Part shown: positions 1-64,000 of the stretch, piece by piece
Layout: each line of letters opens with the position of its first letter
How positions within the stretch are numbered: position 1 is the first letter of the stretch
Assembly: GCA_030390025.1 (NCBI GenBank)
Contig: CM059432.1
Location: 44,952,001-45,016,000 of the forward strand
Reading direction: 5' to 3'
Length of the DNA stretch: 64,000 nt
DNA from: Squalus acanthias
Taxonomy: Eukaryota
Notes under the pieces: model-generated
What the model was told of the DNA's origin: nothing
Database searches by the model: none
What the model saw: only the letters and a program-made list of their open reading frames with translations
Translations under genes and position numbers: made by a program

Positions 1-734
1 TTCATCCCGCGACGCGAGAGTACGCACTGCGTACTCTCGCGTATTCTCTCTCCAATTGCCGGTTTTCTGCATGCCCTGCGCATGCGCTGAAAACCGGCAC
101 TTGGTCTTTTGAAAAGGGGGCGGTTCCTCGGTGCATCGCGTGCGCGCTACAGGCTGCGCGCACGCTGTGCACTTTGTGCTTTGGACGCGCAGGTTAGTAC
201 GGAAGATTTTAGAAATGGAAAAAGGAGGAGTAAGACCCACTTTTAACAAGGTAAGTAGTGAATTAAGTATTTTTTTGAATTTTTTTTAACAGCTATATCT
301 TTTTTAGAGACTTTAAAGACAGGTAAGTTTATTTTTATAACTTTTTAAAAGATTTTAAATTTTTTCAAAAATTTAATTTTTTATTTAAAATGGTTAATTT
401 ATTTAACTATACTTATTTTATTAATGTGATGGTTTTTAAAAAAATTTTAATTGAGGTTTAGCTGTTATTTTGGGGGGGTGTAAGATTCATAGATTTCACA
501 GCACGTATGTGAAACTTATGAATGGAAGATGGTGTGGTGCCATTGGCTCTAACTGAGTCACGTGATCCCACAGCTCGCACGAATTCACTACGCCGGTGGG
601 ATATGCAAGCACTGCCCAGCTGATGTCTGGAACATCAAGTTCGTGCGAGCTGGATCTGAAAAAGCACACGCGGAGTGAGAGATCGCGGGGAAGCCTTACC
701 CCCGCGGGAACAGAGCGAGATCAATTTCTGGGCC
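1..734 (+). mobile_element. Non-autonomous Harbinger-like TIR element (~765-bp MITE family), copy 1, left end cut by the window edge
   Basis: Colinear with the copies at 2213, 20012 and 51301. Ends in AATTTCTGGGCC. GC-rich arms surround an AT-rich core. Confidence 0.8.
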
Positions 735-1844
735 ATGAAGTTTCTTCAACTCCAGAAGTTTAGGTAACAGTATTTAATCTAATTATCATGAGTTAGCAGT
801 AATTTTGGAATATACAGTGATATACCAGCTCTTCTTGCAACATTCTACCTCTCAGTGTGATCTCCCTTTGCTCTCACACCCTTTTACCAAAGCCCCGATG
901 CCTATGCTCTGAAGTCACCGCAGCAGGCTGCAGATAGAGTAAGGTGAGAGCAATAATTCTGGAAATATGTACTTTGCTCAGGAACATTCACCACAGGCTT
1001 GGAGGAGTACACAATCTTGATGATGCAGTAAACCTGCTGAGGCCTTTAGAAGAATTCACTGCTGTTATTAATATAGCTAAAACGCCACCCACTGTAGGCT
1101 TCGTTGACAGTGATCAACATTATATAAACCTAACCAATACTTCCTTTCTGTCACAGTGTGTATCATAATATTAGTGAAGCATGTCAAAGCGGTATCAAGT
1201 TACCCACCCCACTCCGGAGTTATTGTATATTCATCTTCTTTGACATATATCATTAACATGACATAATATATTTCAACCTTGAAAATGTTGATGTATAATA
1301 CTGTCATGTAAGTAGCTTTAATGGAGCAGTTAGTCTTATTAATAAATTTAAGTAAGTTGGTTTTGGAAAGGAGCAGATTTCAAGAATTCAAGGATGTGTT
1401 TAATAAAGAGACTATGATTTCAGCATTTTTTGGGACTGTTTTGATTCTTCACAATGCAGCAGTGGGTGATAAAACGTCAATCACATGTGGGTGGTAACGA
1501 TTTCAGGTAGAAACTAGACTGTTACCATGGATTTATTTGAGGCTTTGTTCTGGCTTTGAGTTCAAGGAGTTTGAACTAGCTCATCTGAACCTAGATAGAT
1601 TCATTTATCATTTGTTACAAGAGGGATTTTACTGTAATGCATGGACATGTCAGAGCAGTAGCGCAGTAGACGGCTCGGGAAACTAATAGCACGACCGTTT
1701 GGCTATCATTCGATTTCCTCAGCAATTGGATGCATGAAGAAATATGTTTCCTGAAGTAAGTGACATAGCAGAAAAAAGAAAATATTTTAAAGTGAATCTC
1801 ACTGAGATGGTGACACGGCTGTCATTTCTATATGAAAAAAAAAG

Positions 1845-1995
1845 AACTCACATTTATATAGTGTCTTTCATGCCCTCAAGGACATACCAAAGCACTTCAC
1901 AGTCAATGAATTACTTTTGAAGTGTGGTCACTGTTGCTATGTAGGCAAGCCCAGCTGACGATTTGTACACAGCCAGGTTCCATAATCAGCAATAA
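1845..1995 (-). mobile_element. 3' part of a SacSINE1/Deu-SINE-like element
   Basis: CATTTATATAG...CAAAGCACTTCACAG...GTCACTGTTG matches the tail at 9110-9208. Confidence 0.65.
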
Positions 1996-2212
1996 GACAA
2001 GGCACCAGTTAAGCTATTATGGTGATGGTTTCCTTTCTCCTTTCTCCTTCCACCTTCCTTCCATTACCAGTCAGTGGACAGGAATAGATTTATTGGTAGC
2101 AGTATAACCATCTCAAACCAGCTCCTGACTGGCACAAAATCCATACATTCTGTAGAGATTCGCGTATCTCTGGTAAACAGGATTGAGTGCAAACCAATAT
2201 GGTGGGTATATT

Positions 2213-2977
2213 GGCCCAGAAATTCGGCCGAATACGGGAGAGTACACACTGTGTACTCTCGCGTATTCGGTCCCGAAGTGCCGGTTTCCTGCATGCACTG
2301 CGCATGCGCGGGAAACCGGCACTTCCGATATTGCTAAGGGGGCGGTTCCTAAGTGAACCACGTGCGCGCTACAGGCTGTGCGCACGCAGCACACTTAGGT
2401 TTTTTTCAGGTTTCAACGCGAAGGTAAGTATGGAAGATTTTACACATGAAGAAAGGAGGCGTAAGACCCCCTTTTAACAAGGTAAGTAGTTAATTAAGTA
2501 TTATTTTAAATTTTTTTCAACAGGTTTATCTTTTTTAGAGACTTTAAAGAAAGGTAAGTTTATTTTTATAACTTTTAAAAAGAATTTAAATTTTTTCAAA
2601 AATTTAAATTTTTGTTTAAAGTGGTTAATTTATTTAACTATAGTTATTTTATTAATGTGATGGTTTTTTTTTTTAATTTATTTGTGGTTTAGCTGTTCTT
2701 TTGGGGGCAATTTGTATTCATAGTTTTGACAGTTCTTCCTGTCAAATCTATGAATGAAAGATGGTGTGCTGCCATTGGCTCTCCATGTCCCACGTGATCC
2801 CAGAGGTCGCATCGAACTAACTGCGCCTCTGGGACACGCACACACTGCGCGTCGGCACCAGGGAGAGGCCCAGGACCAGAAGTTCGTGTGGGCCCGAAAC
2901 ATAAAGGCAGGCGCGGTAGGTAAGATCGCGCCGGATCCTTACCCCCGCGGCAACCATCGAAGTCTAATTTCTGGGCC
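2213..2977 (+). mobile_element. ~765-bp Harbinger-like MITE, copy 2 (complete)
   Basis: TIR GGCCCAGAAATT...AATTTCTGGGCC. 3-bp TSD ATT at 2210-2212 and 2978-2980. Confidence 0.88.
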
Positions 2978-2981
2978 ATTG

Positions 2982-4181
2982 TGTTTAATCGGAGTTTAGG
3001 ACAGAATATAACACACTAGTTATACAGCAAAAACATACGACCGTGACAAATAGCTGGTACTGGACCTGATCGGACAGACGGCTGGCGTGCACGAACAATT
3101 CTTATTTGTTCTCCTTCTTGTCTCACGTTTCTCTCTCTCTTTCTCTGAACTACCCAAGAGTGTTAGACTAGGGTCCACATGGGTCCACTCTCTGAATAGT
3201 GTTAGACCACCGTTTGCACTCTTGGGAGCCCCTCGCTCCACGGTCTGAGCTAAGAGTTCTTTAGCTCTTCCTTTTATTCTCTTTTTAGGGGTGGGCCTGA
3301 GGTAGAATAATGGATAAGACCATTTAACCTATAGAGGTTCCCCTTAATACATGGTGCCCAATGGCATGTCGAGTTCTTTGTCTAAACTATGAAAAAAGGG
3401 TCAATCCTCCTGTTATCTCCCACCTGTCAGGAATCTTCTCACAACCATTACATATGCTTTCTGTACTTGAACAATCATAGCCTTAAAGCATGTGGAGGAC
3501 AGTCTTCCCTTATCTCATCTGGCCCTTTCCTTCCAAAGCAACAGTCTCTTATCTCATCCTGTCTTGTCCCCCCTGGTGCAGCCAGTGCATGTACCAGGCA
3601 CAGCTTTGGGCCATTAAATCAGAGGCCCAAGTCTTACTCAACCAGCTGCCATTCAAACTATCTCCCTTTAATCTAACAGACTATTGCATCCTGAGATGGT
3701 ACCTTAACTCCCATAAATTCCTTCTAATCTATATCCTTTATATTAATTAACTTTTAATTATCTTCGCAAGCAGTTCTGTTAAACAAACTCCAAATTCTAC
3801 CTTAGCATTATAATATGGTTGTTAGTAATAATGGAAGAAACATAGGTTGGACCTTCATTGGCCAAATTAAAGACACAACAACAGAGTCAAAATCCTAAAC
3901 TTACAAACAACAGACAGCTAAGCCTTGAGGCAAGGTCATGCTATGGGCCCCTATGTGGGATGTTATGCATGCTCTAATCTAACTAATTAAAAAGACTGTC
4001 TCAATTTCTAATGTAAGTTTTCCAGGAAAACAAAACTTACACAGTTCCAGTAAAACATAACTTATACATTAACCCCTTACTTGTCTCGAGCACTAATACA
4101 ATCATTTAAACACAGTATTATTTGCATTACAGTTTCATTCGCATAACTATATATATTTTTAGGCACCCCTAGTTTCTAACA
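2982..4181. mobile_element. Candidate solo LTR (~1.2 kb)
   Basis: Starts TGTT and ends AACA. Flanks ATTG/ATTC match at 3 of 4 bases. No coding capacity and no second copy in the window. Confidence 0.4.
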
Positions 4182-5454
4182 ATTCAAACTGCTATTAGCT
4201 TAACACAAATTGACATTTGATTATTAGTGTAGGAAATGATGATCCACAAATTGAATTAAAGAATATTGTTAGGTTAGTGTAGCAGAACTTTACTCTCTAC
4301 TATTGTTTATTATTGCCAATCTAGCTGTACTTGATGCTGGTATGAGTTGCAAAAAGAAATGTTTCTTTCCACAGAGATATGAATGTAGCAAGCACTCCTT
4401 CTAAATGCTGTCTCTTCCTCATGGGATGCACAAGTGCACACATTCCTAGGGATCTGGAGCATCCCCAAGAAAACTATGAACTGTGCATTAAAGATGACAC
4501 ATTCTGGTCAATTTTTAAAACCTATCGCTGTGAAATATTGTCCCTCCTAATTGTTAGCATAAATTGCATTCACTTTACTTGAAGGACATCAAGAACATAA
4601 ATCTGGTTTGAAATTGGCTTTAAAGGTTTCAAAAATGGTAGTACCTGCAAAGTCAGAAATCCAATCCCAATCACACAATCTCTCTGTGCTGGTCAGTCCC
4701 CACCCCCCACCACTGCGCAGATACATCACCTCACACAGCTGTATAACTGTAATCTTTAATTGTATGCACCTTTCCGGCTGTCCCATGATGCAAAATAAAT
4801 GCACTGGGTTGCATATGTTATCAATGTCTACTTATGTCAGTGTTCTGAGCCTGGTGGAAATGAATAAACAAATTAAGAGCACTTTTTAAAAACAAAAGCC
4901 ATTGCTTTAATTATTTATACAGCAAATATTTACTTCTATGATCCCATTAAACATTCCAATATGGTACGGTTGGTACATTGATTTTAATTGTGAATGCCAT
5001 GTCCCCTTGTTCATTGCTTAGCTGATTTCCTACAGCTCAGTCTACATTTATGTTGGTAACAGTACTTGCTATCGCTATTTTGAACTTTGAGTTGACTTCC
5101 TGTGTCTTTGTAATTTTTTTGGTGTGATGATACAGTAATTGGAGGGAGATAGAGACAGAGTGAGGGAGGCTGAGGAGTCAGTCATTTTCTAGGTGTTTTT
5201 CTACATGTTATAATGTATTGATGTGAGAAAATAAACCAGTTAATGACATTTTCATTTTTCACAAAATGAGGGAGAGGAATTTTGATATGAGCTATTTCAA
5301 AGTACTGGTTATGAGCTATAGCAAAAATTAAAATAGAGGCAGGTATCAGGGCTAAAAATCTACGACAGCCTCACCCTAACATAAGTGAAGGGATACGGCA
5401 CTCCTGGAACCTCCGGTGCTGACCCTGCCAAAGTTCATGGGCAACCCATCCACC

Positions 5455-6287
5455 AGTTTAAACATCCACTCCCTGCACCACCAGTGCATCATGGCTGCAG
5501 TGTGTACAGGAAACTTTCGTTTATCCGGCACCCAAATATCCGGAATTCTCGCTTAACCGGCAAAAATCATCCTCCGAAAACTCCTCTCAAATAACCGGCA
5601 ATGTTGCCGAGTCGCAGTCGAGTCTCCGCGAACGCCGAGTGCTCCGAAAAATCCTCTCAAATAACCGGCAATGTTGCCGATCCCGAGTCCGAGTCCGAGA
5701 ACGCCGATTTAGTCAGTAGGGGTACTTTTCAAAAGTGCCACTACTCGGCCTCCTGGCGCTGTCGCAAGTCCGAAACATTGCAGTAGCAGGAGTAGATTCT
5801 CCTGTGCTGCTTGGAGTCTCTTTGTTAAAAATAGCCTCGGTAGATATAACTCTCTGTTATCCGGTACTTTCGATAAACCGGCACCACGCCGGTCCCGTCG
5901 ATGCCGGATAAACGAAAGTTTCCTGTACTATCCACAGGTTGAACTGCAGCAACTCGCCAAGGCTTCTTCAACAGCACCTCCCAAATCTGCAACCTCCTCC
6001 ACCTAGAAGAACAAGGGCAGCAAGTGCATGGGAACATCGTTAACTCCAAGTTCCCCTTCAAGTCACACACCATCCTGACTTGGACATGTATCGCTGTTCC
6101 TTCATCGTTGCTGGGTCAAAATCCTGGAACTCCCTATCTAGCAACATTGTGGGAGTACCTTCACCACATGGACGGCAATGGTTCAGGAAGAAGGCTCACC
6201 ACCAAATTCTCAAGGGCAGCTCGGGATGGGCAATAAATGCTGGCCTTGCCAGCGATACCCACATCCAGAGATTGAATATTTTAAAAA
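5455..6287 (+). mobile_element. 3' fragment of the tRNA-headed APE-RT LINE family, interrupted by a MITE
   Basis: Matches ~15245-15645 (FIVAGSKSWNSL; GGGCAATAAATGCTGGCCTTGCCAGCGA tail). Confidence 0.85.
5507..5925. mobile_element. Tc1/mariner (pogo/Tigger-like) MITE, 419 bp
   Basis: Perfect 24-bp TIR CAGGAAACTTTCGTTTATCCGGCA. TA TSD at 5505-5506 and 5926-5927. It interrupts an otherwise contiguous LINE tail. Confidence 0.9.
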
Positions 6288-7414
6288 CTGCCCTTCCGTA
6301 GCACTCCAGTTGGAATTATGGTGACAATGTGTAGCGAGGTTTATGGATTTTTGTCCCATTGTCTTCAAAAATTTATAATTCTTTTACAGTTCTTAAACTA
6401 TAGTTAGCAGTAAAGAGAAATTGATTTGATTACACTCAAAACTTTTACGTAGCATTCAGGAGGGCTTTGGAATTCAGATTCAATTTCAGAATAAGTTCTT
6501 GTTCTAGATCTCCACATTAATAGCAAGACAGTCAGCCCTGTCTCCCATTATATGTATGAAGAACAAAAATGTCATTCTTTATCTTGCATTCCAAAAAATT
6601 GTGCTTTATTTAGATTCTTCACCTAAAATACTGAACAATTCTTGCTGATTAAATGCATAAGTGACAAACAGACAGCAACCAAACAAGTACAGCTGGTTTG
6701 CTATTTTATTCTACATTTCATTCCAGCCCTTCGCTCTCTCTCACTAGAAACATTCTGACTTTAAAAGGTTCATTCTCAATGTCACAATGCATTAGCTGGT
6801 ATCTAGGTGAGTGATCACAGTGTCAAATCAGCAAGCAGCACTTACATTCAATAAAAAATGCTGCTCGCCACATTCTTAAAAACAAAATTAATTCTGCAAT
6901 GTGAATCTAAATGCATAGTATTGGCAAACTAAATATTTTGTGATCAATTACTGATGTAAAAAAATTTCTAAACAAGAATGTTTCTACTTTTAATATCACT
7001 TTGTTGTTAAGGATATTAAAATAAGCAATGCCTATGCTATTGTGAGCAATCCCAGGTCAGGTATATCACAGGTCTGGTGCAAGGTAAAGCTCCCTCTACA
7101 CTATCACAACAATGTGCTTTAACCAAAGTGAAGTGGTCAATTTGTGTCATATTTTAGCTTGGTGCTTTGAGCCTACTAAGAACTAAGATGTTGACAACCA
7201 GCAGACAAATTAAATTCAAAGCCATGTCCCAGAAGTGAAACTGCAGTGAGTTCACCCACTGCAACACCCTGTCCATCAATGAAGCTACATTATCAAAATG
7301 GATGCTTAACAGAGTTACAGGTAAAACATTATGGCATTGACAAAGGTGCAGCAAAAGGTTACCCATCTGTCACGGCATCAGACAAGCTACAAGGAGAGGT
7401 GACAGTTGCTGAGT

Positions 7415-7775
7415 TTGTTTAAGCTCGAGGAGAGGAGTCTGAGAGAGGATTTGTTTTCAGACTTCAAGATCCTTAGTTGTATAGACAAGTTGAACCCATA
7501 TACCACGGCCCTGAGAGGCATTTAATAAAGCTCAGAAGTGGGAAGGTGAGTAGAAAGATCAGAAGTAATTACTTCACACAGAGGATGGTGATTGCTTGGA
7601 ATGGATTGCCCAGGGAAGTGATCAAGATAGATAGCGTCATAATTTTAAGAGGGAGTTGGACAGGTGTCTGGTGACAAACTCAATTGAGGGGTATAGTGAA
7701 CATGTATTCTGTTTTTGAACTCTGGGGCCAGCTAGATAAACAAAATGATCTTTTCTGACCCTATATATTCTATGC
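7415..7775 (+). mobile_element. Old CR1 LINE 3' fragment
   Basis: NYFTQRMVIAWNGLP is the CR1 ORF2 C-terminal motif. Confidence 0.75.
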
Positions 7776-8059
7776 TGCACAATTGTTCATCAATTGATTC
7801 TTCCTAAATGTTTCCCCCATTAAATTGCTATCTGGGAGGTGGGCAGAGGCCCATTAAGAGGCTCAGATGATATAAACCATGTTAGTGCTTTTCTCACAAT
7901 TATTTCAATCCCAAAATGTAATACGGTTTTCAAAAATGCTGATTGTTTCATGTTTTGTTTCAAATCTCCCTTTCTCCCCTTTTGTGCTACAGATGCTGAC
8001 TCGTGACGCTATATGATTCTATGAGCACTGGCAGACTGCTAGTGTCCTGCCCAAGTAAT

Positions 8060-8300
8060 CAATCTTCATATGTGAGCTTTGATAGTGATAGGTTATCCAA
8101 CCATGAGAGGCAACAAACCCTGATCCTAGCCAGGCATGCACAATTTCAACAGATGTCAGTGGATAGCAACTGAACTTCCCACATTTTAACCTAAGGCACT
8201 GAGGTTAATTGTACTACCTCTATTGTCACTTCAGCTATCGCAGCACAGATTAGGGGGTCGAACCTGGGCTCTTCAGCTTATATGGCTCAGCAGCTAGTTT
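8060..8300 (-). mobile_element. Degenerate tRNA-derived SINE
   Basis: The minus strand has a B box (GGTTCGACCC) followed by CTGTGCTGCGATAGCTGA. A related sequence lies at ~62570-62740. Confidence 0.45.
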
Positions 8301-8824
8301 GCAGAAATCTCACGAAATTTGTTTGATTATATGATAAAAAAAATAAAATATTGATCTAATCACAAGATTAGGAGATAGTGGTAAAATGTATCATGTAACC
8401 TAGGGTGGCAGAAGCTTTAATTTGTATAATTCCAGAAAATAGCATGTTTTATATACATTAATGATTGGATAGTTCATCTCAAACCTTCGGTAGGTTACTG
8501 CCTTTGAATGTACTCCAGTGCAATATATATATATTTTTAAAGAACCTTTACTTACTGTTCATCATGTTTTTTTCAGTGGATGTATCATGGTGGCAGCAAT
8601 ATGTAGCAAACTCCCATGACTGGAATATAATGCAACATATCATAGTTACAGAGGTTGAAGCTTTTGAAATCCATTTCAAAAGCTTAAAACGTGTAGCAAA
8701 TCTTGAACAAAGGATGCATCATATGAACATAAAAAGATTGCATTTTGGAACTAAAAATAATAATTCTTTTGGCTATTCCTTGTGGTTTGGGGCTAATTTG
8801 TGATCTTTAGCAGTGGTATATATT

Positions 8825-9385
8825 GTATTAGCTTAGCTCAATTGACAACACTGTCAAGTCTGTATCAGAAGTTTGTGGGTTCATCTGCCGCACCAGGTCT
8901 TCGAGCATAAACTGACATTCCAATACAGAACAGAAAGGGTGCTGAATGCCAGTGCTGTCGTGTTTGGATGAGAAGTTAAACCAAGGTCCCGTCTGGTTCT
9001 TCAGGTGAGTGGTAAAGATCCTGTGGCATTATTTGAAGAACAGAAAAAAAAAATGCCCTCGTCAACATAGAAAGAAAAAAAAATGAAAAAAGGAGAAAGA
9101 AAGACTGACCTGCATTTATATAGCGCCTTCCACGACCTCAGGACATCCCAAAGTGCTTCACAGCCAATGAAGTACTTTCAAAATGTAGTCACTGTTGTAA
9201 TGTAGGAAATACCAAAAAAAGAACCATAACTGGGTGTTATTCATCTCATTGCTCTTTGTGAGAGTTGCTGGTGTAGTATGGCTGCTGTATTTACTGAACC
9301 TACATTAAAAAATCACAGCACTTAAAATGTAAATCATTGCGTAAAGCATTTTGATATGTGGAAAGTGCAATATAGATGGAAGTAC
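8825..9385 (+). mobile_element. SacSINE1-like Deu-domain SINE (tRNA head, Deu core, tail) containing an antisense tail insertion at ~9068-9208
   Basis: The core GGATGAGAAGTTAAACCAAGGTCCCGTCTG...AAAGATCCTGTGGCATTATTTGAAGAA resembles the Deu-SINE core as I recall it. A/B-box-like head at ~8830-8885. Confidence 0.7.
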
Positions 9386-9819
9386 CTTTTTATTCACCGG
9401 ATTTCAAGCAGAGTGAGGTTTGGGCAGAGAAAAAAAGCATTTTTGCAACCATAAGAGAGTTAGGATGGTGAGGAGGTGGATCAACCTATTATAGTTAACT
9501 GCATAAAGCATTCTTTGTTTGTTTTTGTTTCGTACCTCCCTTTTTGTGTCATTTCAGCTACAAGAGATAGAACTACAGAGAGCTTTGCTAAGGATCAGGT
9601 AGGGAGGGTCCTCTGTATATCTTCTGGCATGTAAACATTGCAAGAGACTTTGGAAAGGCTAGGGATTCTAAGGAAGTACTGCAAGGAGTTTACCTCTGAC
9701 AATTGTGAGCAGGTGGCTACACTGAAAGAAACAGTTGTGAGGTTAGTGAAGAAGCTGCGTGACCTCAAGTTCTTTACAGAGTATGAAGTTTTTCTGCACA
9801 ATATAGTCTCTGCTCGGTT

Positions 9820-10168
9820 CACTGCCACCTCTCTTCTAGGAATGCCCACCTTGAAGAAGTTCTGCTCTTCTCTTCGACGGGATTTCCGTTTGGCTCTTCA
9901 ACCTTGTTCATCTTCATTGCTTTCAGTTTCCCTTCTCGTGTTTGATCAGGCATCTGCCAAGACTTACCATAGTTATTCCTCCCCCCAGCCTCCCCCCTTG
10001 CATTTTTATCTGTTTCATTTCCTGCTTTTTTCTCAGTTCTGACGAAGGGTTTCGACCTGAAACGTTAACTCTGTTTCTCTCTCCACGGATGTTGCCTGGC
10101 CTGCTGAGTTTTTCCAGCGTTTTCTGTTGTTGTTTCAATTTTCCAGCATCCGCAGTATTTTGCTATCG
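9820..10168 (+). mobile_element. Penelope-like element terminal fragment with a hammerhead motif
   Basis: Its 3' half matches the terminal region of the Penelope copy at 59583-59700. Confidence 0.7.
10034..10072 (+). ncRNA. Minimal type I hammerhead ribozyme motif (Penelope-associated)
   Basis: AGTT-CTGACGA-[AGGGTTTCGACCT]-GAAA-CGTTAACT, with palindromic AACGTT in place of stem III. Confidence 0.65.
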
Positions 10169-12400
10169 TATTAGTCTCTGCTCCTCTTATTCCTCCACAG
10201 GATGCTGAAATTAGTGTCCACAGAACTAAGACGCAATTAGTGTTGTGCCAGGAGGTTTCTGCAAGCACAAATGATGAGGACTCCACCCAGGGGACATCTG
10301 CTGAAGTCAGCATATCTACACTACCAAGGATGAAAAGGAGACGCCAGTGGACAAAAAAAAACCACTGGATCAGACATGGCACAGGTAAGGCAGAAGTAGA
10401 AGGCTAGGTAAGTAAACCACATTATTTGTTGGGATTCCATTGTTTGATATACCAACCATGAACTTTTCAGAAAGAAAGAATTGAATGCTACTGTGCTATG
10501 TTTTCATGGAGCTAAGATAACTTATACAGATAGTAGGTCTAAGGAGATGTCTAAGAGATCTACTATTACTGTTCATGTGGGAACAAACAATATACTGGAT
10601 AAAAAGTCTCAAATCATGAAACAAAGGTTTGAAAAAATCATCCATAACTTTAAACAGCATGGCAATCAGATAATTTTTTCAGATCTCCTACCAACCTGGA
10701 AAGATGCTTTTGAGTGGAACAGTAGAATCATGAGTTTCAACATCTGGCTATAAAGCTGGGTAAAGAAAAAGATGATATTTGCTGACAATTAGAGTGGGTT
10801 GGTTGGACAACTGGGATTTTACAATAAAGATAAGATTCATTTAAGTTAAGGTAGGTGTGAAATGTTTTACTCGCAATGTAAAGGATTCTCTCAGGGTTTC
10901 TTGAAACTGATCAGACCAGGGGGGCAAAACACACACCCTGCAAAATAACAGTGTGGGTCCAACCACAGAGAGTGCCATTTAGACACTCTGAGCATTAACT
11001 CACCTCTTCAGTTGAAACCACTACAAAAGGATGAAATCAGAGGACTAAATTATACCAAATTATCTTGGGATTTTATCAAGTGCTTCTATATAAAATGCTA
11101 GAAACATGAGGAATAAATTGACAGAACTTTGCTGCTACTGAAAACCTTGAACCACAGAAACCTAGCTGGATTTCGAAGCTGGGTCTAAATTTAAATATAC
11201 CTCAATATACATTGTTTAGGTAGAGGTTGGAGTTGTATCTTTGTTAGGAAAAGAATAAAAATACTAGAGTGAGGTGATACTGCAAGTAGGGAAATAGTGT
11301 GGCTTTAATTAGAGCTAATCAGAAATACTAGACTGCTCCTAGGCTTGTGTCTTAGACTACCAAACTGAACAGGAGGGGGATCTGCAGCTGTGTAAATCAA
11401 TAAGATAGTCACTGAAGAGAAGGTAGTAATGATGGGAGATTTCAATTATTCACTTATGAGGCAGATAAGCAAGAGACAGGCACAAGGGCTGGGAGACCCC
11501 CAAGAGACATTTATTGATACATGAAGAATGATTGCTTCTTAATTCAACATGTGAGGATGAGATCTAAGAAGGGATAATATCTTGGAATTAGTGCTTAGTA
11601 ATGAGTCACAGCTGGTAGGTGACCGAGAGACAAGTAAATATCCTGCAGATTTACACCACTCCATTATAAGACTTAAATTATGGGGATGTAGCGAGTTTAG
11701 GGTTAATAGTAAGCTAGTGCCATATTTTTTAAAAGGCTCAATTTACAGAAATGAAAAGAGATTTAATGGCAGTTAGGTGAGTGCAAGAAGGAGGTGAGGA
11801 TGATTGTAACATAAAAAATAAATGGGATTTTTTTTTAAATCCTGAAGGTTTCTGAAGCCTTATATATTCCTATGAGGAGGAGAAGAGTATATAATGAGAG
11901 AAAGTCACAATAGCTTCATAGAGAATTAATTTGGCAACTTGTGCTCAAAAAGAAATATTTTAAGACTTATATAATATCTAATAGACTTTCAAACAGCAAA
12001 CGGTATAAAACACAGCATTGACAAAAAGTATTAGGCAAGCTAACATTAATCTGGGGAGGAGGATAGTGGGAAATAGCCAAAATAATGGGAAGCATTTTTG
12101 TGCTTATGTTAGAACTGAGAGGTCGATTAGAAAACAAACAACATCCCCCTAGAGTGAGTTGGGGAGGATTATAAACGATGACAAGAGCATAGCAGAAGAT
12201 TTGAACAGATACTTTCGGCAGAACTTTTGGGAAGGACAATTGGGCGAGGGTATTTAATGGGCGGCTGGTCTGCTACCGTCCGTTTTATGCCCCAGCCAAA
12301 GTTGAAAGATTCGGCTTTGTATTGTTTTTAACTATGAGAAGGTTGGTTTTGATCCTTGCAATACAGATAAAATTGAAACTCAAATGAATTGCTTATACAT

Positions 12401-15400
12401 AAGTGGGAACGGTAGCGTAGTGGTAATATCACTGGGCTAGTAATCCAAAGGCCTGGACTAATGATCCAGAGACGTGAGCTCAAATCCCACCATGGCAGCT
12501 GGGGAATTTAAATTTAGTTAATTAAATAAATCTGGAATAAATACTAATATCAGTAATGGTAACCATGAAACTATCAGATTGTCGTAAAAACTCATCTGGT
12601 TCACTAATGTCCTTTAGGGAAGGAAATCTGCCGTCCTTACCTGGTCTGGCCTATATGTGACTCCAGACCCACAGCAATGTGGTTGACTCTTAACTGCCCT
12701 CTGAAATGGCCTAGCAAATCACTCAGTTGTAACTAACCGCTACAAAACAAAATAATAAGAATGAAACCAGACGGACCACCCGGCATCGACCTCGGCACCG
12801 GCTATGGACACGGCAACGGCACACCCAGCCCAGTCGACCCTGCAAAGTCCTCCTCACCAACATCTGGGGACTTGTGCCAAAATTGGGAGAGCTGTCACAC
12901 AGACTCGTCAAGCAACAGCCTGACATAGTCATGCTCACAGAATCATACCTTTCAGCCAATGTCCCAAACTCCTCCATCACCATCCCTGGGTATGACCTGT
13001 CCCACCGGCAGGACAGACCCACCAGGGGTGGTGGCACAGTGGTATACAGTCAGGAAGGAGTGGCCCTGGGAGGCCTCAACATTGACTCCGGACCCCATGA
13101 AGTCAAGCATGGGCAAGGAAACCTCCTGTTGATTACCACCTACCACCCTCCCTCAGCTGATGAATCAGTACTCCTCCATGTTGAACACTACTTGGAAGAA
13201 GCTGAGAGTAGCAAGGGCACAGAATGTATTCTGGGTGGGGGACTTCAATGTCCATCACAAGAGTGGCTCGGTAGCACCACTACTGACCGAGATGGCCGAG
13301 TCCTGAAGGACATAACTGCCACTCTGGGCCTGCGACACGAGGGAAAAATCTACTTGACCTCGTCCTCACCAATCTAATGTCGCAGATGCATCTGTCCATG
13401 ATGGTAGCAGTGAACACCGCACAGTCATTGTGGAGACGAAGTCCCGACTTCACACTGAGGACACCCTCCATTGTGTTGTATGGCACTACCACCATGCTAA
13501 ATGGGATGGATTCAGAACAGATCTAGCAGTTCAAAACTGGGCTTCCATGAGGCGCTGTGGGCCATTAGCAGCAGCAGAATTGTATTCCACCACAATCTGT
13601 AATCTCATGGCCTGGCATATCCCTCAATCTACCATTACCACCAAGCCAGGGGACCAACCCTGGTTCAACAAGGAGTGTAGAAGAGCATGCCAGGAGCAGC
13701 AGCAGGCGTACCTAAAAATGCGGTGCCAACCTGGGGAAGCTGCAACACAGGACTACATGCATGCTAAAAAGCGGAGACAGCATGCTATAGACAGGGCTAA
13801 GCGATCCCACAATCAATGGATCAGATCAAAGCTCTGCAGTCCTGCCACATCCAGTCGTGAATGGTGGTGGACCATTAAACATCTAACGGGAGGAGGAGGC
13901 TCCAAGAATATCCCCATCCTCAATAATGGTGGAGCCCAGCACATGAGTGCAAAAGACAAGGCTGAAGCGTTTGCAACCAACTTCAGCCAGAAGTGCCGAG
14001 TAGATGATCCATATCGGCCTACTCCCGAGGTCCCCACCATCACAGTAGCCAGTCTTCAGCCAATTCGATTCACTCCACATGATATCAAGAAACGGCTGAG
14101 CGCACTGGATACAGCAAAGGCTATGGGCCACGACAACATCCCGGCTATCGTGCTGAAGACTTGTGCTCCAGAACTAGCCGTGCCTCTAGCCAAGCTGTTC
14201 CAGTACAGCTACAACACTGGCATCTATCCGACAATGTGGAAAACTACCCTGTCCTGTCCACAAAAAGCAGGACAAATCCAACCCGGCCAATTACTGCCCC
14301 ATCAGTCTACTCTCAATCATCAGCAAAGTGATGGAAGGTGTCATCGACAGTGCTATCAAGTGGCACTTGCTCACTGATGCCCAGTTTGGGTTCCGCCAAG
14401 ACCACTCGGCTCCCGATCTCATTACAGCCTTGGTCCAAACATGGACAAAGGAGCTGAATTCCAGAGGTGAGGTGAGAGTGACTGCCCTTGACATCAAGGC
14501 AGCATTTGACCAAGTGTGGCATCAAGGAGCCCTCGTAAAACTGAAGTCAATGGGAATCAGGGGGAAAACACTCCACTCGCTGAGTCATACATAGCACAAA
14601 GGAAGATGGTTGTGGTGGGTGTAGGTCAATCATCACAGCCCCAGGACATCGCTGCAGGAGTTCCTCAGGGCAGTGTCCTAGGCCCAACCATCTTCAGCTG
14701 CTTCATCAATGAGCTTCCCTCCAACATAAGGTCAGAAATGTGGATGTTCGCTGATGACTGCACAGTGTCCAGCGCCATTCACAACTCCTCAGATAATGAA
14801 GCAGTCCATGCCCGCATGCAACAAGACCTGGACAACGTTCAGGCTTGGGCTGATAAGTGGCAGGTAACATTCGTGCCACAGAAGTGCCAGGCAATGACTA
14901 TCTCCAACAAGTGAGAGTCTAACCACCTCCCCTTCACATTCAATGGCATTACCATTGCCGAATCCCCCACTTTCAACATCCTGGGGGTCACCATTAATCA
15001 GAAACTTAACTCGGCCAGATACATAAATACTGTGGCATCAAGAGCAGGTCAGAGGCTAGGTATTCTGCGGCGAGTGTCCCACCTCCTGACTCCCCAAAGT
15101 CTTTCCACCATCTACAAGGCACAAGTAAGGAGTGTGATGGAATACTCTCCACTTGCCTGGATGAGTGCAGCTCCAACAACACTCAGGAAGCTCGACACCA
15201 TCCAGGACAAAGCAGCCGCTTGATTGGCACCCCATCCACCACCTTAAACATTCACTCCCTCCACCACCAGCGTACCGTGGCTGCAGTGTGTACCATCTAC
15301 AAGATGCACTGCAGCAACTCGCCAAGGCTTCTTCAGCAGCACCTCCCAAATCCGCGACATCTTCCACCTAGAAGGACAAGGGCAGCAGGCGCATGGGAAC

Positions 15401-15650
15401 ACCACCAGCTCTAAGTTCCCCTCCAAGTCACACACCATCCTGGCTTAGAAGTATATTGCCGATCCTTCATCGTCGCTGGGTCAAAATCCTGGAACTCCCT
15501 CCCTAACAGCACTTTGGGAGTACCATCACCACAGGGACTGCAGTGGTTCAAGAAGGCGGCTCACCACCACCTTCTCAAGGGCAACTAGGGATGGGCAATA
15601 AATGCTGGCCTTGCCAGCGACGCCCAGATCCCATAAACAAATTAAAAAAA
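12401..15650 (+). mobile_element. Near full-length single-ORF non-LTR retrotransposon (CR1-group, L2/Crack/Daphne-like) with a tRNA-derived 5' head
   Basis: A box TAGCGTAGTGG (12413) and B-box-like GAGCTCAAATCC (12477), then APE and RT, then an A-rich end. Possible TSD ACAT at 12397-12400 and 15651-15654. Confidence 0.9.
12733..15588 (+). pseudogene. Frameshifted APE endonuclease + reverse transcriptase ORF of the tRNA-headed LINE
   Basis: Motifs across frames: [69 protein letters not shown]. Stop TAG at 15586-15588. Confidence 0.9.
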
Positions 15651-16159
15651 ACATCTCAAAGGAAAGAGTGAAAATTAAAAAGGCATAAGATTTTTTTTTA
15701 AATGCAGCAGAGCCATATTTATTTTATGCTAGGATACTGAAGGAAGTGGAAAAGTTGTGACTGATGACCTAATAAATATTTTGGGGGAAATGCCAGATGA
15801 TTGCAGGAAGGCACCTGCAGTGTTATTTTTTTTAAAGGATTAAAATCACAACCTGGGAACAATAGACCTGTGAGTTTAACCTCCGTGATGGGAGGTTACT
15901 AAAAAACATCATTAGAGATATTGTAAATGATCATGTAGAATTGTGAGGCTTGATGGGGGATACTCAACATGCATTAAGAAAACAAAGATCATGTTTAACA
16001 AACCTGCTCCACTAAGAAGTCACTAAAACAGTGGCTCAAAGAAATCCAATAGATGTCTTCAAGATTTTCCAAAAAGCTTTCAATGAAATGCCTCATGAGG
16101 CATTGTGTGCTAAATTGAAGTCCTATGGTGTCATGGGTGAGATGGTAAGATGGACCAGG

Positions 16160-16648
16160 CAGGTGGGAAGTTGAAATCCCGTAGGTCAGTAGCCTGCCCT
16201 GCAGCCTCCGGTGCCTGAACTGCCAGGATTTTCACATAGGTGGCAAGGGCGCCTGCCCAAAGCCCTTTTTAGTATATGTATGTTGAGTTTCGATGACGTC
16301 ATCGGGACCTGACTGCTATTTTTGTTGGCCTGAGTGGGAAACGTCAGTGAGTTTCCCCATCAGGTCTACCCAGCGAGGGTAAAAGAAACCCCAAAAGCTA
16401 AGTATAAAGGTCAGCAGGAGTGGGGATCCCCACGGAACAGCCCAGCAGCCGATCCTGGGAACTTACCTGGACTTGGTAGGTGGCATCCCGGCTGCGTGAA
16501 TTTGTGCCACTTTCCGCTGACCAGCCAGCGGCATTTAAATGCTCCGAAGTTAAATACCTCGGGCCTCATTTTTGCTGCAGCGGGTGAGTTTTGAACTAAC
16601 AGCAAAACTCACCCGCCAAGAATTGTCCTTCCAGTTAAAATCAGGGTC
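16160..16648. mobile_element. Partial GC-rich Harbinger-like MITE
   Basis: Ends GTTAAAATCAGGGTC, resembling the other TIR ends. It interrupts the old CR1. Confidence 0.45.
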
Positions 16649-16659
16649 ATGGGTTCAAT

Positions 16660-16835
16660 TCCCCAGCGGTGCTTAACTGGTAACGCCATCACCTTTAGTT
16701 CATAAGGTCGTGGGTTTGAGTCCCACACAAGAATTTGAGTGCATTATCTAGGCTGACACCCCAGTGAAGTGTTGTATTATCAGAGGTGCTGTCTTCCATA
16801 TGAGAGGTTAAAACAAGGTTCTGTCTGCTTGTTTC
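16660..16835 (+). mobile_element. 5' part of a SacSINE1-like SINE
   Basis: GGGTTTGAGTCCCAC B box followed by GAGGTGCTGTCTTCCATATGAGAGGTTAAAAC. Confidence 0.6.
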
Positions 16836-17109
16836 AATGGCGGTTGAAAGCTGCAATCGGAGGACAGTAGGTTTAATATACTGAAAGGATGACATTAAAT
16901 GGATTCAGACTATCTTTATCCAAATTGATCTTTTAAACTAATCTCAATGTTCCACAACTATTACTCATTTGTCTTGTCAGACACACCACTATCACTTACT
17001 TGTTCCCATGACACTTTGTATAATATTGAGAATTGAGAAAGTTAGGAAAAGGACCCGTAATGCATGTCACCACCAAGGTTGAAAAAAGTAGAAGAGAAGA
17101 TGAGGTAAG

Positions 17110-18226
17110 TCCTGATATATATTAATGACTTGGGGGGAAAAATTCGTTTGATTTGCACCTTCCGTTAGCAGTTCAAGAGGGTGCTAATGGAGCACAAAGC
17201 AACTAGCGCCCGGGCGTGGTGCCGCTTATGCCTCCTGCAAAACTCAGCGGGAGGGTAGCAGCAGCGGTAACCATTAGCGCCCGCGGCGCTGCGCCTCCGA
17301 CCATGACGTAATCACCGTGCGCAGCGCCCCGCTCATGCCCCGGCCACGATCTTCGGTAGCGCCCTCTGAGTTACCTCGGGATGCTGTGTCCGACAGGGTC
17401 AGGGGGGCATACATGCAGCTGGGGCGGGGATAATTAAAGGGGAGGTGCCAGGTGGCCATTTTTGTTGCTGGCCGCCTGCCAGCACCTGCCCCCGTTGCTG
17501 TCCCCGGCCTCCTGTGAAGCCCCCACTGCAGGGTGCCGGCTGCGCTCCATGAGCCTGGCACTCCTCTTGAGTGCCGGGCTCTTTTGCTGACACTCCGATC
17601 CCTGGTGATCCAGCTGGGCCCCGGATTGCGCTGCGCAAGACCCCTCCCCTTTAATAAGGGGAGGACGGCCTGCAGTACCGCGGTGCGACGTGCCGCAGCA
17701 CATGGTGCTGTGGCACGTAGCGCCGCGATATTCACTGGTAGCGCCCCAAGAGGGAGGGGGAGTGCTTCCAGTAGCGCCCCACCTCCCTCTTAAGGTGCTA
17801 CCAGTGAATTTTGGGCACGGGGGCGCTAACTTTTCGGGGCACTAAAAGTAGTTAGCTAAAAGTTAGCGTCCCAAATGGGGCATGACCCAATTTTGCCCCC
17901 TTGGACTTAGGTGCACAGGGCACTATTTCAAAATTTGCAGATGACACAAAACTTGGAAGTATAGTGAACAGTGAGGAGGATAGGGATAGACTTCAAGAGG
18001 ACGTAGACAAGCTGGTGGAATGGGCGAACAGGTGGCAGATGAAGTTTAAAGCAGAAATGTACGAAGTGATACATTTTGGTAGGAAGAACGAGGACAGGCA
18101 ATATAAACTAAAGGATACAGTTCTAAAGGGGGAGCAGGAACAGAGAGACCTGGGGGTGTATGTGCACAAATCGTTGAAGATGGCAGGACAGGTTGAGAAA
18201 GCGGTTAAAAAAGCATAAGGGATCCC
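17110..18226 (+). mobile_element. CR1 RT fragment (family B) split by a MITE
   Basis: IYIND | LDLGAQGTISKFADDTKLG, nearly identical to 44185-44530. Confidence 0.85.
17132..17899. mobile_element. GC-rich Harbinger-like MITE
   Basis: GGGGGGAAAAATT...AATTTTGCCCC, inserted in the CR1 sequence GACTT|GGAC with a CTT (or TT) duplication. Confidence 0.8.
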
Positions 18227-19528
18227 CATCACTCTGCCTTCCCAAGCCTACTCCTGCACATCATTCCTCACACCAACATACCTTCCAGGTCCACACATCC
18301 CTCTCTCAATATGTACATACTCACATTCCCATCTGACTAGCCATCCCTCACATTCACCCTCATCCTAATGCAATCATAACACAGAAGGAGGCCATTTGGC
18401 ATTGGCACCCCACTTCCTCATCGTCACCCTCTACAGATGTAATCCTTACACTCATTCCATCCCTCTCACTCAAACTTCTCTTGTTTCCCTCCTTGCAGGA
18501 GAAAAGAGCCCACAACAACAGAGAGAGGGAGAGAACCGGAGGTGGCCGTCCAGTAATTGCACACCTTACAGCAGCAGAGGAGGCAGCTCTGGAGATCTTG
18601 GGAGCTCGAGAGGCGTTGCCTGTGGGAGATGGCGAGAGGGGGACCTCCCAGCAACCTGGTGACAGAATCACTTCTCATAAAGTCACATGGCATACAACAG
18701 TCACCCATAGGGTGAATGATATAAGTATCCAGTGAAATGTCATCATGTGCATAATGGTAATGTTACCCATTCTTATTATAACAATTCTAATTCATCTCTT
18801 TACTCTCCCACAGGTCCATCAACTGCCACACCCACTGTCCAGCCGGAGGAGGAAGACGACTCCTCAAGGGAACATCCAGCCTCCAAGGGTGCAGCGTCAG
18901 CAGACCCAAGTGCACCCAGCACCAGCGTAGACACATAGAAACATAGAAGATAGGAGCAGGAGTAGGCCATTCGGCCCCTCGAGCCTGTTCCGCCATTTAA
19001 TGAGATCATGGCTGATCATCCAAATTCAGTACCCTGTCCCTGCTTTCTCCCCATATCCCTTGATCCCTTTAACCTTAAGAAATATATCTAACTCCTTCTT
19101 GAATATATTTAATGAATTGGCCTCAACTGCCTTCTGTGGTAGAGAATTCCACAGGTTCACCACTCCCTGGGTGAAGAAATTCCTCCTCATCACAGTCCGA
19201 AATGGCTTACCCCTTATCCTTAGACTGTAACCCCTGGTTCTGGACTCCCCCACCATCGGGAACATCCTTTCTGCATCTAGTCTGTCTAGTCCTGTTAGAA
19301 TTTTATAAGTTTCAATGAGATCTCCTCTCATTCTTCTAAACTCTAGCGAATATAAGCCTAATCGACCCAATCTCTCTTCATACGTCATTCCTGCCATCCC
19401 AGGTATCTGTCTGGTGAATCTTCGCTGCACTCCCCAATGGCAAGAACATCCTTCCTCAGATAAGGTGACCAAAACTGCACACAATACTCAAGGTGTGGTC
19501 TCACCAAGGCCCTGTACAACTGCAGCAA

Positions 19529-19658
19529 TGATGCGGAGATGCCGGTGTTGGACTGGGGTGGACAAAATTGAGAGGTCGCACAACACCAGGTTATAGTCCA
19601 ACAGTTTTATTTGAAATCACAAGCTTTCGGAGCTATCGATTGCTCCTTCCTCAGGTGA
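19529..19658 (-). mobile_element. Short Penelope terminal fragment with a hammerhead motif
   Basis: AGCAA duplication at 19524-19528 and 19659-19663 relative to the uninterrupted CR1 sequence at ~54720. The minus strand reads TCAC-CTGAGGA-AGGAGC..GCTCC-GAAA-GCTT-GTGA. Confidence 0.8.
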
Positions 19659-20011
19659 AGCAAGACATCCTTGCTCCTGTACTCGAATCCTCTCACTATG
19701 AAGGCCGACATACCATTTGCCTTCTTAACTGCCTGCTGCACCTACTTGTTTACCTTCAGCAACTGGTGTACAAGGACACCCAGGTCTCGTTGCACTTCCA
19801 CTTTTCCCAATCTATTGCCGTTCAGATAATAATCTGTCTTCCTGTTTTTGCCACCAAAGTGGATAACCTCGCATTTATCCACATTATACTGCATCTGCCA
19901 TGCATCTGCCCAATCACCCAACCTGTCCAAATCATACTGGAGTTTCTCTGCATCCTCCTCACAGCACACACGCCCACCCAGTTTTGTGTCGTCTGCAAAC
20001 TTGGAGATAAT

Positions 20012-20754
20012 GGCCCGAAAATTAGACCTAATACGCGAGAGTACGCACTGTGTACTCTCGCGTTTTAGGTCTCCAATTGTCGGTTTCCAGCATGCACTGC
20101 GCATGCGCGGGAAACCGGCACTTCGTGAACTCAAAAGGGGGCGGTTCCTAAGTGAACCGCGTGTGCGCTACTGGCTGCGCGCACGCAGTGCACTTAGTGC
20201 TTTGAACGCACAGGTAAGCATGGAAGATTTTGCACATAAAGAAAGGAGGCGTAAGACCCTCTTTAAACAAGGTAAGTAGTTAATTAAGTATTATTTTAAA
20301 ATTTTTCAACAGGTTTATCTTTTTTAGAGACTTTAAAGAAAGGTAAGTTTATTTTTATAACTTTTAAAAAGATTTTAAATTTTTTCAAAAATTTAATTTT
20401 TTGTTTAAAGTGGTTAATTTATTTAACTATACTTATTTTATTAATGTGATGGCTTTTAAAAAAAATTTAATTGAGGTTTAGCTGTTCTTTTGGGGGGGTA
20501 TAGATTCATAGCTTTGACAGGTCTTCCTGTCAAAACTATGAATGAAAGATGGTGTGCTGCCATTGGCTCTAACTGAATCACGTGATCCCAGAGCTCGCAC
20601 GAACTAACTGCGTCTCTGGCTCACGCAAGCACTGCACAGCTGCAGCCTTGAAACTAAAGTTCGTGTGAGCCCGGAGGGAAAAGGTAGGCGCGCAGTGAGA
20701 TATCGCGGGGAAGCCTTACCCCCGCAGGAACGCTCCGTGTTTAATTTCTGGGCC
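20012..20754 (+). mobile_element. ~765-bp MITE family, copy 3
   Basis: GGCCCGAAAATT...AATTTCTGGGCC with AAT/ATT flanks. The empty site GGAGATATTAC is visible in the CR1 at ~55066. Confidence 0.9.
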
Positions 20755-22703
20755 ATTACATCTAGTTCCCTCGTATAGATCATTAATATATATTGTGAAT
20801 AGCTGGGGTCCTAGCACCGATCCCTGCGGTACCCCACTAGTCACTGCCTGCCACTTGGAAAAAGACCCGTTTATTCCAACTCTTTGCTTCCTGTCTGCCA
20901 ACCAGTTCTCTATCCAAGTCAGTACCTTACCCCCAATCCCATGTGCATTAACTTTGCATGTTAAGCTCTTATGCAGGACCTTATTGAAAGCCTTCTGAAA
21001 GTCCAAATACACCACATCCACTGGTTCTCCCTTATCTATTCTACCAGTTACATCCTCAAAAAATTCCAGTAGATTAGTCAAGCATGATTTCCCTTTTGTA
21101 AATCCATGTTGACTTTGTCTGATCCTGTCACTGTTTTCCAAGTGCTCTGCAATTAGATCTTTTATAATGGACTCTAGCATTTTCCCCACTACCGATGTCA
21201 GGCTTACCGGTCTATAATTCCCCGTTTTCTCTCTACCATCTTTTTTAAATAGTGTGTTTACATTAGCTACCCTCCAATCCATGGGAACTGTTCCAGAGTC
21301 TTTAGAATTTTGGAAGATGACTAGCAATGCATCTATTATTTCTCGGGCAACTTCCTTAAGTACCCTGGGATGTAGATTATCAGGCCCTGGGGATTTATCG
21401 GCCTTCAATCCCATCCATTTCCCTAACACCATTTCCCTACAAATACTGATTTCATTCAATTCCTCCCTCTCATTAGATCCTATGTTCCCCAACATCTCTG
21501 GGAGGTTATTTGTGTCCTCCTTTGTGAAGACAGAACCAAAGTATGTATTTAATTGGTCAGCCATTTCTTTGTTCCCCATTATAAATTCCACTGATTCTGA
21601 CTGCAAGGGACCTATGCTTGACTTCACCAATCTTTTTCTCTTCACATATCTATAGAAGCTTTTACAGTTAGTTGTTATGTTCCCTGAAAGCTTACTCTCA
21701 TATTCTATTTTCCCCCTCTTAATTAATCCCTTTGTCCTCCTGTGCTGAATCCTAAACTGCTCCCAATCCTCAGGTTTGCTGCTTTTTCTGGCCAATTTAT
21801 ATGTCCTCTCCTTGGATCTTATGCTATCCCTAATTTCCCTTGTTAGCCACGGTTGAGTCACCTTTTTTGTTTTATTTTTATGCCAAACAGGAATGAACAA
21901 ATTCTGTAGTTCATCCATGCGATCTTTAAATGTTTGCCATTGCCTATCCACCGTCAACCCTTTAAGTAACGCTCCCCAATCCATCCTAGCCAACTCGCGC
22001 CTCATACCATCATAGTTTCCTTTATTTAAATTCAGGACCCTAGACTCTGAGTCAACTACTTCACTCTCCATCTTAATGAAGAATTCTATCATATTATGAT
22101 CGATCCTCCCCAAGGAGCCTCGACAACAAGATTGCTAATTAATCCTTTCTCATTACATAATACCCAGTCTAAGATGGCCTGATCTCTAGTTGTTTCCTCG
22201 ACATATTCGTCCAGCAAACCATTCCGTATACACTCTAGGAATTCCTCCTCTACAGTATTGTTACTAATTTGGTTAGCCCATTCTATATGTAGATTAAAGT
22301 CACCATGATAACTGCTGTGCCCTTATTGCACACGTCTCTAATTTCCCGTTTAATGCCATACCCAACCTCAGCATTACTGTTTGGGGGTCTGTATACAACT
22401 CCCATTGACATTTTCTGCCCCATGGTATTTCTCAGCTCTACCCATACAGATTCCACATCATCAGAGCTAATATGCTTCCTTACTATTGTGTTAATCTCCT
22501 CTTTAACCAGCAATGCTACCCCACCTCCTTTTCCTTTTTGCCTGTCCTTCCTGAATATTGAATACCCCTGGATGTTGAATTCCCAGCCTTGGTCACCCTG
22601 GAGCCATGTCTCCGTAATCCCAATTATATCATATCCGTTTACATCTATTTGCGCAGCTAATTCATCCACCTTATTACGAATGCTCCTCGCATTAAGACAC
22701 AAA

Positions 22704-23594
22704 GGGGGAAAAATACAGTATCACCCCATTTGGGGCGCAATTATCGGCTGTCGCAAAGTTTAGCATCTGGTGCTAATTATCACCTCCGACTGCAAACTTG
22801 GCTTTTATCGCCCCTGGAGGTGATTGGAGCGCTAAATCAGGCGATGCACACCTGTCTTAAGGCGCAAAGGCCGAGGAGCGAGGCACTACCTCAGAGTGCT
22901 GGCGAAGCTCATGTGATGTCAGTCAGCAATGGAACACAGACACACTGGCACTGGCCAGTTCTTAAAGGGGAGGGTTGATCTTGCTCTCCATCCACATCCT
23001 GCTCATTGCAGTCTTGAATCTTGGCCTGGAGAGACCTGTACATCAAATCTGCTGGAAAGAACAATGGAGAGCACCAGGGAAAGAGCTCAGAGTGCAGCCC
23101 CCACAGTCTCTTCTAAATAGATGCAAGGAAGGGCAAATCAAAATGAACCTGCAAAGTGCTGCTCAGTACCCAAAACTCCTTCACACAGCGTTGAAACTCT
23201 TCAGAAGTCTCTCTCTCTCTCTCAGAAAGCGTGGTGCAAAAATGTCACCAACAAAAAAAGGTAGGAAGCGTTCGCCTTTAAATAGCACTCCCCCAGTCCC
23301 TTCCTGACTGCAAAACGCTCCCCTCAACCTGTCGTTGCTAGCGGCAGGCGGTAAGGCAGGGGGCGCCACTCAATATCCGCTCCGGGGCGCTACCAGGGCA
23401 TTGCGCACTCGACTGACATCACGATCTGCCGGCGCAGGAGAACGTGGCAGTAGCATTTAGCACCTTCGCAAAATGTCTGGTCAGTTTCGCGAGAGGCGCA
23501 GATATCGCCGCGCCCGGGCACTAGTTGCTTTGCACCCCATTAATGCCCTCTTAAGGCACTAACGGGAGGCGCAAACCAACTGAATTTTTCCCCC
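22704..23594 (+). mobile_element. Harbinger deletion derivative/MITE
   Basis: TIR GGGGGAAAAAT...ATTTTTCCCCC with AAA TSD. Retains the Myb-gene-like start MESTRERA. Confidence 0.88.
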
Positions 23595-23780
23595 AAAGCC
23601 TTCAGGCTTGTTTTTTTAACACTCTTAGTCCTTTTAGAATTATTATTTACTGTAGCCCTGTTTGATTTACACCCTTGATTTCTCTGCCTTCCACTTTTGC
23701 TTTTCTCCTTCCTGTCTTTTGTTTCTATCCTTGCTTCCCTTTCCTCTGTCTCCTGCACAGGTTCCCAACCCCCTGCCATT

Positions 23781-24731
23781 TTAGTTTAAACCCTCCCCAA
23801 CAGCACTAGCAAACACTCCCCCTAGGACATCGGTCCCGGTCCTGCCCAGGTGCAAACCGTCCAGTTTGTACTGGTCCCACCTCCCCCAGAACCGGTTCCA
23901 ATGTCCCAGGAATTTGAATCCCTCCCCCTTGCATCATTCTTCTACCCATGTATTCATCTGAAATATCCTTTTATTTCTACTCTGACTAGCACGTGGCACT
24001 GGTAGCAATCCTGAGATTACTACCTTTGAGGTCCTATTTTTTAATTTACCTCCTCACTCCCTATATTCAGCTTTTAGGACCTCATCCCATTTTTTACCTA
24101 TATCGTTGGTACCTATATGCACCACGACAACTGGCTGTTCACCCTCCCCCTCCAGAATGCCCTGTAGCTGCCCCAAGACATCCTAAACCCTTGCACCAGG
24201 GAGGCAACATACCATCCTGGAGTCTCGTTTGCGGCCGCAGAAACGCCAATCTATTCCCCTTACAATAGAACCCCCTATCACGATAGCTCTCCCACTCTTT
24301 CTCCTCCCGTCCTGAGCAACAGAACCACCCTTGGTGCCAGGAAGTTGGTTGCTGCTGCCTTCCCCCAATAAGCCATCTCCCTCAACAATATCCAATGTGG
24401 TATATCTGTTTGAGAGGGGGATGGCCACAGGGGACCCCTGCACTACCTGCCTGCGCCTACTACTCTGCCTGGCGGTCACCCATTCCCTTCCTGCCTGTGC
24501 AGCCTTTACCTGCGGTGTGACCACCTCATTAAACGTGCGATCCACGATGTCCTCAGCATCGCGAATGCTCCAGTATGTATCCATTCACAGCTCCAGCGCC
24601 GCAATGCGGTCTGCCAGTAGCTGCAGCTGGATACACTTCCCGCACACATGGTCGTCAGGGACACAGGAAGTGTCCCTGATTTCCCACATAGTGCAGGAGG
24701 AGCATGCCACCGAGCCGAGCTGTGCTGCCAT
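23781..24731 (-). pseudogene. CR1 ORF1 (zinc finger/leucine zipper + SGNH esterase-like), with internal stops
   Basis: MAAQLGSVACSSCTMW..CGKCIQLQLLADRIAALE; IPLSNRY; AIVIGGSIVRG; VCCLPGARV; ends GEGLN*. Confidence 0.85.
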
Positions 24732-25043
24732 GACTTACCCTTTCATTAATTTAAATTAAATTAAATCCAATCAATACCACTAATTACACTACAATTAAAT
24801 GATATACTCAAGGGCCCTTGTTTACTAGCACTCCCCGATACACAACAGAGACCTTAGAAACTATAACCACAAAAATTAAGACCTTCTAAACTTTATAAAC
24901 TATTAACCTTAACTGTCAAACTATAGAGTAGTATAAATACTCACCTGGCCGTACTCACCCAATCAGCTGCTTTCTCTTGCCTGCGTCACTTTTTGAATCA
25001 TGACGTGGCTCTGGAACACCGCCGCCGGTCTGCGAGATTGGTA

Positions 25044-25250
25044 AGCCTCTGAAAAAAAGCCTGCGAAAGTGAGTTTAAATACTCACTGTTCTCTCCTGTT
25101 GCTCCAGACACCAGCCTCTGTAAAAAAGCCCACGAAGGTGAGTTTAAATATTCACTGTTCTCTCCTGTTGCTCCCGACACCAGCCTCTGAAGAAAAGCCC
25201 GCGAAAGTGAGTTTAAATACTCACTGTTCTCTCCTGTTGCTCCCGACACC
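25044..25250 (-). repeat. Three 69-bp tandem monomers at the CR1 5' end
   Basis: Units start at 25044, 25113 and 25182 (AGCCTCTG...GACACC). Confidence 0.9.
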
Positions 25251-26366
25251 ACACCTCGGTCGGTCCTTTGCGCCATCGAGTAGAGTTGTCACCTGGTGTC
25301 TCACAGTTCACATGTGTGCAAGAGCAGCTGGTGTTGACAGGGACAGCAGTGGAGACTCCTCACAGGATGCTCCAAGCTCTGCTGAGCTGCATGCAGATGC
25401 TGAGCCTCGGGGGTCATCGAGAAAGGGTGATCTTGGAGGGACAGCAAACTGCGTGAGGCTCTGGCATCTTTTGCAGCCACGATGTTTGCAAATGTGCAGA
25501 GAATGGAGGAGTCCATCTCCAACATGAGCACCACCATGTTGCAGGCGATGGCGATGATGTGCTCTTCCATGGAAAGGATGTCCACCTGCATGGAGCAGCC
25601 AATGCACCACTCACATGAGCACATGCTCGCTGTGGACAACAGATGGCAGGCGCTCATAGACCTCCTCTCAAGGAGGGATGTAAACGTAGACTTGGGCCTT
25701 CATCGCCCCACTGCTGTGCAGCAAGGTGCTCTCCAGCTCCTTGCTAGCAGGGAAGTGCGAGTGGGCCATGAGAGGGATGACAGTGAGAGGGGACATGGAA
25801 GTGGGGGCTCTTCTCAATGTGCTCCCACTTCTCCCCCATTGCCTCCCCCTCAGTCAGAGCCCCACATGCTTACTCGGATCCCGATGGCTGAGTCTGTCCC
25901 TGCACAGTTGCAAGAGGACCAGTCTTTGGCGGGGCCCTCACAGGCTCCAAAACCCAGAGGATGTCTGGCAAAAGTGTCTATGTAGCCGCAGGAGGGAAGT
26001 GAGCAGCCTGCAACTACCTCTGCTGAAGCCACAGGTGTTGCACCTCCTAGAAGCACTCGGAAGAGAATATTGACACAAAAGTAGATGCACATGGGTTTGC
26101 ACATGGGTGTATCAAAAAATGTTAGTGCTAAGTTTCACTTATTTTGATTACACACGTAAATGTTTTTCTTTGCACCACTTTTGGGTCTTGTCCATTTTTG
26201 CCTCAAACCTTGAAAGTAGCTTTGTCACTTGAAGTGAATGGTAACACATTATTTAACCTTGAACATTGGGCCTTTGGGTGAGAGGGATGGATTGGTCATT
26301 GTAGGTATGCTTTATGGTGTTGTTGGAGGGGGAACTTAGTACAGCATGTGTCTGCATTGGAGCAAG

Positions 26367-27600
26367 TTAAGTAAATCTGGCCATGATGAGGCCATCCCTG
26401 GCCTCCCGGACAGCAATGTGCGCCGCTGCTGGTGCTACCTGCATCTCATGTTCCTCCTCCTCCGGCTCGTCTTCTACCTGCTTGTCCTCCTCCTCTTTCT
26501 CCTCTGAAGAGGCTGTGTGCTATGCTCCTCCTGCAGCTCCAATCCTCGCTGCTGTGCTATGTTGTGCAGCGTGCAGCAGACAACGATGATTCTGGAGACC
26601 CTGGCTGGTGTGCACTGAAGGGCTCCTCCAGATCTGTCAAGGCATCTGACGCGTATCTTCAGCATGCCTATTGCTTGCTCTATGACACATCTGGTGGAGA
26701 TGTGGCTCTCATTATAATGCTCCTCGGCCTCAGTACTTGGCCTCCTCAAGGGTGCAATGAGCCACGTCTTCGGTGGATAGCCCTTGTCTCAAAGCAGCCA
26801 GCCGATAAGTCTGTTTGGAGTAGCGAAGAGCTGAGGGAGGGTGGACTGGCGCAACACAAAAGAGTCATGACAGCTGCCAGGGAATCTGGTGCACTCATGC
26901 ATAATCATCTTTTTGTGGTTGCAGACGAGCTGCACATTGAAGGAGTGGAAGCCCTTCCGGTTCACAAACACTCCTGGGTGATGATGGGGTGCCATATGTG
27001 AGCATATGTGTGCAGTCGATGATGCCCTGTGGGAAGTCAGCCAGAGCCACAAAGCCGAGTGCCCACTCAGTAACACTGTCTTCATTAGTGGCAAAGTTGA
27101 TATAATTGGCTGACTTGCGAAACATGGCATCGGTCATCTGGGTGATGCATCTCTGGGCGTCCGACTGCGAGATCCTGCAAATGTCTGCTACAGATCCCTG
27201 GAAGGAGCCTGAGGCGAAGAAGTGGAGGGCGGTGGTGACTTTGACAGCCACTGGTAAGGCGTGTCCACCAGGTCCTCTGGGTAGCAGGTCTTCTTCCAGC
27301 AAGCTACAAATGTCTGCAACGACCTGGCGCAATAGTCTGAGCCTCCTGAAGCACTACTGCTCAGTCATGTTGAGGACACTCATCCTCTGCCTGTATACCC
27401 TGTGTTGGGGGTATTGCCTCCGGTGCTGTGCAGCCCTGTGGTGCCCCCCTCTCTCCTGTGGAGCATCAGGTCATTGAGGAGAAGGTTGCTGTTGGGGTTG
27501 CTGCTGCTGGTGTTGATGCTGTTGTGGCTCATCTTGGTCCGGTTCTGAGGACCATGGTGAGACAGTATAAGAAGCACCTATGCTGATGTAGTAGATGGCA
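26367..27600 (-). pseudogene. Harbinger (HARBI1-like) DDE transposase, frameshifted
   Basis: [91 protein letters not shown]. Confidence 0.92.
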
Positions 27601-27604
27601 GGTC

Positions 27605-28252
27605 GAATCATAGAATCATAGAATGGTTACAGCACAGAAGGAGGCCGTTCAGTCCATCAAGCCCATGCCAACTCTCTGCAAGAGCACTTCAGCTAGTCCC
27701 ACTCCCCCGCCCTTTCGCCGTAGCTCCGCAATTTTCTTTCCTTCAGGTACTTATCCAATTCCCTTTTGAAAGCCGTGATTGAGTCTGCCTCCACCACCCT
27801 TTCAAGCAGTGCATTCAAAGCCTAACCACTTGCTGCGTAAAAAAGTTTTTCCTCATGACGCCTTTGGTTCTTCTGTCAATCACCTTAAATCTGTATTCTC
27901 TGGTTCTCAGTAGGAACAGTAAAGGTTCATCATAACTTCCTTGCTTTTGTACGCTACGCCTCTATTTATGAAGCCCAGGAGCCCGTATGCTTTTTTAACC
28001 GCTTTCTCAACCTGCCCTGCCACCTTTAACAATTTGTGCACATATACCTCCAGTTCATGCACCCCCTTTAGAATTGTACCATTTAGTTTATATTGCCTCT
28101 CCTCGTTCTTCCTACCAAAATGTATCACTTCACACTTTTCTGCGTTAAATTTCATCTGCCACATGTCTGCCCATTCCACCAGCCTGTCTATGTCCTCTTG
28201 AAGTCTATCACTATCCTCCTCACTGTTCACTATACTTCCAAGTTTTGTGTCC
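27605..28252 (-). mobile_element. CR1 family B 3' fragment with an internal deletion
   Basis: DTKLGSIVNSEED...MMNLY joined to the tail region; GAATCATAGAATCATAGAA tail. Confidence 0.88.
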
Positions 28253-28854
28253 CTTTCAAGGTAAAGTGTAGATGAGAGGGCCAATCCCTCAATGTTGTGA
28301 TAGTGAGTAGCATTGCAGTGAGAGTGGCTTCCGAGGGTTCAAAAATGACCTGCAAACTGCTGATACCTAAATCTGTGGGCAAAATGGAGTGATCAAGAGC
28401 CATTCCATGAGGCAAGTTATGAGCTGTAATGTTGCAGTATTTATGTGCTTTTCCCAGCTATCAATGAATGAACTCGCCAATGGCCACTGAGCTTCCGCCT
28501 CCCCTTCACAGGCGAGGCACCCGACCTCCGTGAATCCCATGCTCCTGCAGTAAAACTCAGAAACAGCCGTTAAGATCACTGTTAAGTGTCTGTAAACAAG
28601 CACTTAACAATTTCAATGAGGTCGCCTGCTTCTGCGGATCGGGTTTGTGTCGCGCCTTCAAAGCTGCCCGAGTTAAATGTGCGAGGGGGCGGGAGGACGG
28701 CGGGTTCCCGACGTGCTCACTATTTCTGGCATCTTTACTGCCGACCAGCCCCCAAACCCGCATGTGCGGCAACGGGAAATTTCCAGCCGTTTCCGATCAG
28801 CTGTGCTGTCATGGAACATGCCATGGCAGCACAACTGACCATGCCATGGACTCC

Positions 28855-29290
28855 AAGAATTAAATTACGAGACGAGATTACACAAACTAGGGTTGTATTC
28901 CCTGGAATTTAGAAGGTTATGGGGTGATTTGATCGAAGTTTTCAAGATATTAAGGGGAACTGATAGGGTAGATAGAGAGAAACTATTTCCACTGGTTGTG
29001 GTGTCTTAGACTAAAAATTAGAGCCAGGTCTTTCAGGAGTGAAGTTAGGAAACACTTTTACATGCAAAAGGTGGTAGAAGTTTGGAACTCTCTTCCGCAA
29101 ATGGCAATTGATGCTAGGTCAATTGTTAATTTTAAATGAGATTGATAGATTTTTGTTAACCAAAGGTATTAAGGGATATGGGGCAAAGGTGGGCATATGG
29201 AGTTAGGTCACAGATCAGCCATGATTTCATTGAATGCGGAACAGGCTCGAGGGGCTAAATGGCCTACTTCTGTTCCTATGTTCCTATGTT
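28855..29290 (+). mobile_element. CR1 3' fragment
   Basis: LGLYSLEFRRL; RVVEVWNSL-like motif; (TTCCTATG)n tail. Confidence 0.85.
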
Positions 29291-29298
29291 GAGGGTCT

Positions 29299-29861
29299 GG
29301 GCTGAATTTTAATGGGGAAGGCGGATTGGGGGCGGGGGGGCTCCGAGGCAGTCGGGAAACCCGGGAGAACGGGTTTCCTGCAGGCCCAGCCGCATTTAAC
29401 GTGGAGCCCGGGGTTGGCTGGAGGAGCGGGGAGGGGGGCTCTGAAAAGATTGGGGGACGGCCGGAGGAGCAGGGGGGTCTCTGAAAAGATCGGGGCCGAG
29501 GAGCGGCCAGAGAAGCAGAGGCCATCTGAACAGCCATTGGGGGCCAGAGGAGCAGCCAGAGAAGCCGGGGGGGGAGGGGGGGGTTCCCGAGGATCGGGGG
29601 CTGGAAGAGCAGTGGCGGGGTGGGGGGGCGGGGAGGCCTGGGGCGATCGGAGACAAGGGGGGATTATAATATTTAAATAATCGACTCGCCTCCTGGCAGC
29701 GGATTGGCTGCCAGCCGCCCCGCCCCCCACCCCTGTCCCGCCTCCTTTGAAACCGGAAGTGGGCGGGTTGGATGCGGGTTTAGGTCGGGATTCAGATTTT
29801 TAACAGTTTAACAACCCAAGCACCCCCAAACCCACCTGTTTTTCATGTTAACATTCCCTCC
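29299..29861. mobile_element. G-rich Harbinger-like MITE
   Basis: Starts GGGCTGAATTTTAA and ends TTAACATTCCCTCC. The subterminal GCGGATTGGG/CCCAAACCCACC motifs are inverted. Confidence 0.6.
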
Positions 29862-29875
29862 ACTATGTTTTCCAT

Positions 29876-30770
29876 TAGACAAATGTGAGAAGTCGCACAA
29901 CACCAGGTTATAGTCCAACAGCTTTATTTGAAATCACAAGCTTTCGGAGCGCTGCTCCTTCGTCAGGTGAAGTGAAGAGATGCATATAGGCACAGCATAT
30001 ATAGTCAGAGAACACTGCCAGATGATTACAGTTAATCTTTCCAACTGCCCTTTACCACACCTCGGCAGAGAGATAATCACGGCAATCAAAGGTGTGGATG
30101 GTGTCCAAACAGGTCAGTCAGGAAAACATTACATCAAAGACAATGTGGCAGATGCTGGGGTCTGTATGGAAAACAAAAAACTTTTTTTGCTGGAAATCAC
30201 AGCAGGTCCAGCCGCATCTGTGTAGAGAGAACAAGCCAACGACGACTCGAGTCTGGATGACTCTACGTCAGGTGGGGTTACATGTAGCGTGACATGAACC
30301 CAAGATCCCGGTTGAGGCCGTCCTCATGGGTGCAGAACTTGGCTATCAGTTTCTGCTCGACGATTTTGCGTTGTCGTGTGTCTCGAAGGCCACCTTGGAG
30401 AACGCTTACCCGAAGATCGGAGGCTGAATGTCCTTGACTGCTGAAGTGTTCCCCGACTGGGAGGGAACACTCCTGCCTAGCGATTGTTGCGCGGTGTCCG
30501 TTCATACGTTGTCGCAGTGTCTGCATGGTCTCGCCGATGTACCATGCTCTGGGGCATCCTTTCCTGCAACGTATGAGGTAGACAACGTTGGCCGAGTCAC
30601 ATGAATATGTACCATGTACCTGGTGGGTGGTGTCCTCACGTGTGATGATGATATCTGTGTTGGTGATCTGGGCATGTCTTGCAGAGGTTGCCGTGGCAGG
30701 GTTGTGTGGTGTCGTGGTCGCTGTTCTCCTGAAAGCTGGGTAATTTGCTGCGAACGATGGTCTGTTTGAG
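29876..30770 (-). mobile_element. Penelope-like element 3' part (GIY-YIG endonuclease + terminal repeat) with a second Penelope-family tail piece at ~30140-30272
   Basis: ORF 30278-30817 contains NVVYLIRCRKGCPRAWYIGETMQTLRQRMNGHR...EQKLI...GLN. Confidence 0.9.
29934..29970 (-). ncRNA. Minimal hammerhead ribozyme motif
   Basis: TCAC-CTGACGA-AGGAGCAGCGCTCC-GAAA-GCTT-GTGA: stem I TCAC/GTGA, stem II GGAGC/GCTCC, palindrome AAGCTT. Confidence 0.75.
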
Positions 30771-30996
30771 GGAAAACAGATGAGATTCAACCTTGGGCCA
30801 ATGATATGTACATTCATAATGGCATTGGTGGAGATTTAGCAGCAGTATGCCTGTCCACCTGCTCTGTTGATTCTGGATATTGCATTGTACAAGAGGCTAA
30901 GCAGAGAAAAAAAATCATCACTCTCAATAGGAAAAACAAACAGAAAATATTAACCCTTACATGGCACATGTTTTACTCCTTGCCTTAAAATTATAC

Positions 30997-31137
30997 GAGA
31001 AGTCGCACAACACCAGGTTATAGTCCAACAGCTTTATTTGAAATAGTGATTTCAAATAAAGCTGTTGGACTATAACCTGGTGTTGTGCGACTTCTCACAT
31101 TTGTCCACCCCAGTCCAACACCGGCATCTCCACATCA
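30997..31137. mobile_element. Short Penelope-derived insertion with an inverted end (perfect 48-bp hairpin)
   Basis: Arms 30997-31044 and 31049-31096. A 12-bp direct repeat TTAAAATTATAC flanks it at 30985-30996 and 31138-31149. Confidence 0.88.
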
Positions 31138-31831
31138 TTAAAATTATACATTAACCCTCCTTCTGCGTGCACTGCTGATGATGCTGAAATGATTCTACTG
31201 TGTCAAATACATCATTATAATATTATTTAAATATCACACTGGATTGGGACAATATTAACTTGCGTTTATTCCCCAAAAAACATGTATTTGTAGTATGCCT
31301 TAAATTAGCACTAATACTGCAAAGTGAGATTTTTCAAATGTATAAATACGTTTAATGATATACCCTATTTTGGAATTCTATTGCCATCAAAATTTTCTAA
31401 TGATGCTTTAGTTACTAATTAGCTTTATTAGTAAAGCCAGAATCGAGACATGGTTGCTTTACTGTAATTTGGAACTTTAGCTCGAATAATTGAGGCACCT
31501 GCAGAACCAGATGGCAATTCAGAAAACTCTGCAAGCTCGCAAATCTAATTAACAAATAAATTAAGATTTTCTTATAAATGAACACACATTCTGCATTTCC
31601 ACCTTCTGTTTCCTGAGAAGCATTGACAGTGGTGGGTAATGAAGTCGCACTCTCCATTGGAAAATAATATGACTGTTTGATCACATGTATCGGAGCATGG
31701 AATGGATATTTTGAGCACAAATAACTATCAGGTGTATAAGGTAGTCAAAGATTTACTCTCAAAATAAGGTGATTTCCGATGAATACCTTCAAAGATAAGT
31801 ACAATTGAAATAAAAGCCTTTTAAAGCCGAT

Positions 31832-32575
31832 GGGCCTGAATTTGCGGTGAGAGGCTTCCAGCGGGCGGATGCCTCCGAACAGCAATAGAAGTATGCACCT
31901 ACCTGATGGTGCTGGATCCACGGAGACTCGTGCTCCTGGGCCTCTTTGCATACGTCAGCATAAAGGCCCACGTATCCCAGGGGTGCAGGCAGTTCGCAAG
32001 CGTCTCTGGAATCACGTGGGTCGGCCCAACCAATCAGAAAGGGGGATTCCCACTATGCTTATAGGGATGCCATTTACATACAGAACCCCCATAAGCTTAA
32101 TAGGAATCACATAAAAAATACATGTACACAACATTGAAATAAAAAAAAATCATTACATGTTTAAAGTTAATTAAAATACAATTTAATTAAACATTTAAAA
32201 CAAAAATTTAATTTTTGAAAAATAAGTTTAAACATTTTTCAAGGAGCCAAAAATAACCTAAACTTATTTTACAGGTTTTTGAATGTTAAAATGATTTTAA
32301 AAAATTTATTTTAAAATTTATTTTCACCCTTACGCTGGTAAAAGCAGGCCTTACGCCTGCTTTTACCAGGTGTAAGAGTTTCATGGGCATTCGCTGGGCG
32401 ATAGTTGGAGAAATAGCCCAACTCTCCGCCAGTGAATGTCCATTTCCCGGGGATGCGGAGGATCGCAAGTTCCGGGTTTTCGTGCAGCGCATCTCATGTG
32501 GAAACCCGGAACTTGCGGGACACTTACGGCCACGTACGCACCGTACGCGGTCATAGGCCCCAGAAAATCTGGACC
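31832..32575 (-). mobile_element. MITE distantly related to the 765-bp family
   Basis: GGGCCTGAATTT...AAAATCTGGACC. Same GC-arm/AT-core layout, with TCACGTG and CCAATC motifs and internal hairpins. Confidence 0.75.
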
Positions 32576-32820
32576 ATTGTTATCAATGGATAAGGTTAGA
32601 ACTAAGAAGATAGGGAACTGGAGGCTAAAATGAAACAATTAGAAGAAATAGGATGAATATAGTGAAGCTGAAGTTTTCAGCTTTATTTGAATAAAACTGA
32701 AAACAGAAACTGAATAGGTTATATAGGGGGTGGTGGTTTGTGTCAGCTTCACCTCTGACTTCTGAGCGGTTCAAATCGCTCCCACTCCCTTGATTCTAGA
32801 CCTTGGACTTATTTGGGGGT

Positions 32821-34298
32821 TGTGACAGAAGTGCAACAGACACCTGGTTTTGATGCAAGAACTTTGATCTTTATTCAAGAGAGTAAAACACAACACAAAC
32901 ACTCTTAACACTCTAATAAAGTGGGGAACACTTCGGTACAAACGAGGGAAATATCATTAGAAGAATACTTCACCCCTCCCAATCCCACTTCCCTAGCTAG
33001 GTTGGACTCTAGAGGACCAGGGATGATACTCACCAAAATCCTTGACAGTTGGGCTGGTTCGCGGTTTTGGGGTTCGCTCTATATGTTGGTTGTTGTCTGT
33101 TGTATCCCGTACGCGGTAGAGGACTTCAACTGCGTAGCTGGTCAGTCTTCGCGAGTCCGATGATACGGTAGGGTGCGTATTGGATCTATCAGGTGAGTAC
33201 CCACTTTTCTTTGGTTTAGAAGTAGGGTTTAGAGTCTTTTGGGGAAAATCTTACCCAGGGGTAAGTCAGGAGTAGATTGTAGAGTGGAAACTTTGCGGAT
33301 CTTCGGTTTTTCTCCAAGTTGGTTTTCTTTGGTTGCGGTGGCCCAATATTGGTGGTGATGTACGGTTGGTTGTTTTCGTGAGGCCCTTGTTGCCGCGAGG
33401 TGTCCGATGGTCACTGAGGCGGTCGCTCTGGTTTCTTCCACGTGTCGGCCTACTTCGGGAGCTGTTGGCCTCCTTTGTTGAATGGTCTGGTTTTCGAGCT
33501 GTTGACCTCCTGGCTGGACACGGAACGTTGAACGGTGGTGCTGGAGAACTGTGTTGCGGTGAATGCCTCCATGGATGAACTTGTCCTTCTTTTCTTCTTC
33601 TCCCCAGGTTGAGAACGGGCCTTCAATTATACTAATTGAAGCTTCCTTATCTGCGCGCCAAATCAGATGTTAGATTTTGGCGGGCTTGTTAACGGTAACT
33701 TGTTTGTTAATGTGTGAAGTGGTTTCGGGATGGCTCCAGTCCTGTCGATCTGCCACTTAATCATAGTTGATTGTTTCCAAGTTTTGAGTTTCTTGACTGG
33801 GCCTGGGATTTCTATAGAGTAGGTCGAAGTGATCTGTTTTATGCATGTTTTGATGGGCTCTAAATTTGGGTGGAGACTGCTTTTCCTCGGGTTTATTGTC
33901 AGGATGTTAATGTCTGGTAGGGGCCGATTTAACTCCCAGCGAGGTCATGCGGTTCCCCAGACAGTTTGAATTAACTCCAATACCCAAACTGTCTTTACAG
34001 AGGTTGAGCCCACCTTCCTTTACAGCCTTTTCTCCCTTACAAGTCCAGACATGTCTTTTAAAATACCAAATCTTGGTTTTTGCTCTAAAATGTCCTCCGG
34101 TTAGGCCCAATGCATTTCACCACCCTGAAATAGTTAGAAAAAGAGTCCCAAGTCTTTTTCCTTAGGGTTTGTCTTCGAGTTTTGGGGGATCTGTGAATTT
34201 TGAGAATCTTACAGTTAAAATAAATCAAAATGACTAAGTCCGTATCTCCTTCAATGGAATTCAGCATATTCAAAATACCAATCATCTAATTTTAAACA
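32821..34298 (-). mobile_element. Possible solo LTR (~1.5 kb)
   Basis: Starts TGTGACA, with TTTATT ~50 bp in (AATAAA on the minus strand). CpG-rich middle and a possible AAACA end. No TSD found. Confidence 0.35.
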
Positions 34299-34308
34299 GA
34301 ATGTCCAT

Positions 34309-36192
34309 GGGCTAAAAATTGGATAGCCCCTGAAAATGGGCGCGGGGCTTGTGCATCACTATTAACCCGCGACTGTTCAATGTAATGCAGGCAGCACACC
34401 ATCTTTGTGCTGCCTGCTAATTATAATGAGAATGACCTGCAGCCCAGTGCTAAATGTGCTGCTGAGTGGCTGCACGCACAGCAGGGATCCCAAGTTTGTG
34501 CGAGGCTAGCACCAATTAAAGCTCGCCTGCACTTCTTAAAGCCAGTCTGCATCTCCTAAAAGGGGAGGTGCATTCTGGCTGCAGCAGGTACGGGAAGTCG
34601 TTTTGAGGAGTGTGTCTGACCTACAGGAAGAGTGAAGATAGCACAACATGGCAGAGAGAGGGCTCCCAGATTTTCTGATGCAGCACTCAAGGCCCTGGTG
34701 CAGGAAGTGGACAGGTGGAGATATGTACTGTATCTACAGGGGGCCAGGAGGCACTCCAAACAGATGCTGAGAAAGGAATGGGAGCAGATAGCTGTCAAAG
34801 CAAGCAATGTAGCCCCAAGAACCTTGATACAGTGCAGGAAGAAGTTTAATGACCTCACACAAGGTCAAGGTCAGTGAATTCATCTTAGAATCATAGAATA
34901 GTTACAGCACCATTCGGCCTGTCGAGCCCGTGCCGGCTCTCTGCAGAGCACTTCAGCTAGTCCCACTCCCCCGTCCTTTCAAATGCCATATCCCACAAAC
35001 TGCACCACTAGCTTGACACACTCTGCTCAATTCCCCACGCCCCCATTACCCATCTATCAACAATCTCTTTCAATCACGACTCATACCTCACATTCACATG
35101 TTCCATCTCACCCTCACACACTTATCACTGCTGTATGCCTTACACCCACATCTCACAGCTTGGAGAAACTGCTAGCTATTCAATCATGACAGTCACATCA
35201 GCCAAACACAGTGAACCACACTCACTGACAGACTTCCCTTTCTCTTGCAGGAAAAGGTGGCACACGATCGTAGGCAGCTTCAGCTAATTGGGTGGTGACA
35301 GGCATGCCTCCATATCCTGACCCTGCTCGAGGAGATGGTGCTCGCCATAATTGGTGTGGCTGTGACTGAGGCTCAGACTGAAATCATTCAAGCTCAGCTT
35401 GCTGTCATGCAAGCTCAGACTGCTGCCATCATGGCTGGGTTTACCAGTGTTGAAAGGGGCTTGCAGGGTGTCACAGCAGTCCAGCAATCTGTCCTCCAGC
35501 AGATTCCTAGGATTGCTGAGGAGCCACCCCGGGTGAGTGGCAATGGCTTCATGGAGGATCAACCTGCTGTCCTCTCCCAGGATGACAACATTCATCCTTC
35601 TACCACTGCCACTCCGCCAGTGCCCTTGTTGTTACCTGTCAGCCAGCCAGCCCAGACTGCTGCCACTCATGCCGAGGTGGTGCAGTCTGGAGCCGGGTCT
35701 ACCAGGCCCAGAGCTGCTCAAGGTCGTCCTGCAACGCCATCTGCAGTCTCCTCCACTAAAAGTCAGAAGCCTTCCACCAGCCATGCTGCAGCCACTGGGG
35801 TAGCACTTTGTAAGAGCACTAGGACAGGCAAAGGCACACTGAAGACATGCAATAAGGGGACGCACAAGGCTGATTTGTTGAACTTTGAATAAAATATTCT
35901 AATGGTTTAATTCATAAATTTGGTTTGGAATGTTTGTTTTGTGGTGGCTTTTACTGTAGCATTGTGGCCAAGAGGGTGCTGTGATGGTCAGTAACAAAGG
36001 GATGGTAAGGATTGTTGAATGGGGAATTTGTGTTGCGTTCACTGGTACCACAGTCAGATGATTTGATCACGGACAGTCCAGGCAGAAAGGGGCTGTCTGG
36101 GTTATCTCCTCTCTTCTACTTCCTCCTCTTCCACTTCCTCCTCTTCCACTTCCTCCTCCTCCTTTTCTGCTTCCTCCTCCTCCTTCTCCTCA
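34309..36192 (+). mobile_element. Second Harbinger element, left part (TIR, Myb gene, acidic transposase-tail-like remnant)
   Basis: Starts GGGCTAAAAATT, contains the Myb gene below, and has a (TCC)n tract at 36110-36190. Confidence 0.75.
34632..35892 (+). pseudogene. Harbinger Myb/SANT-like DNA-binding protein remnant (exons ~34632-34863 and 35251-35892)
   Basis: RERAPRFSDAALKALVQEV...KEWEQIAVKASNVAPRTLIQCRKKFNDL is a typical Myb_DNA-bind_5-like pattern; ttgcag acceptor at 35250. Confidence 0.85.
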
Positions 36193-36194
36193 AA

Positions 36195-36550
36195 TCAAAA
36201 AATGGATCTGATGGTGTATATAGAGAAACTATTTCCTATTGTAAGGAAATCCAGAACAAGGAGGCATAATCTTAACATTTGCATTTGGCCATTTAGGAGT
36301 GAATTCAGAAAGCACTTTTTCACACAAAGGGTAGTGGAAATCTGGAACTCTCTCCTCAACAGCCGTGAATGCTGGGTCAATTGAAATTTTCAAGACTGAT
36401 ATTGATAGATTTTTGTTAGGTAAGGCTATCAAGGGATATGGAGCAACTGTGGGTAAATGGAGTTGAGGTACAGATCAGCCATGATCTAATTGAATGATGG
36501 AACTGTCTTGAGGGTCTGAATGGCCCTATCCTTTCCTATGTTCTTATGTT
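36195..36550 (+). mobile_element. CR1 3' fragment
   Basis: FRKHFFTQRVVEIWNSL; TTCCTATGTTCTTATG tail. Confidence 0.85.
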
Positions 36551-38694
36551 TGCATGAAAGGTTACTTACAATTACACTGAACTTATGTTTTACTCAACTG
36601 AGTGAAACAGCTGATGCCAGAGAATGTAAACAGTGCACCTAGTTTTATAAATTAGGGGATGTTTCAGTGAAATAGGAGATGTCTTTACAGAATCTGTGCA
36701 AAGAAACTTTCTTTGCATCATTCATTACAGTCATTCCAAATATCTGCGATAGCCATTTCTTTCACTTTTTAAGAACACATTTTCAAAAATTTTGAACATT
36801 AATTAACAAAAGCTCAATAATTGAAAAAATTGTCAGATTTAGTGACTATTATTTTAATAATGCATCAATCGCCAGTACAAGAATTGGGTCAAACAAGGAC
36901 GTGCTTGCTATTGACAAGTTAACTCACCAACAACTCCAACGACTTAGGAGCACTGTTGTCCATAAGCTCACTCATGATGTTCTAAGGGTTAACTTTTGAA
37001 AGTAATATTGATTACTCCATTAACCTTTTGGATATAATCATCATTACTGCAGTCTCTCATGTAAGAATGTAAAGGTGCTTTTACCTTGATGAGGTATTTG
37101 TTGATAACACACTTGAACATATATGACTTGACCTCCGGAGAATCAATGGGCGCATAGAACCACAGGTCATTGTGGGTCCTGGAATCTGCAGTTGGATTAT
37201 TGCTTCTTCTTTTGGCCTGAGCTAGTTCAGTACATTGACTTCCTCCCATCATGATGCAAATAGCACAATGGCTGACACATGCTGACACATCGGGCCGCTT
37301 CACCATCAATTCCCAAACCCACTGCATGCATCATCACATCAGAACATCATGCTGTGGTATGATCGTGCATTCACAGAACAGAAACACTCTGCATAGGTGT
37401 TCAAGAATGCAGCTTTGCTTTCCAAATCAGCCTCCAATAAGCCAATGGAGAGCAGTCAAAAATGTCAGTTATAAACTTGGGGGAACAGTGGATGGAAGTA
37501 GTTTTGCCATCTTCAGCAACACAACTGTAAAGATAAAAGGTGTATAAGTACCGATGAAGCTGATAAGTGGACTCAACTCAAATTCAGTAATTCACAATAG
37601 AATAATTATGGAGGAATTGCTTTTTTATTGTTCTTAAAATGGAATATGACTCAAATGAATGGTTTGGAAGGTAAAATCATGGTGGCACTGTAATAGTTTT
37701 TATTTCGGATTTCCAGCATCCGCAGTATTTTGCTGAAGTAAAATAGGTAAATGGATTAAATTTTTCATGACATATGCTTTGATCATTTAAGCAGTAATAA
37801 AACTCAAATCCACATTTATTATTAGAACTGAGTTGTCATTTAGGACAGTTTCCCATCAGTGTAAAACCATTACATTGGTCACTCTGGGCATAGATTACAT
37901 AGAGGAAGATGATAAAATCTGCTGTCATTTTTATTTGAACTGTCAGCACTGACATTTATTAACTTTAAGTAGAGCTCGTTGAGAGGCTGTCAGAAAATAA
38001 TTACTGCCATAGAAAATGCAAGCATAAAACATATTACTAATTATTCATTTAATTTTTTGTCTGGTCTAATAAATGATTCAGCATAGTTTTTAAATGCAAC
38101 TCTCAGGATAATTTCCATGAATAAATGCTAATGTATGCAAAGCTCCAAACAGACACCGAATCTTTAATCAAATGAATTTTAATTCAGCTCCATAATGCAC
38201 CTGATTCACCTATTCAGAAGTTATCGAGTAGCTGTAGAAATAAGAGTGCACATCACTCAAGTGAAAGGATGTTATAGGAAATGAAATATTAATCTTCTTG
38301 TAATGAAGGGGTAGACCTGCTCATGTAGGAGGCTAATCTCCCATGAAGCACTTTAAACTGTATGCAATAAATGCAAAAATCAATGTGTATCACACGAGCT
38401 GAGATAAGAAGGAAATATGTTGAGAAATGCAATTTATTTTTTACATTTCTAAATGTCACGATTAAGCATGTGAATCAAGCTGAAGCAGAGGAAGCAGAGA
38501 TAGGCATAGAATGATTATAAAATTATGCAGAATGTTTAAAATTGAATGCAGAAAATTAAAAACTTGTCATCTAGGTAGTTACCTGGGAGGACTCTTCAGT
38601 AGTTTAGTAGCCAGGTTTGTGTCATAAAAGGAATTTAAAAAAAAAACTCCTTATCAAGTCATGGAGTCAACTTAATTTTTATTCTTAGCTTTCA

Positions 38695-38963
38695 TGGTAT
38701 GTGGCAAAAGAACCAGAGGCGCGATGAGGAAAAGCTTTTTTACGCAGTGATTTGACATGATCTGGAATGCGCTGCCTGAAAGGGTGTTGGATGCAGATTT
38801 ACTTTCAAAAGGGAATTGGATAAATACTTAAAGGGGAAACATTTACAGGGCTATGGGGAAAGGGCAGGAGAATGGGATTATTTATATAGCTCCTTCAAAG
38901 AGTCGGCACAGGCACAATGGGCCAAATGGCCTCCTTCTGTGCTGTATTGTTCTATAATTCTAT
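38695..38963 (+). mobile_element. CR1 family B 3' fragment
   Basis: WNALPE...ELDKYLKGKHLQGYGE, similar to 44890-45145. Confidence 0.8.
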
Positions 38964-39482
38964 GGGGTAGAAATTGGACCTCGTGGTGCCTGTTTTACAC
39001 CTTAAAATGGGCACCAAAGGCTCAATTTTAGAGTCCAACGCCTCGAATCCCAAGGACACCTGAAAAACACCTGACCCCAAATTCGGTCTGGCCATTTTAT
39101 AGGTGTTAGGCCCCTTGCATAATGAGGGGCCTAATGCCTGTTTTAGGACCCCTCTGCCAAATTGGGCTGGCCTGAATGGACCAGGCTCCTCCTGCTACCA
39201 CAGCACTCCTGCCGGCCACAATCACCGCCGCTCCTGATGTCCTCCCTGCTCACTGGGACTTACCTGAGGGTTGCTACCAGCGAGGCTAGGGGACCGAAAT
39301 GGAATTCTTCAGATGGGAGAACTGCCTGTACAGCAGCACAAGTGCTGACAGCTTTCCACCATTATATAGATGAGGACCAAGAACCAATTTTTTGCGATCC
39401 TTGGGACTCCGCCTTCATCTGCAGGGTTCATTTCCTGCATCCATTTGGCACTTCAAAACTGGCCTTAACTAATTTCTAGACC
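38964..39482. mobile_element. Harbinger-like MITE
   Basis: GGGGTAGAAATT...AATTTCTAGACC, inserted in the CR1 tail (AT/ATG duplication). Confidence 0.7.
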
Positions 39483-39905
39483 ATGATCTGTATTTTGTTT
39501 ACTGGTTCTTGTCTTTAGTTAATAGAAAAGCAATGTAAAGCTTTCCTGACATGAATTTTCTCAGTGCAGAAGCTATCTGAAAATGTGGTTTTCAGATCAC
39601 AATGATTTAATTTCTGTTGGCGGACTTGTAAGGAGGTGAACTAATTGACATTAGCTTTACCACTGAGTCACTGACTGAGAAAGTGGTGTATAAAATTACA
39701 TTACAATTAAGTGTTAGTGCCATTAATTGTAAGAGTGAAAACTATTTGGAATATGTGCACTACTACCTTAGAATTACAGGCCTAGAAATTGGTTTGCGCC
39801 AAACTGTCGTTTCGAACTGGGTGCAGGGAACGATCCCGGCTCCGGAACAGGTGGGCCCGAAGTACACCATATATTGGGCCTCAGGCCTCAATTTATCGAA
39901 TCATA

Positions 39906-41617
39906 GGCCGCGATTTTTCCTACTGAGGCGAGTCCGGGACGGCTGGGGTCAGTAGCGTGGTCCCAGCCTGCTGCCTGCTCCATCCCTCTCTATTGAGGTG
40001 ATTTTATGATGATTGGGCTTGTTAAGCCCGCCCAGCGACGTTCCCGGCTAATTAAAAGGAAGTGGGTCTGATGATGTCATTTGATGACACGTCATCAGCC
40101 GGTTTCCTTAAAGGGGCCATGTCCAAATTTACTTTGACATTTGTGCTGTCAGTGTTCTACAGCATTGAGGTGCTGCAAACACTGACAAGCACTGCACAGA
40201 AGTGCACAGCTACACCCAGGCTCTCCCATGACTCCCTCCATATGCATATGGAGGGAGTCACAGCACACAGGGAGGTTCTCTTCCCTTCCAATGTGCGGAA
40301 GAGACCTCCCCAGGAGACCAACGCAGCCTAGATGCACATTGCACAGGAGGACCAGGCTGCAGTGGCACAAACCTTTCAATGATATCAGTAGATCACCAAA
40401 CGTTCCTGCAAAGCCACACTCAACCTCATCCTGCTGTGCCACTCATCACATCCTTCCCTACACTACTCCTGCACATCCTTACTCTCACCAACTTACCTTG
40501 CACCTCCACCCATCCCTCTCTATCTACATTATCACTTCCCCATTTCACTAGCCATCCCTCACACTCACCCTCATCCTATTCCAATCATACCAACTAACAA
40601 CACACAAGGGTAGGCACTTGGGTGTTTTTGCCAATGTTCATGTAAAGTTTCTGTTAATGTGGTGTTAAACATTGAAATCTTTATTTTCAACACTTTGCGT
40701 TCTTGAACAGATTTGTGTGCACCTTTGGAAGTGGCTTAGTGTGTTGCAGTGAATAGTGAGACATAACGGTACCCCCAGCAATGGCGATAAGTGTGAAAAG
40801 GAATGGCTTGGGCATTGTAGGGATGCTTTATGGTGTTGGTGGTGCCAACCTGGCACATCATGTGGAAGCCAGGGTGTACAGCGTCAAGTGAAGCAAAGGT
40901 GGCCATGGTGAGGCCATCCCTGGCGTCTCGGGCAGCAATGTGCTCGGGTGCTGATGCCCTCTGTCCTGTGCAGCATCAGTTAATTGCAGAGAAGGTTGGT
41001 GTTGTTGTTGCTGCTGCTGTGCCTGGTGATGCTGGTGTTGGGGCTGATCGTGTTGGGATTCTGAGGACCAAGATAAGATTTTTTCAAGGTCACCTACGCT
41101 GATGGAATAGATGGCAGGTGAAGTTGAGATGACAGAAGCGATCTGTCAATGGTGAGAGAGGTTGTTCCAATGAGGTGACACTGGATAGAAAGTTTACTCC
41201 AAACACTTGCAAGCTGCATAAAGCTCAATCTGTCTTCCAAATGGAAAGTGAACACCTCTGAAATGGGAGCTTTTATAGACCATTTGCAGCTGTCAAGTTA
41301 GTAAATCACCCATGCTGACACAACACCCGACTTCCTTACCTGATGTGATCCTCGAGCAGCGGGGAAGCTGTTGGCGAACTCTAAAAATCTAAAGGTGAGC
41401 TTAAAATAGTTTTTAAGTGCCTGTTAACAAGCTCTTAATTTAAATTGCCTCCCCCAGCACTTGGTGTTGGGTCTGTTCAGCGCTGACAGACCCAACACCT
41501 GAGAGACTAGCGTGGAGGCGGGTTGACAGTGGGGTCCCAACCCGCTGTCAATCATTTCGAATTTCACAGCTGACTCACCTCCAATCCCGTCCTCTCAGCG
41601 CTGGTAAAATTCTGGCC
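39906..41617 (+). mobile_element. Internally deleted Harbinger element with both ends
   Basis: GGCCGCGATTTT...AAAATTCTGGCC with ATA TSD. Myb remnant TPRLSHDSLHMHMEGVTAHREVLFP; minus-strand transposase N- and C-terminal remnants similar to 26380 and 27480. Confidence 0.8.
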
Positions 41618-42369
41618 ATAGAATCATAGAATAATACAGCACAGAAGGAGGCCATTTGGCCCATCGTGCCTGTGCTGGCACTTTCCCAGTCCCCTGCTCT
41701 TTTCCCATAGCCCTGTAAATTGTTTCCCTTCATGTATTTATTTAATTCTCTTTTGAATGTTACTATTGAATCTGCTTCCACCACCCTTTCAGGCAATGCA
41801 TTCCAGGTAAGGGGTCAGCCGTTTAAGACTGAGATGAGGAGGAATTTCTTCACTCAGAGGGTTGTGAATCTTTGGAATTCTCTGCCCAAATGCTGTGGAT
41901 GCTGAATTGTTGAGTATATTCAAGGCTGAGATAGATATATTTTTGGACTCCAGAGGAATCAAGGGATATGGGGATAGGGCTGGAAAGTGGAGTTGAGGTC
42001 GACGATCAGCCATGGTCTTATTGAATGGCGGAGCAGGCTCGAGGGGCCGTATGGCCTACTCCTGCTCCTAATTCTTATGTTCTTATGTCCTTATCACAAC
42101 AACTCTCTGTGTAACAAAAATGTTTCCTTATGTCACCTCTGGTTCTTTTGCCAATCACCTTAAATCTGTGTCCTCTGGTTACCGACCCGACTGCCACTGG
42201 AAACAGTTTCTCCTTATTTACTCTATCAAAACCATTTATGATTTTGAACACCTCTATAAAGTCTCCTTTTAACATTCTCTGCTCTAAGGAGAACAACCCC
42301 AGCTTCTCCAGTCTCTCCACATAACTGAAGTCTCTCATCCCTGGTACCATTCTAGTAAATCTCTTATGC
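41618..42369 (-). mobile_element. CR1 family B 3' fragment containing an antisense CR1 tail (41807-42092, +)
   Basis: RFTRMVPGMRDFSY...WNALPERVVEADS is interrupted by GQPFKTEMRRNFFTQRVVNLWNSLP on the other strand. Confidence 0.88.
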
Positions 42370-43524
42370 ATTTATGTGAGACTGGCGAGCTGCAGATGCC
42401 TGCTATTTGCATATACAATGGGCCTAACACCTGTTTCAGGTGCTGGCCCAGGCAGCCTCTTTTTCTGCCTTTACCAATATGGCAGGTGGTGCGCTTATGC
42501 ACGTAATAAACACGTGCGCCCTACCTGCCTTATTAGATACCTGACACCCGCTTTGCACCTAAAAACAGACACAGTGTCATCAAATGTCTAGGCCATAAAT
42601 CATAAAGAGAGGATTGGTGCTGAGCATTTAAATAGTCGAAATCAGAGTTCATGGATTTTTAATAACTCCAAAGAAAAGGATAAGTATTATACTATTAAAG
42701 TGACCCTGGGACCTGTTGAATACCATTTGTAAATGCAGCAGGACTCAAGACTTTATGCTTGGCAGTGTCCACAGCAACAACTGGGCTCAAAGTGGACCTC
42801 CCAACATTATCAGCTTTCACTCTACCTGTGTAAAATTGAGTTACTGCAGCAAAGTTGAACTTGCAAATATTATTATTCACTTATTTATTTTGTTTAGGGA
42901 CATGTATCTGTATTTTTACACAGTTTTCTTCCCTTTTATCACTCTGAAGCAGCCATTGTCTCAAAAGCTTGACCTGCTCCCAGTATTCCGTCCATTCATT
43001 TCTTGAGCTGGCTACCAGAAGATACAGCAAAGCCGCCTCTTAACGATTCTTTCCTCCTTCTTTGTAGAGTGGTATTACTCGGCCTTGCTCAGTGCCACTC
43101 TAATAGAGTGGGAAAACCTGCATCCTCCCATTCTGCGACTCCATGCATTGATGCTCCATTGTGTGGTGCCAATGTCCATCACTTTTAAGCTGCTATTTTG
43201 TGTACCAATTGAGTGATCAAAGTTTCATTAAAAAACAAATCGATCATAGCATATAACAAGAATAAGGTACAGTAAGATGATGCATTCAAAAATATTCAAT
43301 TCATAAACTATCACACCACAAGTTACTATTCTACAATCTATCCAGGTTACTTTTTGAATAATCTTGTTTTGTACAATTTTCCCTGCGGCATATCGTCTGT
43401 TTATGTTATCGTTCTGACGTCTTGACTCATTAAATAATTGTTGACTATAAACTAGCATTTCTTCAAAAGCTCAACTCTGATCCTTTTAAGCCAAGTATTT
43501 TCAAGATTTAGTTATTTCCTATAA

Positions 43525-45148
43525 AACATGCAAACAATTGATAAAGAAGAGGTACTAGAAAGGCTGGCTTTACCGAAAGTAGATAAATCATCAGGACCGG
43601 ATGGGATGCATCCTAGGATGCTAAGGGAATTGAGGGCGGAAATCACGGAGGTACTGGCCATAATATTCCAATCCTCCTTAGATACAGGGGTGATGCCAGA
43701 GGACTGGAGAATTGCAAATGCTACACCATTGTTCAAAAAAGGGTGTAAAGATAAACCCAGCAACTACAGGCCAGTCAGTTTGACCTGAGTCGTGGGGAAG
43801 CTTTTAGAACCAGTAATCAGGGACAAAATTAACAGTCACTTGGATAGGTGTGGATTAATTAAGGAAAGCCAGCATGGATTTGTTCAAGGAAAATCGTGTT
43901 TAACCAACTTGATCGAGTTTTTTGATGAGGTAACAGAGAGGGTTGATGAGGGTAATGTGGTTGATGTAGTGTACATGGATTTCCAAAAGGCGTTTGACAA
44001 AGTGCCACATAATAGGCTTGCCAGCAAAGTTGAAGCCCATGGAATAAAAGGGGACAGTGGCAGCATGGATACGGAATTGGCTAAGTGATAGGAAACAGAG
44101 AGTAGTGGTGAACGGTTGTTTTTCGGACTGGAGGAAGGTATACAGTGGTGTTCCCCAGGGGTCAGTACTAGGGCCTCTGCTTTTCTTGATATATATTAAT
44201 GACTTGGACTTGGGTGTACAGGGTACAATTTCAAAATTTGCAGATGACACAAAATTTGGAAGTATAGTGAACAGTGAGGAGGAGAGTGATAGACTTCAGG
44301 AAGACATAGACAGGCTGCTGAAATGGGCGGACACGTGGCAAATTAAATTTAACGCAGAAAAGTGTGAAGTGATACATTTTGGTAGAAAGAATGAGGAAAG
44401 GACATGTAAACGAAATGGTACAATCCTGAAGGTGGTGCCTGAACAGAGAGGCCTGGGGGTATGTGTGCACAAATCGTTGAAGGTGCCAGGGCAGGTTGAG
44501 AAAGCAGTTAAAAAGGCTTACGGGATCCTGGGCTTCATGAATAGAGGTGTAGAGTACAAAAGCTTGGAAATTATGATGAACCTTTATAAAATACTGGCTC
44601 GACCCCAACTGGAGTACTGTGTCCTATTCTGGGCACCGCACTTTAGGAAGGACGTGAAGGCCTTAGAGAAGGTGCAGAAAAGATTTACGAGAATGATTCC
44701 AGGAATGAGGGACTTCAGTTACATTGACAGACTGGAGGAGCTGGGGCTGTTCTCCTTGGAGCAGAGAAGATTGAGAGGAGATTTGATAGAGGTGTTCAAA
44801 ATCATGAGGGGTCTGGACATAGTAGAGACAGAGAAACTATTCCCATTGGCAGAAGGTCGAGAACCAGAGGACACAGATTTAGGGTGATTGGCAAGAGAAC
44901 CAAAGGCGATGTAAGAAAACACTTTTTTACGCAGCGAGTGGTTAAGATCTGGAATGCACTACCTGAAAGGGTGGTGGAGGCAGACTCAATCTTATCTTTC
45001 AAAAGGGAATTGGATAAGTATCTGAAGGAAAAAAATTTGCAGGGCTACGGGGAAAGGGAAGGGGAGTGGGACTAGCTGAGAGCGGCACGGGCTCGATGGG
45101 CCAAATGGCCTGCTTCTGTGCTGTAACCATTCTATGATTCTATGATTC
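43525..45148 (+). mobile_element. 5'-truncated CR1 family B (RT + tail)
   Basis: ORF pieces 43528-45075 contain [27 protein letters not shown] and KFADDTK; TTCTATGATTCTATGA tail. Confidence 0.95.
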
Positions 45149-46166
45149 ACTCGGGTGGTTTTATTTATCGTGATGAGATGGCACCAATAACATGGTGACA
45201 TCACTGAATTACTACCACCAAAATCAACGGTGTATTAATGGGAGTACGGTCATCTTGAGGCACTAGTGTTGTTGTTGAGTAACCTACAGCAGAAGCTTAT
45301 TCCTTTACCTGTGTGGGCAAATGGTGGTTGAAAGAAGGTTAGATTAGGGTCACATTTTCCAGCAGTGATGTGTTTTGATAGCATTCACATTAAATGCAGG
45401 GTTTGAATCCTGAGCACACCTATTTACTCTGACAAGATAACTTTTATTATAGAAATGGCAACAAAATACAAAATCATCAGGTTCCTAATTCTTGTGCCCA
45501 CAGAAGAGACTTATATTGAACTAACATCTGATTCAACATTCTGAACATTTTATGTACAACTTATATTTGAAATTAGAACTAAATTGTGTAAATTTAGCTG
45601 TTTGAGATTAGTCTTATCTATTTTAGGTATGGGTGTTTCCCATTATTTAATATCAGCATAATCTGTTTATTGGGTGTAGTTTATGGGTGACCGTGGCTCC
45701 ACAACTCTTTAACTTGCAACTGAAACATTGGGATCATTACTGAGGGATTTGCACTTCTTACTTTTACGGCTTATTGTATATTTCAACTCTAAAGTCTAGC
45801 TTTTGAAAATATGTCTTAGTTATGTATACCCAAAGATACTTTTGCCTCTAGCTGATCCAATTTATGGCACTTTTACGTGGTAGTGGTAAGTAGGCAATCA
45901 GACATTTTAGAACCCTAGGTAATTTAATTCCATCCTCACATGTAGGTACAGAGCTGAGAATTGACATCCCTGTTAATGTCGTTGGTGGCAGCGATGCCTT
46001 CAGGCAACAAATAATCACAACATCTAGTATTGAAGATGTGCAGTAACTCTTTAGATGTGTATCAAAATAATTGGCAAATTAGATGCCTTATCCCAATTTC
46101 TGAATAAAGTTACTTAACAATTTGAAATGAAAGTTGATAAACTCAGCACCCCAGTGGGTAAATACA

Positions 46167-47761
46167 TTTTATTTTATTGATTCATGGGATGTGGGCATCG
46201 CTGGCAAGGCCAGCATTTATTGCCCATCCCTAATTGCCTTTGAGAAGGTGGTGGTGAACCGCATTCCTGAACCGCTGCAGTCCCTGTGGTGAAGGTATTC
46301 CATAGTGCTGTTAGGGAGGGAGTTCCAGGATAGTGACCCAGCGATGATGAAGGAATGGTGATATATTTCCAAGTCAGGATGGTGTGTGACTTGGAGGGGA
46401 AGTTGGAGGTGGTGGTGTTCCCATGCACCTGCTGCCCTTGTCCTTCTAGGTGGTAGAGGTCACTGGTTTGGGAGATGCTGTCGAAGAAGCCTTGGTGAGT
46501 TGCTGCAGTGCATCTTGTAGATGGTACACACAGTAGCCACGGTGAGCCTGTGGTGGAGGGAGTGAATGTTTAAGGTGGTGGATGGGGTGCCAATCAAACG
46601 GGTTGCTTTGTCCTGGATGGTGTCGAGCTTCTTGAGTGTTGTTGGAGCTGCACTCATCCAGGCAAGTGGAAACTATTCCATCACACTCCTGACTTGTGCC
46701 TTGTAGATGGTGGAAAGGCTTTGGGGAGTCAGTAGGTGAGACACTTGTCGCAGAATACCCAGCTTCTGGAGCCGAGTGGTCTTGGCGGGACCCAAACTAA
46801 GCATCGGTAGCAGGTTATTGTTGAGTAAGTGTCGCTTCATAGCACTGTCGACGACACCTTCCATCACTTTGCTGATGATTGAGAGTAGACTGATGGGGTG
46901 GTAATTGACCAGATTGGATTTGTCCTGCTTTTTGTGGACAGGACATACCTGGGCAATCTTCCACATTGACAGGTAGATGCCAGTGTTGTAGCTGTACTGG
47001 AACAGCTTGACTAGAGGCGCTGCTAGTTATGGAGCATAAGTCTTCAGCAAGACAGCCGGGATGTTGTCGGGGCCCGTAGCCTTTACTGTATCCAATGCAC
47101 TCAGCCATTTCTTGATATCACGTGGAGTGAATCGAATTGGCTGAAGACTGGCTTCTGTGATGGTGGGGACCTCAGAATGAGGCTGAGATGGATTATCCCC
47201 TTGGCACTTCTGGCTGAAGATGATTGAAAATGCTTCAGCCTTGTCTTTTGCACTTGCATGCTGGGCTCCTCCATCATTGAGGATGGGAATGTTCATGGAG
47301 CCTCCTCCTCCCGTTAATTGTTTAATTGTCCACCACCATTCACGACTCGATGTGACAGGACTGCAGAGCTTTGATCTGATCCGTTGGTTGTGGAATCGCT
47401 TAGCTCTGTCTATAGCATGCTGCTTCCATTGTTTAGCATGCATGTAGTTCTGTGTTGCAGCATCCACAGGTTGGCACCTCATTTTTAGGTATGCCTGGTG
47501 CTGCTCCTGGCATGCTCTTCTGCGCTCCTCATTGAACCAGCGTTGGTCCCCTGGCTTGATGGTAATGGTAGAGTGAGGGATATGCCAGGCCATGAGGTTA
47601 CACATTGTGGTGGAATACAATTCTTCTGCTGCTAATGGCCCACAACACCTCATGGATGCCCAGTTTTGAGCTGCTAGATTGTTCTGAATCTATCCCATTT
47701 AGCATGATGGTAGTGCCACACAACACAATGGAGGGTGTCCTCAGTGTGAAGACGGGACTTT
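46167..47761 (-). mobile_element. 5'-truncated, internally deleted copy of the tRNA-headed LINE family
   Basis: Matches 13440-14420 and 15050-15645; deletion junction at ~46768. Confidence 0.92.
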
Positions 47762-48899
47762 GATTGGATTCTTCACACTCTACTGCAGATAATGCTACAA
47801 GTCAATACCTTAATCTTTAGGATGACTCTAGCTGGACAAGAAATGGAAAGCGGAATAGTGCCCTGTGCTGGTGAGTTGCGTAATTTTAGCAGGTTAAACT
47901 CTAGCAACAATCCCTGAACAAACTTGAGAGTCCCTAAACCTTGCCAACATATGCTGAAATTCTCTGGCCTTAGGTAAGTGAGATGTGTTTCTACGTTCCA
48001 TATCCAGCAAATAGAAACTCTACTTAGGTGGATTTCTTAGTAGCTGGGCTTGGAGATTCTTAAGCTTGGTGATGAGTTGCCATGCATCAGAGAACTAGCT
48101 ACCCAAAAAACAATTAAAAGCTCTTGCTGAACACATGATCACCAGAATGGGTTTCGGCATGATTGTTTTATTTCTTGGCTATATTACAAAGCACTGGAAT
48201 CCACTATTGAAAACTTTGTTTATTTATTTGTCAAGATATTTGTACATTGCATAGATTTTGACATTGTGCACTTCCAAGTAAGCTGCCTTTATATTACATC
48301 TAGATTAATTTCAAGTTGCTCTGTTTGTGCAGTATATGATAGCTCAAGTTCTAACTCTTTCTTCACCAACTCTTCAGGGCTATGTTCTCTTGTCTATGCT
48401 ATTCCTTTCCCACATCAATGATTTCTAACCATATCTACTTTTTTGCCTATAGTATCACTCTGCTATTGACTTCCATCAGATCACACACCATCAGAGCAGA
48501 CTCCATTCAGCTTGCAATGTGCTTTGTTGAATCACTAAATCATGATCTCCTCCATGTTTTTTATAACAGGGCAATGGAAAGCAACAGGTTGGATTTTGAT
48601 TTTGTGAGGAATGCGTTGGACAGGTTATGGCTTTCCATGAGATCTCCCCGTTCCTCTGACTTTGGTCTTTTGGCATCCGGCAACAACAACTTGCATTTAT
48701 AGTAGCGGTAGATTTTCCTCACAAGCTGTCTTTGGATGGCCAATAGTTCCGACAGGAGGCCCAGTGATGACCGAGCTCATTAACATACAACTGGCGGGCT
48801 CGGCAAAAAGGGGCAGCGTTCCGGGTCCGGGCAGCCACAATGTCAGGCCAGACTCTGGGCCAGGAAAAGGAGATGAGCTCCATTCTAGGGAGGGGGCTC

Positions 48900-49537
48900 C
48901 TGCTTTGCCGTGGATGGTGTCGAGGGCCGCTCCCTCCCGACTGTATACCACTGTGCCACCACCTTTGATGGGTCTGTCCTGCTGGTGGGACAGGATATAC
49001 CCAAGGATGGTGATGGAGGAGTCTGGGACATTGGCTGAAAGGTATGATTCTGTGAGTATGACTATGTCAGGATATTGCTTGACTAGTATGTGGGAGAGCT
49101 CTCCAAATTTAGGCACAATTCCCAAGATGTTAGTGAGGGGGACTTTGCAGGGTCAACTTGGCTTGGTGTGCCTTTGTCGTGTCCGGTGCCTAGGTCGATG
49201 CCGGGTGGTCCGTCCAGTTTTATTCTTAGTATAGTTCTTTGTAGCATTTGGTACAACTGAATAGCTTGCTAGGCCATTCTCAGAGGGCAGTTAAGAGTCA
49301 TTGCTGTGGGTCTGAAGTCACATGTAAGGGAAGATTTCCTTTCCTAAAGGACATTAGGGAATCAGATGGGTTTTTAACGACAATTCAATAGTTTTACCAT
49401 TATTGAGCTAGCTTTTTATTCCAGATTTATTGAATTAACTGAATTTAAATTCCCCGAGGTGAGATTTGAACTCAAGATTCTGGATCATCAGTCCAGGATT
49501 ACTCGTCAAGTAACATAACCACTATGCTACTGTACCT
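48900..49537 (-). mobile_element. Second copy of the tRNA head + 5' UTR + APE start of the same LINE, joined to a short 3'-region piece
   Basis: The minus strand has TAGCATAGTGG (A box) and GAGTTCAAATC (B box), then PDIVILTESYLSANVPD, then jumps to CTCGACACCATCC (cf. 15191). Confidence 0.88.
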
Positions 49538-49594
49538 GTGGTGTGCTGAGTTGTCTCTTCCAATTCCAATAGTTTTATCTCACCTGCAAACTGT

Positions 49595-51168
49595 ATCATA
49601 GAATCATAGAATCATAAAATCGTTACAGCACAGAAGGAGGCTATTCGGCCCATCGAGCCCGTGCCAGCTCTCTGAAGGAGCACTTCAGCTAGTCCCACTC
49701 CCCTGCCCTTTCCCTGTAACCCTGCAATTTTTTTCCTTCAGGTACTTATCCAATTCCCTTTTGAAAGCCATGATTGAATCTGCCTCCACCACCATTTCAG
49801 GCAGTGCATTCCAGATCATAACCACTCGCTGCGTAAAAAAGCTTTTCCTCATGTTGCCTTTGGTTCTTCTGCCAATCACCTTAACTCTCTGTCCTCTGGT
49901 TCTCGACCCTTCCGCCAATGGGAACAGTTTCTCTCTATCTACTCTGTCTAGACCCCTCTTGATTTTGAACACCTTTATCAAATCTCCTCTCAAGTTTCTC
50001 TACTCTGAGGAGAATAACCCCAGCTTCTCCAGTCTATCCACGTAACTGAAGACCTTCGTCCCTGGAACCATTCTTGAAAGTCTTTTCTGCACCCTCTCTA
50101 AGGCCTTCACATCCTTCCTAAAGTGCACTGCCCAGAATTGGACACAATACTCCAGTTAGGCTGAACCAGTGTTTTATAAAGGTTCATCATAACTTCCTTG
50201 CTTTTGTACTCTATACCTCTATTTATGAAGCCCAGGATCCTGTATGCTTTTTTAACCGCTGTCTCAACCTGCCCTGCCACCTTCAACGATTTGTGCACAT
50301 ATACGCCCAGGTCTCTCTGTTCATGCACCCCCTTTAGAATTGTACCCTTTAGTTTATATTGTCTCTCCTCGTTCTTCCTACCAAAATGTATCACTTCACA
50401 TTTTTCTGCATTAAATTTCATCTGCCATGTGTCTGCCTATTCCACCAGCCTGTCTATGTCATCTTGAAGTCTATCACTCTCCTCCTCACTGTTCACTATA
50501 CTTCCAAGTTTTCTGTCATCTGCAAATTTTGAAATTGTGCCCTGTACACCCAAGTCCAAACATTAATATATATCAAGAAAAGCAGTGGTCCTCGTACTGA
50601 CCCCTGGGGAACACCACTGTATAACTTCCTCCAGTCCGAAAAACAACCGTTCACCACTACTCTCTGTTTCCTGTCACTTAGCCAATTTTGTATCCATGCT
50701 GCCACTATCTCTTTTATTCCATGGGCTTCAACTTTGCTGGCAAGCCTATTATGTGACATTTTATCAAACACCTTTTGGAAGCCCATGTACACCACATCAA
50801 CCACATTACCCTCATCAACCCTCTCTGTTACCTCGTCAAAAAACTCAATCAAATTAGTTAAACACGATTTGCCTTGAACAAATCCATGCTGGCTTTCCTT
50901 AATTAATCCACACTTGTCCAAGTGACTGTTAATTTTGTCCTGCATTATCGTTTCTAAAAGCTTCCCCACTACCGAGGTTAAACTGACTGGTCTGTGGTTG
51001 CTGGGTTTATCCTTGCACCCTTTTTTGAACAACGGTGTAACATTTGCAATTCTCCAGTCCTGTGGTACCACCCCCTGTATCTAAGGAGGATTGGAAGATT
51101 ATGGCCAGTAACTTCGCAATTTCCACCCTTACTTCCTTCAGCATCCTAGGATGCATCCCATCCGGTCC
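49595..51168 (-). mobile_element. 5'-truncated CR1 family B (RT + tail)
   Basis: ORF pieces 49685-51071; (CATAGAAT)n tail. Confidence 0.95.
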
Positions 51169-51300
51169 CATCATTTTCCATTGAGTTCCTGAATGCAAGT
51201 CATTTAAGTAAATTAGACACAAAAGTGGTGTCAGCACCGAGCCCTGAGTTACCTATTTCTTTACTTCTGTGATGAGGTATGGTCATTGTAACTCACTATT

Positions 51301-52063
51301 GGCCCAGAAATTAGGCTCCCTGGCTTCCCGCGGGTGCAAGGATCCCGCGCACACCTACCTACCGCGCCTGCCGTTGACCTCTGGGCCCACAGGGACTTCA
51401 GCTCCTGGGCCTCCTGCAGCTGCCGGCGCGCAGTGCTTGTGTATCTCAGGGGAATAGTTAGTGCGATGCGTCCCCTGGGATCACATGGGCCATGGAGAGC
51501 CAATGGCAGCAGACCATCTTTCATTCATAGATTTGACAGGAAGACCTGTCAAATCTATGAATTGAAATCGGCCCCAAAACAACACCTAAACTTCAAATAA
51601 ATTAAAAAAAAAATCACATTTTTAAAATAACTATAAGTTAAATAAATTAACTACTTTAAACAAAAATTTAAATTTTTGAAAAAATTAAAATACTTTTTAA
51701 CAGTGCTAAAAATAAACTTACCTTTCTTTAAAGTATCTAAAAAAGATAAACCTGTTGAAAAATTTTTTAAATTGTAATTCATTAACCACTTACCTTGTTA
51801 AAAACGGGTCTTGCACCTCCTTTTTAAAAGCGCAGCTTCTTCAATACTTACCTTCCCGGAGAAACCTGAAAAAAAACCTAAGTTCGCTGCGTGCACGCAG
51901 CCTCTCCCGCGCACACGGTTCACCTCTCCACCCCTCCCTTCACGAGACCGGAAGTTCCAGTTTCCCGCACATGCGCAGTGCATGCAGGAAACCGGCACTT
52001 CAGGAGGCCTTACGGGTGAGTACACAGCGCGTACTTACCTGGCAAGTGCCGAATTTTTGGCCC
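51301..52063 (-). mobile_element. ~765-bp MITE family, copy 4 (reverse orientation)
   Basis: GGCCCAGAAATT...AATTTTTGGCCC with ATT TSD on both sides. Confidence 0.88.
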
Positions 52064-53579
52064 ATTATGTTTGATGTTGCACCTAACCTAATCTAGGATA
52101 TCGTTGGATCAGTGCATGATCCAAAGTTGGGAGTGTGCAACCCAAGCATATGTATTATATTGAAATTTTACCCATTTGATCAGAACTTGAAGGTGCATGT
52201 ATTACATCTAGTTAACACGAAGTAGGACATTTATATTTTCAATTTGTGTCTACTTGATAAAATATTCACAACTGGAATTGCCTCTACACATTTTTGCCTG
52301 ACGGTGAAATGAAAGCAGCCTTATTATATATCTATAAATACCGCACATACACAATGTTTGTTCCCTGTTTGATTTTACTTTTCATTTCAGATGAAGAATC
52401 ATGCTGAGAAGTCATTTCAATACTTCATGGTCCAAGCTCAACACCTGCTTCTCAGATTTTTATTTTAAAAGAAGCTCTTTTGACAACACCTCTTGAATTT
52501 AAATTCACCAGCGAGCAACCTCTTTGATGTTGAGACTTTTGACATTAGATGTCATCAGGAACCTAAGAGTACAGATATGGAGAGGTCATCAGTTTAAATG
52601 CCAAAAACAGTACATCAGGAGTGCAGGGACAATACAACATTTTTTGTTAGGCAAAGAGATTCAAAATCAATGGTTGAGACTGCTAAATAGACTGTTTCAA
52701 ACATACCTGTTTAACTGGTTTATATTTTATGCACTACACAGTTTGCCAGCTTTGTTATAGCTAAGGATTTGCTGAATGGCATTTGAACATGCAGAAGTGA
52801 AATAGCTGACTAAAAACATTTTAGATGGTTATCTCAATCATTCACCTCGTGACATGCCTTAACTATCAAATTCTGATGCTTTCTAAATTCATAATATAAT
52901 GCTTCATGTGCAGCATTGCTAACATGTTTTTAAATGGAGATCTGAAAATATGCTTAATATGCTTTTGGAGTGATTTAATCTGATTTGAACTGTGCCTATT
53001 CTAAAATCTTTAAAATGTATAATTTAAGTGGTATTACAGATATACTTTGCCTGAATGTTTTCCATAATAAAATAAAATAATGTAACATGGATTGTTTGTT
53101 GTTCCTTTACAAAAACCTATGTAAAGCAGCTTCATTTAATACGGCATCATCATAAAGCTATTTGCTTATGGCTCCAGAGACAGTATAAAAGGATTATATT
53201 TGATAATACATTTTATCATTCATGCACTGATTATCAAAAATTATGGGGTGGCTATCCAGAGTGTTGGTAATTTTATTTCCCAATGCCACCAAGGGCCACA
53301 TTGCACTCTGAATATAAAGCACCATTAGCCAATTATTAGGTACAATTATATAAGTGTATATTCCAGTATTTCAAAACTCATACACGATCAGCTATTGTAA
53401 TTCTCAGAGCAGGTTTTATTGCTGCAGAAAGACGTGAGGCAATATACTTCATCTTATTCTTTAATAACTGATGGTAATTTTATATTAATTCTATTTAAAC
53501 CTAATTGATGTATCAAGTATGACTACTAAGTATTGCAAAATCATCCCTTGGCAAATAATACATAACATTTGTATTACAT

Positions 53580-54250
53580 GAACCCAGAAATTGCTGCACA
53601 AATTGCTGCATCTCGCGACGAGCGTTGTGAAAGGATTTTTTACCTTACCCTTCAGATTGGATGATTTTTTGCACCGCAAATTGCTGAAAATGCAAATTGA
53701 TAATGGTGCGGTGAGGTTAACGGGACATCTGTGATCTCATGATTGTTGAGTCCAAAGGTATATTTCCTTAACCAATGAAATTGAAGGATAGAAAAAGAAA
53801 CAGAACAAATGATGGAGCAGGAAATGGGGTGAATTAGAGTCAAATTAGATACAGAAAGAGAAATAAAGAGAGGGAAAGAAAGATTGGATTAGGAGAGAGA
53901 GAGAAAAAAAGACAGAAAGGAAAAGTAAGAAAAAATTGAAAAAAAGGAAATTCTAAATTTTAAAAGTCTCTAGGAATAATGTACTACCTGCAGGAATGAT
54001 ACTCCACAGTTTCATTATTCCTTTTCTTGGGCCTCCAAGGTTGAGTTTCATGTCAGGACCATAAATCACATTAACAGGGTCCTTACAGCATGAATTACCA
54101 GCCCTAAATGGCTGTGGCGAGATTAATTTGTATTAACGCCACAAATCCAGCGATTTTATGACACACAACGGGGAGGCTCACGGCGATATGGTAATTTTTT
54201 TCAGTTTTGGCGAGGCTAATGGCGGGGCAGCACAAATCGTCCAGCAATTA
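53580..54250. mobile_element. Probable MITE with a purine-rich core
   Basis: CCCAGAAATTGCTG...CAGCAATT inverted ends; the right end is cut at the CR1. Confidence 0.5.
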
Positions 54251-54256
54251 GTGGCT

Positions 54257-57200
54257 CTTGATCCCCTTAACCTTAAGAAATATATCTAACTCCTTCTTGA
54301 ATATATTTAATGAATTGGACTCAACTGTCTTCTGTGGTAGAGAATTCCACAGGTTCACCACTCTCTGGGTGAAGAAATTCCTCCTCATCTCAGTCTGAAA
54401 TGGCTTACCCCTTATCTTTAGACTGTGACCCCTGGTCCTGGACTCCCCCGTCATCGGGAACATCCTTCCTGCATCTAGTGTGTCTAGTCCTGTTAGAATT
54501 TTATAAGTTTCAATGAGATCCCCTCTCATTCTTCTGAACTCTAGCGAATATAAGCCTAATCGACCCAATCTCTCTTCATACGTCATTCCTGCCATCCCAG
54601 GTATCAGTCTGGTGAATCTTCACTGCACTCCTCCATGGCAAGAACATCCTTCTTCAGATAAGGCAACCAAAACTGCACACGATACTCAAGATGTGGTCTC
54701 ACCAAGGCCCTGTACAACTGCAGCAAGACATCCTTGCTCCTGTACTCGAATCCTCTCGCTATGAAGGCCAACATACCATTTGCCTTCTTAACCGCCTGCT
54801 GCACCTGCATGCTTACCTTCAGCGACTGGTGCACAAGGACACCCAGGTCTTGTTGCACTTCCCCTTTTCCCAATCTATTGCCATTCAGATAATAATCTGC
54901 TTTCCTGTTTTTGCCATCAAAGTGAATAACCTTGCATTTATCCACGTTATACTGCATCTGCCATGCGTCTGCCCAATCACCCAACCTGTTCAAATCATAC
55001 TGGAGTTTCTCTGCATCCTCCTCACAGCACACACGCCCACCCAGCTTTGTGTCGTCTGCAAACTTGGAGATATTACTTCTAGTTCACTCGTCCAGATCAT
55101 TAATATATTTTGTGAATAACTGGGGTCCTAGCACCGATCCCTGCGGTACCCCACTAGTCACTGCCTGCCACTTGGAAAAAGACTCGTTTATTACAACTCT
55201 TTGCTTCCTGTCTGCCAATCAGTTTTCTATCTAAGTCAGTACCTTACCCCCAATCCCATGTGCTTTAACTTTGCACACTAATCTCTTATGCGGGACCTTA
55301 TCGAAAGCCTTCTGAAAGTCCAAATACACCACATCCACTGGTTCGCCCTTATCTATTCTACCAGTTACATCCTCAAAAAATTCCAGTAGATTAGTCAAGC
55401 ATGATTTACCTTTTGTAAATCCATGTTGACTTTGTCCGATCCTGTCACTGTTTTTCAAGTGCTCTGCTATTACATCTTTTATAATGGACTCTAGCATTTT
55501 CCCCACTACTGATGTCAGGCTTACCGGTCTATAATTCCCCGTTTTCTCTCTACCACCTTTTTTAAATAGTGGGGTTACATTAGCTACCCTCCAATCCATG
55601 GGAACTGTTCCAGAGTCTATAAAATTTGGAAGATGACCAGCAATGCATCTACTATTTCTAGGCCAACTTCCTTAAGTACCCTAGGATGTAGATTATCAGG
55701 CCCTGGGGATTTATCGGCCTTCAAACCTGTCAATTTCCCTAACACCATTTCCCTACAAATACTGATTTCATTCAGTTCCTCCCTCTCATTAGAACCTATG
55801 TTCCCCGACATCTCTGGGAGGTTTTTTGTGTCCTCCTTTGTGAAGACAGAACCAAAGTATGTATTTAATTGGTCTGCCATTTCTTTGTTCCCCATTATAA
55901 ATTCCCCTGATTCTGACTGCAAGGGACCTACGCTTGACTTCACCAATCTTTTTCCCTTTATATATCTATAGAAGCTTTTACAGTCAGATTTTATGTTCCC
56001 TGAAAGCTTACTCTCATACTCTATTTTCACCCTCTTAATGAATCCCTTTGTCGTCCTTTGCTGAATCTAAACTGCTCCCAATCCTCAGGTTTGCTGCTTT
56101 TTCTGGCCAATTTATATGTCCTCTCCTTGGATCTTTTGCTATCCCTAATTTCCCTTGTTAGCCACAGTTGAGTCACCTTATTTGTTTTATTTTTATGCCA
56201 AACAGGGATAAGGAACTACAGAATTTGTTCATCCCAGTGTGGCATAAGAATAAAACAAAAAGGGTGACTCAACCGTGGCTCACAAGGGAAATTAGGAATA
56301 GCATAAGATCCAAGGAGAGGGCATTTAAATTGGACAGAAAAAGCGGTAGCCCTGAGGATTGGGAGCAGTTTAGGATTCAACAAAAGAGGACAAAGGGATT
56401 AATTAAGAAGGGGAAAATAGAATATGAAAGTAAGCTTGCTGGGAACATAAAAACTGACTGTAAGAGCTTTTATAGATATGTGAAGAGAAAAAGATTAGTG
56501 AAATCAAGTGTAGGTCCCTTGCAGTCAGAAGTGGGGGAAGTTATAATGGGGAACAAAGAAATGGCAGACCAATTAAATGCATATTTTGGTTCTGTCTTCA
56601 CAAAGGAGGACACAGATAACCTCCCAGAGACGTTGGAGAACATACAGTCTGATAAAAGGGAGGAACTGAAAGAAATCAGTATTTGCAGGGTAATGGTATT
56701 AGGGAAATTGACGGGATTGAAGGCCGATAAATCCCCAGGGCCTGATAATCTACATCCTACGGTACTTAAGGAAGTGGCCCTAGAAATAGTAGATGCATTG
56801 CTGATCATTTTCCAACATTCGATGGAATCTGGAACTGTACCATTGGATTGGAGGGTAGCTAATGTTACCCCACTATTCAAAAAGGGGGGTAGAGAGAAAG
56901 CGGGGAATTACAGACCGGTAAGCCTGACATCGGTATTGGGGAAAATGCTAGATTCCATTACAAAGGATGTAATAGCTGAGCACTTGAAAAACAATGACAG
57001 GATTGGACAAAGTCAACATGGATTTACAAAAGGTAAATCGTGCCTGACTAATCCACTGGAATTTTTTGAGGATGTAACTGGGAAAATAGATAAGGGAGAA
57101 CCAGTAGATGTGATGTATTTGGACTTTCAAAAGGCTTTCGATAAGGTCCCGCATAAGAGATTAGCGTGTAAAGTTAAGGCACATGGGATTGGGGGCAAGG

Positions 57201-59445
57201 TATTGACTTGGATAGAGAACTGGTTGGCGGACAGAAAGCAGAGAGTAGGAATTAATGGGTCTTTTTCTGAGTGGCAAGCAGTGACTAGTGGGGTACCGCA
57301 GGGATCGATCCTTGGACCCCAGCTATTCACAATATACATTAATGATCTAGATAAGGGAACTAAATGTAATATCTGCAAGTTTGCAGATGACACAAAGCTG
57401 AGTGGGATTGTGTGCTGCGAGGAGGATACCGAGAAACTCCAGGATGATTTGGACAGGTTGGATGAGTGGGCAGAAGCGTGGCAGATGCAATATAAGATGG
57501 ATAAGTGCGAGGTTATCCACTTTGGTGTCAAAAACAGAAAGACAGACTATTATCTGAATGGCAATAGATTGGGAGAAGGGGAAGTGCAACGAGACCTGGG
57601 TGTCCTTGTGCACCAGTCACTGAAAGTAAGCATGCAGGTGCAGCAGGCGGTGAAGAAGGCAAATGGTATGTTGGCCATTATAGCGAAAGGGTTTGAGTAT
57701 AGGAACAGGGATGTCCTGCTGCAGTTGTACAGGGCCTTGGTGAGACCACACCTTGAGTACTGTGTGCAGTTTTGGTTGCCTTATCTGAGGAAGGATGTTC
57801 TTGCCATGGAAGGAGTTCAGCGAAGATTCACAAGGCTGATACCTGGGATGGCAGGAATGACATATGAGGAGAGATTGGGTTGATTGGGCTTATACTCGCT
57901 GGAGTAGCGAAACATATAAAATTCTGACAGGTCTGGACAAACTAGATGCAGGAAGAATGTTCCCGATGGTCGGAGAGTCCAGAACCAGGGATCATAATCT
58001 AAGGATAACGGGTAAGCCATTTAGGACAGAAATGAGGAAGAATTTCTTCACCCAGAGAGTGGTGAACATGTGGAATTCTCTAACACAGAAGGTAGTTGAG
58101 GCCAAGTCATTAAATATATTTAAGAATGAGTTAGATATATTTCTTAAAGTTAAAGGTATCAAGGGATATGGGGAGAAGGCAGGTACAGGGTACTGAGTTT
58201 GGATGATCAGCCATGATCTCATCGAATGGCGGAGCAGGCTCGAGGGGCTGAATGGCCTACTCCTGCTCCTATCTTCTATGTTTCTATGGATGAACAAATT
58301 CTGTAGTTCATCCATGCGATCTTTAAATGTTTGCCATTGCCGATCCACCGTCAACCCTTTAAGTAACATTCCCCAATCCATCCTAGCCAACTCGCGCCTC
58401 ATACCATCATACTTTCCTTTATTTAAATTCAGGACCCTAGTCTCTGAGTGAACTACTTCACTCTCCATCTTAATGAAGAATTCTATCATATTATGATCGC
58501 TCCTCCCCAAGGGGCCTCGCACAACAAGATTGCTAATTAATCCTTTCTCATTACATAATACCCAGTCTAAGATGGCCTGATCTCCAGTTGGTTCCTCGAC
58601 ATATTGGTCCAGGAAACCATCCCGTATACACTCTAGGAATTCCTCCTCCACAGTATTGTTACTAATTTGGTTAGCCCAATCTATATGTAGATTAAAGTCA
58701 CCCATGATAACTGCTGTGCCCTTATTGCACGCATCTCTAATTTCCCGTTTAATGCCATCCCCAACCTCAGCATTACTGTTTGGGGGTCTGTATACAACTC
58801 CCACTAACGTTTTCTGCCCCTTGGTATTTCTCAGCTCTACCCATACCGATTCCACATCATCAGAGCTAATATCCTTCCTTACTATTGTGTTAGTCTCCTC
58901 TTTAACCAGCAATGCTACCCCACCTCCATTTCCTTTTTGCCTGTCCTTCCTGAATATTGAATACCCCTGGATGTTGAATTCCCAGCCTTGGTCACCCTGG
59001 AGCCATGTCTCCGTGATCCCAATTATATCATATCCGTTTACATCTATTTGCGCAGCTAATTCATCCACCTTATTATGAATGCGCCTCGCATTAAGACACA
59101 GACCTTCAGGCTTGTTTTTTTAACACTCTTAGTCCATTTAAAATTATTGTTTACTGTGGCCATGTTTGATTTACACCCTTGATTTCTCTGCCTTCCACTT
59201 TTGCTTTTCTCCTTCCTGTCTTTTGTTTCAATTCTTGCTTCCTTTTCCTCTGTCTCCCTGCACAGGTTCCCAACCCCCTGCCATTTTAGTTTAAACCCTC
59301 CCCAACAGCACTAGCAAACACTCCCCCTAGGTCATCGGTCCCGGTCCTGCCCAGGTGCAAACCGTCCAGTTTGTACTGGTCCCACCTCCCCCAAAACCGG
59401 TTCCAATGTCCCAGGAATTTGAATCCCTCCCCCTTGCACCATTCT
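54257..59445 (-). mobile_element. CR1 family A copy (end of ORF1 + ORF2), split at 56209/58288 by an antisense CR1
   Basis: ...[12 protein letters not shown] (58288) continues as PVWHKNK (56209). Both halves closely match the 18933-25250 element. GGAT is duplicated at the two junctions. Confidence 0.92.
56210..58287 (+). mobile_element. 5'-truncated CR1 of a sister subfamily with a long open RT frame
   Basis: ORF 56168-57883 carries the RT motifs. It has its own TTCTATGTTTCTAT tail and differs from the host at many residues. Confidence 0.95.
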
Positions 59446-59582
59446 GCAATATCAATATCAATAAGAAAACTCAAATAGAAAATGTTCAATATTGTGAGGA
59501 TATGAGCACTCCGTAAATAATTAAACATGGATCATCCTGATTGTGCTTGTTCTTTAATATGCACATCTACTACAAGGGCTGA

Positions 59583-61650
59583 AACAACAACAAAAAATGC
59601 TGGAAACACTCAGCAGGTCAGGCAGCATCGTGGAGAGAGAAACACAGTTAACGTTTCGGGTCGATGACCCTTCGTCAGAACTGGAAAAATTTGGAGAAGT
59701 AACAGATATTTAAGTAAGTGTAGGAGCAGGGAAAGTGAGGAGGGGAGGAAAGAACAAAGGGAAGGTCTGTGATAGGATGGAAGGCAGGAGAGATTCAAAG
59801 ACAAAAGGGATGATGGTGCATGGCAAAAGGAGATGGTAATAGGACAAGTTAAGAAACAAAAGATGACTCTAGATGAGGTATAAATGCCATTGGCAGAATC
59901 ATCAACAGCTGCCATGTGAGAGAAGAAAGAAAACATAGGGGCCGAGGTTATAGTCTGAAATTTTTGAACTCGATGTTGAGTCCAGAAGGCTGTAAAATGC
60001 CTAATTGAAAGATGAGGTGCTGTTCCTCGAGCTTACGCTGAGCTTCGTTGGAACAGTGTAAGAGGCCGAGGACAGAGAGATCAGAGTGGGAGTGGAGCGG
60101 AGAATTAAAGTGACAGGCGACCAGAAGCTTGGGGTCATGCTTACGGACTGAACGGAAGTGTTCTGCAAAGGGGTCACCCAATCTGCATTTGGTCTCCCCA
60201 ATGTAGAGGAGACCGCATCGTGAGCAGCGAATACAGTACACTAAATTGCAAGAAGCACAAGCAAATCGCTGTTTCAACTGGATGGAGTGTTTGGGGTCCT
60301 GGACAGTGGAAAGGGAGGAGGTAAAAGGGCAGGTGTTGCATCTCCTGCGCTTGCATGGGAAGGTGCCGGGCAAAGAGAAAGGGGGGTTGGGGGTGATAGA
60401 GGAGTGGACCAGGGAGTCACGGAGTGAGCGGTCCCTTTGGAATGCTGAAAGGGGGGGCGGGGTGAGGGGAAGATGTGTTTGGTGGTGGGATCACGCTGGA
60501 GGTGGTGGAAATGGCGAAGGATGATCCGTTGACTGTAGAGGCTGGTGGGGTGAAAGGTGAGGACAAGGGGAACCCTATCATGGTCCTGGGAGGGAGGGGA
60601 AGGGGTGAGAGCAGAAGTATGGGAAATGGAACGGACACGGTCAAGGGCCATGTCAACCATGGTAGAGGGGAATCCTCGGTTGAGGAAAAAGGAAGACATA
60701 TCGGAAGCACTAGTATGGAAGGTGGCATCATCAGAACAGAACAGAGACGGAGAAACTGGGAGAATGGAATCAAGTCCTTACAGGAAGTGGGGTGGGAGGG
60801 AGTGTAGTCCAGCTAGCTGTGGGAGTCAGTGGGCTTGTAGTGGATGTTTGTCGATAGCCTATCCCCAGAAATGGAGACAGAGAAGTTGAGGAAGGGAAGG
60901 GAAGAGTCAGAGATGGACCATGTGAAGGTGAGGAAAGGGTTGAAATTGGAAGCAAAGTGAATGAAATTTTCTAGTTCAGGGCGAGAGCAGGAAATGGCAC
61001 CAATATAGTCATCAATGTACCAGAAAAAGGGGTGAGGGAGGGGACCTGAGTAGGACTGGAACAAAGAATGTTCCACATATCCCACAAAAAGGCAAGCATA
61101 GCTCGGACCCATGCAGGTTCCCATAGCAACACCTTTAATTTGGAGGAAGTGAGTGGAGTCAAGGAGAAGTTGTTCAATGTGAGAACAAGTTCAGCCAGGC
61201 GGAGGAGGATGGTGGTGGGTGGAGATTGGTTGGGCCTCTTTTCAAGGAAGAAGTGGAGCGCCCTCAGGCCGTCCTGGTGGGGGATGGAGGTGCAGAGGGA
61301 ATGGACATCCATAGTGAAAAGGAGACGGTTGGGGCCAGGAAACTGGAAACTGTTAAGTGGTGGAGGGGGTCGGAAGAGTCGCGAATGTAGGTGGCAAGAG
61401 ACTGGACAAGGGGAGAAAAAATAGAGTCGAGATAGGAAGAAATCAGTTCCATGGGGCAAGAACAGGCTGAAACGATGGGTCTACCAGGGCAGCCCTGTTT
61501 GTGGATCTTGGGAAAGATATAGAAGCGGGCTGTGTGGGTTTGGGGGACTATGAGGTTGACAGCCATGGAGGGAAGATCTCCAGAGGAGATGAGGTCAGTG
61601 ACAGTCTTGGAAACAATGGCTTAATGTTTGGTAGTCGGTTCATGGTCCAG
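59583..61650 (-). mobile_element. Penelope-like retrotransposon (RT + GIY-YIG + terminal repeat), frameshifted and 5'-truncated
   Basis: ARFYIFPKIHK..PGRPIVS; FTMDVHSL; MGTCMGPSYACLF; YIDD; NLVYCIRCSRCGLLYIGET...EEQHLIF...GLN. Confidence 0.93.
59645..59683 (-). ncRNA. Minimal hammerhead ribozyme motif
   Basis: CAGTT-CTGACGA-AGGGTCATCGACCC-GAAA-CGTTAACTG: stem II GGGTC/GACCC, stem I CAGT/ACTG. Confidence 0.78.
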
Positions 61651-62749
61651 GCTGTGTGGATTGAATAATTTACAATTGTGCCATATGAAACTCGAAATTC
61701 ATGACAGCAAAAGAAATTCCAATTCATTAGCTAAAATAACAAGATGTTTCTTTCCATTTATTAAAGGCAGTAGAAATGAAAGCTTGATGCACAGCTATTT
61801 ATCTCATCTTCTGTGTGTCCCGGAAACAATTGTTGTGCTGTCAAATTTCACAGTTGTTTTAAAGTCCATTACTATAGATAGACAATGGAACTGAAAGTTA
61901 ATCTGAAGGAATAGGGGCACCATTGCTGATGAAGTGTTCTTTTCTTTCCACAATTTTCTTTTTAAAAATATTCTGCACCATATGACCAGTGTAGAGATTA
62001 GTCTTGAAACCAAAATTATATAGTAGCAGTTGTTATTCTTTATTACAATGCTGAGTCTTTAAACATCGTTTGGCACCTTTTATGACATATTTAAGGATAA
62101 CATTTAAAACATAAGTTCGATTGTCAGGTTTTTTTCTGCTGACAGTGTGGTAGGATTTACTTTGTTCACAACAGGTATGTTTAACAAACCTATGCTCCAG
62201 GTATGAGGCTTGACTTGATGAAAAGCCTCGAGTAATTAATCTTCATCAGAGCTAATACCTTTGGATCAGTTGATTTCTTTCAAGTGCACTTCCCCTTGTT
62301 CCTTTTTACACTGCTTTGATCTTAAACAAAGTGATGTTCCGCAAGCTGTAGACATTTTCCTGATAAAAAATATGACCATAAAGTAATGAAATATTAACAT
62401 TTTTTGAAAACTAAAGCGTTGAAAAGAAAAAGGACCCTTTGCAACAACACAAGGACTAAATTTCAAACTTTGAACCTTGGCAAGTAGGAAAGTTATAATT
62501 TTTGTTTTAATCTAATTCCAGATTTGTAATTGGAAATACGATATCACATTCCTCATTTGATAGAGGATTGATAAATGCACCATCTACTGTGGTTAGGAGT
62601 CACACTGACCGAGAAGATGCTTCCTATGATCAATGACCTATGCTGAGTTAGCAGATTTGATGTCCCCAGATTAGGCTGGGAATAATCAACTATGGGGTTG
62701 CTACCAAGCACCATCCAATGACCTCCTACTGGAATATGTGTCAGACATT

Positions 62750-63295
62750 TGGCCAGGACAAAATCTGGCTTGGCTGCAACATTCTTATGGGACTAGTGTA
62801 CAGACACACAGGTAGATCTTGACTTTTGGACGGCCGACCAGTCACGAATTTTGAGGCCCAGGCCTTGTTTGAATCTGACCATCGAGGTATGGATGCCAAA
62901 CGGGCGTCCTGTGGCAGCTCGCTGGTTTTCAGCCACAGGAATGTTGGCCAGCTGGGAGGTGAAGGGAGGAATGCGCGGCCGAGGGGGCAAACCCAAGCTG
63001 GCAGCGGCCCGCAGTATATTTGTGGGGTCAAGAAGAGCTTAACTGTGGCCTGCCAACTGATGCTGGACAGAGCGTGCACCAAAATGGCAATTGGGGTCCT
63101 ACGTATGTCATAGGACCCAGATTTGAATTTTAAATGGGCCTACCCCCTGATTCAAGGGCCCTTCGGCCACCCAACAGTGCACTCATGAGAGGATTGCTGT
63201 GGCCACAGCAACGGTAGGAATGAGGGCGGTAAGTCCTTCCCCGCACTTTTTGAGGTGCTACCACCTTGTTTCCATCGGCCTCAAATTTCAACCCA
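62750..63295. mobile_element. Degenerate GC-rich MITE-like element
   Basis: GC/CpG-rich block ending AAATTTCAACCC, like the other TIR ends. Confidence 0.4.
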
Positions 63296-64000
63296 CACCA
63301 TTCAGGCTCACACAGGAAGAATGACCCTTACGTTGAGGATCCTGAAAGCTGCCAATGGAAAAGTGATGTTTTCAAGAGAAATTAGAAGAAAAGGAGATAC
63401 AATTGAAATCAAAATTATTTCCTGAGGACTACAAAGGTGTATTGTAAATATACTGATGGTTGGAGAACTTTGAAATTATGGGATTATTAAAATAATTATT
63501 GGGGGCAGGGTGCAGAGTTTGATTTTTTTTTAACAGCTCATGCCTCTTACAGACTTTCAACTTATGGTTGAGCGGATAGTCAATTGTACTTTATTGCCAT
63601 TCTGAAGCACTAGTTTTATAGAGAAGGGCTTTTAGTGACCATGGAAAATGAGACTTTGCCCTGAGAAGTAGGACTATTAAACTGGTAAACAAGCCAAGTA
63701 CCTTGTTATAGCATTTTATTCATGAGATCTTGTCAGAGGTTATTTTCCTTGACTTTCATTTGCTTACAGCGATCTAAAATGATGCATCTCCAATTACAAA
63801 TTTTATCGATGAAAACCATTAAAAACTGTGTATGTTGAGAGGAAGGTATTAAAGGAAAATTGGATTAGGGCAATAGGTCTATCGAAGGAGCCACAAGAGC
63901 TCTTCCTAACATCTGCTGAAGGAAAAGAAAATAATATTTTTAGCAACAGTGCTAAAGCAAGGGTAGATTAGGAAAGAATGAATTAATAATTATGCCAAGA

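What the first reader, a model, noticed from the sequence alone, without database searches (positions are those of the whole stretch)
12401..15650. Candidate RNA polymerase III-transcribed autonomous LINE: tRNA-type promoter head and no TTTT over 3.25 kb
Seen: the element begins with an A box (12413) and B box (12477) and runs through a ~330-bp leader into an APE-RT ORF. An independent copy (48900-49537, minus) has the same head fused to the same ORF start, so the head belongs to the family and is not a chance SINE neighbour. Reading 12401-15650 by eye I found no run of four T on the sense strand, while A4 runs are common (e.g. 12586, 13344, 13714, 14262) and neighbouring CR1 sense strands have many T4 runs. 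The other copies show one internal T4 (AAAA at 47227-47230 on +), where copy 1 has TTTG, so it is probably a post-insertion change. Established: T4 or longer terminates vertebrate Pol III, A/B boxes form the type 2 Pol III promoter, and LINEs are normally Pol II transcripts. Inference: several T4 runs would be expected by chance (roughly 5-6 if T is about 22%, my estimate), so this looks like selection for Pol III read-through of a protein-coding element. I cannot confirm that it is unreported.
Basis: partly seen in the sequence, partly recalled or inferred. Interest (0 to 1): 0.92.

Follow-up and report, generated by a model that had tools for sequence, protein, structure and literature searches.

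The report
LINE retrotransposon with a tRNA-type head
A protein-coding jumping gene (LINE) in a shark-type genome starts with a tRNA-like promoter piece that it shares with its short parasite (SINE) and has no TTTT stop signal, so RNA polymerase III may have copied it, but this is not proven.

Summary

**Structure (solid)**
- Window 12405-15651 (+) is one decayed full-length copy of a 3.25-kb single-ORF LINE (endonuclease plus reverse transcriptase).
- Its first ~95 bases are tRNA-derived, with good A and B boxes.
- I searched the genome with ORF sequence only. Of 29 other copies, 10 reach head position 1. The rest are ordinary 5' truncations with unrelated flanks. None has another 5' UTR.
- Contigs of two small runs of unknown type show a more abundant head+leader+tail deletion form, a SINE.

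**TTTT absence (real, modest significance)**
- Copy 1 has none. Twenty other copies carry 12 in 57.7 kb; the nine internal ones are each private to one copy.
- The expected count depends on the null: 4.5 (base shuffle, P=0.009), about 2 in the ORF (codon shuffles, P about 0.1), 1.7 (dinucleotide shuffle, P=0.16).
- Thirty-two distant relatives have no head and 3-49 TTTT each.
- The family is also the poorest in Phe, TTR-Leu and TTT codons.

**Verdict**
Polymerase III initiation at the head is the simplest way to regenerate the head each cycle (about 0.45). I obtained no RNA evidence. Seven literature searches found no earlier description; Repbase and Dfam could not be checked.

The parts
12405..12500 (+). 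tRNA-derived head, the 5' terminus of the element (GGGAACGGTAGCG...)
   Evidence: Rfam tRNA 17.4 bits, E 0.65, spanning 12412-12491. ARAGORN calls tRNA-Thr(AGT) in 2 of 30 other copies. Of the 9 copies shown from GGAAC, 8 have G just before it. No significant fold of its own, z -0.67.
12413..12423 (+). A box TAGCGTAGTGG; it fits the recalled consensus TRGCNNAGTGG
   Evidence: Read. Kept in 6 of 9 aligned full-length copies, with one change in each of L064, L076 and L078.
12477..12487 (+). B box. Copy 1 reads AGCTCAAATCC; 8 of 9 aligned copies read AGTTCAAATCC (recalled consensus GGTTCGANNCC)
   Evidence: A regex for an A/B pair finds it in L075 and in copy 2, but not in copy 1 because of copy 1's private T-to-C change.
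12430..12471 (+). Two tandem ~21-base units resembling an anticodon arm, which account for the 24-base insertion in the Rfam alignment
   Evidence: Read by eye. Copy L060 lacks about 20 bases here. Not tested statistically.
12501..12732 (+). Non-coding leader, shared with the SINE form; it holds three poly(A)-signal hexamers (12521, 12525, 12536)
   Evidence: Shared stops in all frames up to 12730. Hexamers shared by 7-8 of 9 copies. Contig depth is 52,000-73,000 here against 3,600-7,500 in the first 580 bases of the ORF.
12761..12928 (+). Short upstream ORF in the +1 frame (MKPDGPPGIDLG...), 48-55 codons, overlapping the start of the main ORF
   Evidence: The ATG is present in 7 of 9 copies.
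12733..15588 (+). Main ORF of the family: 970 codons plus stop TAG at 15586. It encodes endonuclease and reverse transcriptase. In this copy it is broken by frameshifts and stops.
   Evidence: One frame is open across 9 aligned copies. Pfam gives Exo_endo_phos E 2e-4 on 12733-13374, and RVT_1 E 3e-13 and 1e-15 on 14190-14911. No shared in-frame ATG before codon 284. No copy of 20 is intact.
15588..15632 (+). 3' tail hairpin, the likely recognition site for the element's reverse transcriptase; shared with the SINE form
   Evidence: Minimum free energy -23.7 kcal/mol, z -2.62 for 15575-15651. Joints in contigs link 12688-12737 to 15538-15579.
15633..15651 (+). 3' end: CATAAAC(A/G)AAT followed by an A/T tract whose T run varies from 0 to 5 between copies
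   Evidence: The three T4-T5 runs at copy-1 coordinates 3236-3237 lie here.
48923..49537 (-). Copy 2, 5' part: head, leader and ORF start
   Evidence: 80% identical to 12406-13067 with unrelated flanks. A/B box pair found here.
46167..47760 (-). Copy 2, 3' part, lacking the equivalent of 14416-15050. One private T4 at 47227-47230.
   Evidence: 88-90% identical to 13439-14416 and 15050-15651. T4 site shown.
5434..6266 (+). Two collinear blocks matching only the family's 3' part (equivalent to 15220-15293 and 15289-15631), about 417 bases apart here
   Evidence: 85-86% identity.

Best explanation
**What it is.** Window 12405-15651 is a dead full-length copy of an old, abundant single-ORF LINE family. 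The family belongs to the CR1/L2/Rex1-like group.

**Its parts.** The transcription unit begins with a tRNA-derived head carrying A and B boxes. A 230-base leader follows, then a 970-codon endonuclease and reverse-transcriptase ORF, and finally a 3' hairpin tail.

**The SINE.** A deletion form made of head, leader and tail only is a more abundant SINE.

**Most likely mechanism.** TFIIIC and TFIIIB assemble on the internal A and B boxes. RNA polymerase III starts at or just upstream of head position 1. Because the sense strand holds no run of four T, the polymerase can read through 3.25 kb into the flank. The reverse transcriptase recognises the 3' hairpin and copies this RNA, so each new copy carries its own promoter.

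**Shown:** the structure, the family-wide head, the SINE form, and the T4-free progenitor.

**Inferred:** polymerase III use, read-through as the reason for T-run poverty, and the source of the protein. The protein may come from rare translation of such RNA or from polymerase II read-through transcripts of other copies, acting in trans on the tail.
For: **The head is the family's 5' end**
- A query of 12401-12900 gave 9,642 first-look candidates. All 40 scored are 94-96% identical and span head to ORF.
- An ORF-only query gave 29 other copies. Ten reach head position 1, four start at 10-24, six at 48-96 and nine at 143-370. The 16 shortened ones have unrelated upstream flanks.
- An element that keeps its exact 5' end over thousands of copies needs an internal promoter. 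The A and B boxes are the only recognisable one.

**The same head and leader were used by a SINE**
- Contig depth is 17,600 on the head and 52,000-73,000 on the leader, against 3,600-7,500 at the ORF start.
- Many joints link 12688-12737 to 15538-15579; for example 12731 to 15578 appears in 3 and 6 contigs.

**T-run poverty**
- Copy 1 has 0 T4. Twelve of 20 other copies also have 0. All 9 internal T4 sites are private.
- T3 runs number 5-10 per copy against 11-15 expected under codon-aware shuffles, P 0.000-0.077. A runs are at expectation.

**Controls**
- Seven neighbouring LINE ORF pieces have 20 T4 against 25.2 expected.
- Thirty-two relatives have 725 against 535 expected, with a minimum of 3 each, no tRNA, and no A/B pair upstream.
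- The family lies below all 32 relatives in Phe content (2.1%), TTR share of Leu (0.11), TTT share of Phe (0.20) and T at codon position 3 (0.198).

**Feasibility**
- Tagged Alu-neoTET constructs driven by the internal polymerase III promoter retrotranspose with ORF2 protein alone (PMC2666806, passages read).
Against: - There is no transcript evidence. The two informative runs are contigs of unknown type and cannot show a start, an end or a strand.
- The T4 absence is not significant once TT frequency or codon use is held fixed. Dinucleotide shuffle gives P(0)=0.16. Codon shuffles give P(0)=0.06-0.18 in the seven T4-free copies.
- Runs of two or more T are already at 87 against 108 expected. 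Selection against T4 alone does not explain that.
- One ordinary 1.1-kb CR1 piece also has 0 T4 against 3.8 expected.
- All sampled copies stem from one burst (mean pairwise identity 93.8%). The T4-free state is therefore a single observation.
- Polymerase III transcripts are uncapped and usually short (my knowledge). The ORF also has no start ATG, so how the protein is made is unexplained.
- The published view is that LINEs and their deletion derivatives are polymerase II transcripts (PMC5786205, Discussion read; PMC2666806).
Confidence: 0.45

Rival explanations
1. **SINE-derived 5' UTR on an ordinary polymerase II LINE.** The family acquired, or gave rise to, the SINE's head and leader by 5' switching or internal deletion. 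It is transcribed by polymerase II from an unrecognised internal initiator at position 1. The lack of T4 is a by-product of a C-rich, T-poor, TT-poor coding sequence.
For: - Dinucleotide and codon-aware nulls leave P(0 T4) at 0.16 and 0.06-0.18.
- TT itself is depleted.
- One ordinary CR1 piece also lacks T4 and prefers TTC, 15 against 3 TTT.
- Exchange of LINE 5' UTRs is documented (bioRxiv 10.1101/2022.11.04.512097, passages read).
- Translating a 970-codon ORF is easier from a capped mRNA (my knowledge).
Against: - No polymerase II start element is evident at position 1 (read by eye only).
- The AT-rich stretch at 12510-12545 would place a start downstream of the head and lose it in the progeny.
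- Three poly(A) hexamers sit 117-132 bases from the 5' end.
- The family is the extreme of 33 relatives in every T-run-related codon measure.
Confidence: 0.3
2. **The head as a processing signal.** Copies are co-transcribed with host or upstream polymerase II transcripts. RNase P cuts at tRNA position +1 and gives a defined 5' end. This would be analogous to the self-cleaving ribozymes at the 5' ends of some LINEs.
For: - Copies start exactly at the position that corresponds to tRNA +1, seven bases before the A box.
- Ribozyme-based 5' processing of LINEs is known (Ruminski et al. 2011, as cited in PMC5786205).
Against: - The head does not fold significantly better than shuffles (z -0.67 and -1.62).
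- It has no evident 3' acceptor strand (read by eye).
- It scores 17.4 bits against the tRNA model.
- This reading gives no reason for T-run poverty.
Confidence: 0.1
3. **Repeated template switching.** The master LINE has no head. During reverse transcription the enzyme often switches from LINE RNA to abundant SINE RNA within the shared leader, so headed LINE copies are dead-end recombinants.
For: - The SINE form is several-fold more abundant and shares about 230 bases of leader.
- Template switching is the accepted way in which SINE parts are exchanged (PMC5786205; PMC5499810).
Against: - In the ORF-only sample there is no cluster of 5' ends at a headless start. Ten of 29 end at position 1 and the others are scattered: 10-24, 48-96, 143-370.
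Confidence: 0.07
4. **Chance adjacency or segmental duplication** of a SINE next to a 5'-truncated LINE.
For: None beyond the prior expectation that LINEs have no tRNA head.
Against: - Forty of 40 scored genomic hits carry the same junction, on many contigs.
- Flanks of copy 1 and copy 2 are unrelated.
Confidence: 0.01

Closest known systems
tRNA-derived SINE with a partner LINE sharing its 3' tail (for example HE1/HER1 of sharks and rays, UnaSINE1/UnaL2; table in PMC3747384, read)
   Same: A tRNA-type head with A and B boxes, a LINE-derived 3' hairpin tail, and a SINE more abundant than its LINE.
   Different: Here the LINE itself carries the head and the whole SINE body at its 5' end. In the known pairs only the tail is shared. 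From recall only, this SINE does not look like the V-domain of HE1.
Two-part non-autonomous LINE derivatives, and SINEs whose body comes from a LINE 5' region (RTESINE/WALLSI, CoeSINE4; RIME/ingi; Kojima 2018, PMC5786205)
   Same: The short element equals the 5' part plus the 3' part of the autonomous LINE, produced by internal deletion.
   Different: Kojima found such 5' contributions only for RTE and Vingi. He assumes the LINE and its two-part form are polymerase II transcripts, with the tRNA head added afterwards. Here the reverse transcriptase is nearer to CR1-type (28% to a CR1-type neighbour in the window, 34% to a bird reverse transcriptase that I take, unchecked, to be CR1-type), and the head sits on the autonomous element.
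L1Tc/NARTc of Trypanosoma cruzi, which share a 5' internal promoter (Pr77); recalled, no paper read
   Same: The autonomous element and its short partner share a 5' promoter-bearing head as well as the 3' end.
   Different: Pr77 is a polymerase II promoter combined with a ribozyme. The head here is a type 2 polymerase III promoter by sequence.
LINE 5' UTR switching (SolRTE in Nicotiana, bioRxiv 10.1101/2022.11.04.512097; L1 families in mammals)
   Same: A LINE body combined with an exchangeable promoter-bearing 5' end.
   Different: The recruited 5' ends described there are polymerase II promoters. No tRNA or polymerase III term occurs in that text (0 occurrences).
RTE-clade LINEs (recalled: about 3.2 kb, one long ORF without ATG, short overlapping upstream ORF)
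   Same: Length of 3.25 kb, no ORF1, a main ORF without a start ATG, a 48-55-codon overlapping upstream ORF, and a very short 3' UTR.
   Different: The protein aligns with CR1-type elements from the PWxN motif through the reverse transcriptase. Named database relatives are labelled jockey-like. No RTE reference sequence was available, so clade membership is open.

Membership tests
Non-LTR retrotransposon (LINE) | Reverse transcriptase domain | tested here: met
   Pfam RVT_1, E 3.4e-13 and 1.4e-15, on 14190-14911. 2,017 database relatives at E<=1e-5, of which the 120 listed are 849-1,573 aa.
Non-LTR retrotransposon (LINE) | Apurinic-type endonuclease domain upstream of the reverse transcriptase | tested here: met
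   Exo_endo_phos, E 2e-4 and 21.6 bits, below the 24.5 cut-off in this decayed copy. Relatives carry PF03372 and PF14529.
Non-LTR retrotransposon (LINE) | Many copies with a common 3' end and graded 5' truncation | tested here: met
   Depth rises from 3,600 at the ORF start to 214,000 at the tail. 5' ends are scattered from 1 to 370. 3' fragments lie at 5434-6266.
CR1/L2/Rex1-like group of LINEs | Reverse transcriptase closest to that group in a phylogeny with reference elements | tested here: inconclusive
   28% identity over 446 aa to a CR1-type neighbour and 34% to a bird reverse transcriptase. No reference set for RTE, L2 or Rex1 was available and no tree was built.
CR1/L2/Rex1-like group of LINEs | 3' hairpin tail shared with a SINE (stringent type) | tested here: met
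   Hairpin of -23.7 kcal/mol, z -2.62. Leader-to-tail joints in contigs.
Type 2 RNA polymerase III transcription unit | A box and B box with tRNA-like spacing near the 5' end | tested here: met
   A box at 12413-12423 and B box at 12477-12487, with 53 bases between them. The consensus motifs are recalled.
Type 2 RNA polymerase III transcription unit | No run of four or more T inside the unit | tested here: met
   0 in copy 1. 0 in 12 of 20 other copies, and the remaining runs are private or at the 3' end. Significance is modest, P 0.009 to 0.16 depending on the null.
Type 2 RNA polymerase III transcription unit | T-run terminator at or after the 3' end | tested here: inconclusive
   A T9 lies 46 bases downstream of copy 1. 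T4-T9 lies within 5 bases in 3 of 11 other copies. The terminal A/T tract holds T0-T5. This is no more than the genome's 6.9 T4 runs per kb would give.
Type 2 RNA polymerase III transcription unit | Polymerase III occupancy or 5'-triphosphate uncapped transcripts | not testable with these tools
   No raw RNA reads were on offer. X15 and X17 are contigs of unknown type.
tRNA-derived SINE (SINE2) | [quoted passage not shown] | tested here: not met
   The window element is 3.25 kb and coding, so it is not a SINE.

The most novel reading that the evidence does not exclude
An autonomous, protein-coding LINE family that RNA polymerase III transcribes in full from an inherited tRNA-type internal promoter. 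Its sequence was shaped, down to fewer Phe residues and fewer TT-containing codons, to stay free of polymerase III terminators. In effect the LINE and its SINE are one transcription unit with and without the ORF.
Probability: 0.4. Interest if true: 0.88.

Novelty: new variant of a known kind. Interest (0 to 1): 0.64.

Why it matters
**Break with the textbook split.** LINEs are described as polymerase II elements and SINEs as polymerase III elements that borrow only the LINE's tail. Here an autonomous LINE carries, in thousands of copies, the whole head and body of its SINE at its own 5' end.

**SINE origins.** This gives a concrete intermediate: the SINE is the LINE minus its ORF, or the LINE is the SINE plus an ORF.

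**A testable question.** Can polymerase III drive an autonomous retrotransposon? If so, how is its protein made from uncapped RNA, given an ORF with no start ATG? And would sequence composition then record polymerase choice?

**If polymerase II turns out to be used,** the family is still an unusual case of a LINE recruiting a SINE as its 5' UTR.

Tried and rejected
- **RNA evidence.** The look-up of sequencing runs listed no certain RNA run of the organism. X15 and X17 are labelled 'RNA?' as a guess. Their depth profile, a 5'-truncation gradient plus an excess over head and leader, looks like genomic repeat content. I make no claim of expression.
- **Raw DNA reads of other organisms.** X23 laid 0 reads. 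X22 laid 163 reads, 154 only partly on the stretch. Neither was informative.
- **Other organisms.** Organisms B-E hold 0.44-0.60 of the sampled words. This may be the orthologous locus or simply other copies of the family; I did not resolve it.
- **More genome sequence.** I therefore examined no SINE copy from the assembly, and only 19 extra stretches for full-length copies.
- **SINE copies in held sequence.** None found in about 360 kb.
- **Protein search with a 339-aa piece.** It found only exonised fragments in gene models of Heterodontus francisci and Pristiophorus japonicus.
- **Rfam at gathering threshold and ARAGORN on the window.** Both found nothing.
- **Earlier findings of this scan.** Nothing at this place or by sequence. 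Two word hits concern other genomes and did not bear on this case.
- **LINE_F (57995-59119, minus).** I considered it as a possible T4-free relative. Rejected: it is a CR1-type element only 23% identical in the endonuclease.
- **HE1/HER1 as the identity of this pair.** Rejected from recall of the V-domain only; not tested.
- **Programmed -1 frameshift site between the upstream ORF and the main ORF.** No canonical slippery heptamer seen by eye; not pursued.
Full report
**1. What is at 12401-15650**

The stretch is one decayed copy of a non-LTR retrotransposon on the + strand.
- Pfam finds an endonuclease domain on 12733-13374 (Exo_endo_phos, E 2e-4) and reverse transcriptase on 14190-14911 (RVT_1, E 3e-13 and 1e-15).
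- The frame is broken several times.
- The 5' end carries the A box TAGCGTAGTGG at 12413-12423 and a B box at 12477-12487.
- Rfam's tRNA model matches 12412-12491 only weakly: 17.4 bits, E 0.65, with a 24-base insertion.
- ARAGORN finds no tRNA in the window. It calls tRNA-Thr in the heads of 2 of 30 other copies.
- The head does not fold better than shuffled sequence, z -0.67 and -1.62. It is therefore tRNA-derived with kept promoter boxes, not a working tRNA shape.
- The element starts at 12405: of the 9 copies shown from GGAAC, 8 have G just before it. That base corresponds to tRNA position +1.

**2. The head belongs to the LINE family**

- Within the window, copy 2 (49536-48923 and 47760-46167, minus strand) has the same head, leader, ORF and tail. 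Its flanks are unrelated, and it carries a 1.16-kb foreign insert and one deletion.
- The window's own 3.7-Gb assembly could be searched. A query of 12401-12900 gave 9,642 first-look candidates. The 40 scored were all 94-96% identical and spanned head, leader and ORF start. That sample favours headed copies.
- I therefore repeated the search with ORF sequence only (12790-13290; 4,192 candidates, 40 scored, 30 loci kept) and laid copy 1 on the loci.
- Of the 29 copies other than the window's own:
  - 10 reach head position 1. One of them, L060, has a ~20-base deletion in the head.
  - 4 start at positions 10-24.
  - 6 start at positions 48-96.
  - 9 start at positions 143-370.
- The upstream flanks of the 16 shortened copies share nothing with each other, so there is no alternative 5' UTR.
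- There is no cluster of ends at a headless start. This argues against a headless master element with occasional template switching onto SINE RNA.

**3. Anatomy of the family**

- Nine natural full-length copies align with 93.8% mean pairwise identity.
- One frame stays open over 970 codons, from window 12733 to the stop TAG at 15586. The total length is 3.25 kb, with no ORF1 and a 3' UTR of about 60 bases.
- No in-frame ATG is shared before codon 284. An ATG at 12761, in the +1 frame, opens a 48-55-codon upstream ORF in 7 of 9 copies.
- The tail forms a stable hairpin, -23.7 kcal/mol, z -2.62.
- None of 20 other copies is intact; the longest open frame in any of these stretches is 497 aa.
- The protein is 28% identical over 446 aa to a CR1-type LINE of the same window and 34% identical to a bird reverse transcriptase.
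- Database relatives at 33-44% identity (the 120 listed) are mostly 850-1,200-aa single proteins, most on 3-5-kb contigs. The few that are named are called jockey-like or reverse transcriptase.
- I place the family in the CR1/L2/Rex1-like group. I built no reference phylogeny, and its layout recalls RTE (from memory).

**4. A SINE made of the same ends**

I laid two small runs of unknown type on 12300-15750 (X15 from the window's organism, X17 from another organism).
- Summed contig depth in X15 was 17,600 on the head and 52,000-73,000 on the leader.
- It was 3,600-7,500 over the first 580 bases of the ORF, and then rose to 214,000 at the tail.
- Many joints link 12688-12737 to 15538-15579. 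For example, 12731 to 15578 appears in 3 contigs of X15 and 6 of X17.
- A deletion form made of head, leader and tail therefore exists and outnumbers the LINE's 5' part several-fold.
- These depths are not copy numbers, and the runs cannot show transcription.
- I could not examine a single SINE copy from the assembly.

**5. The T4 observation**

- Copy 1 has 0 runs of T4 or longer on the sense strand, against 15 A4 runs.
- Twenty other copies (57,656 aligned bases) carry 12 T4 and 284 A4 runs. Twelve of the 20 have no T4.
- Three of the 12 T4 runs lie in the variable A/T tract at the very 3' end.
- The nine internal T4 runs sit at nine different sites, each in a single copy. The progenitor sequence was therefore T4-free.
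- Because all sampled copies come from one burst, this counts as one observation.

| Null model | Expected T4 | P(0) |
|---|---|---|
| Mononucleotide shuffle, whole element | 4.46 | 0.009 |
| Dinucleotide shuffle, whole element | 1.72 | 0.16 |
| Codon-order or synonymous shuffle, ORF only | 1.5-2.8 per copy | 0.06-0.18 (seven T4-free copies) |

- T3 runs are rarer than codon-aware shuffles predict: 5-10 observed against 11-15 expected, P 0.000-0.077 across copies.
- Runs of two or more T are also low, 87 against 108 expected. A runs are at expectation.
- The depletion is therefore a general poverty in TT, not a sharp cut-off at four.

**6. Controls**

- Seven LINE ORF pieces elsewhere in the window have 22 T4 against 18.9 expected from composition. 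Under synonymous shuffles they have 20 against 25.2.
- One 1.1-kb CR1 piece has none.
- I fetched 80 metagenome contigs that encode relatives (24-47% identity).
  - The 32 with an open frame of 700 aa or more carry 725 T4 against 535 expected.
  - Each has 3-49, and none has zero.
  - ARAGORN finds no tRNA in any of the 80.
  - A loose A/B-box search finds only two chance pairs, neither upstream of an ORF.
- The shark family lies below all 32 relatives on four measures. The hosts of the relatives are unknown and more AT-rich, so this comparison is suggestive only.

| Measure | Shark family | 32 relatives |
|---|---|---|
| Phe content | 2.1% | 2.4-6.8% |
| TTR share of Leu codons | 0.11 | 0.12-0.60 |
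| TTT share of Phe codons | 0.20 | 0.39-0.90 |
| T at codon position 3 | 0.198 | 0.218-0.463 |

**7. How it most likely works**

- Shown: an autonomous LINE whose retrotransposed copies begin exactly at tRNA position +1 of a head with intact A and B boxes. The same head and leader also make up a more abundant SINE form.
- Inferred: the template RNA was started by the head's internal promoter, that is, by polymerase III. This is the simplest way for the promoter to be copied into each new insertion.
- Also inferred: the T-poor sense strand let the polymerase reach the 3' hairpin.
- The protein could act in trans on the tail, as it must for the SINE. It therefore need not be translated from the polymerase III RNA itself.
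- Tagged Alu constructs carrying a neo cassette are transcribed from the internal polymerase III promoter. They retrotranspose with ORF2 protein alone (PMC2666806, passages read). Kilobase-scale polymerase III templates are therefore feasible.
- Against this reading:
  - There are no transcripts.
  - The significance of the T4 absence is weak under the stricter nulls.
  - TT depletion is not explained by T4 avoidance.
  - Translation is unexplained.
  - Published work says LINEs and their deletion derivatives are polymerase II transcripts (PMC5786205, Discussion read).
- My odds:
  - Polymerase III: about 0.45.
  - SINE-derived 5' UTR on a polymerase II LINE: 0.30.
  - RNase P processing of read-through transcripts: 0.10.
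  - Repeated template switching: 0.07.

**8. Comparison with what is known, and novelty**

- The closest known systems are:
  - tRNA-derived SINEs that share a tail with a partner LINE (table in PMC3747384);
  - SINEs whose body comes from a LINE 5' region (PMC5786205; abstract, Discussion);
  - LINE 5' UTR switching (bioRxiv 10.1101/2022.11.04.512097, passages).
- None of these places a tRNA head on the autonomous element.
- Seven full-text searches returned no paper describing a tRNA-headed or polymerase III-transcribed LINE.
- This does not cover Repbase, Dfam or subscription journals. The 1999 HE1/HER1 paper was seen only as a citation.
- I rate it a new variant of a known kind (a LINE/SINE pair), with interest 0.64.
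- If polymerase III use were shown, it would be a new way for an autonomous retrotransposon to be expressed.

Noticed in passing
window 12733-15588 and 12761-12928: The family's 970-codon ORF has no shared in-frame ATG before codon 284. A +1-frame upstream ORF of 48-55 codons (ATG at 12761 in 7 of 9 copies) overlaps its start. Translation must begin in an unusual way (non-AUG start, frameshift or re-initiation). Distant relatives do begin with Met.
   Followed up: partly
window 12430-12471; locus L060: The head seems to hold a tandem duplication of a ~21-base anticodon-arm-like unit. One full-length copy (L060) lacks about 20 bases there.
   Followed up: partly
locus L077, about 910-966 and 4206-4501: This family copy landed inside an inverted head/leader of another copy. 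The interrupted sequence overlaps by about 20 bases on the two sides (head positions 38-57), which looks like a target-site duplication. The other copies I looked at by eye (only a few) showed no clear duplication.
   Followed up: partly
window 47761-48922 (minus strand of copy 2): A 1.16-kb unrelated insert replaces the equivalent of 13068-13438 in copy 2. It contains a stretch ending ...CTATAAATGCAAGTTGTTGTTG, which looks like the tail of another shark SINE (recalled).
   Followed up: no
window 12521, 12525, 12536: Three canonical poly(A)-signal hexamers are conserved in the leader, 117-132 bases from the 5' end. The only other AATAAA shared by most copies is in the tail (15597). One further shared ATTAAA lies in the ORF (13874).
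   Followed up: partly
window 15640-15651 and the 3' ends of L061-L078: The 3' end carries an A/T tract in which the T run varies from 0 to 5 between copies. In 3 of 20 copies it reaches T4-T5, which could act as a terminator at the very end of the element.
   Followed up: partly
window 57995-59119 (-): A CR1-type endonuclease ORF piece with 0 T4 (3.8 expected) and a strong TTC preference (15 against 3). This shows that a T4-free kilobase can occur in an ordinary LINE.
   Followed up: partly
window 26477-27133 (-): Two ORF pieces with DDE_Tnp_4 (Harbinger-type transposase) hits, E 1e-12 and 1e-9. Earlier notes of this scan describe Harbinger families in this genome.
   Followed up: no
window 15697-15705 and locus L078 3' flank: The 3' flanks of copy 1 and of L078 both contain TTTTTTTTTAAATGC close to the element end. 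This may be the edge of another repeat.
   Followed up: no
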